A stretch of DNA of 64,000 nucleotides, from contig JALNZC010000001.1 in assembly GCA_023229525.1 (NCBI GenBank), forward strand, positions 31,860-95,859, given 5' to 3'. The stretch comes from Bacteroidales bacterium. GTDB taxonomy: Bacteria; Bacteroidota; Bacteroidia; Bacteroidales; FEN-979. How positions within the stretch are numbered: the stretch's first letter is position 1; every line of letters starts with the position of its first letter. Below are positions 1 through 64,000 of the stretch, piece by piece. The position numbers were made by a program, and so were the translations under genes. The notes beneath the pieces are model-generated. The model had not been told where the DNA came from. It did no database searches and saw only the letters and a program-made list of their open reading frames with translations.

Positions 1-1278
1 AAACCCATTATTGAGGTCCGGGGAATAAAAAATGGCGAAACAACAAGGCTTTCTGTCTCCAAAGAATTCCTGCCGGGTGAGTTTGTTCTGCGGTTCGATT
101 ACAAAGAAATGGAATCAAGTACACCTTATCCTTCAGAGAAAAATATCTTTATCAATGATCAGGATCTGGAACTGTGGGTAAACCCAAAATACTGTAATAA
201 TACCGATAGTACTTACTTTCAGACAGGAGAAAGAGAAAATTCAGCATTTACAATGTTTTCAAAAGACAATGGCAGACAAAAAGAAAAACTGGGTTTGTTA
301 CAGAACTTTTTGATGAATTATGATGATACGGAATCAAAGTTCTATCGTGAAGGCATCAAAGAATATGAACAGCGCCGGCAAACCTATAACAAGTGGCTGG
401 TATCCCGGGCACAACAGGATAAAGCGCTTTTTGTCAGCAACCTCTATCTTTTTCAATATGTGCCGGAGATACCCTGGAAAGGTACCGAAACCGACCGGAT
501 CAGAAGCATGATTAACCACTATTTTGACGGCATGGATTTCAAGGACCCGTTATTGATTAAAACATCCGACCTGATCAAATGGATGGATAACTATGTCAAC
601 CTGTATGGCCGGCTTTCTACTACCGTTGCCTTGCGTGATTCCTTATTTCCACTGGCAGGCAAAACTGCGATTGAGAAAGCCAGGCAGGGTCATCCGATGG
701 TTTATGGCTGGATGGTGGATTATTTTTTCAGGGGATACGAAACCAACGGTATAACAGCAGGAATGAAAATACTGGAACCATACATGAATGATTCAAACTG
801 CCTAACCTCAAAAAGACAGGAGATTGCCCGGAGATTGAAAGGAATGGAAACCCTTGTGCCGGGAAGCAGCGCACCGGATATCGTAATGAAGGATGTTGAA
901 GGCAGTCTGTTTGACCTTTACAAGCTCGAAACCCGATGTAAATATATCCTTGTCCTTTTCTGGTCGGCCGATTGCAGCCACTGTATGGAGACGATAGATA
1001 AAATATACCCATGGCAGCAACAAACAGATGTTGTTCAGAAAATGACTGTTGTTTCTATCAGCCTGGATGAAACGGAAACAGAGATTAAAGCCTGGGAAAA
1101 GAAGATCCCGGAACTGAAAGGATGGAAACACTTGCGTGCAGCAGAAGGTGTTCGCAGCAAAGAAGCCGGCGATTATTATGTATTAGCCACTCCTGTAATG
1201 GTTTTGCTCGATGCTAAAACCAAAGCAATTGTAGCAATGCCTAATAGCCTTAATGAATTAAAGACCGTCTTGAAGTGA
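1..1278 (+). CDS. Thioredoxin-fold thiol:disulfide oxidoreductase (TlpA/ResA-like, AhpC/TSA family), 5'-partial at window edge
   Basis: Frame 1 is open from nt 1 (KPIIEVRGIKNGETTRL...) into tracked ORF 109..1278, so the start is probably left of the window. C-terminal thioredoxin-like region has CxxC motif FWSADCSHC. Confidence 0.75.
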   Translation, partial: KPIIEVRGIKNGETTRLSVSKEFLPGEFVLRFDYKEMESSTPYPSEKNIFINDQDLELWVNPKYCNNTDSTYFQTGERENSAFTMFSKDNGRQKEKLGLLQNFLMNYDDTESKFYREGIKEYEQRRQTYNKWLVSRAQQDKALFVSNLYLFQYVPEIPWKGTETDRIRSMINHYFDGMDFKDPLLIKTSDLIKWMDNYVNLYGRLSTTVALRDSLFPLAGKTAIEKARQGHPMVYGWMVDYFFRGYETNGITAGMKILEPYMNDSNCLTSKRQEIARRLKGMETLVPGSSAPDIVMKDVEGSLFDLYKLETRCKYILVLFWSADCSHCMETIDKIYPWQQQTDVVQKMTVVSISLDETETEIKAWEKKIPELKGWKHLRAAEGVRSKEAGDYYVLATPVMVLLDAKTKAIVAMPNSLNELKTVLK

Positions 1279-1298
1279 TATTTGGAAAATCAAATCGG

Positions 1299-1634
1299 TT
1301 AAAATCTTTTTTTGAATCCGCCACGTGATTTGTCTCCAAACCTGCCGCCGCCACCGCGTGAATCACTGAAACTGCCGGTTTTGTGCTCTGTTTTCGGACG
1401 GGCTATCGAAACGGTGATTACTTTTCCGTCGAATTCGGCATTGTTTAATTCCTCGATGGCTTTATCAGCCTCCTCATCATTGGGCATTTCAACGAAACCA
1501 AATCCCCTTGATCTTCCCGAAAAATTGTCTTTAATAACTTTAGCTGAAGTAACGGCTCCATAGTCAGCAAACGCCTGTTTCAAATCTTCATCGTTGATCC
1601 TGAAACTTAAATTTGATACAAAAATGTTTTTCAT
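1299..1634 (-). CDS. RRM-type RNA-binding protein with Gly/Arg-rich tail
   Basis: RNP-2 'IFVSNL' and RNP-1 'RGFGFVEM' motifs; C-terminal SRGGGGRFGDKSRGG tail; 111 aa, typical of bacterial Rbp proteins. Confidence 0.9.
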   Translation of the reverse strand: MKNIFVSNLSFRINDEDLKQAFADYGAVTSAKVIKDNFSGRSRGFGFVEMPNDEEADKAIEELNNAEFDGKVITVSIARPKTEHKTGSFSDSRGGGGRFGDKSRGGFKKRF

Positions 1635-1777
1635 GTAATGTTTTTGTGAATGAATACTGATTTATCGGTGATTTTAAGCTTCAATCACGAAAAGGAACCG
1701 ACGGCGATACAACTGCGAGGAGATGATAACGACTGAATGGCTTGCCTTGTGAATCTTTGAATACTCAAAAGCCGGTG

Positions 1778-1785
1778 CAAAGATA
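1778..1785 (-). promoter_or_regulatory. Bacteroidota sigma-A -7 box (TATCTTTG) for the RRM gene
   Basis: Reverse complement of caaagata equals TAnnTTTG consensus; about 145 nt upstream of the ATG, implying a long leader. Confidence 0.45.
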
Positions 1786-1975
1786 GGTATTTAACCCGTA
1801 TGATTCACGTTTTCATTTTAATTCTATCCGTTTTCCTATCCATCTACTGCATTTTCTTTGGGATCACTATTTTTTGACGATCTAAACCCTGCGATTGAAG
1901 GATTGCTTTTCATCAATTCACATATCCGGTCAATGATGGTTTGCGGTTAAAAAAAATGCTTATTATCATAAAGGT

Positions 1976-2662
1976 TCATTCCAGGATATAATCGTAATTC
2001 TGAAGTTGAAGGGTGATGTTCTTTGAGGGGATATATGCTTCGGCATAAGCCATGTAATTCAGACCGTCCCTGAGTCTTGTGAACGTACCTGTAAAGTGAA
2101 CAACATCTCCCAGGAATGTAGTATGGACTTCAATCCTGGAAGTACAGTAATTTATGTCTTCAACCATCCAGGTCATCTGATCTCCTTCTTCCTCTACATT
2201 TCTTCCGGTAAAAACAAATTCATGGGTCGAATCTACCACTTGCCAGGTAGCCGCTGAAATGAACCGTGTGATCTGAGCAGTTTCCTGAAGAAAATATTTT
2301 TTCAGAAAATCTCGTAATCCATAAAGAAATTTCTCGATATTTTCTTTTTCACTTTCGGCAATCTCCCGGATGAGAAAGGCTTTTGGCATTTTAGCGCCCT
2401 GTTCGTTGATAACCTTATGAACAAGCTGACCTTGCTGATCATATTGATTTTTCTCGATCATTATGTTAAGGATCTCTTTGGATTTCAAAATTTCTGTCCG
2501 TGATGTCCAGGAATATTTAGTGAGTAGCTCACTGCTGGTTTTTCTTGACATGAGGATCTGGTTCACCAGCTCCGATATTTCTGCGTCTTTGTTCTGAGCC
2601 TTCAGGTTCTGTGCGAATTGCACTCCAAAGATCATGACAAAAAATAAGATGATTCTTTTCAT
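1976..2662 (-). CDS. Hypothetical secreted protein
   Basis: Tracked ORF 1976..2800. Internal ATG at 2662 starts a signal peptide (MKRIILFFVMIFGVQFAQNLKAQ), so I prefer it over the upstream start. No recognisable domain. Confidence 0.5.
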   Translation of the reverse strand: MKRIILFFVMIFGVQFAQNLKAQNKDAEISELVNQILMSRKTSSELLTKYSWTSRTEILKSKEILNIMIEKNQYDQQGQLVHKVINEQGAKMPKAFLIREIAESEKENIEKFLYGLRDFLKKYFLQETAQITRFISAATWQVVDSTHEFVFTGRNVEEEGDQMTWMVEDINYCTSRIEVHTTFLGDVVHFTGTFTRLRDGLNYMAYAEAYIPSKNITLQLQNYDYILE

Positions 2663-2874
2663 AATCCAATTTTTATCGCTTATCAAACTTACATAATAAT
2701 CACGATTCATACACGCACCGCATAAAAATCCAGCAGATTTATAGAGAAAATTTAATAACAATTTACGATAAATACAGGAAGATTTTATCTGCCTTTTCAT
2801 TTTCTATTTTATCCCCGACAGCTATGGATCAAAGACCAAACCGTATCCGGTAACGCTTTTTGATCAAAATTTCA

Positions 2875-2882
2875 TATCTTTG
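2875..2882 (+). promoter_or_regulatory. -7 box TATCTTTG upstream of the flavin oxidoreductase gene
   Basis: TAnnTTTG match 30 nt upstream of ATG 2912. Confidence 0.5.
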
Positions 2883-2911
2883 AACGAATGTAGATTTAAC
2901 TTTTCATTGTC

Positions 2912-4000
2912 ATGTCACGTCTTTTCACCCCTTTGAAACTCAGGGGAACCTTGCTCCGGAACCGGTTGATGGTTTCTCCGATGTGTCAGTATTCCAGTAT
3001 CGACGGCTTCGCCAATGAATGGCACATGGTCCATTTGGGCAGCAGGGCAATCGGTGGAGCCGGTGTGGTCATGAGCGAAGCAACTGCCGTTTCTCCTGAA
3101 GGCCGCATTTCGGATGTTGACCTCGGCATCTGGAAAGATGCACACATCGGATATTTAAAAATCATTACAAAATTTATTACAGACCATGGCGTGATTCCGG
3201 GGATCCAGCTTGCGCATGCAGGACGTAAAGCAAGCCATACCGCTCCCTGGCAGGGCGACCGATTGCTTTCATCTGAAGAAGGCGGTTGGGATGTGGTTGG
3301 TCCCAGTGCGATCCCTTTCTCCGTCGATATGGCCAACCCTCAGGCGCTTACGCCGGAGGGTATCGCAAAAGTGAAACAGGATTTCATCGCAGCGGCAAAG
3401 CGGGCATTGGTAGCCGGTTTCCAGATTATCGAGATCCATGCGGCCCACGGGTACCTCATTCATGAATTTCTTTCACCACTTAGCAATAAAAGAGAAGATG
3501 AATACGGCGGCCCATTTGAGAACCGGATCCTGTTATTGACGGATATTGTTTCCGGTATCAGGTCCGTCTGGCCGGAAGAAAATCCTTTGTTTGTCCGCAT
3601 CTCTTCTACCGACTGGGTGGAAGGCGGTTGGACCATTGATGATTCGGTCGCACTGGTTCGCATCCTGAAAGGGATGGGTGTGGATCTGATCGACTGCTCG
3701 TCCGGCGGTCTCATCCCCGGTGTGAAAATCCCACTCATTCCCGGTTACCAGGTACCTTTTTCCGAAAAGATCCGTATTGAAACCGGGATCCCAACCGGAG
3801 CCGTGGGTTTGATCACTACGACAGAGCAGGCTGAATCCATCCTGGAAAAAGGGCAAGCCGATCTCGTGATACTTGCACGCGCATTTCTCCGCGATCCTTA
3901 CTTCGCGTTACATGCTGCTTTGGAGCTTGGAGAAGAGATAAAATGGCCGGATCAGTACCTGCGGGGAAAACTATATCCAAAACTGATCCCGAAAAAATAG
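2912..4000 (+). CDS. namA: NADH:flavin oxidoreductase, Old Yellow Enzyme family (YqjM/NamA type)
   Basis: SPMCQYSS near N-terminus, HAAHGYLIHEFLSPLSNKREDEYGG core, TIM-barrel OYE length (362 aa). Confidence 0.9.
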   Translation: MSRLFTPLKLRGTLLRNRLMVSPMCQYSSIDGFANEWHMVHLGSRAIGGAGVVMSEATAVSPEGRISDVDLGIWKDAHIGYLKIITKFITDHGVIPGIQLAHAGRKASHTAPWQGDRLLSSEEGGWDVVGPSAIPFSVDMANPQALTPEGIAKVKQDFIAAAKRALVAGFQIIEIHAAHGYLIHEFLSPLSNKREDEYGGPFENRILLLTDIVSGIRSVWPEENPLFVRISSTDWVEGGWTIDDSVALVRILKGMGVDLIDCSSGGLIPGVKIPLIPGYQVPFSEKIRIETGIPTGAVGLITTTEQAESILEKGQADLVILARAFLRDPYFALHAALELGEEIKWPDQYLRGKLYPKLIPKK

Positions 4001-4112
4001 AAGAATTTTCTGTGCAGCAACAACCTTTCATAATTCGGCGAACCGAAGAACAATGTATTCGTAAGGATTCATTGCTCATGCAATTTTAAGTAAGAATCTT
4101 TCTTTTTTTAAT

Positions 4113-4182
4113 CTCTCCGGGTAAATACCCCGCGCCTTCGGGGCGGAACCCGGGTCCAGGGTGCTGTCCTGGGGTAAATACC
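4113..4182 (-). repeat. Dispersed REP-like element, copy A (inverted relative to copies B and C)
   Basis: Reverse complement (..CCCTGGACCCGGGTTCCGCCCCGAAGGCGCGGGGTATTTACCC..) aligns with 22131..22170. Contains a GC hairpin and a duplicated GGGTAAATACC. Confidence 0.7.
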
Positions 4183-4678
4183 AATTTATTCCACGGGGAG
4201 CAGGAATCTCAACCGATATTGTGTAACCCTCACCGGCTGAATTTGTACGAAAACATGAACCTTGCCGTTCTTTTTATGCCCTACCTTCGCTACAACAGGT
4301 TGTTGGGAGGGTAAGCAAAAGTGTTGAGGCAGAAGATAAAATTCGCAGACAATGATGTGTTAATCAAGCAATTCGGTGCCATTGGTACATTTTATTTTTT
4401 TCATATTCCATAATTGTAGTACTTTTATGCCGGATTAATTTCAATAAAACGAATCAGAAATTTTCTGACCAGGATTTTCGAAATTGAAAACGATAAATGG
4501 ATATTTATGTATTATTCCATGCGCATAGAACCGAAAGATTCCGGAAAAGAATAAAATGCCTTCTTTTAAAATCATTCAAATCCGCAGGAATCCGAATCAT
4601 TTCCCATTTGACAACCTGAAATTATAACAGATAATATGAGTAATCCAGGGTAGTTCCTGATCAGTTAGAAACATTGTT

Positions 4679-5482
4679 ATGAAAACAATTAGCAAAGTTT
4701 TGCTCTTAGCGCTGCTTTCATTGATGATCGTTCCGATTTTTGGACAAAGGTTGAAGGGTAAGGTATTATCATACAGAGATACATATTATTCAGTTTGTGA
4801 AAAATTTGGTAAAATAAAAAAAGGGCCCAAATTAGATGATGCTTTTTCCCATGATCAATATGTTCTTTACGATCAAAACGGAAACATTACCCAATCGATC
4901 GAATATAATTCTGACGGAACAATTTTCTGCAAATACAAGGGAGGAACCGGTTATGAGGATAATAATGTTGAATCTATATATCTAAGGTTTGACCCGGAAA
5001 TAATTATTGACAGAAAACCATTTATTATGGAGTCCGCAATTTATGGTTGGGGGGAAATGTATGAAATGACATACAAAAATGATTCAGTGGGACGACCTAT
5101 ACAAGAAACCATCTTCGATCTCATGGGAAATTTATTATATAAAATAACCATCAAACGAGATGAAAAAGGAAATTCATTGGAAGATAAATATTCCGATGGA
5201 ACTGTAGATCAATACAAATACGACGACAAAGGAAACAGAATAGAATGGGTTTCCCGTTCTTCGTGTGGAAGCACTACCAGAACTTCTGCTAAATATAATG
5301 CATCCGGGAACGTTATCGAAATGATCACTGACAATTTCTTTAAATCCAGATATAAATTTCATTATGAAACGTATACATATAAGTATTTATATGATACTCA
5401 GGGTAATTGGATAGAAAGGATAGATTACGAGAATAACAAACCACAAAAAATAGTAATACGAACGATTGAGTATTCATCATGA
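4679..5482 (+). CDS. Hypothetical secreted protein with YD/MORN-like short repeats
   Basis: Signal peptide MKTISKVLLLALLSLMIVPIFGQ. Recurrent 'Y.YD..GN.IE' units (YVLYDQNGNITQSIEY, YKYDDKGNRIEW, YLYDTQGNWIER). Confidence 0.5.
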   Translation: MKTISKVLLLALLSLMIVPIFGQRLKGKVLSYRDTYYSVCEKFGKIKKGPKLDDAFSHDQYVLYDQNGNITQSIEYNSDGTIFCKYKGGTGYEDNNVESIYLRFDPEIIIDRKPFIMESAIYGWGEMYEMTYKNDSVGRPIQETIFDLMGNLLYKITIKRDEKGNSLEDKYSDGTVDQYKYDDKGNRIEWVSRSSCGSTTRTSAKYNASGNVIEMITDNFFKSRYKFHYETYTYKYLYDTQGNWIERIDYENNKPQKIVIRTIEYSS

Positions 5483-5582
5483 AATGTTCTATTCACATCT
5501 CAAGAATTTTTCTCGATCTGGCGCTGGAAGTATTTCTCAAATAAAATAACATCGCAGGTAATATATTTATTACCTTTATGAA

Positions 5583-5770
5583 ATGAAATGCAAGGAATTG
5601 ATCAGACTCTTAATGCAGGATGGTTGGTTTGTTTCCAGACAATCAGGGAGCCATATGATCATGCGACATCCAAAAAAGATGGTCAGATCGTTGTACCGGA
5701 TCATGGGTCAAGTGAAGTTGGTATTGGGCTTCAAAACAAAATATTAAAAGACGCTGGATTAAAGCAATAA
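5583..5770 (+). pseudogene. hicA: HicA-family toxin split over two frames at an A_AAA_AAG run
   Basis: ATG 5583 frame gives MKCKELIRLLMQDGWFVSRQSGSHMIMRHPKK. The -1 frame from 5678 gives DGQIVVPDHGSSEVGIGLQNKILKDAGLKQ. Joined, they form a canonical 62-aa HicA. The junction is the A6 run at 5672..5677. Confidence 0.8.
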
Positions 5771-5778
5771 CTGATTTT

Positions 5779-6159
5779 ATGAAAAAAATTGAAATAATCA
5801 TTGAGCGAACACATACAGGATATTCGGCATATGCGAATAGTTATCCTGTTGCAACCACAGGGAAAGACTTGATTGAGCTTAAGTCAAATATGGTTGAGGC
5901 AATCAATCTATTTTTTGAAGAAAAAAGGGAGCATGTTTGTGAAAATGATCTAAAAGTGACCTTAGATATTGCTCAGTTCTTCGAGTTTTACAAGGTAATC
6001 AATGCAAAAGCATTTTCAGAGCGCATTGGTATGAATCAAAGTTTACTGGCTCAATACATTAAAGGAATAAAAAAACCTTCCCCGTTACAAACGAAACGGA
6101 TTCTTAAAGGAGTTCAACAAATTGGAAAGGAGTTAGCCGAGATCAGGTTTCTGCTTTAA
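5779..6159 (+). CDS. hicB: HicB-family antitoxin with C-terminal XRE-type HTH
   Basis: N-terminal HicB fold signature (IIIERTHTGYSAYANSYPVATTGKDLIELKSNMVEAI), C-terminal HTH (FSERIGMNQSLLAQYIKGIKKPS); 9 nt downstream of hicA. Confidence 0.8.
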   Translation: MKKIEIIIERTHTGYSAYANSYPVATTGKDLIELKSNMVEAINLFFEEKREHVCENDLKVTLDIAQFFEFYKVINAKAFSERIGMNQSLLAQYIKGIKKPSPLQTKRILKGVQQIGKELAEIRFLL

Positions 6160-6225
6160 GTTATTGCATCGGTATAAAAGATAGTAAATAGTTACTTTTA
6201 CACGCAGTTACTAATAATTCTTACA

Positions 6226-6828
6226 ATGCAAGATACAATAATTAAAGCCGTAGAATTTCTGAAAGAGAATGATCCTGTTTTGAGTGAGATAATATCAAAA
6301 GTAGGACCCTGTACTTTGAAACCATCAGAATCTTTTTTTAAAAACCTGATAAAGTCTGTTATATCTCAACAATTATCTTTATCTGCAGCCAGAACAATTT
6401 GGTCACGGGTTGAAGGTCTTACAGATCAAACTATCGATCCTTCATTTATACTTGATATAGATCAGGAATCATTAAGAAAGGCAGGGTTATCGAATCAAAA
6501 AGTAAAATATGTCAAAGAAATAGCAAGATTTTTTATTGAGGATCCTTTAATCAGTGAAAAGCTCAAAATCATGACCAATGAGGAGATAATCCAAATGTTA
6601 ACAAAAATAAAAGGAGTTGGAATTTGGACAGCACAAATGTTCCTTATTTTTTCTCTTTGCAGAACAGATGTTCTCCCAGTGGATGACCTTGGGCTGAAGA
6701 AGTCTCTCAAGATTCATTACTTGAATCAAATTGAAAGTGAACCTTTACATTTGGTCGATATTGCTCAAAAATGGGGAGGATTCAGTACAATTGCCTGCTG
6801 GTATTTATGGAAAGCGTTGGATGTTTAA
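6226..6828 (+). CDS. HhH-GPD DNA glycosylase (3-methyladenine glycosylase II / AlkA-like)
   Basis: Helix-hairpin-helix LTKIKGVGIWTAQMFLIF followed by the catalytic-Asp segment VLPVDDLGLKK; 200 aa. Confidence 0.8.
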   Translation: MQDTIIKAVEFLKENDPVLSEIISKVGPCTLKPSESFFKNLIKSVISQQLSLSAARTIWSRVEGLTDQTIDPSFILDIDQESLRKAGLSNQKVKYVKEIARFFIEDPLISEKLKIMTNEEIIQMLTKIKGVGIWTAQMFLIFSLCRTDVLPVDDLGLKKSLKIHYLNQIESEPLHLVDIAQKWGGFSTIACWYLWKALDV

Positions 6829-7029
6829 GAAGGAAATACCGGTTTGAACTTTCAGACAATGCATTACCTCCCGGCTTGGATGAAAGAAAGAACTGGAATG
6901 GTTGTGTGATGAAAATTCTACCATTCGGGTTTTAACTTTTTCAATACCCGATTGATGGATAGTTCGGGATAATCAATGAGGTCTTTGGAACATAATAGAT
7001 GTCCTCTGAATATTTAAAAACAATGTAAT

Positions 7030-9840
7030 ATGAAAACAAAAAATTACAGATTTTCAATACATTTCATTGTATTAATGGTTTCGATGGTTAATCTATCCTT
7101 TTTCAATCAAGGACTGGTTATGTCACAAAACGCTCTATTTTATACCAATTATCTTTGTGATAGCAGTTTTGAACAATCTACAAATTATGGTGGATTCCCT
7201 GACTCCGGTTGTTACCAGGATGCATTATGGGGCGATGCAAACGCAGTATTAGATGGCGGTCCAGCCCATCCCAACCATGTCAGGACAGGAGCAAATAGCC
7301 TTCATATATACACGGGTGTGCCCGATGCAATTTATATAAGTCAGCCCAACCATGTTCCGGTGTCTGTGATTGCTGGTCAGTCATACAATGCCAGTGTCTA
7401 TTATAAATTTCCCCCTGAGCCTAATTTCAATTGGGTTCCTGGGAGTAAAGTTTTTTTGAGGCTTATTTTTCTTAATCAAACTGGAATTGAGATTAATCAT
7501 TTCGATAGTCCGTATTTGGATAAACCGACAGATTGGACAAAAGCCGAAGTTATTGCCACTGCTCCACCGAATTCCTTCACAGCTAAGGTTGTTATGCGAT
7601 TGGAAAAACCTCAGGTTATGGGACGATCCGTTATTAATGCTGATGATTGTTCACTTACACAAACAGAGATTCCTCCAATAATTGATGTTGAACCTAAAAA
7701 TGTTTCATGTGGTGCATTTAATGACACTGTTTTTCTGCGTATTGGAAATGAAGGTGGAGGTAATCTGAGTTTTAATATTTTAACTCCCCAGGTACCATGG
7801 TTAAACATTCTTCCTCTGAGTGGCAATATTTTGTCAGGAGGAAAACAATATATAACTGCAATTCTGAATAGAGCCAACCTGCCAACTTCCCCATGCAACC
7901 AGTTGTTTACATTAATTCAGATTTTATCTTCCGGGAATACTGATACTATTACAATTCCGGTAGTTGTTAACACCCCATGTGGTGTACCTGATTCTGGCTC
8001 GATTGTTAACGTTACCGGATCCCAATTGATGGTTCGGAAAAGATTACCCTGCAATAAACTAACCCCTTCTAAACCATATATTATCAAAGGTTTTTGTTGG
8101 TCTCCTGCAAGCATTGAAACAGATAGCAATTGTGCATCAAGGAGGCAAGCAATTGACAGATGGGCTGCCTACGACATGGGAATGATCAAAGGCGCTCAAA
8201 GTAATACGGTTTATACTTTTCTTGATTTCGGATTAAATATGAATTCTTATAAGAAAATTTTAGATGCCTTTTATGAAAATGGCATAATGGCTATTATTAC
8301 CGTCGATCTGGATGGATCGTTTGATACAGCTAATTTGCGAAGTGTTGTCAGTGCATATAAGAATCATCCTGCCATATTGATGTGGGCTTTGGGAAATGAA
8401 TGGAATATTAATTTCTATCATAAACATTTTTCAACGGTAGAACAAGCAGCCGCAGGAACTGAAATCGCAGCACAACTAATTAAATCAATTGATACACTGC
8501 ATCCTGTTGCTTCGATCTATGGAGATATCAGCATTGCTTTTCAATCTCCTGATACCTATACAATTGTCAATTCAATCTGTCCATCCATTGATGTCTGGGG
8601 ATTAAACATTTACCGGGGTTTTGAATTTTATGATTTGTTTACACAATGGGCCGGTATAACAGGTAAACCTATGTTTATGTCAGAATTTGGCATTGATTCC
8701 TTTCATACGATACAGTGGGATCCGGCTCCGCCGATTGGAAGTATTAATGAAACAGAACAAAAAGATTGGAATGAAAGCCTGTGGAATGATCTTCGTCCTG
8801 AACTTTCCGGGGTTAATCCTGCAAAACAATGTTTAGGTGGTACATACTTTGAATGGAATGACGAATATTGGAAAGCCAAGCCGGCAGGAATACAAAATAC
8901 GGGAGGTTTTTATACAGATTGGAATCCATCCGCATTTCCAGACTCATATGCCAATGAAGATTTTTTCGGAATTGTAAGAATTGATTCCAACATCCGTATT
9001 CCTAAAAAAAGTTACGATCAAATTGCAATTGATTTCCATGATACCTTGGTTGCACAATTCATCGCCTGTGACACTGTATATGGTTTATGTAATACACAGG
9101 GAATCTGTTTCTATGACCTTTCATCCGGAACACCAACATCATGGTTGTGGGAATTTGGTGATGGTGAGTCAAGCATTCTTCCGAATCCATCTCATATTTA
9201 TCAAAACCCCGGATTTTATACCGTAAGTTTAACAGTTTCTGAAGGTGTATTAACTTCCACTGCTGCCAAAAGTAACTTTATTCACTGTATCCCATGTCAA
9301 ATACCACTATCCGGAATAAACATTGAAAACAATCAAACGAATTGTTATAATGCCACCCAGACTATTACCGTTGCCGGGAACAACACCACTTTTACAATTC
9401 AGGATGGTGGTAGTGCAACAATGATTGCCGGACAGAAAATCAATTATTTGCCTGGAACAAGGGTTTATTCAGGAGGATATATGAGTGGTTATATTACAAC
9501 CACCGACCAGTATTGTGGTGTTAGTGGACTTTTACCCAAAGTTAACGAAACGAGTAATACTAATACGGAAAAACCTACAATTGGCTCGCATGTTTTTCAG
9601 TCTTTTAAAGTTTTTCCCAACCCCACAACCGGGAATTTTATTCTTGAATTACCAGGTGAAATTGAATCCATGCAATATCATGTTGAAGTTTATGGAATGC
9701 GGGGTGACAAGGTGTTGAGTGAGGTACTTAACGGAGAACGCAGACATGAGTTCTTGATATCAGACAGGCCAATGGGAGTCTATTTTATCCGTGTGATCTC
9801 TGAAAATACGACTGAAACTGCAAAGATCATCAAACAGTAA
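7030..9840 (+). CDS. T9SS-secreted multidomain glycoside hydrolase (CBM-like N-domain, clan GH-A TIM barrel, PKD domain, T9SS C-terminal sorting domain)
   Basis: Signal peptide. Clan-A style acid/base 'WALGNEWN' and nucleophile 'FMSEFG'. PKD signature WLWEFGDGESS...NPSHIYQNPGFYTVSLTV. C-terminal FKVFPNPTTGNFILE...GVYFIRV...KIIKQ typical of type IX secretion CTD. Confidence 0.75.
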   Translation: MKTKNYRFSIHFIVLMVSMVNLSFFNQGLVMSQNALFYTNYLCDSSFEQSTNYGGFPDSGCYQDALWGDANAVLDGGPAHPNHVRTGANSLHIYTGVPDAIYISQPNHVPVSVIAGQSYNASVYYKFPPEPNFNWVPGSKVFLRLIFLNQTGIEINHFDSPYLDKPTDWTKAEVIATAPPNSFTAKVVMRLEKPQVMGRSVINADDCSLTQTEIPPIIDVEPKNVSCGAFNDTVFLRIGNEGGGNLSFNILTPQVPWLNILPLSGNILSGGKQYITAILNRANLPTSPCNQLFTLIQILSSGNTDTITIPVVVNTPCGVPDSGSIVNVTGSQLMVRKRLPCNKLTPSKPYIIKGFCWSPASIETDSNCASRRQAIDRWAAYDMGMIKGAQSNTVYTFLDFGLNMNSYKKILDAFYENGIMAIITVDLDGSFDTANLRSVVSAYKNHPAILMWALGNEWNINFYHKHFSTVEQAAAGTEIAAQLIKSIDTLHPVASIYGDISIAFQSPDTYTIVNSICPSIDVWGLNIYRGFEFYDLFTQWAGITGKPMFMSEFGIDSFHTIQWDPAPPIGSINETEQKDWNESLWNDLRPELSGVNPAKQCLGGTYFEWNDEYWKAKPAGIQNTGGFYTDWNPSAFPDSYANEDFFGIVRIDSNIRIPKKSYDQIAIDFHDTLVAQFIACDTVYGLCNTQGICFYDLSSGTPTSWLWEFGDGESSILPNPSHIYQNPGFYTVSLTVSEGVLTSTAAKSNFIHCIPCQIPLSGINIENNQTNCYNATQTITVAGNNTTFTIQDGGSATMIAGQKINYLPGTRVYSGGYMSGYITTTDQYCGVSGLLPKVNETSNTNTEKPTIGSHVFQSFKVFPNPTTGNFILELPGEIESMQYHVEVYGMRGDKVLSEVLNGERRHEFLISDRPMGVYFIRVISENTTETAKIIKQ

Positions 9841-10153
9841 GAAAGTTCAATATTCTCAATCAGTGGAATTTAGGATTATTTAATCTCAGGTTCGGTGAAT
9901 AAGTCAACCACGAATTGAATATCAATATCACGTATGGGATTCCGCTTATCAATCCGGATCATATTGATTTTAATGATTTTCCAAAGGGATCAATTTCCCT
10001 ATGAATTATTACGCTTCACTTGAATCTGTTTACTTTTCATAAATGTTCGCGCATCCACGTGAACGAAAGAACAAAGTAAACTTGGAAAATTATAATTTAT
10101 CGTTTACTCATCGTAATGAGTAATTTATCTCAATTGATTGAGTAATTTATTAA

Positions 10154-10369
10154 ATTTACAAAAAATCAATTATTTTTCAGCGCCCTTATTATTCGAAGAT
10201 CCAGCAACGCCTGGAGTTGCAAAGAAAATTCATCCAGGTTCTTGTGGGGCCCAGACAAGTTGGAAAAACAACGTTAGTCCGTCAGCTGTTGGAAAATTAT
10301 CTCTTTCCGAAGTCATTTTCATACCAGTCAAAAATAAAAAGGGTTGATTTTTATTGTAAACGTGAATAA
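10154..10369 (+). pseudogene. N-terminal fragment of an AAA ATPase (DUF4143-associated type), no start codon
   Basis: Frame 2 reads ..IFQRPYYSKIQQRLELQRKFIQVLVGPRQVGKTTLVRQLLEN.. (Walker A GPRQVGKT), then stops after about 70 codons. There is no ATG/GTG/TTG after the upstream stop. Full-length relatives are about 400 aa. Confidence 0.5.
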
Positions 10370-10471
10370 TGATTGTAACTTTATCCTTTCATTTGTATAA
10401 ACCATGTCCCCTCCCGACATCCAAAAAAACCAGATTGAGTCTGGTGACTTTTCGAAAACCTATGCTGTATT

Positions 10472-10933
10472 ATGAAAAAGTTGAACATATTATTGATTTT
10501 GTTTGCTTTACTTCTTTCATATTGTACGAAAGAGGACAAACCTGAACCTGAAGCAGAACTATCAGTTTTGGGATTTTACAGCTATTGTAATACAGATAGT
10601 AATAAATGTGGAAAACCTTTAAACCATGAAGGAAGTTATGTAACGATAATCGGGTATGTTCAGGCCTTAAATAGATTCGAAAACGGTAATCGGTTCCATC
10701 TTTTTGATTCCGCATCTATAACGAGCCAAAGAGTGGAGATAAAGGTCGTCGATAATAATAGTTCGATATTTGAAAAATTAAATAAGAATCTTGATAATAT
10801 TAATATTGAGAATTTCACCAAGTTTAGAGTGACCGGTAGAATTATTGGTCATGATTTGTATACCAATGGGGCCTGCTTGAGAAATGCATCCATGGAAATA
10901 AACAGTTCGGATGATATTTCGAAGAGTTTATAA
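10472..10933 (+). CDS. Hypothetical lipoprotein
   Basis: Lipobox LLLSYC after a hydrophobic leader; no recognised domain. Confidence 0.5.
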   Translation: MKKLNILLILFALLLSYCTKEDKPEPEAELSVLGFYSYCNTDSNKCGKPLNHEGSYVTIIGYVQALNRFENGNRFHLFDSASITSQRVEIKVVDNNSSIFEKLNKNLDNINIENFTKFRVTGRIIGHDLYTNGACLRNASMEINSSDDISKSL

Positions 10934-11409
10934 CAATAGACAGTTTTTTGATCACAGTGTTTTTTGATCACTTCACCTGCCTTTTCGTCCCCGTAATATT
11001 TGGTTTTGTATAAATCCAACAAACCACCATTGTTTTGATCTAATATCAATTTTACCACTCCCCGGTTGAAATAGGCACTTGCATGCTTTGGGTTTATCCT
11101 TATTGTTTCTGATAAATCATTAATCGCGTCCGGGTAGTCCTTTAGTCGACACTTTGTTAATGCACGATTGTAAAACGTTGCTGCGTTGTTGGGGTTAATC
11201 ACAATGGCCTTTGTTGAATCGATTATGGACCCCAAATAATCTTGGATCATACCCTTTGCTGATCCCTTGTTATTATACGCTTCACCATACAAGGGGTTAA
11301 TCTCAATAGCTTTTGTAAAGCCGGAAATTGCACCAATGAAATCTTTCTGGAGTATTTTTGCTAATCCACTTTTTTTACAGCAGTTTCGTCTTTCAATTTC
11401 ATCGGACAA
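10849..11409 (-). CDS. Tetratricopeptide-repeat protein
   Basis: Three to four TPR units (AISGFTKAIEINPLYGEAYNNKG; TKAIVINPNNAATFYNRA; DLSETIRINPKHASAYFNRG). TTG start in the track, so the start is uncertain. The 3' end overlaps the convergent ORF by 85 bp. Confidence 0.65.
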   Translation of the reverse strand: MSDEIERRNCCKKSGLAKILQKDFIGAISGFTKAIEINPLYGEAYNNKGSAKGMIQDYLGSIIDSTKAIVINPNNAATFYNRALTKCRLKDYPDAINDLSETIRINPKHASAYFNRGVVKLILDQNNGGLLDLYKTKYYGDEKAGEVIKKHCDQKTVYCYKLFEISSELFISMDAFLKQAPLVYKS

Positions 11410-11555
11410 AAATTGAGATTCTGGCCGGTATAAAAAATCGGGACGAAAAATTTTGACTTTTTCCTCTATAAATCTGGTGGATTTTATGCGGTGCGAGTAT
11501 GAATTAAGATTATTATGTAAGTTTGATCAATAAAGACGGATTTAAGATAAGACTG

Positions 11556-12272
11556 ATGGCTCAATGGAACCTGTGGCACGGGTGTCATAAAATAAGTGCT
11601 GGCTGTAAAAACTGCTATGTTTACCGATTCGATGCTGCATTTGACCGTGATGCATCCATTATCTCAAAAACCGCAGACTTTGGCTTGCCATTGAAGAAAA
11701 AACGAAATGGTGATTATAAATTACCGGCGGGTGAAACGGTTTTTACTTGTTTTACATCCGACTTTTTTCTGGGGGAGGCAGATGATTGGCGTATTGACGC
11801 ATGGAAAATGATCCGGTCAAGAAGCGATTTACAGTTCTATATTGTCACTAAACGAATCGACCGGTTTATGGTAAACCTCCCACAGGACTGGGATGATGGT
11901 TATGAAAACGTCTCAATTTGTTCAACCTGTGAAAATCAGGAAATGGCCGACTACCGATTACCCATCCTATTGAATCTACCTATAAAACATAAAGCCATCA
12001 TTTGTGAACCCCTGTTGGAGCGCATTAATCTTTCCCAATGGTTGATTCCTTCCATTGAATCAGTAATTGTAGGTGGAGAATCTGGAAACAACGCCCGTGT
12101 TTGTGATTATGATTGGGTAGTTGACATTAGAAACCAATGCATCGAAAAACAGGTCGCATTTCATTTCAAACAAACAGGTGCAAGATTTGTTAAAAATGGT
12201 CACTCATATCATATAAAGAGACAAGATCAACATTCACAGGCAGCAAAGGCGGGAATAGACTTTGATATTTGA
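11556..12272 (+). CDS. DUF5131 (phage Gp37/Gp68) family protein
   Basis: N-terminus MAQWNLWHGCHKISAGCKNCY matches the family 'W.p..GC..vS.GC..CY' signature; ..VIVGGESG.. and FHFKQTG motifs further on. ATG 11556 preferred to TTG 11523. Confidence 0.8.
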   Translation: MAQWNLWHGCHKISAGCKNCYVYRFDAAFDRDASIISKTADFGLPLKKKRNGDYKLPAGETVFTCFTSDFFLGEADDWRIDAWKMIRSRSDLQFYIVTKRIDRFMVNLPQDWDDGYENVSICSTCENQEMADYRLPILLNLPIKHKAIICEPLLERINLSQWLIPSIESVIVGGESGNNARVCDYDWVVDIRNQCIEKQVAFHFKQTGARFVKNGHSYHIKRQDQHSQAAKAGIDFDI

Positions 12273-12295
12273 TTTTATATCAGGTCTTACATACC

Positions 12296-12916
12296 TTAAC
12301 TTCGTTTTCTTTTACTGAGATAATAGTGCCATAAGAAATAGGAGGCGAGCGAACGATAAGGTCTCCATTTTTCAGAGCGTTCGATAATTTCGTCTTTCGT
12401 TTCAGCGTTGGTTAATTCTTTGATTGTGTTGATCACCGCAACATCTCCGATTGGAAAAACATCCTTAGCCTGTAAACCAAACATCAGATAAATATCGGTT
12501 GTCCAATCACCTATTCCCTTAATGCTTTTAAGCTGGTCTCTGACAACAGCAGCGGGTAATTCTGGTAATTTATTCAGATCTATTTTCCCATCAAGTATTG
12601 CTGATGAGAGTTCACGAAGATATCTGGACTTTTGTCTACTGATCTGACACAGCCTCATTTCTTCATCTTTCAGTTTTAAAATTTCTTCTGGGGAAAATAC
12701 TCGTAGGAAGCCGTTAAGTTTATTGAAATGTGCACTGGCAGATTGTAAACTTACCTGTTGTTCCAAAATTATTTTAGCCAATGTCGTGAACCCCTGTGGT
12801 CTGTTCCAATCAGGGGGAGTGCCATAAAGGGCGTGTATTTTCGGAAAAATATCATCTGTCCTGAAGAGGTCGTCTATGTCGTTTTGATTAACGATTGGAT
12901 TCATAATTGACAGCAA
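12296..12916 (-). CDS. HhH-GPD DNA glycosylase (AlkA-like), second and divergent copy
   Basis: HhH LKSIKGIGDWTTDIYLMF plus Asp segment VFPIGDVAV; 21 nt downstream of fic on the same strand. Confidence 0.8.
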   Translation of the reverse strand: MLSIMNPIVNQNDIDDLFRTDDIFPKIHALYGTPPDWNRPQGFTTLAKIILEQQVSLQSASAHFNKLNGFLRVFSPEEILKLKDEEMRLCQISRQKSRYLRELSSAILDGKIDLNKLPELPAAVVRDQLKSIKGIGDWTTDIYLMFGLQAKDVFPIGDVAVINTIKELTNAETKDEIIERSEKWRPYRSLASYFLWHYYLSKRKRS

Positions 12917-12937
12917 TTGTGATCAGTATTCTTCTTG

Positions 12938-14089
12938 TTAGTCTTTGACAGGTAAAAAACCCTTCTCACCAAGAGAATTAATGATGCCACGAAGCAGAAA
13001 ATTATTATCAAATCGAATGATGTATTTCCGTGCACCATCTTTTTCAGGAACCAGCATTTTCTTATCGATCAGTTTTTTTATCTGCCGGGATATAATTGCA
13101 TTATCTTGTCCAACGAAAAAATCCCTAATATCTGATGCCTGAATCACCGTCCGGTCTATGGCTCTCTTCAGTATTTTTGCCTCTACGTCTGTTATATATT
13201 TTCGCTCAAGAGATTGTGCAATTGCGGGTAACATGATTTCCGATTTGAGATACGGATAATCCATCAGTTTATCTATTTTCTCGATTTCCTCTTTCAATCC
13301 CATCAACACATATTCGCACCATTGTAAGATACCTTTGTCAATCCCCTTGTCCGCTTTGGATAACTGCTGATAATATTCATTCCGATTACTACAGAAAACA
13401 GCAGTGGGGTTTAAAATTCTGCCTGTGCCAACATTAAATCCAAGCCTGATCAACATAGCATAAGTAAACAGACGAACCGTTCTTCCATTACCATTACCAA
13501 AAGGGTGAATCCAAACAAAACGATGATGGGCAATTGCTACTTTAAGCAGATCATACTTAGGGCTATCTTCATTATTAATGAAATCTATTAATTCACTCAT
13601 GTATTCTTCCACCTTGATCCAATCGGGAGGAATGTGGGCAGACTTTGCAATTTTTACATTGAGTTTCCGGTATTCACCCGCAGTTCTATCCCCTTCTTTG
13701 TCTGGTGACAATCCATCAACAATCATTTTGTGCATCTCGCTGATAAATGCACGGTTTATTGGATACTCTTTAACATTATCCTCTATGAACGCCATCGCCT
13801 TCTCAATGTTCTGAATCTCTTTAATGCCGGAAGAAACAGTTTGGTGCTCTTCCAGTTTGGTCTCAATGAACTCTGCGATAGTAGTGTTGTTACCTTCAAT
13901 ACGGGCAGAACCAATACTCTCAAGGGTATGGAAGATGTGTTTTAATTGAAAGAACACTTTTGGATGGGCAGAACCACCAAGTTGCTTTTTTCTTAAATGA
14001 TCAAGTCCAATGATCAAATCGGTTAATGGAGAACTGAATGATGGTCCGACTAACTTAAGATCATAATGCGTGAATTTAGGTTCAGACAT
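12938..14089 (-). CDS. fic: Fic-domain protein (AMPylase-type) with N-terminal inhibitory motif and C-terminal winged-HTH
   Basis: Fic motif HPFGNGNGRTVR. Upstream auto-inhibition motif [ST]xxxE[GN] = SARIEG. C-terminal ISRQIKKLIDKKMLVPEKDGARKY resembles a wHTH. Confidence 0.9.
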   Translation of the reverse strand: MSEPKFTHYDLKLVGPSFSSPLTDLIIGLDHLRKKQLGGSAHPKVFFQLKHIFHTLESIGSARIEGNNTTIAEFIETKLEEHQTVSSGIKEIQNIEKAMAFIEDNVKEYPINRAFISEMHKMIVDGLSPDKEGDRTAGEYRKLNVKIAKSAHIPPDWIKVEEYMSELIDFINNEDSPKYDLLKVAIAHHRFVWIHPFGNGNGRTVRLFTYAMLIRLGFNVGTGRILNPTAVFCSNRNEYYQQLSKADKGIDKGILQWCEYVLMGLKEEIEKIDKLMDYPYLKSEIMLPAIAQSLERKYITDVEAKILKRAIDRTVIQASDIRDFFVGQDNAIISRQIKKLIDKKMLVPEKDGARKYIIRFDNNFLLRGIINSLGEKGFLPVKD

Positions 14090-14226
14090 TTGACTGTGGT
14101 TTTGTAAACATTTGACAAATATAATAACATTATTTGACTAAATGAATTTTAAGGTGTTATTTTATAATGTTATACAAAATATTATTATGATTCATGATTT
14201 GACTACTTATCATTAAACATTTGACA
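14085..14226. promoter_or_regulatory. Five phased ATTTGAC repeats (iteron/operator-like) at the fic start and upstream region
   Basis: ATTTGAC at 14087, 14109, 14131, 14196 and 14218 (spacings 22, 22, 65, 22 bp). Three copies have the extended form ACATTTGAC. The first overlaps the fic ATG. Confidence 0.4.
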
Positions 14227-14531
14227 AACTGAATAAATATATTTGAACTTTCAGGATTAATCCAATGCCAATTTCCGGGGGAGTAAGAAGGAATGATGAT
14301 GAAAATAACTGAACCAAAACGAAACAACGTCAACCAAATGAATCAAAAGAAAATAAAAGGACCTATCATTTTGGTTTCAGAAGATATATACGTTTCCCCA
14401 TCCCTGCGGTGTTGAGGAAACTGCATTAAAAATAAATTTCAGTATATTTTACAGATGATGATGATTATTTTGTATGCGTTAATGATGTATTTGAAACGCT
14501 CAGTATGTAAATAATGAAAGAAACAAATGAG

Positions 14532-14894
14532 CTATTCTGCCAGAGCTACAATATCAAGGTAATATTCTGTACCAGTTTGACCAAGAACATACGAGGAGAT
14601 TTTATCATAATCGACATAATTCGTTCCATCAATTATAAGAAAATTGGGATCAAAGAAGATGGCTGGATATTCAAACTGAATTGAATAGAAACCAATTGTC
14701 GTAAGATATAATGTAGAGATAACCTTACCCGCTATTAAAGCTTGTATATCGGATGAAATCTTTTCTTTTTGACTTATTCGACCATTATCCTCCTTTGTAC
14801 AGCCTAATACACAAAAGAGGACTACCATCAAGAGTAATTTGATAATTTTCTCCTCAACAACCCTTACCAGTATTTTTCTTCTGCCAAGTTTCAT
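14532..14894 (-). CDS. Hypothetical lipoprotein, translationally adjacent to the serpin gene
   Basis: Lipobox VLGC after a hydrophobic stretch; start lies 2 nt after the serpin stop. Confidence 0.5.
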   Translation of the reverse strand: MKLGRRKILVRVVEEKIIKLLLMVVLFCVLGCTKEDNGRISQKEKISSDIQALIAGKVISTLYLTTIGFYSIQFEYPAIFFDPNFLIIDGTNYVDYDKISSYVLGQTGTEYYLDIVALAE

Positions 14895-14896
14895 GT

Positions 14897-16120
14897 TTAG
14901 TCAAGTGTCTCTGTTTTTTTCGAAACTTTAGGGTTCATGATCTTTCCCATAAACAAGATGGTGCCAGTTGTATTATCTTTAATCAGGAATACGAATGGGT
15001 GATCAGCCTTGAAATCCTTCAAGTCGGATGGAGGTCGGGCTGAGGTCAATTTCATGATGACTGCTGTCGCAGCCGCAGCTTCAGTTCCCTTCTCATCAAC
15101 ATTTATAAACGCCTGATGTATAACGTCACTGATGCAAAGGTTTCGGTGGCCGGTCATCCCGGAAAAATCGGCACCACTAGGGGAAAACGCCAGTGGCATC
15201 CCCATCTGTGAAAGAGTCGTTCCCAAATAGATTTTAAAGGTTGTCTGAAATTTTGGAATAGATAAACGGACATCATTGGTCTGGAATGATCCAATAATCT
15301 TTTGATAATATTTGTAATCAAACACTTTCTCAAATTCCGAGATCCCGTTATTTGTATTTGGAAGAAAGATCACCATGGATGCTTTGTTCTCCTTATAAGG
15401 TATCTCAATTGCTTTGATGTTTGAATCTTCAAAGTAATTATATCTTCCAAGCTGATTCATGAACGGTACAAATATCTGGGTCTGGTCTGACAAGAAAAAA
15501 TTTTGTTGCGTCGTTGATTCTTTTTTAAATGTATCCGACCATTCACCATAAAAGTAGATTGCGTTAACAAGTACCAGTCGTGTCAATGATGTAAGATCAC
15601 CTTGACTAAGTAAATCTTGTATTTTGTCATTCGTTTCCTTTTCCACCCAACCGTTGATTTCCTTTCGGGTCTGTTCACATTCTGTTTCACTTGAGAAATC
15701 AACATTTTTTAATTCCGAATTATAATTTGATTTTACAATATTGAAATAAGAATCAAGAAACTTAAAGTTTTTCTGTGCCCACAATCCATTAGCGATATTC
15801 AATTTGATCTTACCATCTGTTCCTTCATTCAGCATGTGAAGTAACCGTTTGAAATCAGAGTAAAATTTTTCACTCTGTTGAAACTGCATTGTCTGACTCA
15901 TCTGTTGCGCGGTTTCACTGCGAGCACCCGCATAAGTCATCGCAAGTGCGGTTGAAATACTAAAGGGAGAATAGAACAAATTGTTATTCTTGGTGCTTCT
16001 CACCCCATGGAAGAGTTTGAAAGCGAATATATTATTGCCGTCAGTTATCGCCTGAGGGTTATTTGCACTGATCATAAGGGGGAAAATACAGGTGATAAAA
16101 ATTAAGATGCGAGATTTCAT
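14897..16120 (-). CDS. Serpin (serine protease inhibitor), secreted
   Basis: Serpin N-terminal signature NLFYSPFSISTALAMTYAGARSETAQQM. Hinge/reactive-centre loop EKGTEAAAATAVIMKLTSARPP followed by DHPFVFLI. ATG 16120 gives a signal peptide (MKSRILIFITCIFPLMISA), so I prefer it to the TTG at 16165. Confidence 0.9.
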   Translation of the reverse strand: MKSRILIFITCIFPLMISANNPQAITDGNNIFAFKLFHGVRSTKNNNLFYSPFSISTALAMTYAGARSETAQQMSQTMQFQQSEKFYSDFKRLLHMLNEGTDGKIKLNIANGLWAQKNFKFLDSYFNIVKSNYNSELKNVDFSSETECEQTRKEINGWVEKETNDKIQDLLSQGDLTSLTRLVLVNAIYFYGEWSDTFKKESTTQQNFFLSDQTQIFVPFMNQLGRYNYFEDSNIKAIEIPYKENKASMVIFLPNTNNGISEFEKVFDYKYYQKIIGSFQTNDVRLSIPKFQTTFKIYLGTTLSQMGMPLAFSPSGADFSGMTGHRNLCISDVIHQAFINVDEKGTEAAAATAVIMKLTSARPPSDLKDFKADHPFVFLIKDNTTGTILFMGKIMNPKVSKKTETLD

Positions 16121-16334
16121 GGAAAAGAACTTATTGATATTTAATATTAACAGAGATCGTGCCAAAAAGTACTGGCACTAATCACCCAGCCTTCATCACA
16201 AAACCAATCTCCACATAAGAAAATTATCATTAAAAAAATCTCACTCAAGATCAAACTTTTTGTAAACCAATTGATATACTGATCCATAAATATCAGAATC
16301 CTTCTCGGATTCTTAAAAAACAATCAATATTTTT

Positions 16335-17105
16335 ATGACAATAACAAGTATTTCCGGAACCTATGAATGGTCCTAAAGAACCTACAATTTCCTTACGGGA
16401 TGTATGCATGACTGTAAAATATGTTATGCAAAAGAAAACAGCGTCCGTTTTAATCGATCGACAGCGGAAAGTTGGAAAAATGAAATCGTCAGACCCAAGG
16501 ATTTGACAAAACGAATACCCAAACATGAAGGAATAGTGATGTTTCCATCCAGCCACGACATCACACCGACTCATCTTTCGGAAAGTATTACGATGATAGA
16601 AAATATCTTAAGATCAGGAAATTCGTTGCTCATTGTGTCAAAACCAAACATGGAATGTATATCCAAAATTTGTGAAACCTTCACGGATTATAAGGACAGG
16701 ATTTTATTCAGGTTTACGATTGGCTCCATTGATTCAGACATTTTGAAATTTTGGGAGCCCTCTGCACCGGATTTTAATGAAAGATTTGAGTGTTTAAAAT
16801 TATGTCACGGTCTCGGTTTTCAAACAAGTGTGTCGTGTGAGCCACTTTTACAAAAGAATGTCGAAGAATTGGTAAACACATTGAGCCCATTTGTTTCAGA
16901 ATCAATTTGGATCGGGAAACCAAATCACCTGTTACACCGGGTATGGATGAATGGGCACGGTGACACAGAAACAATCCAAAAGTGTAATGAGTTGCTGGCA
17001 TGGATAAACGATCCGGATTTTATCAGGGAATTGTATTTCAAATACAAAGACAACCCAATGATCAGGTTCAAGAAAAGTTTCAGACAGGATTTTTCGAAAC
17101 TGTAA
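16335..17105 (+). pseudogene. Radical-SAM-like protein (CX3CX2C) interrupted by an in-frame TAA
   Basis: One frame reads MTITSISGTYEWS-TAA(16374)-RTYNFLTGCMHDCKICYAKE.... The tracked ORF starts at the Met inside the CMHDCKIC cluster motif, so it would lack the first Cys. Confidence 0.6.
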
Positions 17106-17116
17106 AAAAGCGGTTT

Positions 17117-17155
17117 GGGTTCCATTTTTCTTCAAAATGGGACCCTCTTTTTTTT
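17117..17155 (+). terminator. Rho-independent terminator after the radical-SAM-like gene
   Basis: GGGTTCCATTTT-tcttc-AAAATGGGACCC stem (one mismatch) followed by TCTTTTTTTT. Confidence 0.6.
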
Positions 17156-17217
17156 ATATATACTTCAATACAACAAATCAAAACCGATAGGTTTTTAAAA
17201 AATAATCATATACACAA

Positions 17218-17400
17218 ATGGGAAAGAATATTAACAGCAGGGGATTGGATCACCAATTACTTGTCCGATTGGATGAAAATGTCATCGGAAAATTAAAAAA
17301 CCATGCAACTAAGAATGACATGAGCATGTCTGCGATAGTACGCAGAAGCCTAAGAAAATTCTTTGAAAATGAAGAAATGAAAAACCGCGAAACCGGTTAA
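17218..17400 (+). CDS. Ribbon-helix-helix (CopG/Arc-like) DNA-binding protein
   Basis: LLVRLDENVIGKLKNHATKNDMSMSAIVRRSLRKFF fits the beta-strand/helix/helix RHH pattern; 60 aa. Confidence 0.65.
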   Translation: MGKNINSRGLDHQLLVRLDENVIGKLKNHATKNDMSMSAIVRRSLRKFFENEEMKNRETG

Positions 17401-17417
17401 AAAACAATGGATGTGAA

Positions 17418-18074
17418 ATGAAAATCAGTATTGATATCTTAAAAGAAAACCCACTAAACCAAGAGATTTACGGGGATGATGACGAAAAACAATTCAATGA
17501 ATTGGTGGAAAAAATAAGGAGTTCGGGCTGGATAAAAGCTATCCTCATCAACAATGACTATTTGATAATCAGTGGGCACAGAAGAGTTAGGGCTGCAAGG
17601 ATTTTAGGAATTGAAGCGGTTGATTGTGAGTTTGTGACTTCAGATCCGGATAAGCAGGTAGAAATATTTTTAAATGAAAACGCGTACCGAGTAAAAAGTA
17701 ATACCCAAGTATTGAGAGAAGCGGAGATGTACTTTGAAATCGAGAAGAAGAAGGCACATCAAAGAAAAATAGCAGGTGTGACCCCTGAGGTAAATTTACC
17801 TCAGGGTCGAGCCACTGAAATTGCGACAGAAAAAATCGGAATGTCGGAATCATCGTATAAAAAGGGTCGACAAATACTGAAACGAATTGAGCAAGAAGAT
17901 GACCCAATGATTGAATGGATATTGGAATGTACAACTGCCCAAAGTATTGATGCTGGATCAAAACTGGCCATAAAACCTACTGGGTTTATTAAAGATGTTA
18001 TTGAAAGAACGGGTGGTGACAAAGACAAAATCCCAGTCGCCTTCCGTGAAGTAGAACAAGCGGAATTGAAATAG
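17418..18074 (+). CDS. ParB-like nuclease (ParB/Srx) domain protein; N-terminal half of a disrupted ParB-methyltransferase fusion
   Basis: ParB N-domain motif LIISGHRRVRAARILG. Ends at TAG 18072, and the MT-A70-like sequence continues in the same frame. Confidence 0.75.
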   Translation: MKISIDILKENPLNQEIYGDDDEKQFNELVEKIRSSGWIKAILINNDYLIISGHRRVRAARILGIEAVDCEFVTSDPDKQVEIFLNENAYRVKSNTQVLREAEMYFEIEKKKAHQRKIAGVTPEVNLPQGRATEIATEKIGMSESSYKKGRQILKRIEQEDDPMIEWILECTTAQSIDAGSKLAIKPTGFIKDVIERTGGDKDKIPVAFREVEQAELK

Positions 18075-18497
18075 AAATCACATCTTCCACCCGGAAAATA
18101 CCAAGTCCTCTATTGTGATCTATCAAATAATCCACCGGAAAACCTGATAAAATTACCTATTGGGGAAATTGGTGAAGCGGATTCAGTATTGTTTCTCTGG
18201 ACTACCTCCCGCAGATTGGAATAAGCTTTAACACTGTTAAACCGCTGGGGATTTCATTACAAAACTTGCATGATCTGGTATCAGGATGTCTTTGAGGTGT
18301 CAGATAAAGCAGAAATACTTCTGGTATCAACAAAAAGTAACCCGCCGATGATTGAACAAACTTCGAAGGATGGTAGCAAAACTGAAAAGCCAGAATTGGT
18401 AAGACAGATAAGTGATAATAATTATTCGGGGTCCACAGTTGAATTGACATTCGGTGATTCAACCTTTAAAAAATGGGCCATGTCCAACGAAGTTTAG
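18075..18497 (+). pseudogene. MT-A70-family DNA methyltransferase remnant (degenerate motifs, in-frame TAA)
   Basis: Same frame as ParB, with no start codon. KYQVLYCDLSNNPP sits at the DPPW position. ADSVLFLWTTSRRLE-TAA(18222)-ALTLLNRWGFHYKTCMIW matches the 'lfLW...a..ll..WGF.y.t..vW' block. The tail TEKPELV..VELTFGD..KWAMSNEV is a degenerate 'KP...y..ie......ELFAR....GW..wGne'. Confidence 0.6.
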
Positions 18498-18721
18498 CGG
18501 TGGCGTTTCTTCAGAGGTGGTAAAAAGTTTCCACTTCTGACAAACCTTGGGTTACTGGCGAGAAAATATCCGGTTTTGAAAGAACTTTATATTTGGTTTT
18601 GGTGATTGATCAGAATTACAACCAAGAATGGTAATGGATAAAGTTAGTCTTCAATAGAAATATTTGCACCAAAAGCCGGAAGATTTGTCAAAAAGTTTGA
18701 TCTTTACACTAAAATCCCCAT

Positions 18722-19281
18722 GTGTACCAACTCAAAATAACCATCAACGGAATCACTCCTCCCATTTGGCGAAGACTGCTGGTGAGTGAAAATATCACAC
18801 GTTACAAACTCCACCACATCATACAGGAAAGTTTTGGATGGACAAACTCCCATCTTTATTTTTTCGGTGAAATTGATTCCAAAATTGGGGATCCTTTACT
18901 TTGGGATGATAAAGAGACAACACCTGACGGGTTGATCAAAATCCGGAATGTTTTAGTTCCAGACAATTCCACACTTAATTATACCTATGACATGGGTGAT
19001 AATTGGGTTCACACCATTGAATTGGAACAGGTGTATCAGGAAATGAAAACCAAACGAAAGTGTATTGGTGGTGAAAGAAGATGTCCGCCGGAAGATTGTG
19101 GTGGAATTCCCGGGTATTACCAAATATTGGAAACATTGAAACATCCCGGACCACGGAATACCGGGAGATGGTAACATGGTTAGATGGGAAGATTGACCCG
19201 GAATTCATTGGCATCCGGAAGATAAACGCTCATCTTGGATTGCTGAGTGAATATATCAGGGAGTATGAAGAAGGAGAATGA
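18722..19281 (+). pseudogene. pRiA4b ORF-3-like (IS1096 TnpR-passenger-like) protein, frameshifted near the C-terminus
   Basis: YQLKITINGITPPIWRRLLVSENITRYKLHHIIQESFGWTNSHLYFF and CPPEDCGGIPGYYQ are family hallmarks. The expected continuation EYREMVTWLDGKIDPEF is found in ORF 19081..19281, in another frame. The junction is near 19145..19160. Confidence 0.7.
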
Positions 19282-19306
19282 TTGTAAACGAAAACTTTAA
19301 TTAAAT

Positions 19307-19855
19307 ATGGAGAAACAAGAAAAATCAGCCATTGAAAGCAGAAAAAATCAAATTCTAAATTTGATAAAGGAATTTTGTACACAAAAACTTGATAATGATT
19401 ATTTTGAATTATCAGAACGTCTTTTAAATAAACTTGGAAGAAAAAGAGATGTTCCATTCATGAGCGGAAAGATTGAAATATGGGCTGCCGCGGTTATCCA
19501 CACTCTTGGTACTATTAACTTTCTGTTCGATAAATCATTTGAACCTTACACGACAGTTGATGAAATCAATGTATTTTTCGGTACAAATAAATCTTCAACT
19601 GGTCAAAAATCAAAGATCATTCGAGATTTGCTAAACCTTGGATATTTTGACAACGAGTTTTCCACAGACCACATGAAACAAAATAATCCATTTGCAAGGT
19701 TAACGATGGTCAATGGGTTTATTGTTTCAAAAGATTCTTTACCAGATCTGCTTCCCAAAAAAGATTCATTACCGAAAACACTTCCTAAAAAGGAAAAGAA
19801 AAAAACATCGCACGAGTCAGATGATTCTGTTCTGGATCTTTTTTCGTCAGAATAA
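19307..19855 (+). CDS. DUF6398-like protein with Lys-rich tail
   Basis: Central 'GKIEIWAAAVIHTLGTINFLFDKS....VDEINVFFGTNKSSTGQKSKIIRDLL' resembles the DUF6398 core from memory. Assignment is tentative. Confidence 0.45.
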   Translation: MEKQEKSAIESRKNQILNLIKEFCTQKLDNDYFELSERLLNKLGRKRDVPFMSGKIEIWAAAVIHTLGTINFLFDKSFEPYTTVDEINVFFGTNKSSTGQKSKIIRDLLNLGYFDNEFSTDHMKQNNPFARLTMVNGFIVSKDSLPDLLPKKDSLPKTLPKKEKKKTSHESDDSVLDLFSSE

Positions 19856-20485
19856 ATGAACATGCTTCCAATTGTAAAGGCAAAAAAACATGAAGAATTT
19901 ACGGTAACCATCATGAACAAAACACTTCAAGAAAAAACAACCTTTATAAAAGTTGATTACTCCGATAAGAATTCGTCAGATCAAGAATTTGACTCTTGCA
20001 CATTTATAAACTGCATCTTCTCAAAAAGTGACCTGTCCAACAGCGATTTTCTGGATTGTAATTTTAAAGAATGTAGTTTCAGCATGGTCAAACTGAACAA
20101 TACTGGATTGAAAAATGTCAGTTTCATCGGTTGTAAACTCTTAGGCATTGATTTTACAAAATGTAAAGATTTTCTTCTTTCATTCAACTTTGAGAAGTGC
20201 TCATTGGATTACTCAGCATTTCACAAGAAAAAAATCAAGAACACCATATTTAAAGACTGTTCTATAAAAGAAGCTGATTTCACAGAAACCGACCTGACCG
20301 CTTCAAGTTTTCTTAATTGTGACTTGACCAGAACTATATTCATGCATACGGTTTTAGAGAAAGTAGATTTTCGAACAGCAAATAATTATTCCTTTGATCT
20401 TGAGCTGAATAGAGTAAAGAAGGCGAAATTCTCATCCGCTGGTATTATCGGGTTATTGGATAAATATCAAATTATCATTGAGTAA
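19856..20485 (+). CDS. Pentapeptide-repeat protein
   Basis: Continuous A(D/N)LXX-type pentads: FDSCTFINCIFSKSDLSNSDFLDCNFKECSFSMVKLNNTGLKNVSFIGCKLLGIDFTKC.... Confidence 0.85.
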   Translation: MNMLPIVKAKKHEEFTVTIMNKTLQEKTTFIKVDYSDKNSSDQEFDSCTFINCIFSKSDLSNSDFLDCNFKECSFSMVKLNNTGLKNVSFIGCKLLGIDFTKCKDFLLSFNFEKCSLDYSAFHKKKIKNTIFKDCSIKEADFTETDLTASSFLNCDLTRTIFMHTVLEKVDFRTANNYSFDLELNRVKKAKFSSAGIIGLLDKYQIIIE

Positions 20486-20534
20486 CAAATCAAGTCTGTC
20501 ACAATCAGGACATTCTAAATAGAAAGGAACGGCG

Positions 20535-20822
20535 ATGATTAGCTGGATTAAGGATAATATCGGGATTAAGAACGTTCTCATACTGGCGTTGGTAGTCTTT
20601 GTAATTGTAGGATTTATATTTGCTCCCTCATGGTACAAACTGATTATTGGAAGTCAATATGAAGGTATTGCACAAGCAAGGATTACAAATATTACTGAAC
20701 GGACAACCACATTTCAACATCATAATGGAACCAATACCAAGACAGTTGGGTATGACATATCTTATTACTACGAAGTGAAAAATGAGAAATTCACTAACAC
20801 TGAATTTAATCAATTGGTATGA
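20535..20822 (+). CDS. Small membrane-anchored protein (DUF3592-like), probably 3'-truncated by the IS insertion
   Basis: One TM (VLILALVVFVIVGFIFAP), then a beta-rich region. The stop codon lies 3 nt before the left end of the IS. Confidence 0.4.
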   Translation: MISWIKDNIGIKNVLILALVVFVIVGFIFAPSWYKLIIGSQYEGIAQARITNITERTTTFQHHNGTNTKTVGYDISYYYEVKNEKFTNTEFNQLV

Positions 20823-20825
20823 ACC

Positions 20826-21982
20826 CCAGGGTATTTTAAGATAACCCCAAACGTTCTTTGAAATATTTTTTAACAGGTTGCAAATTTATAGGTGTTAACG
20901 TAAGGCGTATTTCTTTCGATTACTGCAAAAATCCTTGCTACCAGCTTGTTGCGTATTATATTCAATGTCGACATTTTATGTTTACCATTGTATATCCTTC
21001 GTTGATAATACAATCGCATTTCTGGATTATGTATAATCGCGGTGGCTGCGCAATTGCTGAGTAATGATTTAAGCTTCTTATTGGCCAGATGACTGACCTT
21101 TGTTCGTCCTCTGATACTTGTTCCGCTTTGATAGGGAAATGGTGCAATGCCTGAATAGCTTGCAAATTTTCTCCAATCTTTAAACAGGGTAAACGCATTG
21201 GTAAAGGCAATCATAAACATGGCTGTTTGAGGACCAACCCCTTTAATGCTGGTAATCAGATCATACATGTGCTTCATCTGCTGGTTGTGCTTGATTAAAT
21301 CTTCAAGCTCCTTTTCGATGATGAGGATTTGCTTGTTCAGCTCACTGATGATTTTCTTGTGAACTTCGAAAAAAACAGGATTATCCGTTTTCTTAAGAAA
21401 CCGTTCATGTTCCATTAACGAAGCTTCATACCCAGCCCTGTGTTTTACTAACCGTTCTCGTAATGAAAGCAGGCGCCGAAGTTCTGTTAATTCCTCGGAT
21501 GGCATCACGTATGGAGTGATCTCTTCTTTGCGGCGAAATGTATATAAAGCTATCGCTTTCGCATCGATCTTATCATCCTTCCCTCTTGTGATCCCTAAGG
21601 AACGTCTAAGTTCTAACCCAAGTATCATAAGGAATGAATATCCATTTTCTGCTAGAAAAACAGATAGTGGATATGAGTATAATCCGGTGTGTTCAAATGC
21701 GAACAACAAGGATTCCCGGGCAGATGTGACATGCTTTTCTACCCATTTTGTGAGTTTTTTGTACCCTTGCAAAGAATTTTCAAATTGATCGGTCAACCCC
21801 ACTGTGTGAATAATCACATCCAGCGTTTCTTTGCTAACATCAATACCGATTGTTTCCACATAGTTCATACTGATTACTGTTAAACATTATGGTCGCAAAC
21901 TAACACCTTTAATAGGCCTTGAAACCTAAAATTTTAAATGGTCCTACGCAACCTGTTAAAGAATGGGGACTAATACCCATGG
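20826..21982 (-). mobile_element. IS110-family insertion sequence (about 1.16 kb) with imperfect terminal/subterminal inverted repeats
   Basis: Perfect 12-bp inverted repeat TTAACAGGTTGC (20870..20881) / GCAACCTGTTAA (21948..21959). Outer imperfect matches CCAGGGTATT (20826..) versus AATACCCATGG (..21982), plus CCCCA and TTCTTT blocks. Encloses the transposase gene. Confidence 0.75.
20870..21868 (-). CDS. IS110-family transposase (DEDD N-domain plus IS116/IS110/IS902 C-domain)
   Basis: N-terminus IGIDVSKETLDV, and a C-terminal signature SIKGVGPQTAMFMIAFT....FASYSGIAPFPYQSGTSIRGRTKVSHLANKKLKSLL. Confidence 0.9.
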   Translation of the reverse strand: MNYVETIGIDVSKETLDVIIHTVGLTDQFENSLQGYKKLTKWVEKHVTSARESLLFAFEHTGLYSYPLSVFLAENGYSFLMILGLELRRSLGITRGKDDKIDAKAIALYTFRRKEEITPYVMPSEELTELRRLLSLRERLVKHRAGYEASLMEHERFLKKTDNPVFFEVHKKIISELNKQILIIEKELEDLIKHNQQMKHMYDLITSIKGVGPQTAMFMIAFTNAFTLFKDWRKFASYSGIAPFPYQSGTSIRGRTKVSHLANKKLKSLLSNCAATAIIHNPEMRLYYQRRIYNGKHKMSTLNIIRNKLVARIFAVIERNTPYVNTYKFATC

Positions 21983-22123
21983 ATAGGTCTTTAAGCCTAG
22001 CAAGCCCCAAAGTTCACCCCATTCAGTTTTATTAACAATATTATGAGTTTTCAACAAAGAAAAAGAACCAAAAAGAAATCAACAACAACAAAATATATTT
22101 ATAAAATATGTTACAAACCTAAA

Positions 22124-22237
22124 GGCAAGCCCTGGACCCGAATTCCGCCCCAAGGGGCGGGGAATTTACCCTGAATACCTCAACCCCTTCACCCCTTCTC
22201 CTTAAGGAGAAGGGGTCTGGGGATGAGGTGATTAAAA
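22124..22237 (+). repeat. Dispersed REP-like element, copy B (longest copy, two perfect hairpins)
   Basis: GGCAAGCCCTGGACCCGAATT then hairpin CCGCCCC-aa-GGGGCGG (22145..22160), hairpin CCCCTTCTCC-ttaa-GGAGAAGGGG (22192..22215), and terminal GGGGATGAGGTGATTAAA ending 1 nt from the EF-G-like stop codon. Confidence 0.75.
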
Positions 22238-24373
22238 TTATTCCTCGTCCTTCTCCTGTTCTTCGTAAGCTTTGAGAAGTTTATCCTGGATATCCCCCGG
22301 TACCTGTGCATATTCGGCGAACTTCATTCCATAGGTGGCGCGACCGCTGGTGAGTGAACTAAGGGCCGTGGAATACCGGTTCAGTTCAGCAAGGGGAACC
22401 TTGGCCAATATTTTCTGGTAATTACCTTCGCTGTCCATCCCCATGATCACTGCACGACGACCCTGAAGGTCGGTCATCACTTCTCCCATCTTGTCTTCGG
22501 GAACAATTACTTCCACATCATAAATCGGTTCAAGGATTTTGGGTCCGGCGTTCTTAAAAGCTTCTTTAAAGGCATTGCGGCCGGCCAGTTTGAAAGAAAT
22601 TTCGTTGGAGTCGACAGGGTGCATCTTTCCATCGTAAACATTAAAGACGATATCCCGTGCATACGAACCGGTGAGAGGCCCCTCTTCCATTTTTTCCATA
22701 ACTCCTTTGAGAATGGCAGGCAAAAAGCGTGCATCGATAGCGCCTCCAACGATACAGTTATTCATCTGGAGTTTGCCGCCCCATTCCAGTTCGATCACAT
22801 CCCGGCCACGGATGGGAAAATCGTTCTGATCGGCCATCCCTTCGCGATAGGGCTGGATCATCATGTGAACTTCTCCGAATTGACCAGAACCACCTGATTG
22901 CTTTTTATGACGATACATGGATTTCGCCGGCTTGGTAATGGTTTCACGATATGGAATCCGAGGTGCATAATATTCGATGGGAATTTTTTCCAATGTCTCC
23001 ACATGCCATTTGGCCAGGTTGAGGTGAAGTTCTCCTTGACCCTGAAGGATCATCTGTTTTAACTCGCGTGAATAACCCATCATAAGGGTAGGATCCATTT
23101 TAGCCAATTCATTCAGAATACTGCTGATCTTTTCGTCATCGGCTGTGCTTCTTGCCTTCACGGCAGTACGGAATTTAGGATCGGGAAACACCGTAGGTTC
23201 GATGATATCATCCGCATTCTTCGGCGAATTCAGGGTATTGTTGGTATAGGAATTTTTCAGTTTGATCGTGGCGCCGATATCCCCGGCTACCAATTTTTCA
23301 ACTTTTTCGCGGTTTTTACCATTGACGATGAAAATCTGGGAGACCCGTTCCTTGGACTGTCGGTTTGGGTTGATCATATCTAACGCTTCCGTGATTTCAC
23401 CGGCATAAACTTTGAAATATGAAATCTCACCGAGGTGCTGTTCAACAGAGGTTTTAAAAATAAAAGCAGAGGCCGGATCGGTCACTTTACAATTCAGCGC
23501 TTTCCCGTCTTTGGTCTTGACTCCTGGAATTTCGTCCGGCGCCGGAACGTTTCCAGCAATAAATTCAAGCAGCCTGGCAACACCCATATCCTGTTTTGCA
23601 CATGTACAGAGTACAGGGAATATTGTCCTGCTGATCAAACCGGTTTTAAGGGCTGTCTGCATCTGTTCTTCTGACAGGGTTCCTTTGTCAAAAAAGATTT
23701 CCATCAGGGATTCATCCTTGGATGCAAGCTCTTCTACCAAAGTAGTATACATTTCTTCTGCTTTCGATTTTTCGCTGGCAGGGATATCGGTTATTTCCGG
23801 CTTTCCTCCACCCTGGGGAAATTTGAACATCTTCATTTTCAGCAGGTCGATGATGGCATTAAACCCGGAACCGGCATTCACCGGGTATTGCATAAGGGCG
23901 ACATTTTTCCCGAACTGCTGTTTCATCTGACGGAAAGTATCCTCGAAATTGGCATGTTCCTGATCGAGGTGATTGATCGCGAATATAACTGGCTTTTCTG
24001 CCCGGGTGGAATATCGCCAGGTAATTTCAGTGCCAACTTCCACACCGTTTTGGGAATTTATTACCATCACAGCAGTATCCGCAACCCTTAAGGCTGAAAT
24101 CACTTCTCCGCAAAAATCATCAAACCCCGGAGTATCTATAATATTGATTTTTTTGTTGTCAAAGAGCGTATATAAAATGGATGCCGAAACGGAATTCTGG
24201 CGTTCCAGCTCAATAGGCCTGTAATCGGAAACTGTGTTTTTATCTTCAACCGATCCCCGGCGGCTGATCACTCCTCCCTCAAACAGCATGGCTTCAGCCA
24301 AGGTTGTTTTCCCAGATTTAGCGCCGCCTATCAGCGCGATGTTACGGATTTCATTGGTTTGGAATACCTTCAT
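22238..24373 (-). CDS. EF-G paralogue with non-canonical GTPase motifs (EF-G2-like)
   Basis: Full five-domain EF-G length (711 aa). G1 GGAKSGKT. G3 is DTPGFDDF (Phe in place of the catalytic His). G4 is NHLD rather than NKxD. Confidence 0.85.
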   Translation of the reverse strand: MKVFQTNEIRNIALIGGAKSGKTTLAEAMLFEGGVISRRGSVEDKNTVSDYRPIELERQNSVSASILYTLFDNKKINIIDTPGFDDFCGEVISALRVADTAVMVINSQNGVEVGTEITWRYSTRAEKPVIFAINHLDQEHANFEDTFRQMKQQFGKNVALMQYPVNAGSGFNAIIDLLKMKMFKFPQGGGKPEITDIPASEKSKAEEMYTTLVEELASKDESLMEIFFDKGTLSEEQMQTALKTGLISRTIFPVLCTCAKQDMGVARLLEFIAGNVPAPDEIPGVKTKDGKALNCKVTDPASAFIFKTSVEQHLGEISYFKVYAGEITEALDMINPNRQSKERVSQIFIVNGKNREKVEKLVAGDIGATIKLKNSYTNNTLNSPKNADDIIEPTVFPDPKFRTAVKARSTADDEKISSILNELAKMDPTLMMGYSRELKQMILQGQGELHLNLAKWHVETLEKIPIEYYAPRIPYRETITKPAKSMYRHKKQSGGSGQFGEVHMMIQPYREGMADQNDFPIRGRDVIELEWGGKLQMNNCIVGGAIDARFLPAILKGVMEKMEEGPLTGSYARDIVFNVYDGKMHPVDSNEISFKLAGRNAFKEAFKNAGPKILEPIYDVEVIVPEDKMGEVMTDLQGRRAVIMGMDSEGNYQKILAKVPLAELNRYSTALSSLTSGRATYGMKFAEYAQVPGDIQDKLLKAYEEQEKDEE

Positions 24374-24429
24374 GACAGCTTAGAAATTAATGTAAGTACT
24401 TGAGAATTATTCGTTTCGTGAAAAGGTTG

Positions 24430-24437
24430 CAAAAATA
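24430..24437 (-). promoter_or_regulatory. -7 box TATTTTTG for the EF-G-like gene
   Basis: Reverse complement of caaaaata; about 57 nt upstream of ATG 24373. Confidence 0.45.
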
Positions 24438-24477
24438 CAAAAAGACCGTGATATAACCAAGAGCAGGCTCTTGCGAG

Positions 24478-25467
24478 TTAACGAATTTGACTCTTAATAT
24501 GTTCCCAGCGCTCTTCCGACATTTTTGAACCCATAAATTCGATTACATTACCTGCCAGCAAGGCTCCCAGTTCACCGCATTTCTGTAGAGGCATACCATG
24601 GGAATGGCCGTACAAAAACCCCGCCGCATATAGATCACCTGCTCCTGTTGTGTCAATAGGCCTCACCGGTATGACCCCAATTTCACAATATTCGGCGGCT
24701 GTCTTTACAAGGGATCCCTGGCTTCCGGTTTTGACTATGGCAATTTCAACAAACTTACCGATTTCCTGCAGGGCATTTTCCGGGTTAAGCCCTGTGAAAG
24801 CCTTTGCTTCTTCTTCATTGGCAAAGAGAATGTCAACATATTTGCTTACAATATCTTTGAGAAATTCCCTGTTTTCTTCCACCACATTATAACTGGCCAG
24901 ATCGAGAGAAACGATCAGATCGTGATTTTTTGCCAATTCGACCGCCTTCCTGACAAGGGAATGGTTTTGCACCAGGTAACCTTCGATGTGAAAATAGGAA
25001 TATCCTTTAAATGTGTCGGTTACGGTTTGCCGGTCATCAGGGAAAAGATGTTCTGCAGAAAGTTCAATAGCAGCTCCGAGAAAGGTGGCAAAAGTGCGCT
25101 CCGAATCGGGCGTTACAAGAGCAACAGCCCGACCTGTTTCTTGTTTGCTGTGAATCATAAGAGGATCAACGCCGGCATGAATCAGATCCCGGACAAAAAA
25201 ACCTCCCAGCTCGTCTTCACCAATTACCCCGATATATCCGGAAGGCGCTCCCAGCTTGGCTAAACTATGTATGGTATTGGCAGCTGACCCTCCGGCCGAC
25301 AGACTTTGTTTATATCCTTTTAAAGCCGAAAGCACGGCATTGCTCCGGTCTTTGTCAACCAGCTGCATGCTTCCCTTGGGAAGTCCAAGCATTTCAAGGA
25401 TCGCGTCGCTTTCGATCATAATCATGATATCAACAAGGGCATTGCCCATTCCGAGAATTTTTCTCAT
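24478..25467 (-). CDS. PfkB-family carbohydrate/nucleoside kinase (adenosine-kinase-like)
   Basis: N-terminal GNALVD, di-Gly GGSAAN, C-terminal anion-hole motif DTTGAGDLYAAGFLYG. Confidence 0.85.
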   Translation of the reverse strand: MRKILGMGNALVDIMIMIESDAILEMLGLPKGSMQLVDKDRSNAVLSALKGYKQSLSAGGSAANTIHSLAKLGAPSGYIGVIGEDELGGFFVRDLIHAGVDPLMIHSKQETGRAVALVTPDSERTFATFLGAAIELSAEHLFPDDRQTVTDTFKGYSYFHIEGYLVQNHSLVRKAVELAKNHDLIVSLDLASYNVVEENREFLKDIVSKYVDILFANEEEAKAFTGLNPENALQEIGKFVEIAIVKTGSQGSLVKTAAEYCEIGVIPVRPIDTTGAGDLYAAGFLYGHSHGMPLQKCGELGALLAGNVIEFMGSKMSEERWEHIKSQIR

Positions 25468-25489
25468 AGGTGTATTCTAAAACCGGCCG

Positions 25490-25497
25490 CAAAGGTA
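25490..25497 (-). promoter_or_regulatory. -7 box TACCTTTG for the pfkB-family gene
   Basis: Reverse complement of caaaggta, 23 nt upstream of ATG 25467. Confidence 0.45.
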
Positions 25498-25711
25498 GTA
25501 ATTATCCCATTCGACTGCATTGCCGGGTACTCTTATCCATACCTGGCTTCTTACAATTAATCTTACCCTGGGATACAAATGAGAATAAAAATCGGTAACG
25601 GCAAAAGTCAAGACTTGAGAAAATCTTTGTTCATTGATCTGATTTTCGAAATTTATTCCGGAAAAAGGATCGGTCAGACTTGGATAACGATAGCTTTTTT
25701 TATATCACGGA

Positions 25712-25719
25712 TACTTTTG
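25712..25719 (+). promoter_or_regulatory. -7 box TACTTTTG for msrBA
   Basis: TAnnTTTG match 41 nt upstream of ATG 25760. Confidence 0.45.
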
Positions 25720-25759
25720 AACAATTTCTTACGTCTTTCTTAAGACCATTTCTAAGACA

Positions 25760-26713
25760 ATGTATATCCGGATATTATTTCTATTACCGGTTTTCTTTCT
25801 GGCTTCTTTAACCGGATGCACCCAGGGAAAGGTCAGCCCGGGAGAGACAAATACGAAGATTATGAAATACAAAGAATTAACGAAAGAAGAAGAACAGGTT
25901 ATCGTTCATAAAGGGACGGAAAGACCTTTTTCCGGGAAATATGAAAATTTTAATGAAACCGGCACTTATGTCTGTAAAAGGTGTGGCGCTCCATTATACC
26001 GTTCTACGGATAAATTCGATGCCCATTGCGGATGGCCATCTTTTGACGATGAGATTCCCGGGGCTGTTAAACGAATTCCCGATGCAGATGGTGTCAGAAC
26101 AGAAATACAGTGTGCCCGTTGCGGGGCCCATCTTGGACATGTTTTTACGGGTGAAGAATATACATCTAAAAATACCCGTCACTGTGTGAATTCCATTTCA
26201 CTGGATTTTATCCCGGCCGGGAGTAAGGCATTAACCGATACCGCAATCTTTGCGGGAGGTTGTTTCTGGGGTGTTGAATACTACATGAAAAAGATGAAAG
26301 GGGTGATTTCAACTGAAGTCGGTTATATTGGTGGAAAAACCGATCATCCTACATACAAGGAGGTTTGTACCGGCACCACAGGGCATTATGAAGCAACCGA
26401 AGTGGTGTTTGATCCGGGCCAGACAACATTTGAAGAGGTCGCTAAACTCTTTTTCGAAATTCATGACCCTACACAATGGAATTACCAGGGACCCGATTGG
26501 GGGGAACAATACCGTTCCGCTATTTTTTATCGCAATGAGGAGCAGAAAAAAATCACGGAGAAACTTATCCGTGAATTAAAGGAAAAAGGTTTTCATGTAG
26601 TTACTGAAGTACGGCCGGCTACAACTTTCTGGAAAGCAGAAAATTACCATCAGGAATATTATGACCATAAAGGAACCACACCTTATTGCCATGGTTATGT
26701 GAAAAGATTCTGA
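25760..26713 (+). CDS. msrAB: Bifunctional methionine sulfoxide reductase MsrB-MsrA fusion, lipoprotein/secreted form
   Basis: Leader with LTGC lipobox. MsrB zinc and catalytic motifs (CKRCGAPLY, HCGWPSF, CARCGAHLGHVF). MsrA motif GGCFWGVE in the C-terminal half. Confidence 0.9.
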   Translation: MYIRILFLLPVFFLASLTGCTQGKVSPGETNTKIMKYKELTKEEEQVIVHKGTERPFSGKYENFNETGTYVCKRCGAPLYRSTDKFDAHCGWPSFDDEIPGAVKRIPDADGVRTEIQCARCGAHLGHVFTGEEYTSKNTRHCVNSISLDFIPAGSKALTDTAIFAGGCFWGVEYYMKKMKGVISTEVGYIGGKTDHPTYKEVCTGTTGHYEATEVVFDPGQTTFEEVAKLFFEIHDPTQWNYQGPDWGEQYRSAIFYRNEEQKKITEKLIRELKEKGFHVVTEVRPATTFWKAENYHQEYYDHKGTTPYCHGYVKRF

Positions 26714-26838
26714 TCCGTCAAGACCTTTACCGTCCGATACAACGTTTTTACAATGTTTTAACAATAGATTTTCAGATCACCGTGACACACCGGTGTTTAT
26801 TCTGTAAGTGTTTTATCCTTTTCAATCAATTTTTTTTG

Positions 26839-26846
26839 TACCTTTG
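26839..26846 (+). promoter_or_regulatory. -7 box TACCTTTG for the canonical-motif EF-G gene
   Basis: TAnnTTTG match 25 nt upstream of ATG 26871. Confidence 0.5.
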
Positions 26847-26870
26847 CACCCCCAAAAATTTGAATAAAAC

Positions 26871-28946
26871 ATGCCTTTAAATAAACTTAGAAATATAGGA
26901 ATTGCAGCGCATATTGATGCCGGTAAAACCACGGTAACCGAGCGAATACTATTTTTCACCGGAACGAATCGTAAAATGGGAGAAGTCCACGATGGACAAG
27001 CTACCATGGATTTCATGAAACAAGAACAAGAAAGGGGTATCACGATTGCTTCTGCTGCCATTACCTGTGCCTGGAAAGGTCACCAGATCAACCTGATCGA
27101 CACCCCTGGTCACGTTGATTTTACCGTTGAAGTGGAACGTTCTCTCCGGGTCATTGATGGGATGGTAGCGGTTTTTTGTGCCGTAGGGGGTGTGGAACCA
27201 CAAAGCGAAACAGTTTGGAACCAGGCTGACCGGTACAGGGTTCCTCGGTTCGCTTTCATCAATAAAATGGATCGTACCGGCGCCGATTTTCAGGCTGTGG
27301 TTATCCAGATGAATAAATACCTCGACGCCAATGCTGTGCCGTTTCAAATTCCGATGGGATCTGAAGAGAATTTCGAGGGGATCATCGACATCATTGAACG
27401 AAAAGCTTACATTTTCCATGAAATGGAACAATTGGAAGCAGAAATACCCTCCGGATATAAGCAAAAAACGGAAGACGCGCGTGCCTGGGCTGTTGAAAAA
27501 CTGGCCGAATTCAACGATGAGATCATGTCGCTTTTCATGGAAGACAAAGAAGTCCCTGCCGGATTGATGAAACAGGCGCTTCGTGCAGCTACCCTTAAAT
27601 TGCTCATCACACCCGTCTTTTGTGGCGCTGCATACAAGAACAAAGGCGTTCAGATGCTTCTCGATGCCGTTGTCGATTATCTTCCTTCACCGGTGGATGT
27701 CGGGGCTGTAACCGGCACTGATCTGATAGACCCGGAAAAAACGCACACCTGTTATCCTTCTCCGAAAGATCCCTTTTCAGCCCTTGCATTCAAGCTTATC
27801 CATGATCCTTTTGTAGGGCAACAGACCTTTACGCGGATTTTTTCAGGAACGTTAAAAAGTGGGATGCAGGTTTATAACTCAACCAAAGGAAAACATGAAC
27901 GGGTTGGACGGCTTTTCAGAATCCATGCCAAGGACCGGGAGGAAATTTCCGAAGCCGGCCCCGGAGATATTGTCGCCCTCATCGGCATGAAAGTTACCAA
28001 AACCGGAGATACCCTTTGCGAAGACAGCCACCGTCTCATGCTCGAAAACATACACATTCCACCGAGCGTCATCGAGCTTAAGATAAATCCGGTAAAGCGG
28101 GCAGACCAATCGAAGCTGGGTGATGCCTTACACAAACTGGCTATGGAGGATCCCTCTTTCAATGTCCGGTTCGACGATGAGACGGAAGAAACCGTCATTG
28201 CCGGGATGGGTGAGTTACACCTTGAAATCATCGTCGACAGGCTGAAACATGAATTCAAGGTGGATGCTGAGGTCGGGGAACCCTCTGTCGCTTTCCGTGA
28301 AACCATTACCATTGAAGTGGAATCGAACTACAAACATTCAAAACAAACCGGCGGCAAAGGCCAGTTCGCTCAGACACTGATGCGCATCGAACCCAATGAG
28401 GGTAAAGGGTATGAATTCATTGAAAAGATTAAAGGAGGAAACATTCCAACCGAGTATATTCCATCGGTCAATAAAGGTATTTTAAAAACCCTCGATCGTG
28501 GAATCCTTGCCGGATATCCGATTGTGGACGTCAAAGTAGTATTGCTTGACGGCAGTTTCCACCCGGTTGACAGTTCCGATATGGCCTTCCAGACCTGCGC
28601 TTCCATCTGTTTCAAGCAGGGATTTAACAAAGCGGAACCCGTTCTGCTCGAACCCATGATGAAAGTTGAGGTGAACACCCCGGATGAATACATCGGGGAT
28701 GTGGTGGGAAATCTTAACCGCCGTCGCGGAAAAATCGAAGCCATGCGCCGTTATCGAAAGGGATCTCAGAAAGTCAACGCTTTTGTCCCTCTGATGGAAA
28801 TGTTCGGTTATGCTACTCAATTAAGGAATATTTCAAGCGGCAGGGCCAACTATTCCATGGAATTTTACAAATATACCCCGTTACCAAAAACACTTCAGGA
28901 TGAGGTGATCAAAAAGGTCGAAGAGAAAAAACGCCTCGAAAAATAA
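26871..28946 (+). CDS. fusA: Elongation factor G (canonical GTPase motifs), stand-alone locus
   Basis: [18 protein letters not shown] and NKMDR motifs; 691 aa. Not preceded by rpsL/rpsG in this window. Confidence 0.9.
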
Positions 28947-28963
28947 CACCATATCTTCGAACC

Positions 28964-29515
28964 ATGATTGCCCTGGACACAACCCTTATCTCTGACGAAA
29001 TAGCAACCACTTTTTTTTTCTGTGATCTTGAACAGTGTAAGGGGGCCTGTTGTGTGGAAGGCGATGCCGGGGCTCCGCTCGACGAAGAGGAGATATCCTT
29101 GCTGGAGGATCACATTGAAGACATCAAACCTTTCATGGTCCCCGCTGGTATACGTGAAATTGAGGAAATGGGTGTATTCGATTACGATGCCGAAGGGAAA
29201 TTCGTGACTCCGCTGGTAAATGGGAAGGAGTGTGTTTTTGTGTTTTTTGAACAAGGGATAGCCCGTTGTGCCGTTGAACAAGCTTACCAGAATAAAAAAA
29301 TTCCTTTTCCAAAACCCATTTCCTGTCACCTCTATCCGATAAGGATTAAACCGACTCCATTCAATGATCTGCTGAATTACCATAAATGGCCGATCTGCCG
29401 GAAGGCGCTGGAGAAAGGTTATAAAGAAAAAATCCCACTTTACCGGTTTCTTGAAGGGGCATTGATCCGTAAATACGGACGAAATTGGTTCAACCGGCTG
29501 AGAGGTTTACTGTAA
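28964..29515 (+). CDS. DUF3109-family Cys-rich protein
   Basis: FFCDLEQCKGACCVEGDAGAPLDEEE N-terminal signature as I recall for DUF3109; 183 aa. Confidence 0.65.
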   Translation: MIALDTTLISDEIATTFFFCDLEQCKGACCVEGDAGAPLDEEEISLLEDHIEDIKPFMVPAGIREIEEMGVFDYDAEGKFVTPLVNGKECVFVFFEQGIARCAVEQAYQNKKIPFPKPISCHLYPIRIKPTPFNDLLNYHKWPICRKALEKGYKEKIPLYRFLEGALIRKYGRNWFNRLRGLL

Positions 29516-29531
29516 TAAAATCTGATGATTA

Positions 29532-30422
29532 TTACCCTTTTAATGCTTCGGCCCCGGAAACGATCTCGATCAGGGCATTGGTAATGGCATTCTGACGGGC
29601 TTTATTGTACGAAATGTTGAGTTCACGTATCAGATCCTGGGCATTATCCGTGGCTTTTTGCATAGCTGTCATTCTGGCGCCCTGTTCAGATGCAAAAGAA
29701 TCCAGCAATGCTTTAAATAATTGAATCCGTAATGTTTTGGGAATGAGCTCGCGGACGATGGTTTCTTTATCAGGCTCAAACAGGTAATTCGTCTCCGCTT
29801 TGACGGTATTGTCAGAGGTAGAAGCAGGTGTTTGTGTTACCGGGAGGTATTGTTCCACGATCAGGCGTTGCACGGCCGCATTTTTAAACTGGTTATAAAC
29901 CAGGTCGATTCTATCGTACTCTTTGGTGGCAAATGATTTCATCAGTTTTTCAGCCAATGGCACGACATTGTTGAAGGTAAGCATATCGAAGAGTTCATCG
30001 TGCGATTCAATAACCGGGTATTTTCGTTTGCGAAAAAACTCGGTCGCTTTTTTCCCTATCGTTATGAAGCGGACTGATTCATTCTTAAACTGGACGGCAT
30101 ATTCAGTGCTGACCGCGTTGAGTGTCGCTTTAATGACATTGGAATTGAAAGCGCCACATAATCCGCGGTTGGATGTAATAATTACCAGGAGGATTTTTTC
30201 CTGCTTGCGAACCTGGGCAAATACATTTTCATCGGAACTCTCAATGCTGGCACTCAGGTTTTGCAGGATTTCACGCAACTTTGCAGCATATGGCCTCAAC
30301 TTTATAATGGCGGTCTGGGCTCTTCTGAACTTAGATGCCGCCACCATTTTCATGGCATTTGTGATTTGCTGCGTCGATTTTACCGATGCAATCCGAATAC
30401 GTACTTCCTTTAATCCGGCCAT
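29532..30422 (-). CDS. atpG: F1 ATP synthase gamma subunit
   Basis: MAGLKEVRIRIASVKSTQQITNAMKMVAASKFRRAQ start and C-terminal ITNALIEIVSGAEAL; operon position after atpA. Confidence 0.95.
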   Translation of the reverse strand: MAGLKEVRIRIASVKSTQQITNAMKMVAASKFRRAQTAIIKLRPYAAKLREILQNLSASIESSDENVFAQVRKQEKILLVIITSNRGLCGAFNSNVIKATLNAVSTEYAVQFKNESVRFITIGKKATEFFRKRKYPVIESHDELFDMLTFNNVVPLAEKLMKSFATKEYDRIDLVYNQFKNAAVQRLIVEQYLPVTQTPASTSDNTVKAETNYLFEPDKETIVRELIPKTLRIQLFKALLDSFASEQGARMTAMQKATDNAQDLIRELNISYNKARQNAITNALIEIVSGAEALKG

Positions 30423-30431
30423 GTCCCTGAA

Positions 30432-32021
30432 TTATTTCTTTTCCTCGTACTTACGGGAAATCTCCTTACATATCTGTTCCATGGTTTTAACATCTTCATC
30501 AAGAAGTTGGCCTGATTTCAGATTTTTAAGGATCCCGGGCTGGTTGTGTTCCATATACGAAAGGTATTCAACTTCAAAATTATGGATGTTTCGTACAGGT
30601 ACATTTCTCAACAGACCACGGGTTCCGCAGAAGATGATGGCAATTTGCTTTTCGACCGGCATGGGCGAATATTGTGGTTGCTTGAGGATTTCCACATTGC
30701 GGGAACCTTTATCCAAAACGGCCTTGGTGGCAGCATCAAGATCGGATCCGAATTTGGAGAATGCTTCAAGCTCACGGAATTCTGCTTGATCGAGCTTCAG
30801 GGTTCCGGCGACTTTCTTCATCGATTTGATTTGTGCATTTCCGCCAACACGGGAAACAGAAATTCCGACGTTGATGGCCGGGCGAATACCGGCATTGAAA
30901 AGCGGGGTTTCCAGGAAGATCTGTCCGTCGGTGATGGAGATCACATTTGTAGGGATATAGGCCGATACGTCTCCGGCCTGGGTTTCGATAATGGGTAATG
31001 CCGTGAGCGAACCGCCGCCCTTTACCATATCGCGGATAGTGTCGGGCAGATCGTTCATTTGACGGGCAATTTCATCGGATGAAATAATTCTGGCTGCCCT
31101 TTCCAGGAGGCGGGAGTGAAGGTAAAATACATCGCCAGGATAAGCTTCACGTCCGGGGGGACGACGGAGCAGCAGGGACACTTCCCGGTAAGCAACAGCC
31201 TGTTTTGAAAGGTCATCGTAAATAATCAGCGCGGGTCGTCCGGTATCTCTGAAAAATTCCCCGATAGCAGCTCCTGCAAAAGGAGCATAAAATTGCATGG
31301 CGGCAGGGTCGGAAGCAGTAGCGGAGACAACCACGGTATATTCCATTGCGCCTTTTTCTTCCAGTGTTTTAACAATATTGGCAACGGTAGAACCTTTTTG
31401 ACCGACTGCCACATAAATGCAAAACACGGTTTCACCTCTGGCGTGAAATTCTTTTTGGTTGATGATAGTATCAATGGCAATGGCTGTTTTCCCTGTTTGG
31501 CGGTCGCCGATGATCAGTTCGCGCTGACCCCGTCCGATAGGGATCATGGCATCGATGGGCTTGATACCGGTTTGCAATGGCTGATTCACCGGTTGACGGA
31601 AAATAACACCGGGGGCTTTCCGTTCCAATGGCATTTCATAGCGTTTTCCTTCAATCTTTCCTTTACCGTCAAGAGGTTCTCCCAGTGTATTGATGACACG
31701 TCCGAGTAACCCTTCACCTGCTTCTATGGAAGCGATCCGGCGTGTGCGCCTTACTATATCTCCTTCCTTGATTTCATAAGATTCACCAAGCAAAACGGCG
31801 CCGACATTGTCCGCTTCAAGATTGAGTACGATGGCTTTCAGTCCGTTTTTTTCAAACTCGATCAATTCTCCCGATTCAGCATTGTTCAAGCCATAAATCC
31901 GGGCGATACCATCACCCACCGTAAGCACGGTGCCAACCTCTTCAAGTTCTTTTTCACTTTGATAACCGGCCAGTTCTCTGCGAAGAATCGCAGTAACTTC
32001 CGCGGGTTTAATCTCAGCCAT
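30432..32021 (-). CDS. atpA: F1 ATP synthase alpha subunit
   Basis: Walker A GDRQTGKT plus conserved [14 protein letters not shown] and operon context. Confidence 0.97.
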
Positions 32022-32044
32022 ATGTTCTGTTTTAATTTATTCCG

Positions 32045-32605
32045 TTATATTTTTTTCTTATATAAATTGATCCTGGCAATTGCGTTTCGCAGGTTTTCAA
32101 TTTCCCTCCGGATACTGGAATCATATTGCTTATCCTCCCAGGTAAGAACGAAACCACCAATCAGCGACTCATCAATCTCCGCTTTCAGGTCAATGTCTTT
32201 CCCGGAGTACTTTGCCATCAGATCCAATACATATTTCCGGATATCAGGGTCAGGTAATACGGGTGATTTAAACTGAACTGTAAGTATGTTTTTATAATTT
32301 TTGTAAAGTTCGACAAGCTTTGTTGCAATCAATGGGATAAATGACTCTCTCTTTTTACGAACCATGATAAGAAGGTAGGTCAGGGTGATTTGATGAATAT
32401 TGTTTTTAAAAATCTCCCGGATTATGGTTCGTTTTTTTTCTGTGCTGATAATTGGACTGTTCAGTAATAAACAAAGTTCCCGGCTGTTTTCACAGGTCTG
32501 AGAGATCAGTACACTGTCCTGGTATACCTCTTCCAGTAAATTTTCCCCGATGGAAATTTCAAGCAACGCCCTGGCATATCGTTCTGCCACCAACGAAATA
32601 TTCAT
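32045..32605 (-). CDS. atpH: F1 ATP synthase delta (OSCP) subunit
   Basis: 186 aa, starts ..VAERYARALLE.., ends ..GGFVL..DKQYDSSIR; lies between atpF and atpA. Confidence 0.9.
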   Translation of the reverse strand: MNISLVAERYARALLEISIGENLLEEVYQDSVLISQTCENSRELCLLLNSPIISTEKKRTIIREIFKNNIHQITLTYLLIMVRKKRESFIPLIATKLVELYKNYKNILTVQFKSPVLPDPDIRKYVLDLMAKYSGKDIDLKAEIDESLIGGFVLTWEDKQYDSSIRREIENLRNAIARINLYKKKI

Positions 32606-32609
32606 CCGG

Positions 32610-33104
32610 TCAGTTGAATTTAATTTCTTTTAGTAACTCCCTGACGTATTCTTCCTGTCTCTTCGGATCGGATAGTTCACGTTGTAAAATGAATCTGGCC
32701 AAGGTCAGTGAACTTTCGGCAATCTGATTTTTAAGTTCCGTCATGGCCGCCATTTTTTCATTGTTGATGCTTTCTTTTGCAGACGCAACGATCCGCGCAG
32801 CCTCTTCTCCGGCTTTCAGGCGGGCTTCTTCAATGATCTTATCCTTGATTTTCCGGGCTTCATTCAGGATTGCGTCACGGTCATTTTTCGCTTCCTGTAA
32901 CAACTCTTCATTACCTGCCCTCAACTGTTTCATCTCTTCCCGTGCCTGGTTAGCAGCATTCAGCGCTTCATGGATTGAGGTTTCCCTTTCTTTAAGCGAC
33001 TGAAGGATCGGTTTCCAGGCAAACTTCCCCAGGATATATATCAGAAATAAAAAGGCAAGGGTCATCCAGAAGATTAGGCCCAGTCCCGGAGTGATTAATT
33101 CCAT
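32610..33104 (-). CDS. atpF: Fo ATP synthase b subunit
   Basis: Single N-terminal TM, then a long charged coiled coil; operon position. Confidence 0.9.
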   Translation of the reverse strand: MELITPGLGLIFWMTLAFLFLIYILGKFAWKPILQSLKERETSIHEALNAANQAREEMKQLRAGNEELLQEAKNDRDAILNEARKIKDKIIEEARLKAGEEAARIVASAKESINNEKMAAMTELKNQIAESSLTLARFILQRELSDPKRQEEYVRELLKEIKFN

Positions 33105-33138
33105 ATCCGATAGTTTTAATTTTTTAACTCAAAATAAA

Positions 33139-33177
33139 GTCCTTAACGAATCAACCAAACGTTGATCCGTTAAGGAC
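33139..33177 (-). other. Intercistronic stem-loop between atpE and atpF
   Basis: GTCCTTAACGaATCAAC-caaac-GTTGATcCGTTAAGGAC: 10-bp outer plus 6-bp inner stem, 10 nt after the atpE stop. No U-tract. Confidence 0.5.
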
Positions 33178-33186
33178 CTGCTGCCT

Positions 33187-33459
<273 letters not shown>

Positions 33460-33473
33460 TTAGGTTACTACTA

Positions 33474-33522
33474 AAAAAATTCAAAACTTAAAACTCAAAA
33501 TTCAAAACCAAAATAAAAAACC
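33474..33522. repeat. Tandem heptamer array (TCAAAAY), about 6 units
   Basis: tcaaaac ttaaaac tcaaaat tcaaaac caaaata aaaaacc in the atpB-atpE spacer. Confidence 0.7.
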
Positions 33523-33539
33523 ATTTCTTCATTCTCAAA

Positions 33540-33595
33540 TCGTCCCTCGTCCTTCGTCCCTCGTCTTTCGTCCATCGTCCTTCGTCCCTCGTCCT
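33540..33595. repeat. Tandem heptamer array (TCGTCCY), 8 units
   Basis: tcgtccc tcgtcct tcgtccc tcgtctt tcgtcca tcgtcct tcgtccc tcgtcct; the last unit overlaps the atpB stop codon. Confidence 0.85.
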
Positions 33596-34745
33596 AATGG
33601 TGTTGCGGTTCTAACAATGCCAATCCAAAATAAAGAGCCGACAATAAGGTAAAAACATAGGCTTGTATAAAAGCCACCAGCAATTCAAGAAGATTCATGA
33701 AGAGCATAAAGGCAACCGACACAACGGATACCCCAAGTCCCAGCGCTGTACTGATTGCTCCAAAAATAAAAATCAGACTGACGAATCCGAGCACGATGAT
33801 GTGTCCCGCCGTGATATTGGCAAAGAGTCGGACCATCAATACAAAGGGTTTGGTAATAATTCCGATTATTTCAACCACTGGCATCAATGGAATGGGGAAT
33901 TTCAACCACCATGGAACACCCGGTGTATTTACAATATCCACCCAGTAATGTTTATTTCCGTGCATGGTCGTGAGAATAAAAGTAAATACGGCCATTACCA
34001 GAGTCACTGTAATGTTACCGGTAACATTGGCACCTCCCGGGAAAAACGGAATGAGTCCGAACAGGTTATTGAAAAAGATAAAAAAGAATACGGTCAGGAG
34101 ATAAGGCATGAATTTCTCATAATGTTTTTCTCCTATAGAACTCTTTGCAATATCATCGCGGATAAAAATGATCAAGGGTTCAACCAGCGATTGTAATCCT
34201 TTGGGAGCTTGGTTTTTGTTACGCTTATAAGCATTTGCGACGGAGATAAAAATGAGCATCAGCAAAAATGAGCTGATAAAAATCGCCAATACTGTCTTTG
34301 TGATCGAAAAATCGTAAACTTTGGGCTCTGATATATTGTTAATCCCTGATTCCATATGAACGATCTTGCCTTTCCCGGATCCTTCATTACCCAGTCTGAA
34401 CCCTTGATAAGAATGGGTTTCGTTATGAAACCGGTTGGAAGAGAAACAATAAAGTTGCCCTTTATAAAGAAGAATAACCGGTAAGGGGATCGTTAATTCA
34501 AGGCTGCCGATTTCCGCCACATGCCATTCGTGATTATCCACTACATGCTCCATGATCATGTCGCCGGCATTGAACTTGCCTTCTCCTTTTTCCTTTGCCG
34601 GCGGATTGGAAATACTATCACGTGAAGGGATCAGCATGGAATGATCCTGTGACCATGCCTGTTTCCCACTTCCGGTATTTGCCAGGATAACCAGAAACAC
34701 CATGGCGCTTATACAGAAATAAAAGGAAGATTTCTTCGTTATCAT
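33594..34745 (-). CDS. atpB: Fo ATP synthase a subunit with a long N-terminal extension
   Basis: C-terminal conserved LFANITAGH (essential Arg region RLFAN) and five TMs; about 150-aa N-terminal extension with a signal-like start. Confidence 0.9.
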   Translation of the reverse strand: MITKKSSFYFCISAMVFLVILANTGSGKQAWSQDHSMLIPSRDSISNPPAKEKGEGKFNAGDMIMEHVVDNHEWHVAEIGSLELTIPLPVILLYKGQLYCFSSNRFHNETHSYQGFRLGNEGSGKGKIVHMESGINNISEPKVYDFSITKTVLAIFISSFLLMLIFISVANAYKRNKNQAPKGLQSLVEPLIIFIRDDIAKSSIGEKHYEKFMPYLLTVFFFIFFNNLFGLIPFFPGGANVTGNITVTLVMAVFTFILTTMHGNKHYWVDIVNTPGVPWWLKFPIPLMPVVEIIGIITKPFVLMVRLFANITAGHIIVLGFVSLIFIFGAISTALGLGVSVVSVAFMLFMNLLELLVAFIQAYVFTLLSALYFGLALLEPQHH

Positions 34746-34808
34746 TAATAAACTTAATACCCGTTAAGGCATTGCGAAATTAGAAATAAATTATGAAAAG
34801 ATGAAAAG

Positions 34809-35177
34809 TTACTTTTTAGGCGAAGCAGGCGTATTCACGTACAGATGGACATAAAAATCAAATCCTGCATATAGCTGGGTAGCACCATAATCTTCCCAGT
34901 GTTCGGTGTCATAATAATAAAATCCCGGAGGAAGATCACCAAAATAAACCAGTCCAAAATTGTTGGTCCATGCATTTTTTACATAAATTCCTTGTTTAAG
35001 GTTGGTGAGACTCGTAGCAAGATATACCTGTTCGTTAGGTATTACCGAACCATCAGATGGATTATAAACGGTTACGGTCAGTGTTCCAAAGGTGGGATCC
35101 GAGTCGGTACAGGAGGATAAGGTGAGAAATCCGGCAATCAACATCACTGTGCTTAAAAAAAGAATCTTCGTTTTCAT
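34809..35177 (-). CDS. Hypothetical lipoprotein (beta-sandwich-like)
   Basis: Lipobox LSSC; short beta-rich protein; has its own -7 box upstream. Confidence 0.5.
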   Translation of the reverse strand: MKTKILFLSTVMLIAGFLTLSSCTDSDPTFGTLTVTVYNPSDGSVIPNEQVYLATSLTNLKQGIYVKNAWTNNFGLVYFGDLPPGFYYYDTEHWEDYGATQLYAGFDFYVHLYVNTPASPKK

Positions 35178-35205
35178 GATAGATCAAGTTAAGGATTATC
35201 TGTGG

Positions 35206-35213
35206 CAAAAATA
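35206..35213 (-). promoter_or_regulatory. -7 box TATTTTTG for the lipoprotein gene (and possibly the atp operon)
   Basis: Reverse complement of caaaaata, 29 nt upstream of ATG 35177. Confidence 0.45.
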
Positions 35214-35281
35214 GACAATTTTCCTTTTGTAACCAAAAGACAATTTCTTCGTCTTAATGCTCTGTAAAAGGGTAAAATCAT

Positions 35282-35289
35282 TACTTTTG
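35282..35289 (+). promoter_or_regulatory. -7 box TACTTTTG for tolC-like gene
   Basis: TAnnTTTG match; its position favours ATG 35337 over 35301 as the start. Confidence 0.45.
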
Positions 35290-35336
35290 AAGCCGTTTAT
35301 ATGGACAAATCAATCATTGAAATTAAAATCCGTACC

Positions 35337-36791
35337 ATGTTTTTGCATCGATCTCATTCAGGTTTGTTGGCCTTGATTCTTTTTATGCTGCTGTTTATTG
35401 GGAAAACAGGCATGACACAAAAAATATGGACATTGGAAGATTGTATCAACTATGCCCTGGAAAACAACCTTGATATCCAGAAACAGGTTCTGATGGTGGA
35501 ATCGAATAAAAAAACACTTTTACAAAGTGCCCTCAGCATGTTACCCGATTTGAACGCCAATGGTACCAATGTCTGGAATTTCGGACAAACCATCGACCAG
35601 TACACCAACACCTTTGCGACCAACACCGTTCGTTCGAACAACTTTTATCTTCAAAGCGGTGTCACGCTTTTCAACGGTCTCCAGAAACTCAACACGGTGA
35701 AACAAAACCAGATCAATGTATTGGCCAGCAAATACGATCTGGATGTCCTGAAAAACAATATTTCGTTGTCTGTTGCGGGTTATTATCTTGATATCCTTTT
35801 CAACCGGGAATTGCAGGATGTGGCCCGGGAACAACTAACAATTACTACTTCACAGGTCGACCGGATCCAAAAAATGGTGGATGCCGGCTCTACTGCCAAA
35901 GGCGATTTGCTTAATATTCAAGCCCAAAAAGCTGCGGAAGAACTCGCCCTGGTGGAAGCAGAAAACCAGCTTTATATTTCCAATCTTTCATTACAGCAAT
36001 TAATTGATCTGCAGGTCTCGCGTGATTTCCAGGTGGAGAAGCCGGCATTGAAACCTGTGCAGGCTCCCAAAGATCTGATCACGCCGGAAATTATTTATGA
36101 ACACGCCCTGAAAGCACGTCCGGAAATACAGGCTGCGGATTTGCGCGTTCAATCGGCCAGGAAATCGCTTGCAATTGCCCAGGGTGTGTTGTATCCCAGT
36201 CTGACTTTTGCCGGGTCGTGGGGTACCGGTTACTCAGGCGCAGCACAAGAAGTGGATCCCAATGTGAATCCCATAGTCAAGCTCGAAAAAATCGGTATAA
36301 CCCAGATGTCACGGGATACGGTTTTGGGCTATTACAGAAATTATTCATACCGGACAACCTCCTTTAATGATCAGCTCCATCAGAATGAGAATCAATCCGT
36401 TGGTTTTTATTTGCGGGTTCCAATATTCAATGGCTGGTCAGGACGAAATTCCATCAACCAGGCAAAAATAAACCGCGCCCAGTCAGAACTCGATCTGGAT
36501 ATCAAAAAAAGGGATTTGCGTAAGCTTATCGAACAAGCTTATGCCGATGCCGTCGCTTCTCTCAAGAAATATAATTCCTCCGAAGAAAAAGTAAAAGCCC
36601 AGCAGGAATCCTTCAAGTATACACAACAAAAATTCGATGTTGGCATGATGACCTCCTTCGATTACAACAACAGCAAAAAAGATCTTACAAAGGCACAATC
36701 CGACCTGCTCCAGGCCAAATATGATTTCATTTTCAAAACAACTATTCTCGATTTTTACATGGGAAACCCTATCCGGATCGATCGCGAATAG
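35337..36791 (+). CDS. TolC-family outer-membrane efflux protein
   Basis: Signal peptide from MFLHRSHSGLLALILFMLLF, then WTLEDCINYALENNLDIQ and duplicated OEP repeats. The track start 35301 is possible, but it is too close to the -7 box. Confidence 0.85.
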   Translation: MFLHRSHSGLLALILFMLLFIGKTGMTQKIWTLEDCINYALENNLDIQKQVLMVESNKKTLLQSALSMLPDLNANGTNVWNFGQTIDQYTNTFATNTVRSNNFYLQSGVTLFNGLQKLNTVKQNQINVLASKYDLDVLKNNISLSVAGYYLDILFNRELQDVAREQLTITTSQVDRIQKMVDAGSTAKGDLLNIQAQKAAEELALVEAENQLYISNLSLQQLIDLQVSRDFQVEKPALKPVQAPKDLITPEIIYEHALKARPEIQAADLRVQSARKSLAIAQGVLYPSLTFAGSWGTGYSGAAQEVDPNVNPIVKLEKIGITQMSRDTVLGYYRNYSYRTTSFNDQLHQNENQSVGFYLRVPIFNGWSGRNSINQAKINRAQSELDLDIKKRDLRKLIEQAYADAVASLKKYNSSEEKVKAQQESFKYTQQKFDVGMMTSFDYNNSKKDLTKAQSDLLQAKYDFIFKTTILDFYMGNPIRIDRE

Positions 36792-36812
36792 CTGCATAAA
36801 AAACAATTATCC

Positions 36813-38192
36813 ATGACCGTTAAAAAATCCAGAAAAAAATTGTGGATCATCATCGCCTCAGTAGTGGTGGTGGCCATCATCGTGATCGTTGCCGTCATTA
36901 AAGGAAAGAGCAACGAAGGCATTAAAATTGCCACAGAAAAAGTGGTGAAACGAACGATCATCCAAACTGTGTCATCCAATGGAAAGATTCAACCGGAAAA
37001 AGATATAAAGATCAGCCCATATATTTCCGGAGAAGTAGTGGAACTCTATGTGAAAGAAGGAGAACAAGTCAAGAAAGGTGACTTTCTGGCTAAAATTGAT
37101 CCGGAGATTTATATTTCCCAGTTCGACCAGAGTGAAGCTTCTCTCAATACGCAAAAAGCCAACCTGGCCAATTCAAAAGCCCGGTTAGCCCAGATGACCG
37201 CCCAATTCGAAAATGCTAAGCTCATGTTCGCACGTCAGGAAAAACTGTTCCAGCAGAATGTTATTTCCAAAGCCGATTATGACCAGGCCAAAGCTTCATT
37301 CCAGGTTGCCCAGGCTCAGGTATCAGCCGCAGATGAAGATATAAACGCTTCTGAATTTATGGTGAAGAATTCCGAAGCCGCCCTGAAACGTTCGAAAGAG
37401 GATCTTACCCGTACAGCCATCTTTGCTCCCAACGATGGGACTGTTTCCAAACTCGGCGTTTTAAAAGGTGAGCGGGTTACCGGCGCTTCCCAGTTTTCAA
37501 GCGGGACAGAAATCATGCGGATTGCCAACCTCAATGAAATGGAAGCCCAGGTGCAGGTCAATGAAAATGATATCGTGCGAGTTACCATGGGCGATACTGC
37601 GCTGATTGAAGTTGATGCCTACCTCAACCGCAAATTCAAGGGAATTGTTACCGAAATTGCCACATCGGCCAATACCACTGGTGTGAGTGTCGACCAGGTT
37701 ACCAATTTTAATGTTAAAATCCATATCCTGAAGGATTCCTATAAAGACCTGCTGATCGGGAAAGGCCCCGATTTTTCTCCTTTCCGCCCCGGTATGTCCT
37801 GTACCGTCGAAATCCAAACCGAAACAGCCGAAAACGTACTTACCGTTCCGATCCAAGCGGTGACCACACGGATTGCCCAGGACAGTCTCCAGAAGATGAA
37901 TGAACAGAATAAAGCAAAAAAACAAGAAGGCGATCATGATGTGGATGTGATAACCAACCAAAAGAAAAATGAGAAGATCCAGGAATGTGTTTTTGTCCTC
38001 AGCGATGGAACCGCAAAAAAAGTGAATGTTAAAACCGGGATCCAGGATAACACCTATATCGAAATTCTTTCCGGGTTAAAAGACAATGTCGAGATCATCA
38101 CATCGCCATATACCGTTATTTCAAAAACCCTTAAAGATGGCGACAAAGTAAAAAAAGTCGATAAAAAAGATTTATTCAGCAAGGAGAAATAA
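36813..38192 (+). CDS. Efflux periplasmic adaptor (HlyD/MacA-type membrane fusion protein)
   Basis: N-terminal TM, lipoyl-like hairpin (ISGEVVELYVKEGEQVKKGDFLAKID), long coiled coil, beta-barrel domain. No cognate pump gene is adjacent. Confidence 0.85.
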   Translation: MTVKKSRKKLWIIIASVVVVAIIVIVAVIKGKSNEGIKIATEKVVKRTIIQTVSSNGKIQPEKDIKISPYISGEVVELYVKEGEQVKKGDFLAKIDPEIYISQFDQSEASLNTQKANLANSKARLAQMTAQFENAKLMFARQEKLFQQNVISKADYDQAKASFQVAQAQVSAADEDINASEFMVKNSEAALKRSKEDLTRTAIFAPNDGTVSKLGVLKGERVTGASQFSSGTEIMRIANLNEMEAQVQVNENDIVRVTMGDTALIEVDAYLNRKFKGIVTEIATSANTTGVSVDQVTNFNVKIHILKDSYKDLLIGKGPDFSPFRPGMSCTVEIQTETAENVLTVPIQAVTTRIAQDSLQKMNEQNKAKKQEGDHDVDVITNQKKNEKIQECVFVLSDGTAKKVNVKTGIQDNTYIEILSGLKDNVEIITSPYTVISKTLKDGDKVKKVDKKDLFSKEK

Positions 38193-38195
38193 TGC

Positions 38196-38909
38196 ATGGG
38201 CTTGATCCTTTGTTTGGAGACTGCGACAGAGGTTTGTTCCGTTGCTCTGGCTTTGGATGGTAATTTGTTGAAAATCAAAGAATCGAGTTCACCCAATGTC
38301 CATTCATCCCAACTTACCCTTTTTATCGAAGAAATTGTTCATTCCAGTGAATTTACCCTTTCCGGTCTCGATGCGATAGCCGTAAGCATGGGTCCTGGCT
38401 CATATACCGGTATACGCATAGGAGTTTCCACCGCCAAAGGCCTTTGCTATGCCCTCGATAAACCACTGATCGCCATACCCACGCTCCAATCCATGGCCCA
38501 GGGCATGAAAAATCATTTATCCGGCATCCAGTATCCGGCATCCGGTATCTCTTTAATTTGTCCGATGATCGATGCCCGCCGGATGGAAGTCTACGCTGCG
38601 ATTTACGATAGCGAATTAAACACTGTCAGGGAAACTTCAGCTCAGATTATCGACAGAACAACATTTACGGAATACCTGACCAATTCAGCTATTCTATTTG
38701 CCGGAAACGGAGCATCGAAATGCAAGCCATTTCTGGAACATCATAAAAATGCTGTTTTTATCGAAAACTTTGCTGCTTCTGCACGTTTTATGGTTTCATT
38801 TGCAGAGCAACGATTAACCCGGAAACAATTTGAGGATATCGCTTATTTTGAACCCTTTTACCTGAAAGATTTTATTCCCGGAAAATCAAAGGTAAAAGGA
38901 CTAAATTAA
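38196..38909 (+). CDS. tsaB: tRNA t6A37 threonylcarbamoyl-transfer protein TsaB (YeaZ)
   Basis: ILCLETATEVCSVAL start, GPGSYTGIRIGVSTAKGL motif, IDARRMEVY. Confidence 0.9.
   Translation: MGLILCLETATEVCSVALALDGNLLKIKESSSPNVHSSQLTLFIEEIVHSSEFTLSGLDAIAVSMGPGSYTGIRIGVSTAKGLCYALDKPLIAIPTLQSMAQGMKNHLSGIQYPASGISLICPMIDARRMEVYAAIYDSELNTVRETSAQIIDRTTFTEYLTNSAILFAGNGASKCKPFLEHHKNAVFIENFAASARFMVSFAEQRLTRKQFEDIAYFEPFYLKDFIPGKSKVKGLN
38521..38548 (+). repeat. Heptamer array CCRGYAT x4 inside tsaB
   Basis: ccggcat ccagtat ccggcat ccggtat, translated as SGIQYPASGI. Confidence 0.75.
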
Positions 38910-38915
38910 CATCCA

Positions 38916-40097
38916 ATGATCAACAACCATTCATTCACAAGATTTCAAACCCGTGTTGTTCACATTGGGAATCTCCCCCTTGGCGGGAATTATCCGGTAC
39001 GGGTGCAGTCGATGACAAATACAAATACACTGGATACATCGGGAACAGTCGCACAAATCGAACGGATGATCAATGCCGGTTGTGAATATGTCCGGATTTC
39101 CACGCCAGGACTGAAAGAAGCTGAACATCTCCGAACCATAAAGCACGAACTGGTTAAACGCGGTTATCACACACCTTTGATTGCCGATGTTCACTTCAAT
39201 CCGAAAGTTGCTGAATTGGCAGCCACTTTGGTTGAAAAAGTCAGGATAAACCCGGGAAATTATGCAGATAAGAAAAAGATACAAGATGCAGGATACAGGA
39301 TACAGGATAAAAATTATCAGCAGGAGTTGGAGTACATTGCTTCCCGTTTGAAACCACTGATTACGATTTGTAAGGAACATGGAACGGCTATCCGTATCGG
39401 CACCAATCATGGATCGCTTTCCCAAAGGATTCTGGATCGTTTTGGCGACACGCCCGAAGGGATGGTTGAGTCGGCGCTGGAATTTGTCCGTATTTTCGAA
39501 GGATATGATTTTCATGACCTGGTTCTTGCCCTGAAAGCCAGCAATCCGAAAGTAATGATCCGGGCCAACCGCCTCCTCGTGGAAACCATGAAACAAAACG
39601 GGATGAATTATCCGCTCCATCTGGGTGTAACCGAAGCAGGATCGGGTGAAGAGGGCCGTCTTAACGCTGCTGTCGGGATCGGTAGTTTACTGACCGATGG
39701 CATAGGGAACACCATCCGGGTTTCGCTTACCGAAGATCCGGAGTTTGAAATTCCTGTTGCCTATGGAATTCTTCAGGCATCCGGTGCACGGATCACCCGG
39801 ACTGAGTTCATCTCCTGCCCATCTTGCGCCAGGACCAAGTTTAACATTCTGGATGCGGTTGAAACCATTAAAGCCCGTACCGGCCATTTGAAAGGATTGA
39901 AAATCGCCATTATGGGGTGCATCGTCAATGGGCCGGGTGAAATGGCCGATGCCCATTATGGTTACGTGGGTGCCGGCAAAGGAAAAGTGATACTGTACAA
40001 AGGACAGGATCCTGTAAAAAAGAATGTGGATGAATCTGAAGCCGTTGGAGAGCTTATCAACCTGATCAAGGAACATGGAGATTGGGTGGATCCGTAA
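38916..40097 (+). CDS. ispG: 4-hydroxy-3-methylbut-2-en-1-yl diphosphate synthase
   Basis: VRVQSMTNT, RINPGN, IRIGTNHGSL, LGVTEAG, and the C-terminal cluster Cys ISCPSCART...GCIVNGPGE. Confidence 0.95.
   Translation: MINNHSFTRFQTRVVHIGNLPLGGNYPVRVQSMTNTNTLDTSGTVAQIERMINAGCEYVRISTPGLKEAEHLRTIKHELVKRGYHTPLIADVHFNPKVAELAATLVEKVRINPGNYADKKKIQDAGYRIQDKNYQQELEYIASRLKPLITICKEHGTAIRIGTNHGSLSQRILDRFGDTPEGMVESALEFVRIFEGYDFHDLVLALKASNPKVMIRANRLLVETMKQNGMNYPLHLGVTEAGSGEEGRLNAAVGIGSLLTDGIGNTIRVSLTEDPEFEIPVAYGILQASGARITRTEFISCPSCARTKFNILDAVETIKARTGHLKGLKIAIMGCIVNGPGEMADAHYGYVGAGKGKVILYKGQDPVKKNVDESEAVGELINLIKEHGDWVDP
39278..39312 (+). repeat. Heptamer array GATRCAR x5 (reverse-complement phase of CCTGYAT) inside ispG
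   Basis: gatacaa gatgcag gatacag gatacag gataaaa, translated as KIQDAGYRIQDK. Confidence 0.75.
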
Positions 40098-40104
40098 AAA
40101 CACA

Positions 40105-40142
40105 CCGTGGCAGGGACGCACTGCAGTGCGTCCCTGCCACGG
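40105..40142. terminator. Perfect 38-bp palindrome between convergent ispG and the lipid-kinase gene (bidirectional terminator candidate)
   Basis: CCGTGGCAGGGACGCACTG|CAGTGCGTCCCTGCCACGG; starts 8 nt after the ispG stop and ends 4 nt before the opposing stop codon. Confidence 0.6.
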
Positions 40143-40146
40143 ATGA

Positions 40147-41097
40147 TCATGGACCAATGATGACTTTCAGGCAACGCGGGATAACTTCATAAACAAAAGG
40201 GGTATGCCCCAGGGATTCACCATCGGCTTCCAGATAAATCTTACCTGTTGACCGCATTCGTATGCTTTTACCACGATACGTATTTACGATCGGAAGATCC
40301 ACCAGTGTGCCGTCAAAAAGTTTTCTGGCATACCGGAACACCTTCAGCTTCGACGTTTTCTTTATCAGGGTGACATCCATCAGACCATCGTCGGGAATGG
40401 CATTGGGCACCTGTTTCATCCCGCCACCATTGAATTTGCAAATACCGACATTCATGGAGAAAATTTCACCTTTGAACACCGTCCGGTCATCGATTTCGAT
40501 CACTCCCTCCATGAACTTGTATTGAAACAGACTTGCAAAAACAAAATACAAATAGGCCAGCGGAGTCCCCTTACCTTGTTCTTTCAGAAGGTTGGTCTTT
40601 TTAGCAACAAGTGCATCGTATCCCATCCCCGCCACATTCATGAAGTAGCGGGTTTGCGGTTTGTCCTTCTTAAAATAACTGATTTTCCCGACATCCTGAA
40701 CAAACGGTCGTTTATGTTTAAGAATATCCACGGCCTTTTTATAATCAAAAGGAATGTCGAACATACGGCACCAGTCATTCCCTGTTCCGACGGGTATCAT
40801 TCCAAGAGAAATATCGATAGGGGTCACTTTTTGCTGAAGGAAAATACCATTCAGCACCTCGTTTAGTGTTCCGTCCCCACCCACTACGACAATATTTCTG
40901 TATCCGGCTTCAATGTTTTCAATAGTCAGTTGTGTTGCATGATCACGATGTGCGGTGAAAACGCAAGTGAAGTCAAAGCCCCGCTGCTGAATATACTTGT
41001 ATATTTTCGGCCACTCTTTTTCCCCCTTTTTACTGCCGGCATTTGGATTGACGATGATCAGCCATTGGGCAGGAGAAATAGCCTGAATATCCGTCAT
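40147..41097 (-). CDS. Diacylglycerol/lipid kinase family protein (YegS/BmrU type)
   Basis: VNPNAGSKKG, VVVGGDGTLNEV, IPVGTGNDW motifs. Confidence 0.85.
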   Translation of the reverse strand: MTDIQAISPAQWLIIVNPNAGSKKGEKEWPKIYKYIQQRGFDFTCVFTAHRDHATQLTIENIEAGYRNIVVVGGDGTLNEVLNGIFLQQKVTPIDISLGMIPVGTGNDWCRMFDIPFDYKKAVDILKHKRPFVQDVGKISYFKKDKPQTRYFMNVAGMGYDALVAKKTNLLKEQGKGTPLAYLYFVFASLFQYKFMEGVIEIDDRTVFKGEIFSMNVGICKFNGGGMKQVPNAIPDDGLMDVTLIKKTSKLKVFRYARKLFDGTLVDLPIVNTYRGKSIRMRSTGKIYLEADGESLGHTPFVYEVIPRCLKVIIGP

Positions 41098-41217
41098 GAA
41101 AAGTCAGTTTTGTTCATAATATCGCGTTGCAAGTTACTTTTTTTTGAACTAAAAGTGATATCTTTATCCGTGAATTAACCAAGTTGGCCTTTTTATTTAT
41201 TTTAACAAAATCCGGGA

Positions 41218-41853
41218 ATGGGGCAACGGAAATTTACAATCACTGTGCTGTTAATGTGCCTTTGTCTGCCGTTTTTAACCGCGCAAACCGCCGATACCGA
41301 TAAATCGCTCACCTGGTTTAACAAGACCGAAGCGGGTGTTTCATTCGGGATCGGATCTTTTAAAACCGATATTGTCAATGGAATACAGAAAAAGATCCGG
41401 AACGATGAAATTGTGGTTACTTTTCAAACCATCAATGGCTTCAAATATATGAACAGGGTCTTTCTGGGTGTCAGTGTCGGCGTTGAGAAATGGCAAAATG
41501 GGTTGTTCTGGCCCATTTATGGCTATCTGGGCTATGCGTTAAAACCTGCCGGGAATACGTTTTTTGGAAATATTTACCTGGGAAGCGCTATCGGGACAAG
41601 GTACTCAACCACACATTATGAACAGGGAAAAGGAGGATTTGCGTTAAGTATCGGGTTGGGATACCGGATAAACATTTCGAAAAAACTGCAGTTCATTTAC
41701 GAGATCTTCTATAAATACCAGGCGCTGGAATCGAACTATTTCAGGAAAAATGATGTTACAAAGGATTCGGTAACAATTCAAACAAAAACATCGGTTAACT
41801 ATAAAGTTCCGCTTCATTTTGCCGGATTCAAAATCGGCATCTGCTTTCCCTGA
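41218..41853 (+). CDS. Hypothetical outer-membrane beta-barrel protein
   Basis: Signal peptide, alternating aromatic/Gly beta-strand pattern, C-terminal ..FKIGICFP. Confidence 0.45.
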   Translation: MGQRKFTITVLLMCLCLPFLTAQTADTDKSLTWFNKTEAGVSFGIGSFKTDIVNGIQKKIRNDEIVVTFQTINGFKYMNRVFLGVSVGVEKWQNGLFWPIYGYLGYALKPAGNTFFGNIYLGSAIGTRYSTTHYEQGKGGFALSIGLGYRINISKKLQFIYEIFYKYQALESNYFRKNDVTKDSVTIQTKTSVNYKVPLHFAGFKIGICFP

Positions 41854-41943
41854 CCTTTCCCCTAAATGATGTTTTTTCCGTTTTCTCTTTTTTCATGAAA
41901 TGGAGCGAGGGAGATAAGATCAAATCAATTGGTATGAACCCCA

Positions 41944-41996
41944 GGCAAGCCCTGACCCCGAATTCTTCCTCAAAGGGCGGGGATGAGGTGATTAAA
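41944..41996 (+). repeat. Dispersed REP-like element, copy C (internally deleted form of copy B)
   Basis: GGCAAGCCCTGACCCCGAATTC...GGGCGGGGATGAGGTGATTAAA. It shares both ends with copy B and ends 3 nt from the stop codon of the O-antigen-ligase-like gene. Confidence 0.7.
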
Positions 41997-41999
41997 TCC

Positions 42000-43676
42000 T
42001 TAAAGCGGGTCGGTTACTTTGCGGGCAAACAGGAAAAAGGAGTAGAAAAAAGTAAAGAAAACCACTCCGGTTTGAGATTCTATGGTGTCTTCCGTCATCA
42101 TTGAAAGAAATGAAATGATAAGGAATACGATGATAAAAAAATCGCCATATCTTCTTTGTAAAAAGGGAGGATATAAAATCGCGACTAAAAACCAAACCAA
42201 TCCAAAAATACCAAAGCCGATAAAAATGGACAGAAACTGGTTATGCGACCGCCATCGTTGGTCGGGCGCCAGTTTTGAGTGCATTTTTTCATACTGTTCC
42301 TGAAATGCAATATTCATATCTCCGGTCCCTACTCCATAAAGCCAGTTTCCCCTGATTATCCCGAAAGAAGCTTTCCAGAATTCCAGTCGTTGCATAAGTG
42401 TCGACCCTGTGGGATTGCCAGTTTCCCTGTAATTTTCAAAACCGTGCAAAAACTCATACACCCTTCCCCGGATGCTGAATTCTTCCAGAAAAACAGCATT
42501 GGCAACTCCTTTTTCGATAGCCTCTACTTCGGCAGGTGTCAGTTTTTCAACCGCATCAGCATCTTTCCGCCACCCTTTTGAAGTGAGAAAACGAATCACC
42601 GTATAGGCAATCGGTTGCTTTTTTTTATCTACACTGTCAAACGGGATTTTACTGCGTGTGTTCCACGATTCCCGGAGTTCGTCCCACTGAATATAGATCC
42701 ATAAATAATTTCCGTTTTCCGTCTGGGGAGCATAAATATTATTGATATACTTGTTACCACGGGAAGTATATTGCTCCAGTCTTGTAAAATCAATCGGGTT
42801 GGCTTTGTAATAGTCGTTTATTATCGCCCGGAAATAGAAAAAAAATCCGGTGGAGATAAGTAAAATTAAAATAACCATGCTGATTTTAAACCATCGCTTT
42901 CTGGTTTTGAAAATGAGAATTGGAATTAGGATCATCAGGGTCAGGATCGAAATGGCAAAACCGGTGAACGATTGTGACAGGATAAGGTAAAAAATAAACC
43001 ATAATAAAACCGGGATAAAAAGAAGCCGGAGCCAAGATGGAAAAAGTCCTTTTTTTATGGAATAAAAGAGGAGGGAATAAATTCCCATGGTTAAAAGAAG
43101 TCCGAATATGATATGGGAAATATTCCGGGAAACATCACGGATATCTATATATTGATTCGTCTGAATGAGCCAGGCATTATAAACCGATCTCACCAGTATA
43201 GCCAGGATAAATAAAAGCATGAAACGATGAAATCCTTTTTTTTCAAATGCCTCAGAAGTTGAGAAAAAAAGTGGGAGCAATAAAATGGGTAGTTTTGTCC
43301 GGAGATCTTTGAAGGCATATCCGAAATCGCTGGTAAAGATCAATCCAGCCAAATGGAGAAACAAGATCGAACTGAATATAAGGGCCGGTTTGTTCCGGTA
43401 AAACTGTACAAATCCTTTTCCGATACCTTCAAATCCAAGATAAAAAGTATAGGGCAAAAAGAGTAATAATTTCCCGGAGAACGATTGCAAAGCAAGATAG
43501 GATCTTAATTTGCGATAGTCGAATCGTTCCACGATCCATCCTCCGGCCATCATAAATTGGCCAAAGCTCTGTCCGAATTTTGAAAATGGGAGCGAGGCGA
43601 TGATGATGCACAGCGACGTAATGTACCAAAACCGTTCGAAATGTTTCCAGGTCATCTTCATGGGTAACTCAGGCAA
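42000..43676 (-). CDS. O-antigen ligase/polymerase-like polytopic membrane protein (Wzy_C type)
   Basis: At least 10 TMs plus a large periplasmic loop ending ..GVGTGDMN......WRSHNQFLSIFIGFGIFGL, typical of the O-antigen ligase family. Confidence 0.65.
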   Translation of the reverse strand: MPELPMKMTWKHFERFWYITSLCIIIASLPFSKFGQSFGQFMMAGGWIVERFDYRKLRSYLALQSFSGKLLLFLPYTFYLGFEGIGKGFVQFYRNKPALIFSSILFLHLAGLIFTSDFGYAFKDLRTKLPILLLPLFFSTSEAFEKKGFHRFMLLFILAILVRSVYNAWLIQTNQYIDIRDVSRNISHIIFGLLLTMGIYSLLFYSIKKGLFPSWLRLLFIPVLLWFIFYLILSQSFTGFAISILTLMILIPILIFKTRKRWFKISMVILILLISTGFFFYFRAIINDYYKANPIDFTRLEQYTSRGNKYINNIYAPQTENGNYLWIYIQWDELRESWNTRSKIPFDSVDKKKQPIAYTVIRFLTSKGWRKDADAVEKLTPAEVEAIEKGVANAVFLEEFSIRGRVYEFLHGFENYRETGNPTGSTLMQRLEFWKASFGIIRGNWLYGVGTGDMNIAFQEQYEKMHSKLAPDQRWRSHNQFLSIFIGFGIFGLVWFLVAILYPPFLQRRYGDFFIIVFLIISFLSMMTEDTIESQTGVVFFTFFYSFFLFARKVTDPL

Positions 43677-44484
43677 ACAACTTGGCCCGACCTTTTTTAA
43701 CTTTAATCCGGAAAATCGTGAAACTATCAGTTCCCCGGATATCGATCCGTTTTACCTCAAACCTGTTGACAATAGGCCAGGGATTAAGCCGGTTTCCGAT
43801 CCGCAGAGCGAAATCAAGACCAGCTTGCTCAAAAAGGTTAAACATCGATTTTTTCAGTTCAGGGTCTTTTTTAGGATAACCGCCATAAGGATAAGCCAAT
43901 ACCCGGGTAAAAGGTATTCCATAAAAATCAAGGGTTTCCTGACAATTTTTCAAGTCTTCCTCCATATCGGTAACCGCCATATTACGATAGTTTTTATGCA
44001 GAAAGGAATGTATTCCCAACTCTACCGGTTCGTTGTTTGACAACTGCTTCAGGTCGCCGGCCGTTAATATCAGATCGCTACCCTGGTCCCAGAGATTGGT
44101 TTTTCCGATAAATGCTACAGGAATAAAAAGCGTGGCTGAAAAACTATACTTTTTTAACAGGGGCAACGCATGATCCTTGAAGTTTAAATAGGCATCATCA
44201 AAAGTGAGAATAATGGATTTCTTTGGAAAAGGCGCCTTCTCAGTATTCAATCTTTTCAATTCTTTGAATGTAAGGGTCTGATATCCTTTCTCCTTAAGAT
44301 ACATGAGCTGCATGTCGAATTGTGCTGTCGTTACGGTTAACCCATCAGCCCTGTTTTCGAGGATTTTATGGTACATTAAAACAGGAAGACCTTTCCGGGC
44401 CGGGATCAGGAAGCTGTATTCAAAAATCAGGTAGCCAATAATGAGCAAAAGAATTGCTGCAAGAATAATTTCCAGGGTTATCAT
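43669..44484 (-). CDS. Polysaccharide deacetylase (NodB homology domain) with N-terminal TM
   Basis: LTFDDAY (TFDD motif), FIPVAF, HSFLH His motif. Confidence 0.8.
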   Translation of the reverse strand: MITLEIILAAILLLIIGYLIFEYSFLIPARKGLPVLMYHKILENRADGLTVTTAQFDMQLMYLKEKGYQTLTFKELKRLNTEKAPFPKKSIILTFDDAYLNFKDHALPLLKKYSFSATLFIPVAFIGKTNLWDQGSDLILTAGDLKQLSNNEPVELGIHSFLHKNYRNMAVTDMEEDLKNCQETLDFYGIPFTRVLAYPYGGYPKKDPELKKSMFNLFEQAGLDFALRIGNRLNPWPIVNRFEVKRIDIRGTDSFTIFRIKVKKGRAKLFA

Positions 44485-44489
44485 GGGCT

Positions 44490-45242
44490 TTACTCTATTT
44501 CAATGGTTTTGGCAACTTTCAGCGACGCATAAACCGCAGCCAGAAACGACCACATAAATCCGGGATAACCGTCGAGAAATCCCAGCTTGATAAAATAAAA
44601 GGAAATAAAACTCGCCGGAAATTTAATGGCTACCCAAAGCTTTGAAAAGGATTTCTTTTGGGCATGATATCCTTCGGCTGCCTGGGACGTATAGATGTTT
44701 ATCTTTTCGAGATGGTGGCTGATATTCCGGTAAGAATAGTGAACTATTTTACCGCTCATAACCCCAATGGCGCCATCAACCTCGATGCCTTCATGTACCG
44801 GGACATCAGTAAACCGGCCCCGTGTACGATTGAAAATGCGCAAATGATATTCTTTCCCAACCCCGCTGTGATTCAGAATTTTTCCCATAAAGTATAATGA
44901 AAACGGTATCCTGAACCCTGCATCCTGTATCTTATTTCCCGGATCCTGCTTTAATTCCACGATCTCCTGCTGAAGTTCGGGAGAGACGATTTCGTCTGCA
45001 TCCACCGAAAATACCCAGTCGTTTAAGGCCTGGTCAATGGCAAATTGCTTTTGCCTTCCATAGCCATCGAAAGGACGCTGAATGACCCGGCAGCCAAATT
45101 CTCGGCACAGATCTGCAGTCCGGTCAGTTGAAAAGGAATCGACGACGATGATTTCATCAGCAACCGGGTTTACCGATTTCAGACACCGGAGGATGACTTT
45201 TTCCTCGTTATGCGCGATAATGACCACCGATAATCGACGCAT
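44490..45242 (-). CDS. Family 2 glycosyltransferase
   Basis: LSVVIIAHNEE, VVDSFSTDRT, DADE (DxD) motifs. Confidence 0.85.
   Translation of the reverse strand: MRRLSVVIIAHNEEKVILRCLKSVNPVADEIIVVDSFSTDRTADLCREFGCRVIQRPFDGYGRQKQFAIDQALNDWVFSVDADEIVSPELQQEIVELKQDPGNKIQDAGFRIPFSLYFMGKILNHSGVGKEYHLRIFNRTRGRFTDVPVHEGIEVDGAIGVMSGKIVHYSYRNISHHLEKINIYTSQAAEGYHAQKKSFSKLWVAIKFPASFISFYFIKLGFLDGYPGFMWSFLAAVYASLKVAKTIEIE
44907..44948 (+). repeat. Heptamer array YATCCTG-like x6 inside the GT2 gene
   Basis: tatcctg aaccctg catcctg tatctta tttcccg gatcctg. The coding (minus) strand reads QDPGNKIQDAGFRIP. Confidence 0.7.
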
Positions 45243-45259
45243 GAATTATTTTTTTATAA

Positions 45260-46060
45260 TTATATCTTTATATCGATTGAAAACTTATCCCAGTCCATAC
45301 CCATCGTGAAAGATTCCCTGAATAGTTCCAAATCCCGTCCGGATAAATTTTGGGTATGAACGTTTTCGGTTCCAGGTTCAGTGGCAAATAACACCGTTCC
45401 TTTTCCGTCAACCACCATGGAATCACCGGAATGCCGGATTTCATGACCATCAAGGCCGATCCGGTTAACACCGACAACACAGGCCTGGTTTTCCATAGCC
45501 CGTGCCATCAGCAATGTTTTCCATACATGTGCCCGGATGGTTGGCCAGTTGGCAAGAAATACCAAAAGGTCATATTCATATTTTCCATCCCGCCAGGTAT
45601 TTTTGCTCCAAACCGGAAACCGGAGATCATAACAAATCAACGGTAAAATATTCCAGCCATTGATCTGAAGTATGCATTTTTTATCTCCTTCATTAAAAAT
45701 CCGAAACTCTTCACTCAAACGAAACAGGTGACGTTTATCGTATGTTTCATAACGTCCATCTGGAAACATTGCGATAAGACGATTATAAAACACCGCTCTT
45801 TCCCGGATCAGGATTGTCGCCATAACGACAGCATTTTTTTCACTTGCTTTACGCCGTAAAAATTGTACCGACCTGCCTTCCATTGTTTCTGAACACAATC
45901 CAGGGTTGATGGAAAAACCGGTATTGAACATTTCGGGCAGAAGGATAAGATCAACAGGTTCGCGGATGGTGTCTATCAACCGGTCAAAATGGTCCAGGTT
46001 CTTATCTGCCTGCTCCCAGAACAACTCAGTTTGAATAAATGATATCTTGAGATCCTGCAT
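45260..46060 (-). CDS. Carbon-nitrogen hydrolase family amidase (omega-amidase/YafV-like)
   Basis: MQDLKISFIQ start, catalytic Glu (LPEMF), Lys and Cys (LICYDLRFP). ATG 46060 chosen; the longer tracked ORF would overlap pgk and its promoter. Confidence 0.85.
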   Translation of the reverse strand: MQDLKISFIQTELFWEQADKNLDHFDRLIDTIREPVDLILLPEMFNTGFSINPGLCSETMEGRSVQFLRRKASEKNAVVMATILIRERAVFYNRLIAMFPDGRYETYDKRHLFRLSEEFRIFNEGDKKCILQINGWNILPLICYDLRFPVWSKNTWRDGKYEYDLLVFLANWPTIRAHVWKTLLMARAMENQACVVGVNRIGLDGHEIRHSGDSMVVDGKGTVLFATEPGTENVHTQNLSGRDLELFRESFTMGMDWDKFSIDIKI

Positions 46061-46122
46061 GGCCTTCCGATTAAAAATCAAGGTAAAATTAGAAATATAT
46101 GCGTTGTGGTCTGTAAATATTT

Positions 46123-46130
46123 TAATTTTG
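46123..46130 (+). promoter_or_regulatory. -7 box TAATTTTG for pgk
   Basis: TAnnTTTG match 28 nt upstream of ATG 46158. Confidence 0.5.
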
Positions 46131-46157
46131 CCCTGAAACACGAAAACATAATTTCTT

Positions 46158-47351
46158 ATGCGAACCATTGATAATTATCATTTTAAAGATAAAAAAGCGC
46201 TTATCCGGGTTGACTTCAATGTTCCTCTGGATAGTTCTTACAAAATAACCGATACTTCCCGGATTGATGCCACGATTCCAACCATAAACAAGATTTTGAA
46301 AGAAGGTGGCGCAGTTATTTTAATGTCGCATCTGGGACGTCCGAAAGGAGGCCCGGAAGAAAAATATTCGCTTCGTCATGTAGTCCCATATTTGACTCAG
46401 ACATTAAATGTTCCGGTTAAATTTGCCGACGATTGTATCGGACAATCCGCCATAGACCTTGCAGCGTCATTAAAACCAGGGGAAGTACTGTTGCTCGAAA
46501 ATCTCCGGTTTTATAAAGAAGAAGAAAAAGGAGATGATGTATTTGCCCGGAAACTGGCTAATCTGGGCGATGTTTATGTGAACGATGCGTTCGGCACTGC
46601 GCACAGAGCCCATGCTTCAACAGCAGTTATTGCGAAATTTTTCCCGGTTGATAAGATGTTTGGTTATGTCATGGCCAACGAAATCATCAATATTGATAAA
46701 TGTCTGAAAGAAGCAAAACGTCCGTTTACCGCCATTCTGGGCGGTGCCAAGGTTTCCACCAAGATTGAGATCATCAATCACCTGATGGATAAAGTCGATA
46801 ACCTCATTATCGGAGGTGGCATGATGTTTACATTTATCAAAGCATTGGGTGGTGAAATCGGCGCCTCCATGGTAGAAGAGGAGTACCTGGAACTTGCGAA
46901 AAACATCGTGGAAGGCGCCAAATCTATGGGAGTTAACCTCTACCTGCCCCCCGATGCCATTCTGGCCGACACGTTTTCGAATGATGCCAATATAAAAACC
47001 AGCAGCGCCTATGATATCCAGATTCCATGGATGGGCCTCGATATCGGCCCTTCTGCTTGTAAGAAATTTAATCTGGTGATTGAACAATCGGGTACGATCC
47101 TCTGGAATGGTCCAATGGGCGTGTTTGAAATGAACAATTTCGAAGAAGGCACCCGTGTTGTTGCAACCGCGCTGGCAAAAGCGACTGCCAACGGCACTTT
47201 TACCCTTGTCGGGGGTGGCGATTCCGTGGCCGCGATAAATAAGTACGGACTTGCCAGTAAGGTAAGTTACGTATCAACCGGTGGTGGCGCCATGCTTGAA
47301 TACATCGAAGGTAAAGTCCTTCCCGGAATTCAGGCGATCCTTAATGATTGA
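46158..47351 (+). CDS. pgk: Phosphoglycerate kinase
   Basis: [21 protein letters not shown] motifs, 397 aa. Confidence 0.97.
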
Positions 47352-47393
47352 ATATAATTCTGAGTAGTATCCCGGAATAGGGGATATAAATAC

Positions 47394-47903
47394 TTACCAT
47401 TTCGGGATTTTGATCTCCCCTTTGAACCACTTCATCATTTTTGGGAAAACCCCGGAAATTTTTGTGTAGGAATAGGATTCACTTTTGTTTTTGGCAGTTA
47501 TAAATTTACTTTGCGGATCTAAATAAGTTAAAAGAAATATCAGGATACTGGCAAGGATAATTCCTTTGGCCAGTCCCAGAATTGCCCCGCCTAGCCGGTT
47601 AAGGAATCCAAGCCCGATAACATCTGCGAATTTTTCAGTAAGCCTGGCCACAATAATGACTCCGATCACGACAAGTAAAAAGGTAATGGTAAAGGAAAGG
47701 ATCGGGAGGGCGGTTGCAGATGGATGAAACCATTTTACAAGAATGTTATTGAAGAAATTCGAAAAATGTACCGCGGCATATATTCCCAGAATAAGGGCCG
47801 CAATAGTAGCCAGGCTGACAATGATCCCTTTCCGGTAGCCACCGATTACAAAAAGTGCGATAAAAACAATCAGGATAAAATCAATGAAATTCATGGGAGG
47901 CAT
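47394..47903 (-). CDS. cvpA: CvpA-family membrane protein
   Basis: NFIDFILIVFIALFVIGGYRKGII start and four TMs typical of CvpA. The start could be 47894. Confidence 0.75.
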   Translation of the reverse strand: MPPMNFIDFILIVFIALFVIGGYRKGIIVSLATIAALILGIYAAVHFSNFFNNILVKWFHPSATALPILSFTITFLLVVIGVIIVARLTEKFADVIGLGFLNRLGGAILGLAKGIILASILIFLLTYLDPQSKFITAKNKSESYSYTKISGVFPKMMKWFKGEIKIPKW

Positions 47904-47906
47904 GTG

Positions 47907-48653
47907 CTATCTTTTTAACCTGGAAGTCAATTCTGTTCCGAAAACAAATTCATTCAGCTCCGGGTTCTCGGTGTATAAGATGGTTTCCTTATCACCCTTC
48001 CACCACAATTCACCCTTGTAAATGAAAACTACACTGTCGCCAATGCTGAGCACTGAATTCATATCGTGGGTGTTCACAATTGTTGTGATGTTGTATTCCT
48101 GGGTGATCTCCCTGATCAGGTGATCAATCACCCCCGAAGTTTGAGGGTCAAGCCCGGAATTGGGTTCGTCACAGAAAAGATATTGCGGGTTCATTGCAAT
48201 GGCGCGGGCAATGGCCACACGCTTACGCATTCCACCGCTTAATTCGGAAGGCATGAGGCGATTTACATCTTCAAGGTTCACCCGTTTCAAAACAAAATTG
48301 ACCCTCCCCAATTTTTCTTCCAACGATTGATCGGTAAACATGTTTAACGGGAACATGACGTTTTGTTCAACATTCATTGAATCGAACAAGGCGCCTCCCT
48401 GGAACAGCATACCTATTTCGCGACGAAGGGTTTTACGCTGTTCGAAATTCATCTTGGTAAAATCGCGCTCATCATATATGACTTTGCCATTATCAACTTC
48501 AAATAATCCTACCAGGCATTTCATCAATACCGTTTTACCGGAACCACTTTGGCCGATGATCAGGTTGGTTTTCCCTTTTTCAAAAGTGCAGGAGACATTT
48601 ATCAGCACATGATGTCCCGCAAAGGTCTTGTCGATGTTCCGGGCTTCAATCAT
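47907..48653 (-). CDS. mlaF: ABC transporter ATP-binding protein (MlaF-like)
   Basis: Walker A GQSGSGKT, signature LSGGMRKRVAIARA, Walker B LFCDEP; overlaps the mlaE stop by 4 nt. Confidence 0.85.
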   Translation of the reverse strand: MIEARNIDKTFAGHHVLINVSCTFEKGKTNLIIGQSGSGKTVLMKCLVGLFEVDNGKVIYDERDFTKMNFEQRKTLRREIGMLFQGGALFDSMNVEQNVMFPLNMFTDQSLEEKLGRVNFVLKRVNLEDVNRLMPSELSGGMRKRVAIARAIAMNPQYLFCDEPNSGLDPQTSGVIDHLIREITQEYNITTIVNTHDMNSVLSIGDSVVFIYKGELWWKGDKETILYTENPELNEFVFGTELTSRLKR

Positions 48654-49393
48654 GTGAGCAGAAGTTGGGTTAAGACCAAGTTGAACAAGATGATGATGAC
48701 ACTGCTGAAAACAACCGCGTTGGTGCTGGCCTGGCCGACTTCCAGCGCCCCGCCGCGGGTTTCATAACCAAAAAAACCCGAGATCGAAGAGATAATAAAT
48801 GCAAAAAATACCGTTTTGGTAAGGGCGTAAAAAATCGTGTATCCTTCAAAATCAATCCGAATTCCCTGAACAAAATCGTTAGTGGATACCAGTCCGGTAG
48901 CAACCATGGCGATCCATCCGCCCAGGATTCCCATCCACATGCTGAAAACGATCAAAACCGGGTTGATCAGTATCGAAGCAACAACCTTCGGAAAAATAAG
49001 GTAATTGGCTGAGTTTACACCCATAATCTCGAGGGCGTCGATCTGTTCGGTAACCCGCATGGTGCCAATCTCCGAGGCAATCCGCGAACCGACTTTCCCC
49101 GCCAGGATCAGGCTGATAACCGTGGGTGAAAATTCCAGGATGACGCTTTGACGGACCGTAAATCCCACCATCGACATCGGAATGAGCGGACTGTCAATAT
49201 TATAGGCGGTTTGAATGGCCACGACAGCTCCCATGAACATTGAGATAAAGGCAACGATGCCCAGGGATTCCAATCCAAGGTTGTTGATTTCAGTAAGCAT
49301 CTGATTCCAGAAGATTCCCCGTTTCTGCGGAGGTGTGAACACTCTCTTCATGAGCATCACATAATTCCCGGTGGTTGAGAATACTTTGAACAT
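48650..49393 (-). CDS. mlaE: MlaE-family ABC transporter permease
   Basis: Five TMs with a conserved ..RVTEQIDALEIMG.. segment. Confidence 0.85.
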   Translation of the reverse strand: MFKVFSTTGNYVMLMKRVFTPPQKRGIFWNQMLTEINNLGLESLGIVAFISMFMGAVVAIQTAYNIDSPLIPMSMVGFTVRQSVILEFSPTVISLILAGKVGSRIASEIGTMRVTEQIDALEIMGVNSANYLIFPKVVASILINPVLIVFSMWMGILGGWIAMVATGLVSTNDFVQGIRIDFEGYTIFYALTKTVFFAFIISSISGFFGYETRGGALEVGQASTNAVVFSSVIIILFNLVLTQLLLT

Positions 49394-49667
49394 AAAATGT
49401 TTTTGCTAAAATACCATTTTTATAAAATAGTTCGTTCATATTATGCTTAATTATTAAACAATGATTAAACAATGATTATTTCGTGAATATAAACTTCTAC
49501 TTTCGGGATAAAACGTATCCGTATACATGTTTCCCGTTCATAACTTTCAGAATAGGACTTTCGCGGGTGCGTCTATTTTTTCTGATCTTTGCATCCATGA
49601 TCCTGATCCTTGAAGGATCATGCAGTTCGCAGCATTATCCGGTAAATCACAAACACCGCCCTAAAAA

Positions 49668-50375
49668 GTGCAATTGTCCCTCTTTTGGTCAAAACCCCGT
49701 ATTACCAAATCCATTCCGGAAACAGATTTCAGGGTGATCCGTTCAACTTTTGATCAAAGAATACCTGACGCGGCCTTGCCCATTATTCTTAGCCTGATAC
49801 ACGATGACAATCTGCAACTGAAAATAACACCCCACCGGTCCTCAAAATCAGGTGATTTCAGGGCTGCCCACGGTAAATATCCAGCCCGCATTTCGGTGAA
49901 TGGGAATCTTAATCAATATGCATTCCTGATCACCCTCATACACGAGCTCGCCCATTATCATACCTGGCGGAACCATCGGCATCCCAAACATATCTTAACG
50001 TTGTGCAAGAGTCCACAGCCGCGACCCCATGGGAAAGAGTGGAAAAACCAGTTTCATTCACTGATGCAGCCTTTCCTGAATGAAGCGGTTTTTCCCAACG
50101 ATATATTACCGTTGTTGCGCTGTTACCTTGAAAATCCAAAAGCGTCTACCGGAGCAGATCATCTTCTGTCCAGGGCGCTCCTAAAATATGATCCGTCCGA
50201 TCAGACCCTTTGCCTGGATGAACTCCCTCCAAATGCTGTTTTCACTATTAACGGCAAACGCCGTTTCCGTAAAAAGGAGCTGGTGCGCAAACGTTACAAA
50301 TGTATATGCCTCGGCACAAACCGTGTTTACCTGGTCAGTCCTCTTGCACCGGTAAGAATGATAGATGACGTTTGA
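49668..50375 (+). CDS. SprT-like zinc metalloprotease domain protein
   Basis: LITLIHELAHY (HExxH) preceded by ..SKSGDFR.....ISVNGNLNQYAF... The start is uncertain (GTG 49668 or GTG 49734). Confidence 0.7.
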   Translation: MQLSLFWSKPRITKSIPETDFRVIRSTFDQRIPDAALPIILSLIHDDNLQLKITPHRSSKSGDFRAAHGKYPARISVNGNLNQYAFLITLIHELAHYHTWRNHRHPKHILTLCKSPQPRPHGKEWKNQFHSLMQPFLNEAVFPNDILPLLRCYLENPKASTGADHLLSRALLKYDPSDQTLCLDELPPNAVFTINGKRRFRKKELVRKRYKCICLGTNRVYLVSPLAPVRMIDDV

Positions 50376-50397
50376 CTTTTCCCTTTAATTTTAATTT

Positions 50398-50405
50398 TAC
50401 TTTTG
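50398..50405 (+). promoter_or_regulatory. -7 box TACTTTTG for manC
   Basis: TAnnTTTG match 31 nt upstream of ATG 50436; it overlaps the tracked ORF start, which argues against that start. Confidence 0.45.
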
Positions 50406-50435
50406 TATGTTTGTATGAATTTAAAACCCGATTGC

Positions 50436-51539
50436 ATGGACAACTCTAAACACAACTTTTGCGTAATCATGGCAGGGGGCATCGGCGCCCGTTTCTGGCC
50501 TATGAGCCGAACCTCCCATCCGAAACAATTCATCGATATCCTCGGTACCGGCGAAACGCTGATCCAGCAAACATATCGACGTTTTAAACGGATATGTCCG
50601 AAAGAAAACATATATGTCGTCACCAACGAACTTTATAAGACACTGGTACAGGAACAATTACCGGAACTGGCGCTCCGGCAGATCCTCCTGGAACCATTCC
50701 GCCGCAACACTGCGCCCTGTATAGCTTATGCCAATTATTGCATTCTTGCCAGGGATCCGGATGCACGCATCGTTGTTGCCCCATCCGATCACGTTATCCT
50801 CAAGGAAGATCTATTTCTGCAAAATGTTCAATCGGCGCTTGAAGCTGCTTCCGAACACGATTGGTTACTTACTCTCGGATTGCGTCCCAGCAGGCCTGAT
50901 ACCGGTTATGGATACATCCAGTACCTCGAAGGGAAAACCAATGTTTATCCAAAGGAAAAACACATAAAAAAAGTCAAGACGTTTACAGAAAAACCCAATC
51001 AGGAGCTGGCAGAAACATTTGTCAAATGCGGTGATTTTTTATGGAATTCCGGAATTTTTATCTGGTCGTTGAAAAGCATCATGAGAGCCTTTGAACAACA
51101 TCTATCCGAAGTAAATGTGCTTTTTAAACAAGGCATCGGTAAATACGGAACTAAGAAAGAAAAAGAATTTATTATAAACACTTACACTATTTGTAAAAGC
51201 ATATCCATTGACTATGGATTGATGGAATCCGCATCAAACGTTTATGTTTTGGCGGCAGATTTCGGCTGGTCCGACCTGGGAACCTGGGGCTCGCTTTATG
51301 AAAACCGTCTCAAGGACAGCAATGGCAATTCCGTGATAGGAAAAAATGTAATGATCTATGAATCCACGAACTGCATCGTCAATATGCCCAACGAAAAAGT
51401 GGTTGTTCTGGAAGGCCTGAACGATTTCATTGTGGTTGATTCCGATAACGTGCTGTTGATATGCCGGAAATCGGACGAACAACAAATCCGGCAATACGTC
51501 AACGACGTTATGCTCGAAAAAGGGGAAAAATTTGTGTAA
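50436..51539 (+). CDS. manC: Mannose-1-phosphate guanylyltransferase
   Basis: VIMAGGIGARFWPMSR nucleotidyl-transferase motif, ..APSDH.., GYGYI. Confidence 0.85.
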   Translation: MDNSKHNFCVIMAGGIGARFWPMSRTSHPKQFIDILGTGETLIQQTYRRFKRICPKENIYVVTNELYKTLVQEQLPELALRQILLEPFRRNTAPCIAYANYCILARDPDARIVVAPSDHVILKEDLFLQNVQSALEAASEHDWLLTLGLRPSRPDTGYGYIQYLEGKTNVYPKEKHIKKVKTFTEKPNQELAETFVKCGDFLWNSGIFIWSLKSIMRAFEQHLSEVNVLFKQGIGKYGTKKEKEFIINTYTICKSISIDYGLMESASNVYVLAADFGWSDLGTWGSLYENRLKDSNGNSVIGKNVMIYESTNCIVNMPNEKVVVLEGLNDFIVVDSDNVLLICRKSDEQQIRQYVNDVMLEKGEKFV

Positions 51540-51568
51540 TCACAATTCTGATTGCACCAACCATCAAA

Positions 51569-53242
51569 TCATTCAGCTCCTGAATGTAATTTCTTCCGAA
51601 CCTTCTTTGTAAAGTAAAGAGACGCCCCAAGCGAAATAACTGCAAGAAATAGAAAAGCCAACACCCTGTAACCTGTTTCCAGATGCGATAAATCAACAAA
51701 GAACAGGTAGAACCCGGTAAACAGCACGGTTGCAATGGCCATCCAGCGATATTTGATAAGTTTCATGATAAGGCTCATCATAAAATAAAACACGGCCGCA
51801 CAGGTCCAGGAGAGGGTGACATATTGTTTCGGTACCACATGGTACAGCGCAAACAGCATCGTAAAGAACAAGGCGATCAGGTAGATATTTCGGATCATCT
51901 CAGTTTTTAGTGTCAATCGCTCTTTTTTCCAGTTAATCACTCGCGCACTGATAAAAGCGGTGATGACAAATGCAAAATTTACCCTGTCAACCGGTGGATA
52001 AAATATCATATAGAAAACCAGGATCCCGACAAATAAAATAGTATTCATAACCACGATGATCTTTGAACGAAACCATAACGCCCATGAAACGACAAGGAGA
52101 CTTTGGAGTGCCAGCAGCCATAACGCATTCGGAAGTTTTGAATAGCCATATACTGCGACACTCAAGGCAATGAAGCTATAAATTGCATAAAACGACGAGT
52201 CAAATACCCGGCTTGTTCTGTATTTAAGGAATATCGAATATAACAAGCATAACACAGAGATCATGGTAAATATCCAGACATAATTATCTGCATAGAATGA
52301 GGCAACCACAAATAACATAATGACAGAAAAACTAATGCCATTGATCAGTATTGTGGCCGGATAAATACTATCGGGAAATCTGTCATTCTGTTTTATCATC
52401 GGAACAATTGAAAAGATGGTTCCATAGATAAAAAGACATAATAAGTTGAAAGGGTGAGTCTTAAATGCACCGATGGGATTTCCCATGATCGGGTTATTCA
52501 ATAACCATATGCCCTGGGCGACGTACACTAAGACCAGTGTCACAAGCATTAAATGCCACCATCCATAACGAAAAAAAAGGTAGGTTGAAAAAGTGGCCGA
52601 AATAATTAATACAGGGATGGTGAAGAATGTTGAATCTGCAATAATCGCAGTGGCGATGGAAAGCAGCAGGGCAATTCCTGCCAGCAACTCCGAATTACGC
52701 TGGATCGCTATGAAACATTGTACTCCGATAACAGTATACAAAAGGACCAGGACGATTCCTTTTACCGGAATTACAGGTTGATTTATAAAGAAAAACAAAC
52801 GCAGTGTAATATAATAGACCAGTAAGTGGGCGCTGAGATTCAACATAAAAGAAAGGTGTGTGAATGAATTCCGCAGATACCAGGCCAAAAAGAATACACC
52901 GGCTACGGCTCCATATCCAACCATGCTGGCCAACAATCCACTAAGATAATTCCTTGCAAAATGGGAAAGGAATACAATCCCGAAAAGTAAAACAAGGCTT
53001 CCGAACCAAGCCAGTCCGTATTCGAAAATATTAGACTCAATCAAGCCTTTATCCATCAGAATTTCTTCCGCGGCTTCATCATCTGTTTGTTCAGGGTGGT
53101 ATCGTGACGGCTGAGCCGATACCATTCCTTTCACCGTACTGTCGAGTTGCCCTTCAATCATGCCAATCCTCATTTCAAGGGAATTAACTTTATCGTTCAA
53201 TTCCCGGAAGCCTGTCGATTGATCCTGATCTTCCTGTGACAT
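51569..53242 (-). CDS. Large polytopic membrane protein (DUF2339-like), last gene of the NrfCD/cytochrome c cluster
   Basis: N-terminal coiled coil, then about 16 predicted TMs. The start is 11 nt downstream of the cytochrome c stop. The family call is tentative. Confidence 0.5.
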   Translation of the reverse strand: MSQEDQDQSTGFRELNDKVNSLEMRIGMIEGQLDSTVKGMVSAQPSRYHPEQTDDEAAEEILMDKGLIESNIFEYGLAWFGSLVLLFGIVFLSHFARNYLSGLLASMVGYGAVAGVFFLAWYLRNSFTHLSFMLNLSAHLLVYYITLRLFFFINQPVIPVKGIVLVLLYTVIGVQCFIAIQRNSELLAGIALLLSIATAIIADSTFFTIPVLIISATFSTYLFFRYGWWHLMLVTLVLVYVAQGIWLLNNPIMGNPIGAFKTHPFNLLCLFIYGTIFSIVPMIKQNDRFPDSIYPATILINGISFSVIMLFVVASFYADNYVWIFTMISVLCLLYSIFLKYRTSRVFDSSFYAIYSFIALSVAVYGYSKLPNALWLLALQSLLVVSWALWFRSKIIVVMNTILFVGILVFYMIFYPPVDRVNFAFVITAFISARVINWKKERLTLKTEMIRNIYLIALFFTMLFALYHVVPKQYVTLSWTCAAVFYFMMSLIMKLIKYRWMAIATVLFTGFYLFFVDLSHLETGYRVLAFLFLAVISLGASLYFTKKVRKKLHSGAE

Positions 53243-53253
53243 AACTTACCTCC

Positions 53254-53673
53254 TTATTTTGCTGCCAAAGTCCTGATATAATTTACAATTGACCAGCGTC
53301 CGCTATCTTCCGGAACATTTTTTTTAAAAGAGGGCATTTTTTCTTTTCCTTCCGATATCTGAAAGAAAATTTCACCATCGGATTGGGCTTGAAATTTTTT
53401 GGCAGAAAAGTCGCTACAGGATACATCCAGGCTTGCTGCCTTAGGACCATCGCCTAACCCTGCACTTCCATGACACGACTTGCAATGTTTTGCAAAAAGG
53501 TCTTTCCCATCGGCTACACTTGCTTTACTCACTGCCACCGGATTTTTGGTGGTTTTGAATTTGACCGGGATGTTCCATTTACTTGCAGTTTGAGCCTGAC
53601 TGTTGAAACTGATTGAAAACACAAGGAACATCCCCATTGAAAATGCAATAAACCTCAATTGTAATGATTTCAT
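53254..53673 (-). CDS. Monoheme c-type cytochrome, secreted
   Basis: Signal peptide, single CKSCHG heme-binding motif, distal Met candidate (KEKMPSF). Confidence 0.85.
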   Translation of the reverse strand: MKSLQLRFIAFSMGMFLVFSISFNSQAQTASKWNIPVKFKTTKNPVAVSKASVADGKDLFAKHCKSCHGSAGLGDGPKAASLDVSCSDFSAKKFQAQSDGEIFFQISEGKEKMPSFKKNVPEDSGRWSIVNYIRTLAAK

Positions 53674-53750
53674 AGAATTTGAATTTTTAGTTGTTAATAT
53701 ATTTATTAGTGTTGATTATTTGATGATTTGATAATTTGATTATTTTAAAA

Positions 53751-55970
53751 TCATGTTTTACCTAAATGCCGGATCCGGAATACCGTAAAAATGACATACA
53801 TATAATGAAACCACACCAGTGACAGCAGCACAATGAGCGTGTACACCATCCACAGAGGGGCATCGGTATCGCCCAAACCGCGTTTGATTATCTTTGTCGG
53901 GGGTAATGGTTTTCCCCAGTTTATTGTACCGCTTACTTCTACATTTCCATAGTTATCATTTTCTTCCACTTTGGCTACAAGGGTGAGATAACCGAGTTGA
54001 TTTCCAGGGATGGACGTCGGAAACTCCAGACTGGCTGAACCATTGGTTATGGCTGCCTGTCCGACTTTCAGCAAACTGAAGGTACGTGGAACGTAAAATT
54101 GAACATCGAGATTTTCAACCGGGATCCATTCATTATTTTTTCCCGGTTCAAAAGCCTTCAGGTTGACCATTTTTTCTCCTTCTTTTTGAAAAAATGACAT
54201 TTCCATCCGCAAAGGTTTCATCGTTGTGCGCGCTAAAGCCTTGTCGTAATTGTCTTTTCCTGAAAATGACGCTTCAAATGAATAAAATCCTTTATCTCCT
54301 CCCGATGCGATAATTTCATCAGGAATAGCGAAAGTCGCAATCCCTTTGTCATTGGTCGTGTTTGTGCCAAGGGGTGTCTCCGTCTTACCCTGGAGAACTT
54401 TACAACCGATTTCCATTCCCGGAAGGGGCATGTATCTTCCATCTATTTTTGCACGCAGGGTCGCTTTGAGATTTTGGACCGAATCAATATGGAAATACTC
54501 TAGCTTCAGTACCGTCTGAACAGGTCCTTCTTCCTGTGCAATGACCCTGGGTGTTGAAGCGATCATGAGCAGGATGATAATTCCTGTTACTACGACATCA
54601 CTTTTTTTACGCTGCCTTATCACCTTTTTCATCTGTTTTTCAAAAACGATTTTCCTCAACCTGGAATAGTCTTTTTCTTCCCCACTTCTGACTACCGGTA
54701 TGATTGGAATAAATTTCGAAAAAAGATAGAAAAGCAGAATAAAAAGAGCGATCCCTGCGAAGGTCAATGCCCATTCAACCCATGTGGCGGAATAATGAAC
54801 ATATTCTGGCCGGAGGTCATGAATGGGTAGCATAGGGGTTTCGAGGGTGGGGATGATGATCAGGTATCGTTTAACCCATAGGGCAAGCACTGCAATGCAG
54901 GCAGCAAAAGCGATGGAGTTGATGTTGCGGAACTTCGGGACGGTCACAATGATGATGGGAACCAATACTCCGATGAAAACGGCAAAAACAAACAGGTGCC
55001 AGTACTCGCTGGGATTAAACAGCCTGAACAACACTTCCATGTCCCATTTGATAGAACCATACCAGCTGGTCAGGTACTCGCTGAAGGTAAAATAGCCATA
55101 CATCGCGCCCAAAACGATCATGATGATGCCCAGATAATTAAAATGAATTTTAGTGATATGCGATTCAAGGTGGTATACCTTTCTGAATACCCACATCACC
55201 ATGATCAATACACCAGTTCCGGAATAAACGGCTGCAATGACGAAATAGGGAGCGAAAATGGTGCTGTGCCATCCCGGCCGAAGCGTCATTCCGAAAATCC
55301 AGGCAAGAACAGAGTGAACCAGGATGGCCAGCGGGATGATTACGATCGACAATAAATCAGTCGATACATTCAACAGCTCTTTTTGCTTGGTGCTGTCCTT
55401 ATAGCGAACTGCCATGAACCGGTAGATGGGGTTCCGCCATCTGGCAGTCTTTACAGGGTTATCTCTCAGGATGGCAAGATCGCGGATCATTGCAAGATAG
55501 AGAAAAATAATGCTGCCTGAAAGGTATGTGCTGATGGCGATGACATCCCATATTATAGGGGATTGTATCCTTCCGAACAGGATGAGATTCGGTAAACGGT
55601 CCAGGCGTCCGATACAAAGCAGGATATAAGCAGGTCCGATCATCGTGGAGATTACTGTGATCATCTCGGCCATCCGGATGATGGGTGTCCGCCAGGGGAC
55701 CCTTAAAAGGTGCAGGATTCCAGAAATCAAAGCCCCGGCATAACTGATTCCGATGAAAAAGATAAAGTTAACGATGTATAATCCCCACACCACATTGTCG
55801 CGCATGCCGGTTACAATATGTCCATCCACAATCTGAATATATAACGCGTACATGCCGAATCCCATTACCAATAAGAGAAAGACAACCAGGGCAACGCCCT
55901 TTTTGCTCATTTTCTCCAACTGGGGTTTGAATGCATAAAGATTTTGCTGTGTTTTTTCGTCCTCGTACAT
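53751..55970 (-). CDS. NrfD/PsrC-family quinol-interacting membrane subunit fused to an approximately 270-aa C-terminal domain and terminal TM
   Basis: About 10 TMs in the first 450 aa with NrfD-like spacing. Next comes a TM (VVVTGIIILLMIA), a soluble beta-rich region (QEEGPVQ...INWGKPLPP) and a final TM (LWMVYTLIVLLSLVWF). Confidence 0.7.
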   Translation of the reverse strand: MYEDEKTQQNLYAFKPQLEKMSKKGVALVVFLLLVMGFGMYALYIQIVDGHIVTGMRDNVVWGLYIVNFIFFIGISYAGALISGILHLLRVPWRTPIIRMAEMITVISTMIGPAYILLCIGRLDRLPNLILFGRIQSPIIWDVIAISTYLSGSIIFLYLAMIRDLAILRDNPVKTARWRNPIYRFMAVRYKDSTKQKELLNVSTDLLSIVIIPLAILVHSVLAWIFGMTLRPGWHSTIFAPYFVIAAVYSGTGVLIMVMWVFRKVYHLESHITKIHFNYLGIIMIVLGAMYGYFTFSEYLTSWYGSIKWDMEVLFRLFNPSEYWHLFVFAVFIGVLVPIIIVTVPKFRNINSIAFAACIAVLALWVKRYLIIIPTLETPMLPIHDLRPEYVHYSATWVEWALTFAGIALFILLFYLFSKFIPIIPVVRSGEEKDYSRLRKIVFEKQMKKVIRQRKKSDVVVTGIIILLMIASTPRVIAQEEGPVQTVLKLEYFHIDSVQNLKATLRAKIDGRYMPLPGMEIGCKVLQGKTETPLGTNTTNDKGIATFAIPDEIIASGGDKGFYSFEASFSGKDNYDKALARTTMKPLRMEMSFFQKEGEKMVNLKAFEPGKNNEWIPVENLDVQFYVPRTFSLLKVGQAAITNGSASLEFPTSIPGNQLGYLTLVAKVEENDNYGNVEVSGTINWGKPLPPTKIIKRGLGDTDAPLWMVYTLIVLLSLVWFHYMYVIFTVFRIRHLGKT

Positions 55971-55979
55971 AGTTCGTGT

Positions 55980-56936
55980 TTATTCAGTTATGTTAGCTTC
56001 AGTTTTATATAGCGCTATTTCCTCTTCACTCAACCCTTCGAATCCCACTTTGTAATCAAAAGCGCGGTCAACTGCCGGCAGATAATATACACTGGGCTCG
56101 GTGCCAAGTTCCTCCATAAACCGGTAAGCCGCCCTTGTGGCGATCAGATCGCTGAACCGCACGGTGTCAGTACCATTGGTAACTGCATCTTCGTTTTTAT
56201 CACCATAATAAAATACACCGTTGGGGCAGGAAGTAACACATGCCGGTAATTCACCTTTTCTGACCATATCGGGACAGAAATCGCATTTACTGACAGTGCC
56301 GATTTTTGGTGGGGTACTGGTTTCAGGAGAATAGGCGGCAGCATTCATTTTTTTATCCATTTTTGGCTCTTCCCAGTTGAATACCCGTGAAGAATAGGGA
56401 CAAGCAGCCATGCAAAATTTGCATCCGATGCAGCGGTCATTGTCAATCAGTACGATCCCGTCGGTACGTTTGAACGTGGCGCCTACGGGACAAACCTTGA
56501 CACAGGGCGGATTATTGCAATGCAGGCAAGGTTTTGGGAACCAATAGGGTGACATGTCCGCGGAGTCACGCATCAGGTAAAATTTTATCCATTCCATATG
56601 TGGTGGGAGGAAGTGCATTTTCTGACATCCCTGCAAGCATTTCCTTGCATTTCTACACTTCGCCAGGTCGATCACCATCACCATTCTTTTATCAGGTAAT
56701 CCTTGCCGGGCTTCAAGGTTTCCTGCCGGCTGACAGCACACGTGTCCTTTGTCAACCTCCACCAGCTTTCCATCTGGTGTAAGTAATTTTATCTTCTCCC
56801 CGGTCTCTTTGCCGTCTTTGCTGTCAGGTTCTGAAATGGCAGACAAAACGCTGTTACCTCCGGTTATGATGGCAGTGGTTCCTGCAGCAATTCCCAGTTT
56901 CAGAAAATTTCTGCGGTTGGTCAAACGTCTTTCCAT
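55980..56936 (-). CDS. Tat-exported 4Fe-4S ferredoxin subunit (NrfC/PsrB/HybA type)
   Basis: Twin-Arg leader RRNFLKLG and multiple Cys clusters (CLHCNNPPCVKVCP, CIGCKFCMAACP, CDFCPD...LPACVTSCP). Confidence 0.85.
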   Translation of the reverse strand: MERRLTNRRNFLKLGIAAGTTAIITGGNSVLSAISEPDSKDGKETGEKIKLLTPDGKLVEVDKGHVCCQPAGNLEARQGLPDKRMVMVIDLAKCRNARKCLQGCQKMHFLPPHMEWIKFYLMRDSADMSPYWFPKPCLHCNNPPCVKVCPVGATFKRTDGIVLIDNDRCIGCKFCMAACPYSSRVFNWEEPKMDKKMNAAAYSPETSTPPKIGTVSKCDFCPDMVRKGELPACVTSCPNGVFYYGDKNEDAVTNGTDTVRFSDLIATRAAYRFMEELGTEPSVYYLPAVDRAFDYKVGFEGLSEEEIALYKTEANITE

Positions 56937-57072
56937 GAAAGTTTAAGTTCATTTTTTAGCAACGCCAAATCTACCCAGATATGTATTCAATTTCTGGGAT
57001 ATGATCTGTCAGTTTTGACGATCTGTACCGGAAATTTTAAACCCGGTAAATCAAAATAAACTGTGTTTAATA

Positions 57073-57086
57073 TTGATATATGTCAA
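57073..57086. promoter_or_regulatory. FNR/CRP-type palindrome TTGAT-ATAT-GTCAA in the divergent promoter region
   Basis: 13/14 match to TTGATnnnnATCAA. It lies 47 nt upstream of the fnr-like ATG and 137 nt upstream of the FeS-subunit ATG. Confidence 0.5.
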
Positions 57087-57132
57087 TTTACTGTACCTTT
57101 ATTCCCTTGAAAGGATCAAAACATAATTCAAC

Positions 57133-57834
57133 ATGAGTGATTTTTTTGAAGGGACACCGAAACATTGTATAGGGTGTCAGTGTATGTCGCCATTATTTCA
57201 CCTGTTGAGTAAGGAAGAACTGGAGATGGTTGATACAAATAAAATTCATGTCAATTTCAAGGCTGGTGAGACAATCAAAAAGCAAGGTACATTTATGTCG
57301 CATGTGCTCTCCGTGAACAGCGGGCTTGCCAAGTTATATCTTGAGGGGATCGAAGGCCGGTCAGCTATCATGCGCATAGTGAAACCGACCAGTTTTATCG
57401 GGGGTCCCGGCATTTATTATGACCAACGGCATCATTTTACGATTACAGCCTTGCTTGATTCATCGGTTTGTTTCATTGATATGAATGTTTTTAAAAAAAT
57501 TCTCGCCGGAAATCAATTGTTTGCAGAAGAGTTTCTCAAAGATTTCAGCCGGGATGTTGTAACTGTTTACACCCGTTTAATCTTTCTCACTCAAAAGCAA
57601 ATGCCCGGAAGAATGGCCGGTACGTTGTTATACCTGTATGATGAAATTTTTCAGAAAATGAAGTTTCCCATGATCCTTTCCCGCAATGATCTCGCCGACC
57701 TTTCAGCAATGTCGCATGACAGCGCACTAAAAGTGTTGCGTGATTTTCAGAAGGATGGTCTGATAAAGATATCAGCTCAGGAGATGGAACTCCTTGATGT
57801 GGATGGATTGCAGACAATTAGCCGTATTGGCTGA
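57133..57834 (+). CDS. Crp/Fnr-family transcriptional regulator with N-terminal Cys cluster
   Basis: HCIGCQCMSP N-terminal Cys triad plus internal Cys (SSVCFID), cNMP-binding-like fold, C-terminal HTH (RNDLADLSAMSHDSALKVLRDF). Confidence 0.85.
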   Translation: MSDFFEGTPKHCIGCQCMSPLFHLLSKEELEMVDTNKIHVNFKAGETIKKQGTFMSHVLSVNSGLAKLYLEGIEGRSAIMRIVKPTSFIGGPGIYYDQRHHFTITALLDSSVCFIDMNVFKKILAGNQLFAEEFLKDFSRDVVTVYTRLIFLTQKQMPGRMAGTLLYLYDEIFQKMKFPMILSRNDLADLSAMSHDSALKVLRDFQKDGLIKISAQEMELLDVDGLQTISRIG

Positions 57835-57886
57835 TAGGGCCTTGGCCTTAACCCCTTTTGCTTTGTAATTTTTAAAACCGGATGTT

Positions 57887-59800
57887 TTATTTCAGGTGTT
57901 GACCCAGGAATTTTTCCATGGCCCTGTAAAAATCAAACCTGTTTTCTTCGTTGTGAAATCCATGACCTTCATTGTCCTTGATCATATATTCTACGGTTAT
58001 CCCACGTTTCTTTAAGGCATTGACCATCTGGTCCGATTCATTAATGTTTACACGGGGATCGTTTTTCCCCTGAGCCACAAACAACGGTGTTTTTATCTTA
58101 TCGGCATTCAATGCCGGAGATGTGGCAATGAACTGTATACTGTCAGCTTTCGGATCTCCCACCATTTCGTACATCATGTCTAGCATGGGTTTCCAATATG
58201 GGGGGATGGTCTTCAGAAAAGTAAACAAATTGGATACACCCACATAATCAACTGCTGCGGTATAAAGATCAGGTTCTCTTATAATGCCCTGAAGTGTGGC
58301 GTACCCACCGTAACTTCCACCGTAGATGGCGATCCGCTTCGGATCGGCAATGCCTTTGTCGATCAGCCATTTTGTTCCATCGGTAATGTCGTTCTGCATG
58401 GTAAGCCCCCATTGTTTGAACGACTTTTCCCAGAAATTACGGCCATAGCCGGTCGATCCGCGGAAATTCATTTGCAATACTGCATACCCGCGGTTAGCCA
58501 GGAACTGAACTTCCGGATTAAATCCCCAGCTATCCCTGGCCCATGGTCCTCCGTGAGGATTTACAACCACCGGGAGGTTCCTCGCAGTCTCCATGGTATA
58601 GCCGACCGGAAGGGTCAGATATCCATTAACCATTACGTTGTCCCTTGTTTTAAATTCAACGGGAAGCATTTCTGCCAGTTCGTCTTCCTTGAGCCAGGTA
58701 AAAAGATCAGCGACCTTTTGTAAGGTGTCTTTTACATTATCATACACATAATATCCTCCCAGCGACCGGTCACTGTATGCGCGGATCATAAATTTATCTT
58801 CTGCCCTGGTAAATGAAGTGATATTGAATGTATAATTACCCAACTGTTTTTGAATTTTCGCGTACAACTGTTTTGCTTCTTCATCGAAGTAATAACGCTC
58901 CGGCTTCCACGATTCGTAATTCGCGGCAATAAGGCGCTTTTTACCATGCGACCAGACCACATCGCTGACATCAAAGTCCTTGTTTTCATATAAAGTCTGT
59001 ATTTCCTTCCCATTTGCAATGTCAAAAATTACCACGGCACTCTTATCCCTGCCCAGATTCGATGTGGCATATACGTTTTTATTGTCGAATGTGAAAAGCA
59101 TCGGGTAAAGGGATTCCTTAAAATTAGTCGTCAATACCGGCTTGAACTTTTCCGTTTCCTTTTCACGATAGAGGACCTGTGTATTTATCCCGTCCACAAT
59201 TGCGGTAGCTGCTCTCAGTTTGCCATCGTGGTCCACGATCCATCCCTGGATATTCCCCGGATTTTCGGCCAATTGCTTCATTTCACCGGTGATAATATTC
59301 AGTCTATAGGGATCAAACGCTTCGGGATTCCGCTTGTTAAGGCCAATGATCATTTCATTGGGAAAGTCATAGAGATCATCAAGAATTTCAGTCCTCACTT
59401 TAGGAAAATCAGTGAAACATTTCAAGTTGGAGCCGTCGATGTTCACACCGTAAAGTTTGAAGTTTTCATCACCTCCGGTATCCTTCAGGAATACGATCCG
59501 GGAAGGGCTTTTCCAGAAATAAACGGAGATGTCGCGGTCTTTTTCCGAAGTAAGCCGGATTGCGTTTTTCTTTCCAATCTCCTGTACAAAAATGTTCATG
59601 CGCTTTTCGTAAGGGCCCATAAACGAGAAGTATTTTCCGTCGGGGGAAATCTGAAACCGGGCTTTTTCCGGATTTTTAAAGAAATCTTCGAGGGGGATTT
59701 GTCTTACCTGCATTGTTTTTTTTGGTTTACAGCCACCCAGGAGGAGAGCAGCGCTGAGGAGACCTCCCAAAAGGAGGAAAAAGAAAAAACGTGTTTTCAT
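57887..59800 (-). CDS. S9-family serine peptidase (prolyl oligopeptidase / dipeptidyl-peptidase type), lipoprotein
   Basis: LLLGGC lipobox, beta-propeller N-half, catalytic GGSYGGY Ser, Asp (GKNDPRV) and His (EGHGF). Confidence 0.9.
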   Translation of the reverse strand: MKTRFFFFLLLGGLLSAALLLGGCKPKKTMQVRQIPLEDFFKNPEKARFQISPDGKYFSFMGPYEKRMNIFVQEIGKKNAIRLTSEKDRDISVYFWKSPSRIVFLKDTGGDENFKLYGVNIDGSNLKCFTDFPKVRTEILDDLYDFPNEMIIGLNKRNPEAFDPYRLNIITGEMKQLAENPGNIQGWIVDHDGKLRAATAIVDGINTQVLYREKETEKFKPVLTTNFKESLYPMLFTFDNKNVYATSNLGRDKSAVVIFDIANGKEIQTLYENKDFDVSDVVWSHGKKRLIAANYESWKPERYYFDEEAKQLYAKIQKQLGNYTFNITSFTRAEDKFMIRAYSDRSLGGYYVYDNVKDTLQKVADLFTWLKEDELAEMLPVEFKTRDNVMVNGYLTLPVGYTMETARNLPVVVNPHGGPWARDSWGFNPEVQFLANRGYAVLQMNFRGSTGYGRNFWEKSFKQWGLTMQNDITDGTKWLIDKGIADPKRIAIYGGSYGGYATLQGIIREPDLYTAAVDYVGVSNLFTFLKTIPPYWKPMLDMMYEMVGDPKADSIQFIATSPALNADKIKTPLFVAQGKNDPRVNINESDQMVNALKKRGITVEYMIKDNEGHGFHNEENRFDFYRAMEKFLGQHLK

Positions 59801-59940
59801 GCGAAATTATTTTTTCTCAATATTATGAATTATTTCTCTGATGGCGGGCGGTTTTCGATGAAAACGTCGATTTACTCTGCAAATTCGACCGCTAACATGA
59901 TGAAAAATCATATATCTTTGATATCCAGATCAAAAATATA

Positions 59941-61479
59941 TTGGCCAATGGGTCGTTACTTATAAAACTCCGATCAGTGGATATTTACCTCCGGAAAAAG
60001 CGTTGGAAATTCATTTTATTTGCAACGGCAATGATCATCGTAGCCGCGTCGCTTTATTATACGAATATACTTGTCAATGAAATCCGTAAAGATGAACGAA
60101 AAAATGTTCAGATCTGGGCTGATGCTATCCATCAGAAAGCCGATCTGGTGAATTATACCAACAACCTTTTCGAACAACTTAAGAACGAAGAACGGAAGCG
60201 GGTTTCCATTGTAGCCGAAGCCCAACGCCGCATTCTTACGGCCACACCCAACGAAGATTTGAATTTCTTTCTCAGCATCATCGGCGAAAACACCACGATC
60301 CCGGTGATTGTTACCGACGACTCGGGGAACATTATGGCTTCCCGCAATACCAGTCTGAACGAATCGGTTAAAAAACTGGAAGGCCGTCTTCAGCAGGAAT
60401 TTTCAGCCTACCCTCCGATCGTCGTAAACTACATTTACAATAAAAAAATATACCTCTATTACAAAGATTCCAACATCTTTGCCAAACTAAAATCGGTGCT
60501 CGACGACCTGATCCGCTCTTTTTTTTCGGAGGTTGTTCTCAATTCTGCATCTGTCCCCGTTATCATTACCGACAGTACCGGTAAAATTCCTTTTGCTTAT
60601 GGGAATATTCCGGAAAATAAAATGCAGGATAAGTTGTGGGTGCAACAAACCCTGGAGAGTATGGCGTCGCAAAATACACCCATTAAAATTGACCTGGCGG
60701 ATACCGGAATACATTACATCTATTACCAGGATTCATTCCTGCTCACCCAGTTGAAATACTATCCGGTTGTGCAGTTTGGGGTAATCGCGGTTTTTCTTTT
60801 AATCGCATATCTGCTTTTCAGTTATGCCCGGAAATCGGAGCAAAATCAGGTTTGGGTCGGAATGGCAAAAGAAACGGCACACCAGTTGGGAACTCCTTTA
60901 TCTTCTATGATCGCCTGGATGGAATTACTGAAGCTGAAAGGATTGGATGAAGAAACGATACGGGAAATAGAAAAAGATGTGCAACGGCTGGAGACCATCA
61001 CCGACCGGTTTTCGAAAATCGGCTCAGCTGCGCGGCTTGAGAAAACAAACATCGTCGGAATGATCCATGAAACGGTTAATTATATCCGCTCACGCACTTC
61101 GCCAAAAATTACCTTCACCATTAATCCTTCGCGTTCGACTGAACTCTTTGTTCCCTTAAACCTTCATCTTTTCGAGTGGGTCATCGAAAACCTGTGTAAA
61201 AATGCAGTTGATGCAATGGAAGGTAGCGGTACGGTAAATATCGAGATTTCTGAAGATGTCGATCACGTTCATATTGATGTCAGTGACACCGGAAAAGGTA
61301 TTCCGAAATCACGGTTTAAAACCATTTTTCATCCGGGTTTTACCAGTAAGAAAAGAGGCTGGGGACTTGGGTTGACCCTCTCCAAACGGATTGTTGAAAA
61401 TTACCACTCCGGAAAGATCTTTGTAAGATCATCCACCCTGAACAAGGGAACCACCTTCCGCATCATCCTGAAGAAATAA
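59941..61479 (+). CDS. Sensor histidine kinase (two TMs, extracytoplasmic domain, HisKA, HATPase_c)
   Basis: H-box ETAHQLGTPLSS, N-box ENLCKNAVDA, G-boxes DTGKGI and GWGLGL. Non-ATG start in the track, so the start is uncertain. Confidence 0.85.
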   Translation: MANGSLLIKLRSVDIYLRKKRWKFILFATAMIIVAASLYYTNILVNEIRKDERKNVQIWADAIHQKADLVNYTNNLFEQLKNEERKRVSIVAEAQRRILTATPNEDLNFFLSIIGENTTIPVIVTDDSGNIMASRNTSLNESVKKLEGRLQQEFSAYPPIVVNYIYNKKIYLYYKDSNIFAKLKSVLDDLIRSFFSEVVLNSASVPVIITDSTGKIPFAYGNIPENKMQDKLWVQQTLESMASQNTPIKIDLADTGIHYIYYQDSFLLTQLKYYPVVQFGVIAVFLLIAYLLFSYARKSEQNQVWVGMAKETAHQLGTPLSSMIAWMELLKLKGLDEETIREIEKDVQRLETITDRFSKIGSAARLEKTNIVGMIHETVNYIRSRTSPKITFTINPSRSTELFVPLNLHLFEWVIENLCKNAVDAMEGSGTVNIEISEDVDHVHIDVSDTGKGIPKSRFKTIFHPGFTSKKRGWGLGLTLSKRIVENYHSGKIFVRSSTLNKGTTFRIILKK

Positions 61480-61484
61480 TCCCT

Positions 61485-62831
61485 TTGGCCGGCATCTACA
61501 TTCATATACCGTTCTGTAATCGCAAATGTCACTATTGCAATTTTTTTTCACTTGCTTCACAGAAAAACAGAACGGAATTTCTGACAGCGCTGAAAAGTGA
61601 GATAACCCAGACTCGTGATTACCTGGCCGGCGAACCGGTAAATACCATCTATTTTGGCGGAGGAACACCTTCCCTCTACCAACCGGAAGCATTGCAAGAA
61701 GTTTTGGAGATATTAGCTGAATCCCCGAGCCTCCCTGATCCCAAGTCTTCATCCAGCATCCAGCATCCAGTATCCAGCATCCAGCATCCAGTATCCAACA
61801 TCCAGCATCCAGCATCCAGCATCCAACATCCAGCATCCAACATCCAGCATCCAGCATCCAACATCCAACATCCAACATCCAACATCCAGCATCCAGCATC
61901 CAGCATCCAGCATCCAGTATCAACGAGCGAAGCGAGCCTGCATCCTGCATCAACACTTAAGGAGATAACCCTGGAGATAAATCCGGATAACGTGACCAGC
62001 GTGTTTGTAACTGAATTGAAGCATACATGGTTCAACCGGTTCAGTGTTGGGGTGCAGTCGTTTTTTGATGAAGACCTTGACTGGCTGAACCGCGCACATT
62101 CAGCCAATCAGGCGATCGGGGCCGTCAGGTTATTACAGGAAGCGAGATATGAAAACATCAGTATTGATCTGATTTACGGTATTCCATCTTCCACCGATAC
62201 CCGATGGCAGAAAAACCTCGAAACTGCCTTTTCACTTGGCGTTCCGCATATCTCAGCGTATGCCCTTACAGTTGAATCCGGGACCCCGCTTGCATGGATG
62301 ATAAGTAAAAAAAGAATATCACCATTGGATGATGAACTACAGGTAGTCCAGTTTAAAATGTTAATGGAAATGGCCTTGGATCATGGTTTTCAGCAGTATG
62401 AGATTTCAAATTTCGCCAGATCCGGTTGGAACGCAATCCACAACACCAATTATTGGAAAGGAATTCCATTTCTGGGCTTGGGTCCTTCGGCACACAGTTA
62501 CAATGATAACTCGCGGCGATGGAATGTTTCCAACCTGTCGGAATATATTGAACGTATTACCAACGGTGCATGCCTGTATGTGGAAGAACATTTGACCCCG
62601 GAACAGAAATACAACGAATATGTAATGACCTCACTCCGGACGATGTGGGGCTGTGATTCACAAAAACTTATTTACGATTTTGGATCTACGATTTACGATT
62701 TTTTTCGAAAAAACGCTTTACCAATGATCGACCGGGGGTTACTACGGGAGGTTTCCGGAGTTTATTTCCTTACGGATGAAGGGAAGTTGTTTGCTGATGG
62801 GGTGGCGGCAGGGTTGTTTTTGGTGACGTAA
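61485..62831 (+). CDS. hemW: Radical-SAM heme chaperone HemW / oxygen-independent coproporphyrinogen oxidase-like, carrying a repeat-encoded insertion
   Basis: [17 protein letters not shown] (CX3CX2C), [25 protein letters not shown], and HemN_C-like tail. TTG start in the track. Confidence 0.85.
61750..61924 (+). repeat. Tandem heptamer array (CATCCAG)24 plus 1 degenerate unit inside hemW
   Basis: Counted by eye: 24 consecutive YATCCAR units from 61750 to 61917, then tatcaac. All six reading frames are open across the array. Confidence 0.95.
62670..62704 (+). repeat. Heptamer array ATYTACG-like x5 in the hemW 3' region
   Basis: atttacg attttgg atctacg atttacg atttttt, translated as [13 protein letters not shown]. 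Confidence 0.65.
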
Positions 62832-62907
62832 TGTTGATGCCGGATAATGACTCACTTCATTCGCAGGAGTGAGATGCAGAAAGACAAGTAAGAGATGGGA
62901 GATAAAT

Positions 62908-62942
62908 AAATCGTAAATCTAAAATCGTAAATCAAATCGTAG
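62908..62942 (-). repeat. Heptamer array AAATCGT-like x5 (inverted copy of the 62670 array)
   Basis: aaatcgt aaatcta aaatcgt aaatcaa atcgtag; reverse complement of the ACGATTT phase of the upstream array. Confidence 0.65.
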
Positions 62943-63128
62943 TTTTGTAGCCGATGGGCTTTCGTGGTGGAGGTAGCTCTTCTTTTGGCAATAAATCAAT
63001 ATCGCTTTTGGCCGAGGCACTGTCAGTCGCGTAACTCGCGTATAAAAAGCCTTATAAATCGGCAACCCCGATTCATTTAATAAATGAAGATATCTTCTGA
63101 CCAATTCTATAGCTTCTCTTTGAGACAT
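62932..63128 (-). pseudogene. Nucleotidyltransferase (MNT-type) remnant, frameshifted and truncated
   Basis: MSQREAIELVRRYLHLLNESGLPIYKAF in one frame. The NTase motif LYASYATDSASAKSDIDLL follows in the +1 frame after a T5 run (plus-strand A5 at 63044..63048). It stops about 20 codons later. Confidence 0.6.
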
Positions 63129-63296
63129 TGTAACGTGTTTTTTGTCCTGTTAAAGATATCAAGGGTGAGCTGCCGGCCAGGTAAATTGGGATTATAATCC
63201 GGATAACGCCCTTCAATTTGGTGAAAGTAATGAAAATAAATAAAGAATGATTAAATGTCAATATAATGGCAATACCATTTTTTATAAATTTGCTGA

Positions 63297-63608
63297 ATGG
63301 AATTGATTGAAAAAAACAGAGAAAATATTTCAAATCTGTGTGAAAAACATAAGGTTAAAGAATTGTATCTGTTTGGTTCTATCCTATCTGACAGATTTAA
63401 TGATTCCAGTGATATAGATATGCTTATACAATTTTCGAATGTTGATTTACTCGATTATTTTGATAACTATATGGACCTTAAAGAACAGTTCGCGCAATTG
63501 TTAAAAAGGCCTGTCGATCTGGTGGAGGACCAGGCAATAAAAAATCCTATTTTCAGAAAAGTCGTTGACCGCGATAAAGTCTTGCTATATGAACGAAAAT
63601 ATACTTAA
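63297..63608 (+). CDS. mntA: MNT-type nucleotidyltransferase antitoxin
   Basis: LYLFGSILSDRFNDSSDIDMLIQF (GSx10-11DxD) motif, 103 aa; overlaps the HepT start by 20 nt. Confidence 0.85.
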   Translation: MELIEKNRENISNLCEKHKVKELYLFGSILSDRFNDSSDIDMLIQFSNVDLLDYFDNYMDLKEQFAQLLKRPVDLVEDQAIKNPIFRKVVDRDKVLLYERKYT

Positions 63609-63927
63609 ATGCTTATACGACATAAAATTTGCTCTTGACGAGATTGATTCTTACTTTGACCACGAAAATAAATCGTTTGAAAATTATCAGTCGAATATCT
63701 TATTAAAAAGAGCCATTGAAAGAGATTTAGAAATTATTGGTGAAGCAACAAATAGAATTCTGAAGGAAGATCCGGAATTTGAAATTGGAAACGCACACCG
63801 TATTATCGGTTTGAGAAACCAAATAATTCATGGATATGATACAGTTTCAGATGAAAATATCTGGGGCATTTTAATAAAACACCTTCCAAAACTAAAGGAG
63901 GAAGTCAAAAAATTAACAGGTCTTTGA
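63589..63927 (+). CDS. hepT: HepT-type (DUF86) HEPN ribonuclease toxin
   Basis: Rx4-6H motif in GLRNQIIHGYD; ATG 63589 (MNENILKCLYDIK..) preferred over the tracked 63565 start. Confidence 0.85.
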   Translation: MNENILKCLYDIKFALDEIDSYFDHENKSFENYQSNILLKRAIERDLEIIGEATNRILKEDPEFEIGNAHRIIGLRNQIIHGYDTVSDENIWGILIKHLPKLKEEVKKLTGL

Positions 63928-64000
63928 CCCACCCGGTTTGATTTCGCCTGGCCGGGAATAATCGAGTCAACCACTGAAACCTGAAACCTCACTTAATATC

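Follow-up and report, generated by a model that had tools for sequence, protein, structure and literature searches.

In-frame heptanucleotide arrays in the ispG and GT2 glycosyltransferase genes of an uncultured Bacteroidales bacterium: old, orthologous repeats in a repeat-rich clade

The window analysed here, a 64,000-nucleotide stretch of a contig from an uncultured Bacteroidales bacterium, contains four genes with short tandem arrays of heptanucleotide units: tsaB, ispG, a gene encoding a GT2-type glycosyltransferase, and hemW (Table 1). Two of the four are essential for housekeeping functions, ispG in the MEP pathway and tsaB in t6A synthesis. The neighbours of the GT2 gene in relatives encode Wzy_C, polysaccharide deacetylase and Glyco_transf_9 proteins.

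Table 1. Genes and heptamer arrays of the window (coordinates are window positions).
Feature	Position	Strand	Description
tsaB gene	38196..38909	+	237 aa; TIGR03725, 161 bits
tsaB heptamer array	38518..38549	+	TATCCGG CATCCAG TATCCGG CATCCGG, encoding SGIQYPASGI; found by TRF
ispG, short-form (E)-4-hydroxy-3-methylbut-2-enyl-diphosphate synthase	38916..40097	+	393 aa; TIGR00612 (NCBIfam), 445 bits, full length
ispG five-unit heptamer array	39278..39312	+	GATACAA GATGCAG GATACAG GATACAG GATAAAA, encoding IQDAGYRIQDK, residues 122-132
GT2 glycosyltransferase gene	44490..45242	-	250 aa; GT2-type NCBIfam matches, PF00535; LPS/O-antigen-type neighbourhood
GT2 six-unit degenerate heptamer array	44907..44948	-	coding strand GATCCGG GAAATAA GATACAG GATGCAG GGTTCAG GATACCG, encoding DPGNKIQDAGFRIP
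hemW, radical SAM heme chaperone	61485..62831	+	448 aa; TIGR00539, 246 bits, in two stretches flanking the array
hemW CATCCAG array	61750..61921	+	TRF 24.6 copies; about eight SSIQHPA repeats encoded
second short hemW array	61937..61951	+	CCTGCAT x2.1, encoding SLHPAS; 15 bases past the long hemW array

The ispG array was identified by TRF at 39278-39309 (period 7, 4.6 copies, 88% matches), and the IspG translation contains KKIQDAGYRIQDK. The array begins at codon 121 of 393, mid-gene, and the tract is impure. The corresponding protein segment does not align to solved IspG structures, and is therefore considered an insertion after NPGN. In the AF2 model, residues 121-130 show a pLDDT of about 53 and are flanked by a strand (residues 108-111) and a helix (residues 131-155).

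The GT2 array, which reads tatcctg-aaccctg-catcctg-tatctta-tttcccg-gatcctg on the forward strand, is more degenerate, with three of its six units perfect; the translation contains NKIQDAGFRIP. The block was absent from the TRF output at score 30 and was recovered with two mismatches by a degenerate pattern search. It was accepted on the basis of this pattern test together with orthologue DNA showing the same six-unit register. Also mid-gene and impure, the tract starts at about codon 99 of 250. According to the predicted structure, its 5' half corresponds to a loop (residues 99-106) and its 3' half to a conserved strand (residues 107-118). Structure alignment and predicted structures thus localise the blocks in or adjoining loops, as the earlier note on this DNA had anticipated, and the heptamer strings and peptides it gave for ispG and the GT2 gene were reproduced exactly.

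The tsaB array belongs to the same family as the ispG array and lies in the opposite orientation relative to the coding strand; in relatives, the tsaB loop is occupied by at least eight other heptamer motifs. HemW is approximately 65-70 residues longer than most of its orthologues. Its long array starts at codon 89 of 448 and is 92% pure according to TRF. None of the best 120 HemW orthologues contained this array, many of them having other inserts in that loop.

A search of both strands of the window with ATRCNGG x3.3, allowing up to 3 mismatches, returned 29 matches localised to exactly four loci, those in tsaB, ispG, the GT2 gene and hemW, compared with 0.03 expected from 100 dinucleotide shuffles. 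This supports the proposal that a single heptamer family (CCNGYAT / ATRCNGG) underlies all four blocks. The four arrays are within 23 kb, and all are coding and in frame. CCNGYAT is stop-free in all six frames. So are about half (50%) of the possible heptamers, or 39% of them after weighting for composition. Because three heptamer units run through all three phases, in-frame arrays of the same motif on the coding strand give one cyclic seven-residue peptide. Accordingly, the tandem ATRCNGG heptamers of ispG and the GT2 gene encode KIQDAG[YF]RI in two unrelated enzymes, and since this peptide follows from the motif, its sharing provides no independent evidence beyond the shared motif.

For the IspG comparison, relatives were obtained from a metagenome scan. 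A scan of genome contigs with an IspG alignment, in which the matches listed were mostly long-form proteins of other Bacteroidota and included four close relatives, was used as outgroup and control. Relatives with 70-82% identity feature x-D-A-G-Y-W-M-L-D at the position of the window's array, and the DNA at the same place is composed of ATGCTGG/ATACTGG units. In L083 and L086 the periodicity is perfect (ATGCTGG ATGCTGG ATACTGG ATGCTGG). The arrays of L001, L082, L165 and L164 are decayed, the periodic part of the last comprising only CTGGATA CTGGATG (P-G-Y-W-M). Compared with L083, the window's ispG array carries a T->A change at one unit position in four units, resulting in L->Q, W->R and L->Q replacements. 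Such a concerted change is expected of unit turnover and not of independent point mutation, and the CTG->CAG changes in the window thus point to slippage turnover. The IspG loop is of equal length in L164, L086 and the window, so that a simple "expansion" fails to describe the relation of the two-unit core to the five-unit array.

At the protein level, [DE]xGYWMx[DE]KNY is found, with synonymous variation, across most of the short-form IspG clade. The G and Y codons vary synonymously among relatives (GGA/GGT/GGG and TAC/TAT) and G-Y-W is kept; these comparisons suggest that ordinary selection on the protein maintains the GYW core. In Bacteroidota, the ancestral IspG loop, FExIEYTD, is without a GYW-type motif. 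L164 IspG has "KFE" in common with the ancestral long-form loop, and also shows a seven-residue spacing of D/E, as a decayed array would.

Six units in one register were identified in the GT2 genes of L161, L162, L163 and the window. The unit variants are GATGCTG in L163, GATRCAG in L162 and the window, and two copies of GACACAG in L161. AG[FY]xIP, which is a confident beta-strand in the model, also occurs in base-length GT2 orthologues that have no repeat (L085, L088, P0198 and P0206), and an aromatic-x-aliphatic pattern persists in orthologues at 34-50% identity. AG[FY]RIP of GT2 is an ancestral and, as modelled, structurally ordered beta-strand, and the AGFRIP strand is likely to be under ordinary protein-level selection.

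In relatives sharing 64-86% protein identity, the two arrays keep their register. They are orthologous and old, and not fresh seedings in the window's genome. An assembly artefact was ruled out, as many independently assembled genomes or contigs show these arrays too. Neither array changes its number of units among the orthologues examined, and the unit variants differ in concert. No copy-number variants were found in the 90% protein clusters, whose members are all alleles of the window itself, and slippage within the population was thus not seen directly. P0361 and P0241 differ at the start residue only.

The earlier note had asked whether orthologues lacking the block exist, and they do among the relatives of both IspG and GT2. 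It had also held that residues shared with distant orthologues would mark the peptide as ancestral and not repeat-derived. Such sharing was found in part: AG[FY]RIP occurs in repeat-free GT2 orthologues and GYW is conserved in IspG, but the orthologues sharing the core residues are heptamer-periodic in their DNA, and sharing therefore does not show that the peptide was not repeat-derived. KIQDAG[YF]RI is only partly repeat-derived, with AG[FY]RIP of GT2 ancestral and GYW of IspG kept despite synonymous changes.

These arrays are a case of a clade-wide repeat habit. Period-7 arrays occur at 15.0 per 100 kb in the clade versus 3.9 in other Bacteroidota loci, an approximately fourfold enrichment, and period-8 arrays at 6.1 versus 1.3 per 100 kb; other periods are similar in the two sets. 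Of 124 period-7 and period-8 arrays, 55 occupy in-frame, mid-gene positions in genes of conserved housekeeping enzymes. Array density is 12 per 100 kb inside long ORFs versus 54 outside, about 4.5-fold lower, and coding DNA is thus tolerated by the arrays, not preferred.

Motifs are shared by 14.7% of comparisons of arrays at different sites within a genome versus 5.3% between genomes (random heptamers, 2.1%; permutation p=0.0005), which bears out the idea that repeat families are reused within a genome. In L119, for example, AACCGAC-type arrays occur four times, each in a different gene; L125 has three ACGCCTC arrays, and L095 has GTCACGC in ispG as well as in an ORF far from it. The AATTACG, AAATCGT and ACGCGTC families are found in intergenic and coding DNA alike. 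Across lineages, the IspG, TsaB, GT2 and HemW loops accommodate many different, unrelated heptamer or octamer motifs, among which CCNGYAT is one of many. As an intrinsically privileged motif it was ruled out by the count of YATCCNG x4 stretches in viral contigs, 32, compared with 24, 37 and 32 for three composition-matched control motifs that are stop-free in six frames (controls 1 and 3 overlap in some instantiations). The ispG and GT2 arrays have the CAG variant in common in the window and in L166, the two genomes where both are readable and hence too few to use.

Based on these results, we consider it most probable (approximately 0.6) that the ispG and GT2 blocks are old, orthologously inherited, in-frame heptanucleotide microsatellites at permissive surface positions, which grew from codon seeds and were homogenised, through slippage or unequal exchange. 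The G-Y-[WR]-[IM] codons (GGA TAC NGG ATR) already constitute two tandem GGATACN units and could thus serve as a seed. A proto-repeat would have arisen from the codons of the short conserved peptide G-[YF]-[WR]-[IM], and replication slippage or unequal exchange would then have multiplied its units and made them alike. Since the genes are needed, only frame-keeping, stop-free array states would survive, that is, those whose length changes are divisible by 3 bases and which are open in every phase. The repeat peptide probably has no function beyond filling the loop, with parts of it (GYW in IspG, AGFRIP in GT2) presumably under protein selection. That slippage is the mechanism, and that the seed preceded the array, is what we infer from these patterns.

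That the short peptides are ancestral functional motifs of IspG and GT2, the heptamer periodicity being a codon by-product with no repeat dynamic, agrees with the AG[FY]RIP beta-strand of repeat-free GT2 orthologues, with the aromatic-x-aliphatic pattern at 34-50% identity, and with the synonymous variation under [DE]xGYWMx[DE]KNY over most of the short-form IspG clade. However, the DNA is perfectly periodic over four to six units that include non-conserved residues, and same-position changes run in concert across the ispG units. Sister lineages have unrelated repeat peptides or none in these loops, the ancestral FExIEYTD loop is without the motif, and model confidence for the IspG block is low. 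We therefore regard a purely functional origin as unlikely. It is very unlikely that the arrays act as contingency loci, in which gain or loss of a unit would frameshift the gene off and on, since ispG and tsaB are essential, every array seen is in the ON frame and mid-gene, away from the 5' end, and the arrays of ispG and the GT2 gene, besides being short and impure, keep a constant unit number across orthologues. In addition, the 90% clusters, with one allele per protein, contained no frameshifted alleles. Phase variation would be most plausible for the 24-copy hemW array, whose length and 92% purity lead one to expect frequent slippage, and intragenic non-triplet simple sequence repeats (SSRs) are its classic device (PMC4692102).

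The earlier note had proposed two origins, active seeding or chance seeds, and the evidence is divided between them. For ispG and the GT2 gene the G-Y-[WR]-[IM] seed favours chance seeds followed by slippage. Purely local chance seeds, though, do not predict the within-genome motif sharing, and for most loop motifs of other lineages no local seed is evident in the sequences compared. Active or trans-acting spread of lineage-specific heptamer and octamer families, through ectopic conversion between arrays or an unknown enzyme activity, with selection leaving in-frame, stop-free arrays in permissive loops, would account for this sharing and for the occurrence of identical families in intergenic and coding DNA. 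A spreading process of this kind has been under discussion for the STRRs of cyanobacteria and for the TAACTGA repeats. It would also be consistent with the many motifs that occupy one loop across lineages, the window's four clustered coding arrays and the CAG variant of the window and L166. Yet a genome-specific slippage or repair bias would likewise yield motif sharing, and the CAG correlation comes from two genomes only. We identified no machinery, conserved flanks or target-site duplications at the arrays. Moreover, the ispG and GT2 arrays are orthologous and old, both genes have a local codon-level seed, and CCNGYAT is not more frequent than control motifs elsewhere. We hold such spread to be possible but doubtful. 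Slightly more tentative still is the proposal of an STRR-like process in this uncultured Bacteroidota clade, propagating lineage-specific heptamer or octamer families and repeatedly overwriting permissive loops of IspG, TsaB, HemW and the LPS GT2. If it operates, non-triplet repeats would regularly give rise to new translated stretches of peptide, and orthologous loops with differing motifs would permit comparative study of the origin of dispersed heptamers.

Overall, the arrays are heptanucleotide SSRs, a known class, in an unusual in-frame and long-lived setting; they do not represent a new molecular system or reveal a new molecular machine. The usual view of non-triplet microsatellites in bacteria is that they are barred from mid-gene positions or act as on/off switches. 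In the present case essential enzymes have retained them in frame over considerable divergence, with concerted evolution of the units, which offers a natural system for measuring the interplay of slippage, frame constraint and selection on the protein, and a comparative handle on why certain heptamer families dominate certain genomes (STRRs, GGGAATC, TAACTGA). They also carry a warning for annotation and homology searches, as repeat peptides common to unrelated proteins can pass for homology.

Our literature searches returned nothing specific on in-frame heptamer arrays in Bacteroidetes, and several known systems are comparable in part. As in phase-variable contingency loci, a non-triplet SSR lies within the ORF and a one-unit change would shift the frame. 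The contingency loci of host-adapted pathogens differ in that their tract is pure and lies close to the promoter or 5' end, in surface or restriction-modification genes, whereas the present arrays are mid-gene in housekeeping genes, mostly short and impure, with no OFF alleles seen. Rickettsia palindromic elements (RPEs) and other MITEs insert in frame in protein-coding genes (PMC10969869). Likewise, the arrays are selfish-looking repetitive DNA tolerated in frame at fold-compatible positions of unrelated metabolic genes, adding family-specific peptides to otherwise unrelated proteins. However, an RPE is a mobile palindromic element of about 150 bp and is inserted as a unit, whereas the arrays consist purely of tandem 7-base units, are free of inverted-repeat arms and change by unit turnover.

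The consensus heptamers described for cyanobacterial STRRs include CCCCAGT, TTGGTCA and CAACAGT, and the CCNGYAT / ATRCNGG unit does not correspond to any of these. The GGGAATC family is known from Xanthomonas and Nostoc (PMC4692102), and the TAACTGA family from Beggiatoaceae, cyanobacteria and a few Bacteroidetes (PMC4679880). Common to all is the recurrence of lineage- or genome-specific heptamers at many unrelated sites. The present motifs (CCNGYAT, GTCACGC, GGACACG, AATTACG and others) and the uncultured Bacteroidales/Bacteroidota host clade are different. STRR, GGGAATC and TAACTGA repeats are mostly intergenic and near gene ends, some with proposed regulatory or G4-forming roles, whereas the present arrays are translated within enzymes, all four dispersed loci of the 64-kb window being coding.

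The closest match is with heptanucleotide long SSRs (LSSRs). Heptamers are the commonest long SSR class and are linked to polymerase slippage (Mrazek 2007, as summarised in PMC4679880 and PMC4692102). The arrays share the head-to-tail tandem organisation of 5-11 base units (4.6 copies in ispG, 24.6 in hemW and six units in GT2) and the excess over composition, both in the 29 window matches versus 0.03 expected and in the approximately fourfold period-7 enrichment. As far as LSSRs are described in these summaries, further parallels are the dominance of heptamers, sporadic distribution across lineages, proposed slippage, and under-representation in coding DNA (here 12 versus 54 per 100 kb). In contrast to the LSSRs so described, a substantial share of the arrays (55 of 124) is found in frame in the middle of genes for conserved housekeeping enzymes, and the arrays are kept at orthologous positions across 20-35% protein divergence while evolving in concert.

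The heptamer strings that the earlier note quoted from ispG and from a GT2 glycosyltransferase gene were present exactly where it had placed them. A degenerate search of the window for 3.3 copies of ATRCNGG with at most three mismatches returned 29 matches, located exactly in tsaB, ispG, GT2 and hemW, against 0.03 expected; the observation that one heptamer family (CCNGYAT/ATRCNGG) occupies these four genes therefore stands, and its interpretation was supported in part only. The GT2 block was absent from the TRF output for the window and is the weakest of the four array members, reading GATCCGG GAAATAA GATACAG GATGCAG GGTTCAG GATACCG on the coding strand. The window belongs to a MAG of an uncultured member of the Bacteroidales; IspG, GT2 and HemW were 100% identical to NCBI proteins labelled "MAG: Bacteroidales bacterium", encoded on a 226-kb contig.

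Genes, arrays and neighbouring features in the window
Feature	Position	Strand	Detail
AAAACTC array	33476–33513		x5.6; intergenic
TCGTCCC array	33540–33595		x7.9; intergenic, adjacent to AAAACTC array
ORF	33594–34745	−	
tsaB	38196–38909	+	
tsaB period-7 array	38518–38549		TRF
ispG	38916–40097	+	short form, 393 aa
ispG period-7 array	39278–39309		TRF; 4.6 copies
GT2 glycosyltransferase gene	44490–45242	−	
TTGATTAT array	53712–53745		x4.2; octamer SSR, intergenic
hemW	61485–62831	+	
HemW loop	61730–61960		
hemW period-7 array	61750–61921		TRF; 24.6 copies, codes ~8 SSIQHPA repeats
hemW second array	61937–61951		TRF; CCTGCAT x2, short, after long array
ATTTACG array	62670–62701		x4.6; hemW C-terminal part
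TAAATCG array	62907–62941		x5.3; just downstream of hemW

Because the unit length of seven is not divisible by three, three successive units cover all three phases, and in-frame arrays with the same motif on their coding strand thus all encode an identical cyclic heptapeptide. With ATRCAGG on the coding strand the peptide is [IM]-Q-D-A-G-[YC]-R; hemW and tsaB, which have the motif on the other strand, encode H-P-A-S-S-I-Q. The peptide KIQDAG[YF]RI common to IspG and GT2 is a consequence of common motif and strand and constitutes no independent evidence. The blocks lack stops, as had been reported; CCNGYAT contains none in any of the six frames, a property common to ~50% of all heptamers (39% weighted by window composition).

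Most Bacteroidota IspG proteins continue after the conserved NPGN as NPGNYADKKKFExIEYTDxxYQxEL, and the window's own short-form clade has a different sequence in its place; most of the best 120 homologues (69–82% identity) carry x-[DE]-x-G-Y-W-M-x-[DE]-K-N-Y. Among loci of relatives, L083 and L086 have perfectly heptameric ispG DNA (ATGCTGG ATGCTGG ATACTGG ATGCTGG ATAA), that of L001, L082, L087 and L165 is partially decayed, and that of L164 is reduced to the periodic remnant CTGGATA CTGGATG (peptide KFEPGYWMIEKNY). Compared with L083, four units of the window array carry T to A at one and the same unit position (L to Q, W to R, L to Q), and two units carry G to A; such concerted differences are of the type yielded by unit turnover. 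The CAG variant also occurs in the relatives' proteins P0007, P0014 and P0022. The ispG array is old and orthologous, and its presence in relatives argues against the fresh seeding of this gene entertained earlier. In its core the codons for G and Y vary synonymously (GGA/GGT/GGG, TAC/TAT) with G-Y-W kept, which indicates that protein-level selection also acts on it. The proposed loop location agrees with structural alignment: the block lies within query residues 121–146, which were unaligned to the solved structures 3NOY and 4MWA, and it sits between strand 108–111 and helix 131–155, where the confidence of the model falls to its minimum for the TIM-barrel domain (pLDDT ~53). Most Bacteroidota loci recovered encode a long form with a large insertion, and alignment of these was limited to query residues ~7–290; the 613-position NF002534 model matched the window IspG partially. 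The clade that has lost the insertion domain is also the clade with the repeat-rich post-NPGN loop.

The order tsaB-ispG-...-GT2 is kept in ~19 related loci. AG[FY]xIPFSL occurs in nearly all GT2 orthologues, also in those of base length that have no repeat, so orthologues lacking the block do exist (protein P0198, ETISQAGFRIPFSL; loci L085, GNAGFRIP, and L088, GNAGFKIP), and an aromatic-x-aliphatic pattern persists at 34–50% identity. In the GT2 model, residues 99–106 (QDPGNKIQ) form a loop and 107–118 (DAGFRIPFSLYF) a confident beta-strand, and the suggested loop location holds for the former segment only. Orthologue DNA from three loci matches the window in register, with six units in each: GACACAG x2, GATACAG, GATGCAG, GATACAA, GATCCCG in L161; GATGCAG GATACAG GATTCAG, twice, in L162 (peptide QDAGYRIQDAGYRIP); and GATGCTG x4 then GATTCCG x2 in L163. 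The strand motif in repeat-free orthologues, together with this register, indicates that the GT2 array adjoins and takes in an ancestral strand. The array is orthologous, with half of its peptide ancestral, and the matching register speaks against fresh seeding here too. The suggestion that an ancestral peptide would displace a repeat origin holds for AG[FY]xIP, and the peptide is repeat-derived in part only.

The 24.6-copy CATCCAG array lengthens the radical SAM heme chaperone HemW by ~57 residues (SSIQHPA x8) and was found in none of the best 120 HemW orthologues; long and pure, this tract should slip frequently. In the same loop, dozens of HemW orthologues (among P0249–P0322) carry TSPPDPSPxGEGR, sometimes two or three times, and back-translation suggests a putative in-frame GC-rich palindromic element of the CCCCTCTCCCC...GGGGAGAGGGG type. 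Elsewhere in the window, the TCGTCCC array starts directly 3' of the stop codon that ends the minus-strand ORF, and its reverse complement, GGGACGA, is an in-frame motif in the IspG loop of L097. ATTTACG and TAAATCG belong to one family, and the AAATCGT family recurs in intergenic DNA of L087, L094 and L099.

Repeat richness extends across the clade. Period-7 and period-8 arrays occur at 15.0 and 6.1 per 100 kb in 587 kb of clade loci versus 3.9 and 1.3 across 1.83 Mb from loci of the remaining Bacteroidota (~4.7-fold enrichment for period 8), with no difference at other periods. Well within long ORFs lie 55 of the 124 clade arrays of these two periods, at a density 4.5-fold lower than elsewhere (12 versus 54 per 100 kb). 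The same enzyme loops are hotspots for many different motifs: GTCACGC (VTRHASR), GGACACG (GHGTRDT, 19.7 copies in L124), GAACGAA, GGTTCAG, ATACCGG and CATCCAA in IspG; NYELRIT, NDQLPMT, RFKVQGS and other peptides in TsaB; SRIPHPA and octamer-derived 8-residue repeats in GT2; and VTRHASR and the recurrent TSPPDPSPxGEGR insert in HemW. The GT2 repeats (orthologues P0133, P0153, P0155, P0158 and P0168; e.g., SPNHSITQ x5, GHRVTGSQ x3, VTGLQGDK) fit 8-base units translated in three phases. Inserts of 7–8 residues, CLPAGQAG in IspG (P0006, P0028, P0048 and P0044) and CSLPAEQAG in GT2 (P0235), break the heptamer-derived peptide of both enzymes in some lineages; back-translation suggests a putative short GC-rich palindrome (GCCTGCCGGCAGGC).

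Slippage-driven heptanucleotide microsatellites are the best-supported account. Codon-level proto-repeats would anchor the arrays, which would then pass the constraints of frame, stop codons and structural permissiveness, descend vertically and be homogenised in concert. A-G-Y-R-I encoded as GCA GGA TAC AGG ATA already holds two tandem CAGGATA units, and the same is true of the IspG core G-Y-W-M (GGA TAC TGG ATG), and this common proto-repeat type can explain how the same family arose in ispG and GT2. Purely local seeds do not explain the multi-motif hotspots or the motif sharing between different sites of one genome (14.7% versus 5.3% between genomes and 2.1% for random heptamers; permutation p=0.0005); a bias of slippage or repair specific to each genome, or spreading of the STRR kind, may play a part in these.

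A special status of CCNGYAT fared less well: its arrays also occur in viral contigs (GC 0.30–0.68, often in long ORFs), with 32 stretches versus 24, 37 and 32 for three composition-matched stop-free controls, so the motif is not intrinsically privileged. Several viral contigs (loci L168, L175, L187 and L197) have a common 1302-base ORF with two CATCCAG/TATCCAG arrays near one end, one encoding LDTGYWMLD, and giant-virus MAG contigs carry arrays of this family too. For ispG and GT2, a purely functional motif is an unlikely reading, and so is phase variation; in the 24-copy hemW tract, frequent frameshifts are conceivable in principle.

The blocks fit the definition of heptanucleotide SSRs. They are neither palindromic elements nor typical contingency loci, and their unit, CCNGYAT, differs from the described STRR consensus heptamers. 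Heptamers form the most frequent class of long prokaryotic SSRs, and a link to polymerase slippage has been made (PMC4679880; PMC4692102). Motif-specific heptamer families such as STRRs, GGGAATC and TAACTGA (the latter known from five Bacteroidetes) are described as lying chiefly between genes, with coding DNA under-represented (PMC4679880; PMC4692102), whereas the window blocks lie in frame within core enzymes. In-frame repetitive insertions in unrelated metabolic genes are known from the Rickettsia palindromic elements (PMC10969869). What is unusual here is the long-lived, in-frame orthologous persistence in core enzymes, together with the repeated use of the same loops.

Follow-up and report, generated by a model that had tools for sequence, protein, structure and literature searches.

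In a Bacteroidales MAG, the gene of the radical-SAM enzyme HemW carries 24 tandem copies of a seven-base unit which are translated in frame, so that a Ser/Gln/His/Pro-rich segment interrupts a protein that is intact in every other respect. The explanation we favour, with a probability of roughly two in three, is that this array is a heptanucleotide LSSR that was expanded by slippage within a permissive, hypervariable surface loop of HemW, and that it represents one product of a habit of the whole lineage. According to Mrazek et al. (2007, as summarised in PMC4679880 and PMC4692102), heptanucleotides are the most abundant class of long SSRs in most prokaryotic genomes, and intergenic heptamer arrays are known in Bacteroidetes (PMC4679880). 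The remark in the original prediction that no heptamer arrays described in this context for Bacteroidota were known is therefore only partly true. Repeats in coding regions were observed earlier to have mostly unit lengths that are a multiple of three (PMC4679880). In the following, the window refers to the whole stretch of DNA that was analysed, with a length of 64,000 nt. Table 1 provides an overview of the features discussed.

The identification of the host gene as HemW/HemN-like was borne out by profile searches and by the predicted structure. The ORF scores 246.3 bits against the curated equivalog model TIGR00539, which has a cut-off of 205.4, and the HemN, HemZ and ChuW models all remain far under their cut-offs; Pfam detects the domains Radical_SAM and HemN_C in the product. 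The cluster motif CxxxCxxC is found at residues 11-18 (C11-N-R-K-C15-H-Y-C18-N-F, with no fourth cysteine), the GGGTP motif corresponds to G58-G-G-T-P62, and every invariant column of an alignment of 49 sequences is present. HemN proteins are marked by an N-terminal extension and a fourth cysteine (CxxxCxxCxC), both of which are absent from HemW. The AF2 model has a mean pLDDT of 83.5 and matches HemN (1OLT) best in the PDB, with a TM score of 0.71. NCBI entry MCK9421038.1, which stems from a Bacteroidales MAG, has the same amino acid sequence throughout. The gene is hemW, and heme binding and delivery to respiratory enzymes are predicted for its product from the family assignment. With the HemW/HemN family (TIGR00539; E. 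coli HemN 1OLT) the protein shares CxxxCxxC followed by N-F, GGGTP, HemN_C and the HemN-like fold; however, its spacer between GGGTPS and EITLE comprises 96 amino acids as opposed to the usual 24.

The array consists of 16 CATCCAG, 6 CATCCAA, 1 TATCCAG and 1 TATCCAA units, which follow each other head to tail and in register. TRF describes it with period 7, 24.6 copies, 92% matches and a score of 274, and the 14-mer CATCCAGCATCCAG, with up to two mismatches allowed, matches 26 times in the window compared with 0.29 matches expected from shuffles. The tract is impure: variants make up one third of the units (8 of 24), at most 5 units (35 nt) follow each other unchanged, and the longest exact repeat within the array measures 33 nt. 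It starts at codon position 2, 265 nt into the ORF and thus within the first fifth of hemW, and it is read in all three phases, which results in eight IQHP-containing repeats of seven amino acids (S-S/N-I-Q-H-P-A/V/T). Direct reading, TRF and translation in this way confirmed the in-frame heptamers, the eightfold peptide repeat and the divisibility of the unit count by three, the 24 units amounting to 168 nt or 56 codons. In the degenerate tail, the CCTGCAT copies (TRF row 61937..61951) differ by one mismatch from a rotated CATCCAG and encode HPAS again, and they may be a relic or a seed of the array.

Table 1. Features of the hemW locus in the window (coordinates in nt).
Feature	Position	Strand	Basis or description
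hemW, radical-SAM family heme chaperone, 448 aa, TTG start, intact	61485..62831	+	TIGR00539, Pfam, AF2, alignment
Left flank of the array	61721..61749	+	encodes SPSLPDPKS
24 tandem heptamers	61750..61917	+	direct reading, TRF, translation; identical array in an independent contig (L200)
Degenerate tail of the tract	61918..61955	+	TATCAAC (61918..61924), 13-nt spacer GAGCGAAGCGAGC, then CCTGCAT x2.1
Predicted disordered loop, residues 88-155	61746..61949	+	AF2
Three overlapping antisense ORFs with LDAGCWM repeats	61429..61956, 61676..62107, 61749..61913 (span 61429..62107)	-	ORF list
Second, short heptamer array in hemW, ATTTACG x4.6, HemN_C domain	62670..62701	+	TRF
Intergenic heptamer array, TAAATCG x5, inverted complement of the array at 62670	62907..62941	+	TRF

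The absence of stop codons from all six frames, as originally described, holds for the 24 units, but a stop codon arises in one antisense frame once the degenerate 25th unit is included. The stop-free status of the array is not special, because among all possible tandemly repeated heptamers 69% lack stops in the three sense frames and 50% lack them in every one of the six. The antisense ORFs over the array had correctly been regarded as by-products, although there are three of them and not two; they result from the stop-free unit and are without support as genes, which makes the array relevant to annotation as a source of spurious ORFs. A higher-order periodicity of 21 nt among the variant units was not significant (5 of 8 in one codon phase, P ~0.14 by hand calculation). 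A secondary structure or RNA element at the array was rejected, since the tract is unstructured (minimum free energy of the DNA -4.2 kcal/mol, z-score of the RNA +2.2), and Rfam gave only two sub-threshold chance matches, both located away from the array.

In the AF2 model, residues 88-155 form a stretch without secondary structure and with pLDDT values under 50, flanked on either side by core regions modelled with confidence. Helix 67-78 comes before the insert and strand 160-165 after it, so that the insert belongs to the alpha2-to-beta3 loop. It had been proposed to lie in a surface loop directly between the YFGGGTPS and EITLEINP strands; the model agrees with a disordered loop insertion ahead of strand 160-165, but the element in front of it is a helix and not a strand. 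Judging from beta/alpha-barrel topology, the loop would be located on the face of the barrel that points away from the Fe-S/SAM site.

The comparison with orthologues suggested in the original prediction revealed that this loop is hypervariable. The GGGTPS-to-EITLE spacer has the length found in most HemW proteins of Bacteroidota, exactly 24 amino acids, at 48 of 61 metagenomic HemW loci, while in this clade it ranges from 19 to 96 amino acids among the 118 closest homologues, exceeding 30 in 64 of them and reaching at least 60 in 11. Orthologue loops comparable in length to that of the window protein, which the original prediction had named as evidence against its own reading, are in our judgement present, as spacers elsewhere reach 80 amino acids. 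The signature P-S-P-x-G-E-G occurs in 33 of the 118 closest homologues; at those orthologue loci that were examined, its codons form a perfect hairpin with a stem of 9 bp, CCCCTCTCC-N4-GGAGAGGGG, which is translated. The loop of other orthologues is filled differently: one appears to carry a palindromic insert, and one locus (L137) has a heptamer tract, short and of the GTCACGC type, at this place. None of the HemW orthologues compared contains the CATCCAG-type S-S-I-Q-H-P repeat. The sequence CCCTGAYCCC (P-D-P) is common to the left flank of the window array and the inserts of three orthologues (L124, L127, L134), whose hairpin stem is missing in the window, and the left flank may be what is left of the SPPDPSPxGEG hairpin element of these loops.

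In this clade, repeat insertions generally collect in the alpha2-to-beta3 loop of HemW, which acts as a sink for them. Its filling in the window resembles repeats in permissive loops, low-complexity insertions in conserved enzymes and translated REP/MITE hairpins in that the insert forms a predicted disordered loop, the catalytic motifs are spared and the inserts of orthologues at this point are unrelated to it; it differs from them in that a microsatellite-like array of 7-nt units was inserted and neither a codon-based repeat nor a palindrome. The loop is thereby marked as insertion-tolerant, which may be of help in protein engineering.

Arrays with a period of seven are not restricted to this loop. 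In the 64 kb of the genome examined, TRF reports 10 rows of period 7 compared with 1.67 expected under a Markov-1 model (maximum 6 in 30 simulations), an approximately sixfold excess, and period 7 is also the commonest (33 rows) in orthologous loci totalling 398 kb, whose choice did not depend on repeats. The hemW array exhibits the two properties of an LSSR, as its length is far above chance and it is part of an excess with diverse units, as judged over these 64 kb. Heptamer arrays are likewise present inside tsaB, inside ispG, at a second site of hemW and in intergenic DNA, and because of this distribution we regard the array as one outcome of a mutational habit of the whole genome and not as a targeted switch. 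In tsaB, the region of the array has a gap of 8 residues in comparison with Salmonella YeaZ. The second hemW array and the intergenic array downstream form an inverted repeat of 26 nt with 92% complementarity (62670-62695 / 62907-62932). The other intragenic arrays found comprise 4-8 units as opposed to 24 in the hemW loop, and something may favour or tolerate expansion at this loop specifically.

Prokaryotic heptanucleotide LSSRs, including the cyanobacterial tandem heptanucleotides (Mrazek, Guo and Shah 2007, via PMC4679880 and PMC4692102), share with the present case the head-to-tail arrangement of 7-nt units, copy numbers in the tens, many different units per genome, a sporadic phylogenetic distribution and the slippage proposed for their origin. 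However, they are overwhelmingly intergenic, whereas the array of 24 units lies within the gene of a conserved enzyme and is translated in all three phases. According to the favoured explanation, replication slippage would grow seven-base units within the codons of the hemW loop, in a lineage that would produce such tandem arrays everywhere, genes included. Survival within a gene would require a unit that is free of stops in the sense frames, a property shared by CATCCAG and its variants, a net length that is neutral to the frame, as is the case here, and an all-tolerant loop in which the peptide would be a harmless, hydrophilic and disordered linker that spares the fold. The array adds a segment of predicted disorder to an otherwise intact HemW, and it offers a clean natural example of how a conserved enzyme can take in a non-triplet microsatellite. 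Its length is probably still unstable: slips of three units would give length variants and slips of one or two units would give null alleles, plausibly at an elevated rate, and we understand these as by-products and not as a selected switch. The intact frame is expected in one of three cases by chance and is weak evidence of selection.

A more far-reaching interpretation concerns the second hemW array at the 3' end of the gene. At the homologous site, orthologues have an array of equal length with a different unit and without indels, the units being ATTTACG, TTCGGAT, TGACGAA, AATTATG, TTACAAA and others, each in roughly 4.5 copies. This pattern could be understood as concerted evolution under a length constraint. 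The clade may have an undescribed process at the DNA level that creates and continually homogenises seven-base arrays in essential coding sequences; the CATCCAG tract would then be the same process left unchecked in a permissive loop, and hemW, perhaps together with many other genes, would be stochastically switchable. We consider this speculative, with the odds clearly against it. Nevertheless, the dominance of period 7 throughout the clade, together with a coding array that swaps its unit at constant length, is the more interesting lead, as it bears on the old question of why seven is the favoured unit of long SSRs in prokaryotes.

The original prediction had interpreted the array as a contingency (phase-variable) locus, as the gain or loss of one or two units would shift the frame. 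On this reading the array would be a selected switch that reversibly turns HemW off and on in a subpopulation. Classical contingency loci consist of near-perfect tracts in genes for surface structures, LPS, adhesins or restriction-modification systems of bacteria adapted to a host, with ON and OFF lengths found among isolates. In Haemophilus influenzae, heptanucleotide tracts are recognised as elements of phase variation (PMC2651432, PMC8262952), and with the tetra-, penta- and heptanucleotide tracts of this species (reviewed in PMC11868660) the hemW array shares the intragenic position near the 5' end and a unit that is not a multiple of three; the prediction that a slip of one or two units shifts the frame is right by arithmetic, and the copy number at present keeps the frame. 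Coding heptamer arrays do turn over in the lineage. The differences weigh more heavily and leave this reading unsupported and, in our estimation, unlikely: the tract is interrupted by variant units and nowhere pure beyond five of them, it stems from an environmental MAG, and it resides in a housekeeping gene and not in one of a class suited to switching (surface, restriction-modification, host/phage interaction), as do the arrays in tsaB and ispG. In addition, arrays occur at the 3' region of hemW and in intergenic DNA, the same unit is found in TilS and Mfd elsewhere, the loops of orthologues hold non-slippery inserts of up to 80 amino acids, and two independent assemblies agree on an identical array of 24 units.

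The contigs of four other assemblies end exactly at heptamer arrays, namely at 61925 (L201), at 62701 and 62713 (L202, L203) and at 62921 (L204). Such ends at array edges could come from heterogeneity of the population, in favour of a switch, although low coverage or the ambiguity of the 33-nt repeat at the k of 31 used in the Logan assemblies are other possible causes. If ON and OFF lengths were present at the level of reads, SSR phase variation would be extended to a housekeeping, heme-handling gene of a free-living anaerobe.

It is also conceivable that selection acts on the peptide, and that the eight His/Pro heptads are kept for a new property of HemW, for example as additional heme or metal ligands or as a flexible docking arm. 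The tract is long and in frame, and a gain of function through eight added histidines is possible in a member of a family that NCBIfam (TIGR00539) names heme chaperone. However, the periodicity is 7 nt and not 21 nt, which points to an origin at the DNA level, the unit variants cause S/N and A/V/T exchanges without visible constraint, and the segment is predicted to be disordered and is absent from the HemW orthologues compared. Moreover, CATCCAG arrays are also read as SSIQHPA in the interdomain linkers of TilS and Mfd of Verrucomicrobiota MAGs, proteins with no known connection to heme, and we regard a function of the repeat as very unlikely. A protein search with (SSIQHPA)x8 returned only 47 short hypothetical ORFs and missed the HemW from which the query was derived, as this search is blind to repeats in long proteins.

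At least 119 stretches with CATCCAG come from GTDB genomes, spread over many phyla, and 16 from viral contigs. Three permuted heptamers of matched composition gave 15, 10 and 35 stretches, and CATCCAG as a special, horizontally spread family was rejected, since the permuted controls are about as common. The latter also speaks against an arrival of the array within a MITE- or REP-like insertion instead of growth in place. Such a footprint is suggested by the translated hairpin element and the apparently palindromic element in orthologue loops and by the resemblance of the left flank to the 5' half of the hairpin element, but terminal inverted repeats and a target-site duplication are lacking beside the array, the sole inverted pair touching it is 75% complementary over 32 nt with a distance of 876 nt, and the tract is unstructured, so that we give this origin very little credence.

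A collapse or expansion during short-read metagenome assembly, as might be suspected for a MAG with a tract of 175 nt that exceeds a typical short read of 150 nt, with Logan contigs ending at the array edge and with similar arrays in other genomes often located at contig ends, is highly improbable, because the JGI contig Ga0378408_0023536 (9,366 nt, sample 3300037067) matches window positions 59672..64000 with 100% identity, every unit variant included, and because the variant units render all k-mers of at least 34 nt unique, so that any assembly with such a k resolves an array whose longest internal exact repeat is 33 nt; in addition, the frame is kept and both halves of HemW are conserved. 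The concern about an artefact raised in the original prediction is countered by this base-for-base copy. No further strains were found in the protein and contig collections scanned: a search of 5.8 billion proteins gave no relative above 75% identity apart from the source protein, exact-protein look-ups of HemW and a look-up of the 43-aa antisense ORF gave no match, and a scan of metagenome contigs with the C-terminal 294 amino acids yielded only orthologues of at most 75% identity, which are usable for comparing the loop and not for the copy number. The look-up of the Crp-like regulator returned two short Logan contigs, neither of which reaches the array. Five contigs were obtained with MntA, one of which spans the array and is identical to it, and the look-up of the histidine kinase returned this array-spanning contig again.

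The heptamer array within hemW comprises 24 units in register, namely 16 CATCCAG, 6 CATCCAA, 1 TATCCAG and 1 TATCCAA, which are directly followed at the 3' end by a degenerate 25th unit, TATCAAC. This composition agrees with the original prediction. TRF ranks the array far ahead of every other tandem repeat in the window (period 7, 24.6 copies, 92% matches, score 274). A two-unit probe with at most two mismatches gave 26 matches in the window as opposed to 0.29 expected from shuffles. Since 7 and 3 have no common factor, successive units fall into each of the three phases, and translation of the ORF yields the anticipated 7-aa repeat, S-S/N-I-Q-H-P-A/V/T, eight times. The predicted lack of stop codons in all six frames holds within the 24 units, but a stop appears in one antisense frame once the degenerate 25th unit is included; the antisense ORFs are by-products, as had been proposed, although there are three of them (reading LDAGCWM) and not two. 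Stop-freedom is not remarkable among heptamers: in tandem repetition, 50% of all units lack a stop in every one of the six frames, and 69% lack one in the three sense frames. The array has no secondary structure of its own, with a minimum free energy of -4.2 kcal/mol over 168 nt; the mRNA around it is less stably folded than its shuffled counterparts (z = +2.2), and no Rfam match was found at its position. On the 3' side, a spacer of 13 nt precedes CCTGCAT x2.1, a stretch that again encodes HPAS and may be either a remnant of the array or the seed from which it grew.

The host gene had been described as encoding an otherwise ordinary HemW/HemN-like enzyme, and its product can be assigned to HemW: it scores 246.3 bits against TIGR00539 (cut-off 205.4), while the HemN, HemZ and ChuW models score far under their own cut-offs, and Pfam reports Radical_SAM and HemN_C. 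NCBI MCK9421038.1, encoded on a 226,279-nt Bacteroidales MAG contig that is also in IMG, has exactly the same sequence. The protein contains the cluster motif C11-x3-C15-x2-C18 followed by N-F, the GGGTP motif and every invariant column of a 49-sequence alignment. The AlphaFold2 model computed from this alignment (mean pLDDT 83.5, pTM 0.81) has a confident core, and its best PDB match is HemN 1OLT (E 9e-22, TM 0.71). Residues 88-155, modelled without secondary structure and at pLDDT values under 50, fall between helix 67-78 and strand 160-165, which places the insert in the alpha2-to-beta3 connection; it is a loop insertion, as proposed, but one that follows a helix and does not directly join the two strands. 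From the beta/alpha-barrel topology, the insert would face away from the cluster and the SAM site.

The same loop varies strongly among orthologues. Exactly 24 aa separate GGGTPS from E-I-T-L-E in 48 of 61 metagenomic Bacteroidota HemW loci. Among the 118 closest HemW homologues, the length of this spacer varies between 19 and 96 aa; it exceeds 30 aa in 64 and reaches at least 60 aa in 11. The window HemW has the longest spacer (96 aa), followed by the homologue P0052 (80 aa), so that a comparison of orthologue loops, as originally suggested, revealed unrelated inserts of up to 80 aa at this place. A P-S-P-x-G-E-G signature occurs in 33 of the 118 homologues, and in the orthologue loci examined its DNA is an in-frame perfect hairpin with a 9-bp stem, CCCCTCTCC-N4-GGAGAGGGG, which looks like a REP/MITE-like element within a coding region. 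The hairpin, with the peptide (S)PPDPSPxGEG(R), is present in the hemW loop of many Bacteroidales orthologues, among them loci L124, L127, L130, L132 and L134, and is duplicated in some cases. The left flank of the array encodes SPSLPDPKS, contains CCCTGATCCC and is reminiscent of the hairpin element in its 5' half, but lacks the stem. In addition, the loop of the homologue P0005 carries a palindromic insert, RRDAKAQR...LRLCVSA, as read from the peptide, and that of L137 a short GTCACGC-type heptamer tract (lag-7 identity 0.42). The alpha2-to-beta3 loop of HemW is a hot spot of repeat DNA.

The best-supported explanation is slippage, by which a long simple-sequence repeat of heptanucleotide units would have expanded within a loop that is both permissive and hypervariable. 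Heptanucleotides are the most abundant class of long SSRs in most prokaryotic genomes, and polymerase slippage is their proposed cause (Mrazek et al., 2007, as cited in PMC4679880 and PMC4692102; the data set is also cited in the review PMC11868660). The original prediction knew of no heptamer arrays in such a context in Bacteroidota. However, arrays with as many as 43 heptamer copies have been described from intergenic DNA of Bacteroidetes and Cyanobacteria (PMC4679880). Coding regions are under-represented in the described sets (PMC4692102), and repeats within them mostly have a unit length that is a multiple of three (PMC4679880). The hemW array shares the 7-nt tandem units and belongs to this known class, but is unusual in its length, its three-phase translation and its embedding in a conserved enzyme. 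On this account, the tract would have persisted because its unit contains no stops, its copy number leaves the frame intact and the encoded peptide is a disordered linker that does no harm.

The original prediction saw in hemW the architecture of a contingency (phase-variable) locus. What speaks for this reading is the geometry of a non-triplet unit in frame; against a selected switch stand the imperfection of the tract, whose longest pure run is 5 units, the housekeeping role of hemW, the similar arrays in other housekeeping genes, the large unrelated inserts tolerated in the loop of orthologues, and the 24 units present in two assemblies alike. A raised rate of frameshift null mutants in hemW is plausible. 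In two Verrucomicrobiota MAGs, a CATCCAG array in the SSIQHPA orientation lies in interdomain linkers of TilS and Mfd, which supports the idea that such arrays can be accommodated where housekeeping proteins have loops or linkers.

An assembly artefact is unlikely. The JGI contig Ga0378408_0023536 (9,366 nt, sample 3300037067), found through the MntA protein encoded next to hemW, matches window positions 59672..64000 at 100% identity, all unit variants included, and the longest exact repeat within the array is 33 nt, so that assembly with k of at least 34 resolves it. In four other assemblies, contigs stop at heptamer arrays (L201 at 61925, L202 at 62701, L203 at 62713, L204 at 62921), which fits repeat ambiguity and population heterogeneity alike. 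No closer strain was found in the protein or contig collections searched.

The unit CATCCAG is not exceptional, and a dedicated element or its horizontal spread is superfluous, since (CATCCAG)3 occurs in 16 viral-contig stretches and three composition-matched permuted heptamers in 15, 10 and 35. In GTDB genomes, (CATCCAG)3 was found in at least 119 stretches from many phyla. Among these, the longest arrays have 42 units, and a position at a contig end is very frequent (for example in L001, L005, L027, L032, L078, L115 and L116), so heptamer arrays are seemingly a common cause of MAG assembly breaks. Several genomes have five or six loci, e.g. Calditrichia HK-STAS-CALD-2 and Bacteroidetes LacPavin MAG_47_11.

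This lineage habitually forms heptamer arrays. TRF returned 10 period-7 rows in the window, whereas 30 Markov-1 simulations averaged 1.67 and never exceeded 6, and 7 is also the commonest period (33 rows) in 398 kb of HemW-orthologue loci, a set chosen without regard to repeats. Two further housekeeping genes of the window, tsaB and ispG, contain short arrays. The tsaB array encodes SGIQYPASGI, similar to the hemW repeat, and coincides with an 8-residue gap in the alignment with Salmonella YeaZ. The two intergenic arrays adjoin the stop codon of the minus-strand ATP synthase A-chain gene, downstream of it. On the transcript strand, the second one reads (GGGACGA)8, spaced like a repeat of the G-quadruplex type; CGGGACG arrays related to it lie downstream of hemW in L123 and L124.

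Positions of hemW, of period-7 arrays and of neighbouring features in the window
Feature	Position	Strand	Description	Source
Intergenic arrays	33476..33595		two adjoining, AAAACTC x5.6 and TCGTCCC/T x8	TRF
tsaB array	38518..38549		YATCCRG x4.6, in frame, peptide HLSGIQYPASGIS	TRF
ispG array	39278..39309		GATACAG x4.6, in frame	TRF
Putative respiratory module	53751..56936			
hemW ORF	61485..62831	+	contains the array; 61750 is codon position 2	
hemW array	61750..61917			TRF
hemW 3' array	62670..62701	+	in the HemN_C part	
Inverted repeat	62670..62695 / 62907..62932		26 nt, 92% complementary, arms 211 nt apart	
hemW stop codon	62829..62831			
Array just downstream of hemW	62907..62941		inverted complement of the hemW 3' array	
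MntA-like and HepT-like genes	63297..63927			

A second site in hemW, the 3' array, shows turnover of the unit at constant length. Every close orthologue (61-75% identity) has an array of about 4.5 units of equal length at the homologous site, but the unit differs: ATTTACG in the window, GATTTAC in L120 and L121, TTCGGAT in L126 and TTACAAA in L134 (both perfect, x4.3), TGACGAA in L127, AATGACG in L137, AATTATG in L132, and AAATTAC and AAATTAA in L129. The protein alignment of the close orthologues contains no indels here. Lag-7 identity is 0.29-0.71 in the clade (at least 0.34 in all loci but one) and about 0.25 in more distant orthologues. Equal length with differing units shows turnover at the DNA level with the frame held by selection, a pattern that resembles concerted evolution, under length constraint, of a heptamer microsatellite in coding DNA. 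We know of no description of clade-wide coding heptamer arrays with concerted evolution, and this part most deserves further study. The arms of the inverted repeat formed with the downstream array flank the hemW stop codon.

Just downstream of hemW, overlapping genes for an MntA-like nucleotidyltransferase (Polbeta/NTP_transf_2) and a HepT-like RNase are predicted to form a toxin-antitoxin pair; the short contigs L202 and L203 both end at 63782 within hepT. Elsewhere in the window, the gene for an NrfD-like membrane subunit (739 aa) adjoins that for a 4Fe-4S dicluster protein, which suggests a respiratory module of the polysulfide/tetrathionate type or resembling alternative complex III. Just past the window end, the JGI contig carries multiheme cytochrome genes (Cytochrom_C552, Cytochrom_NNT), and together with the module these would fit an anaerobic respirer that needs heme delivery.
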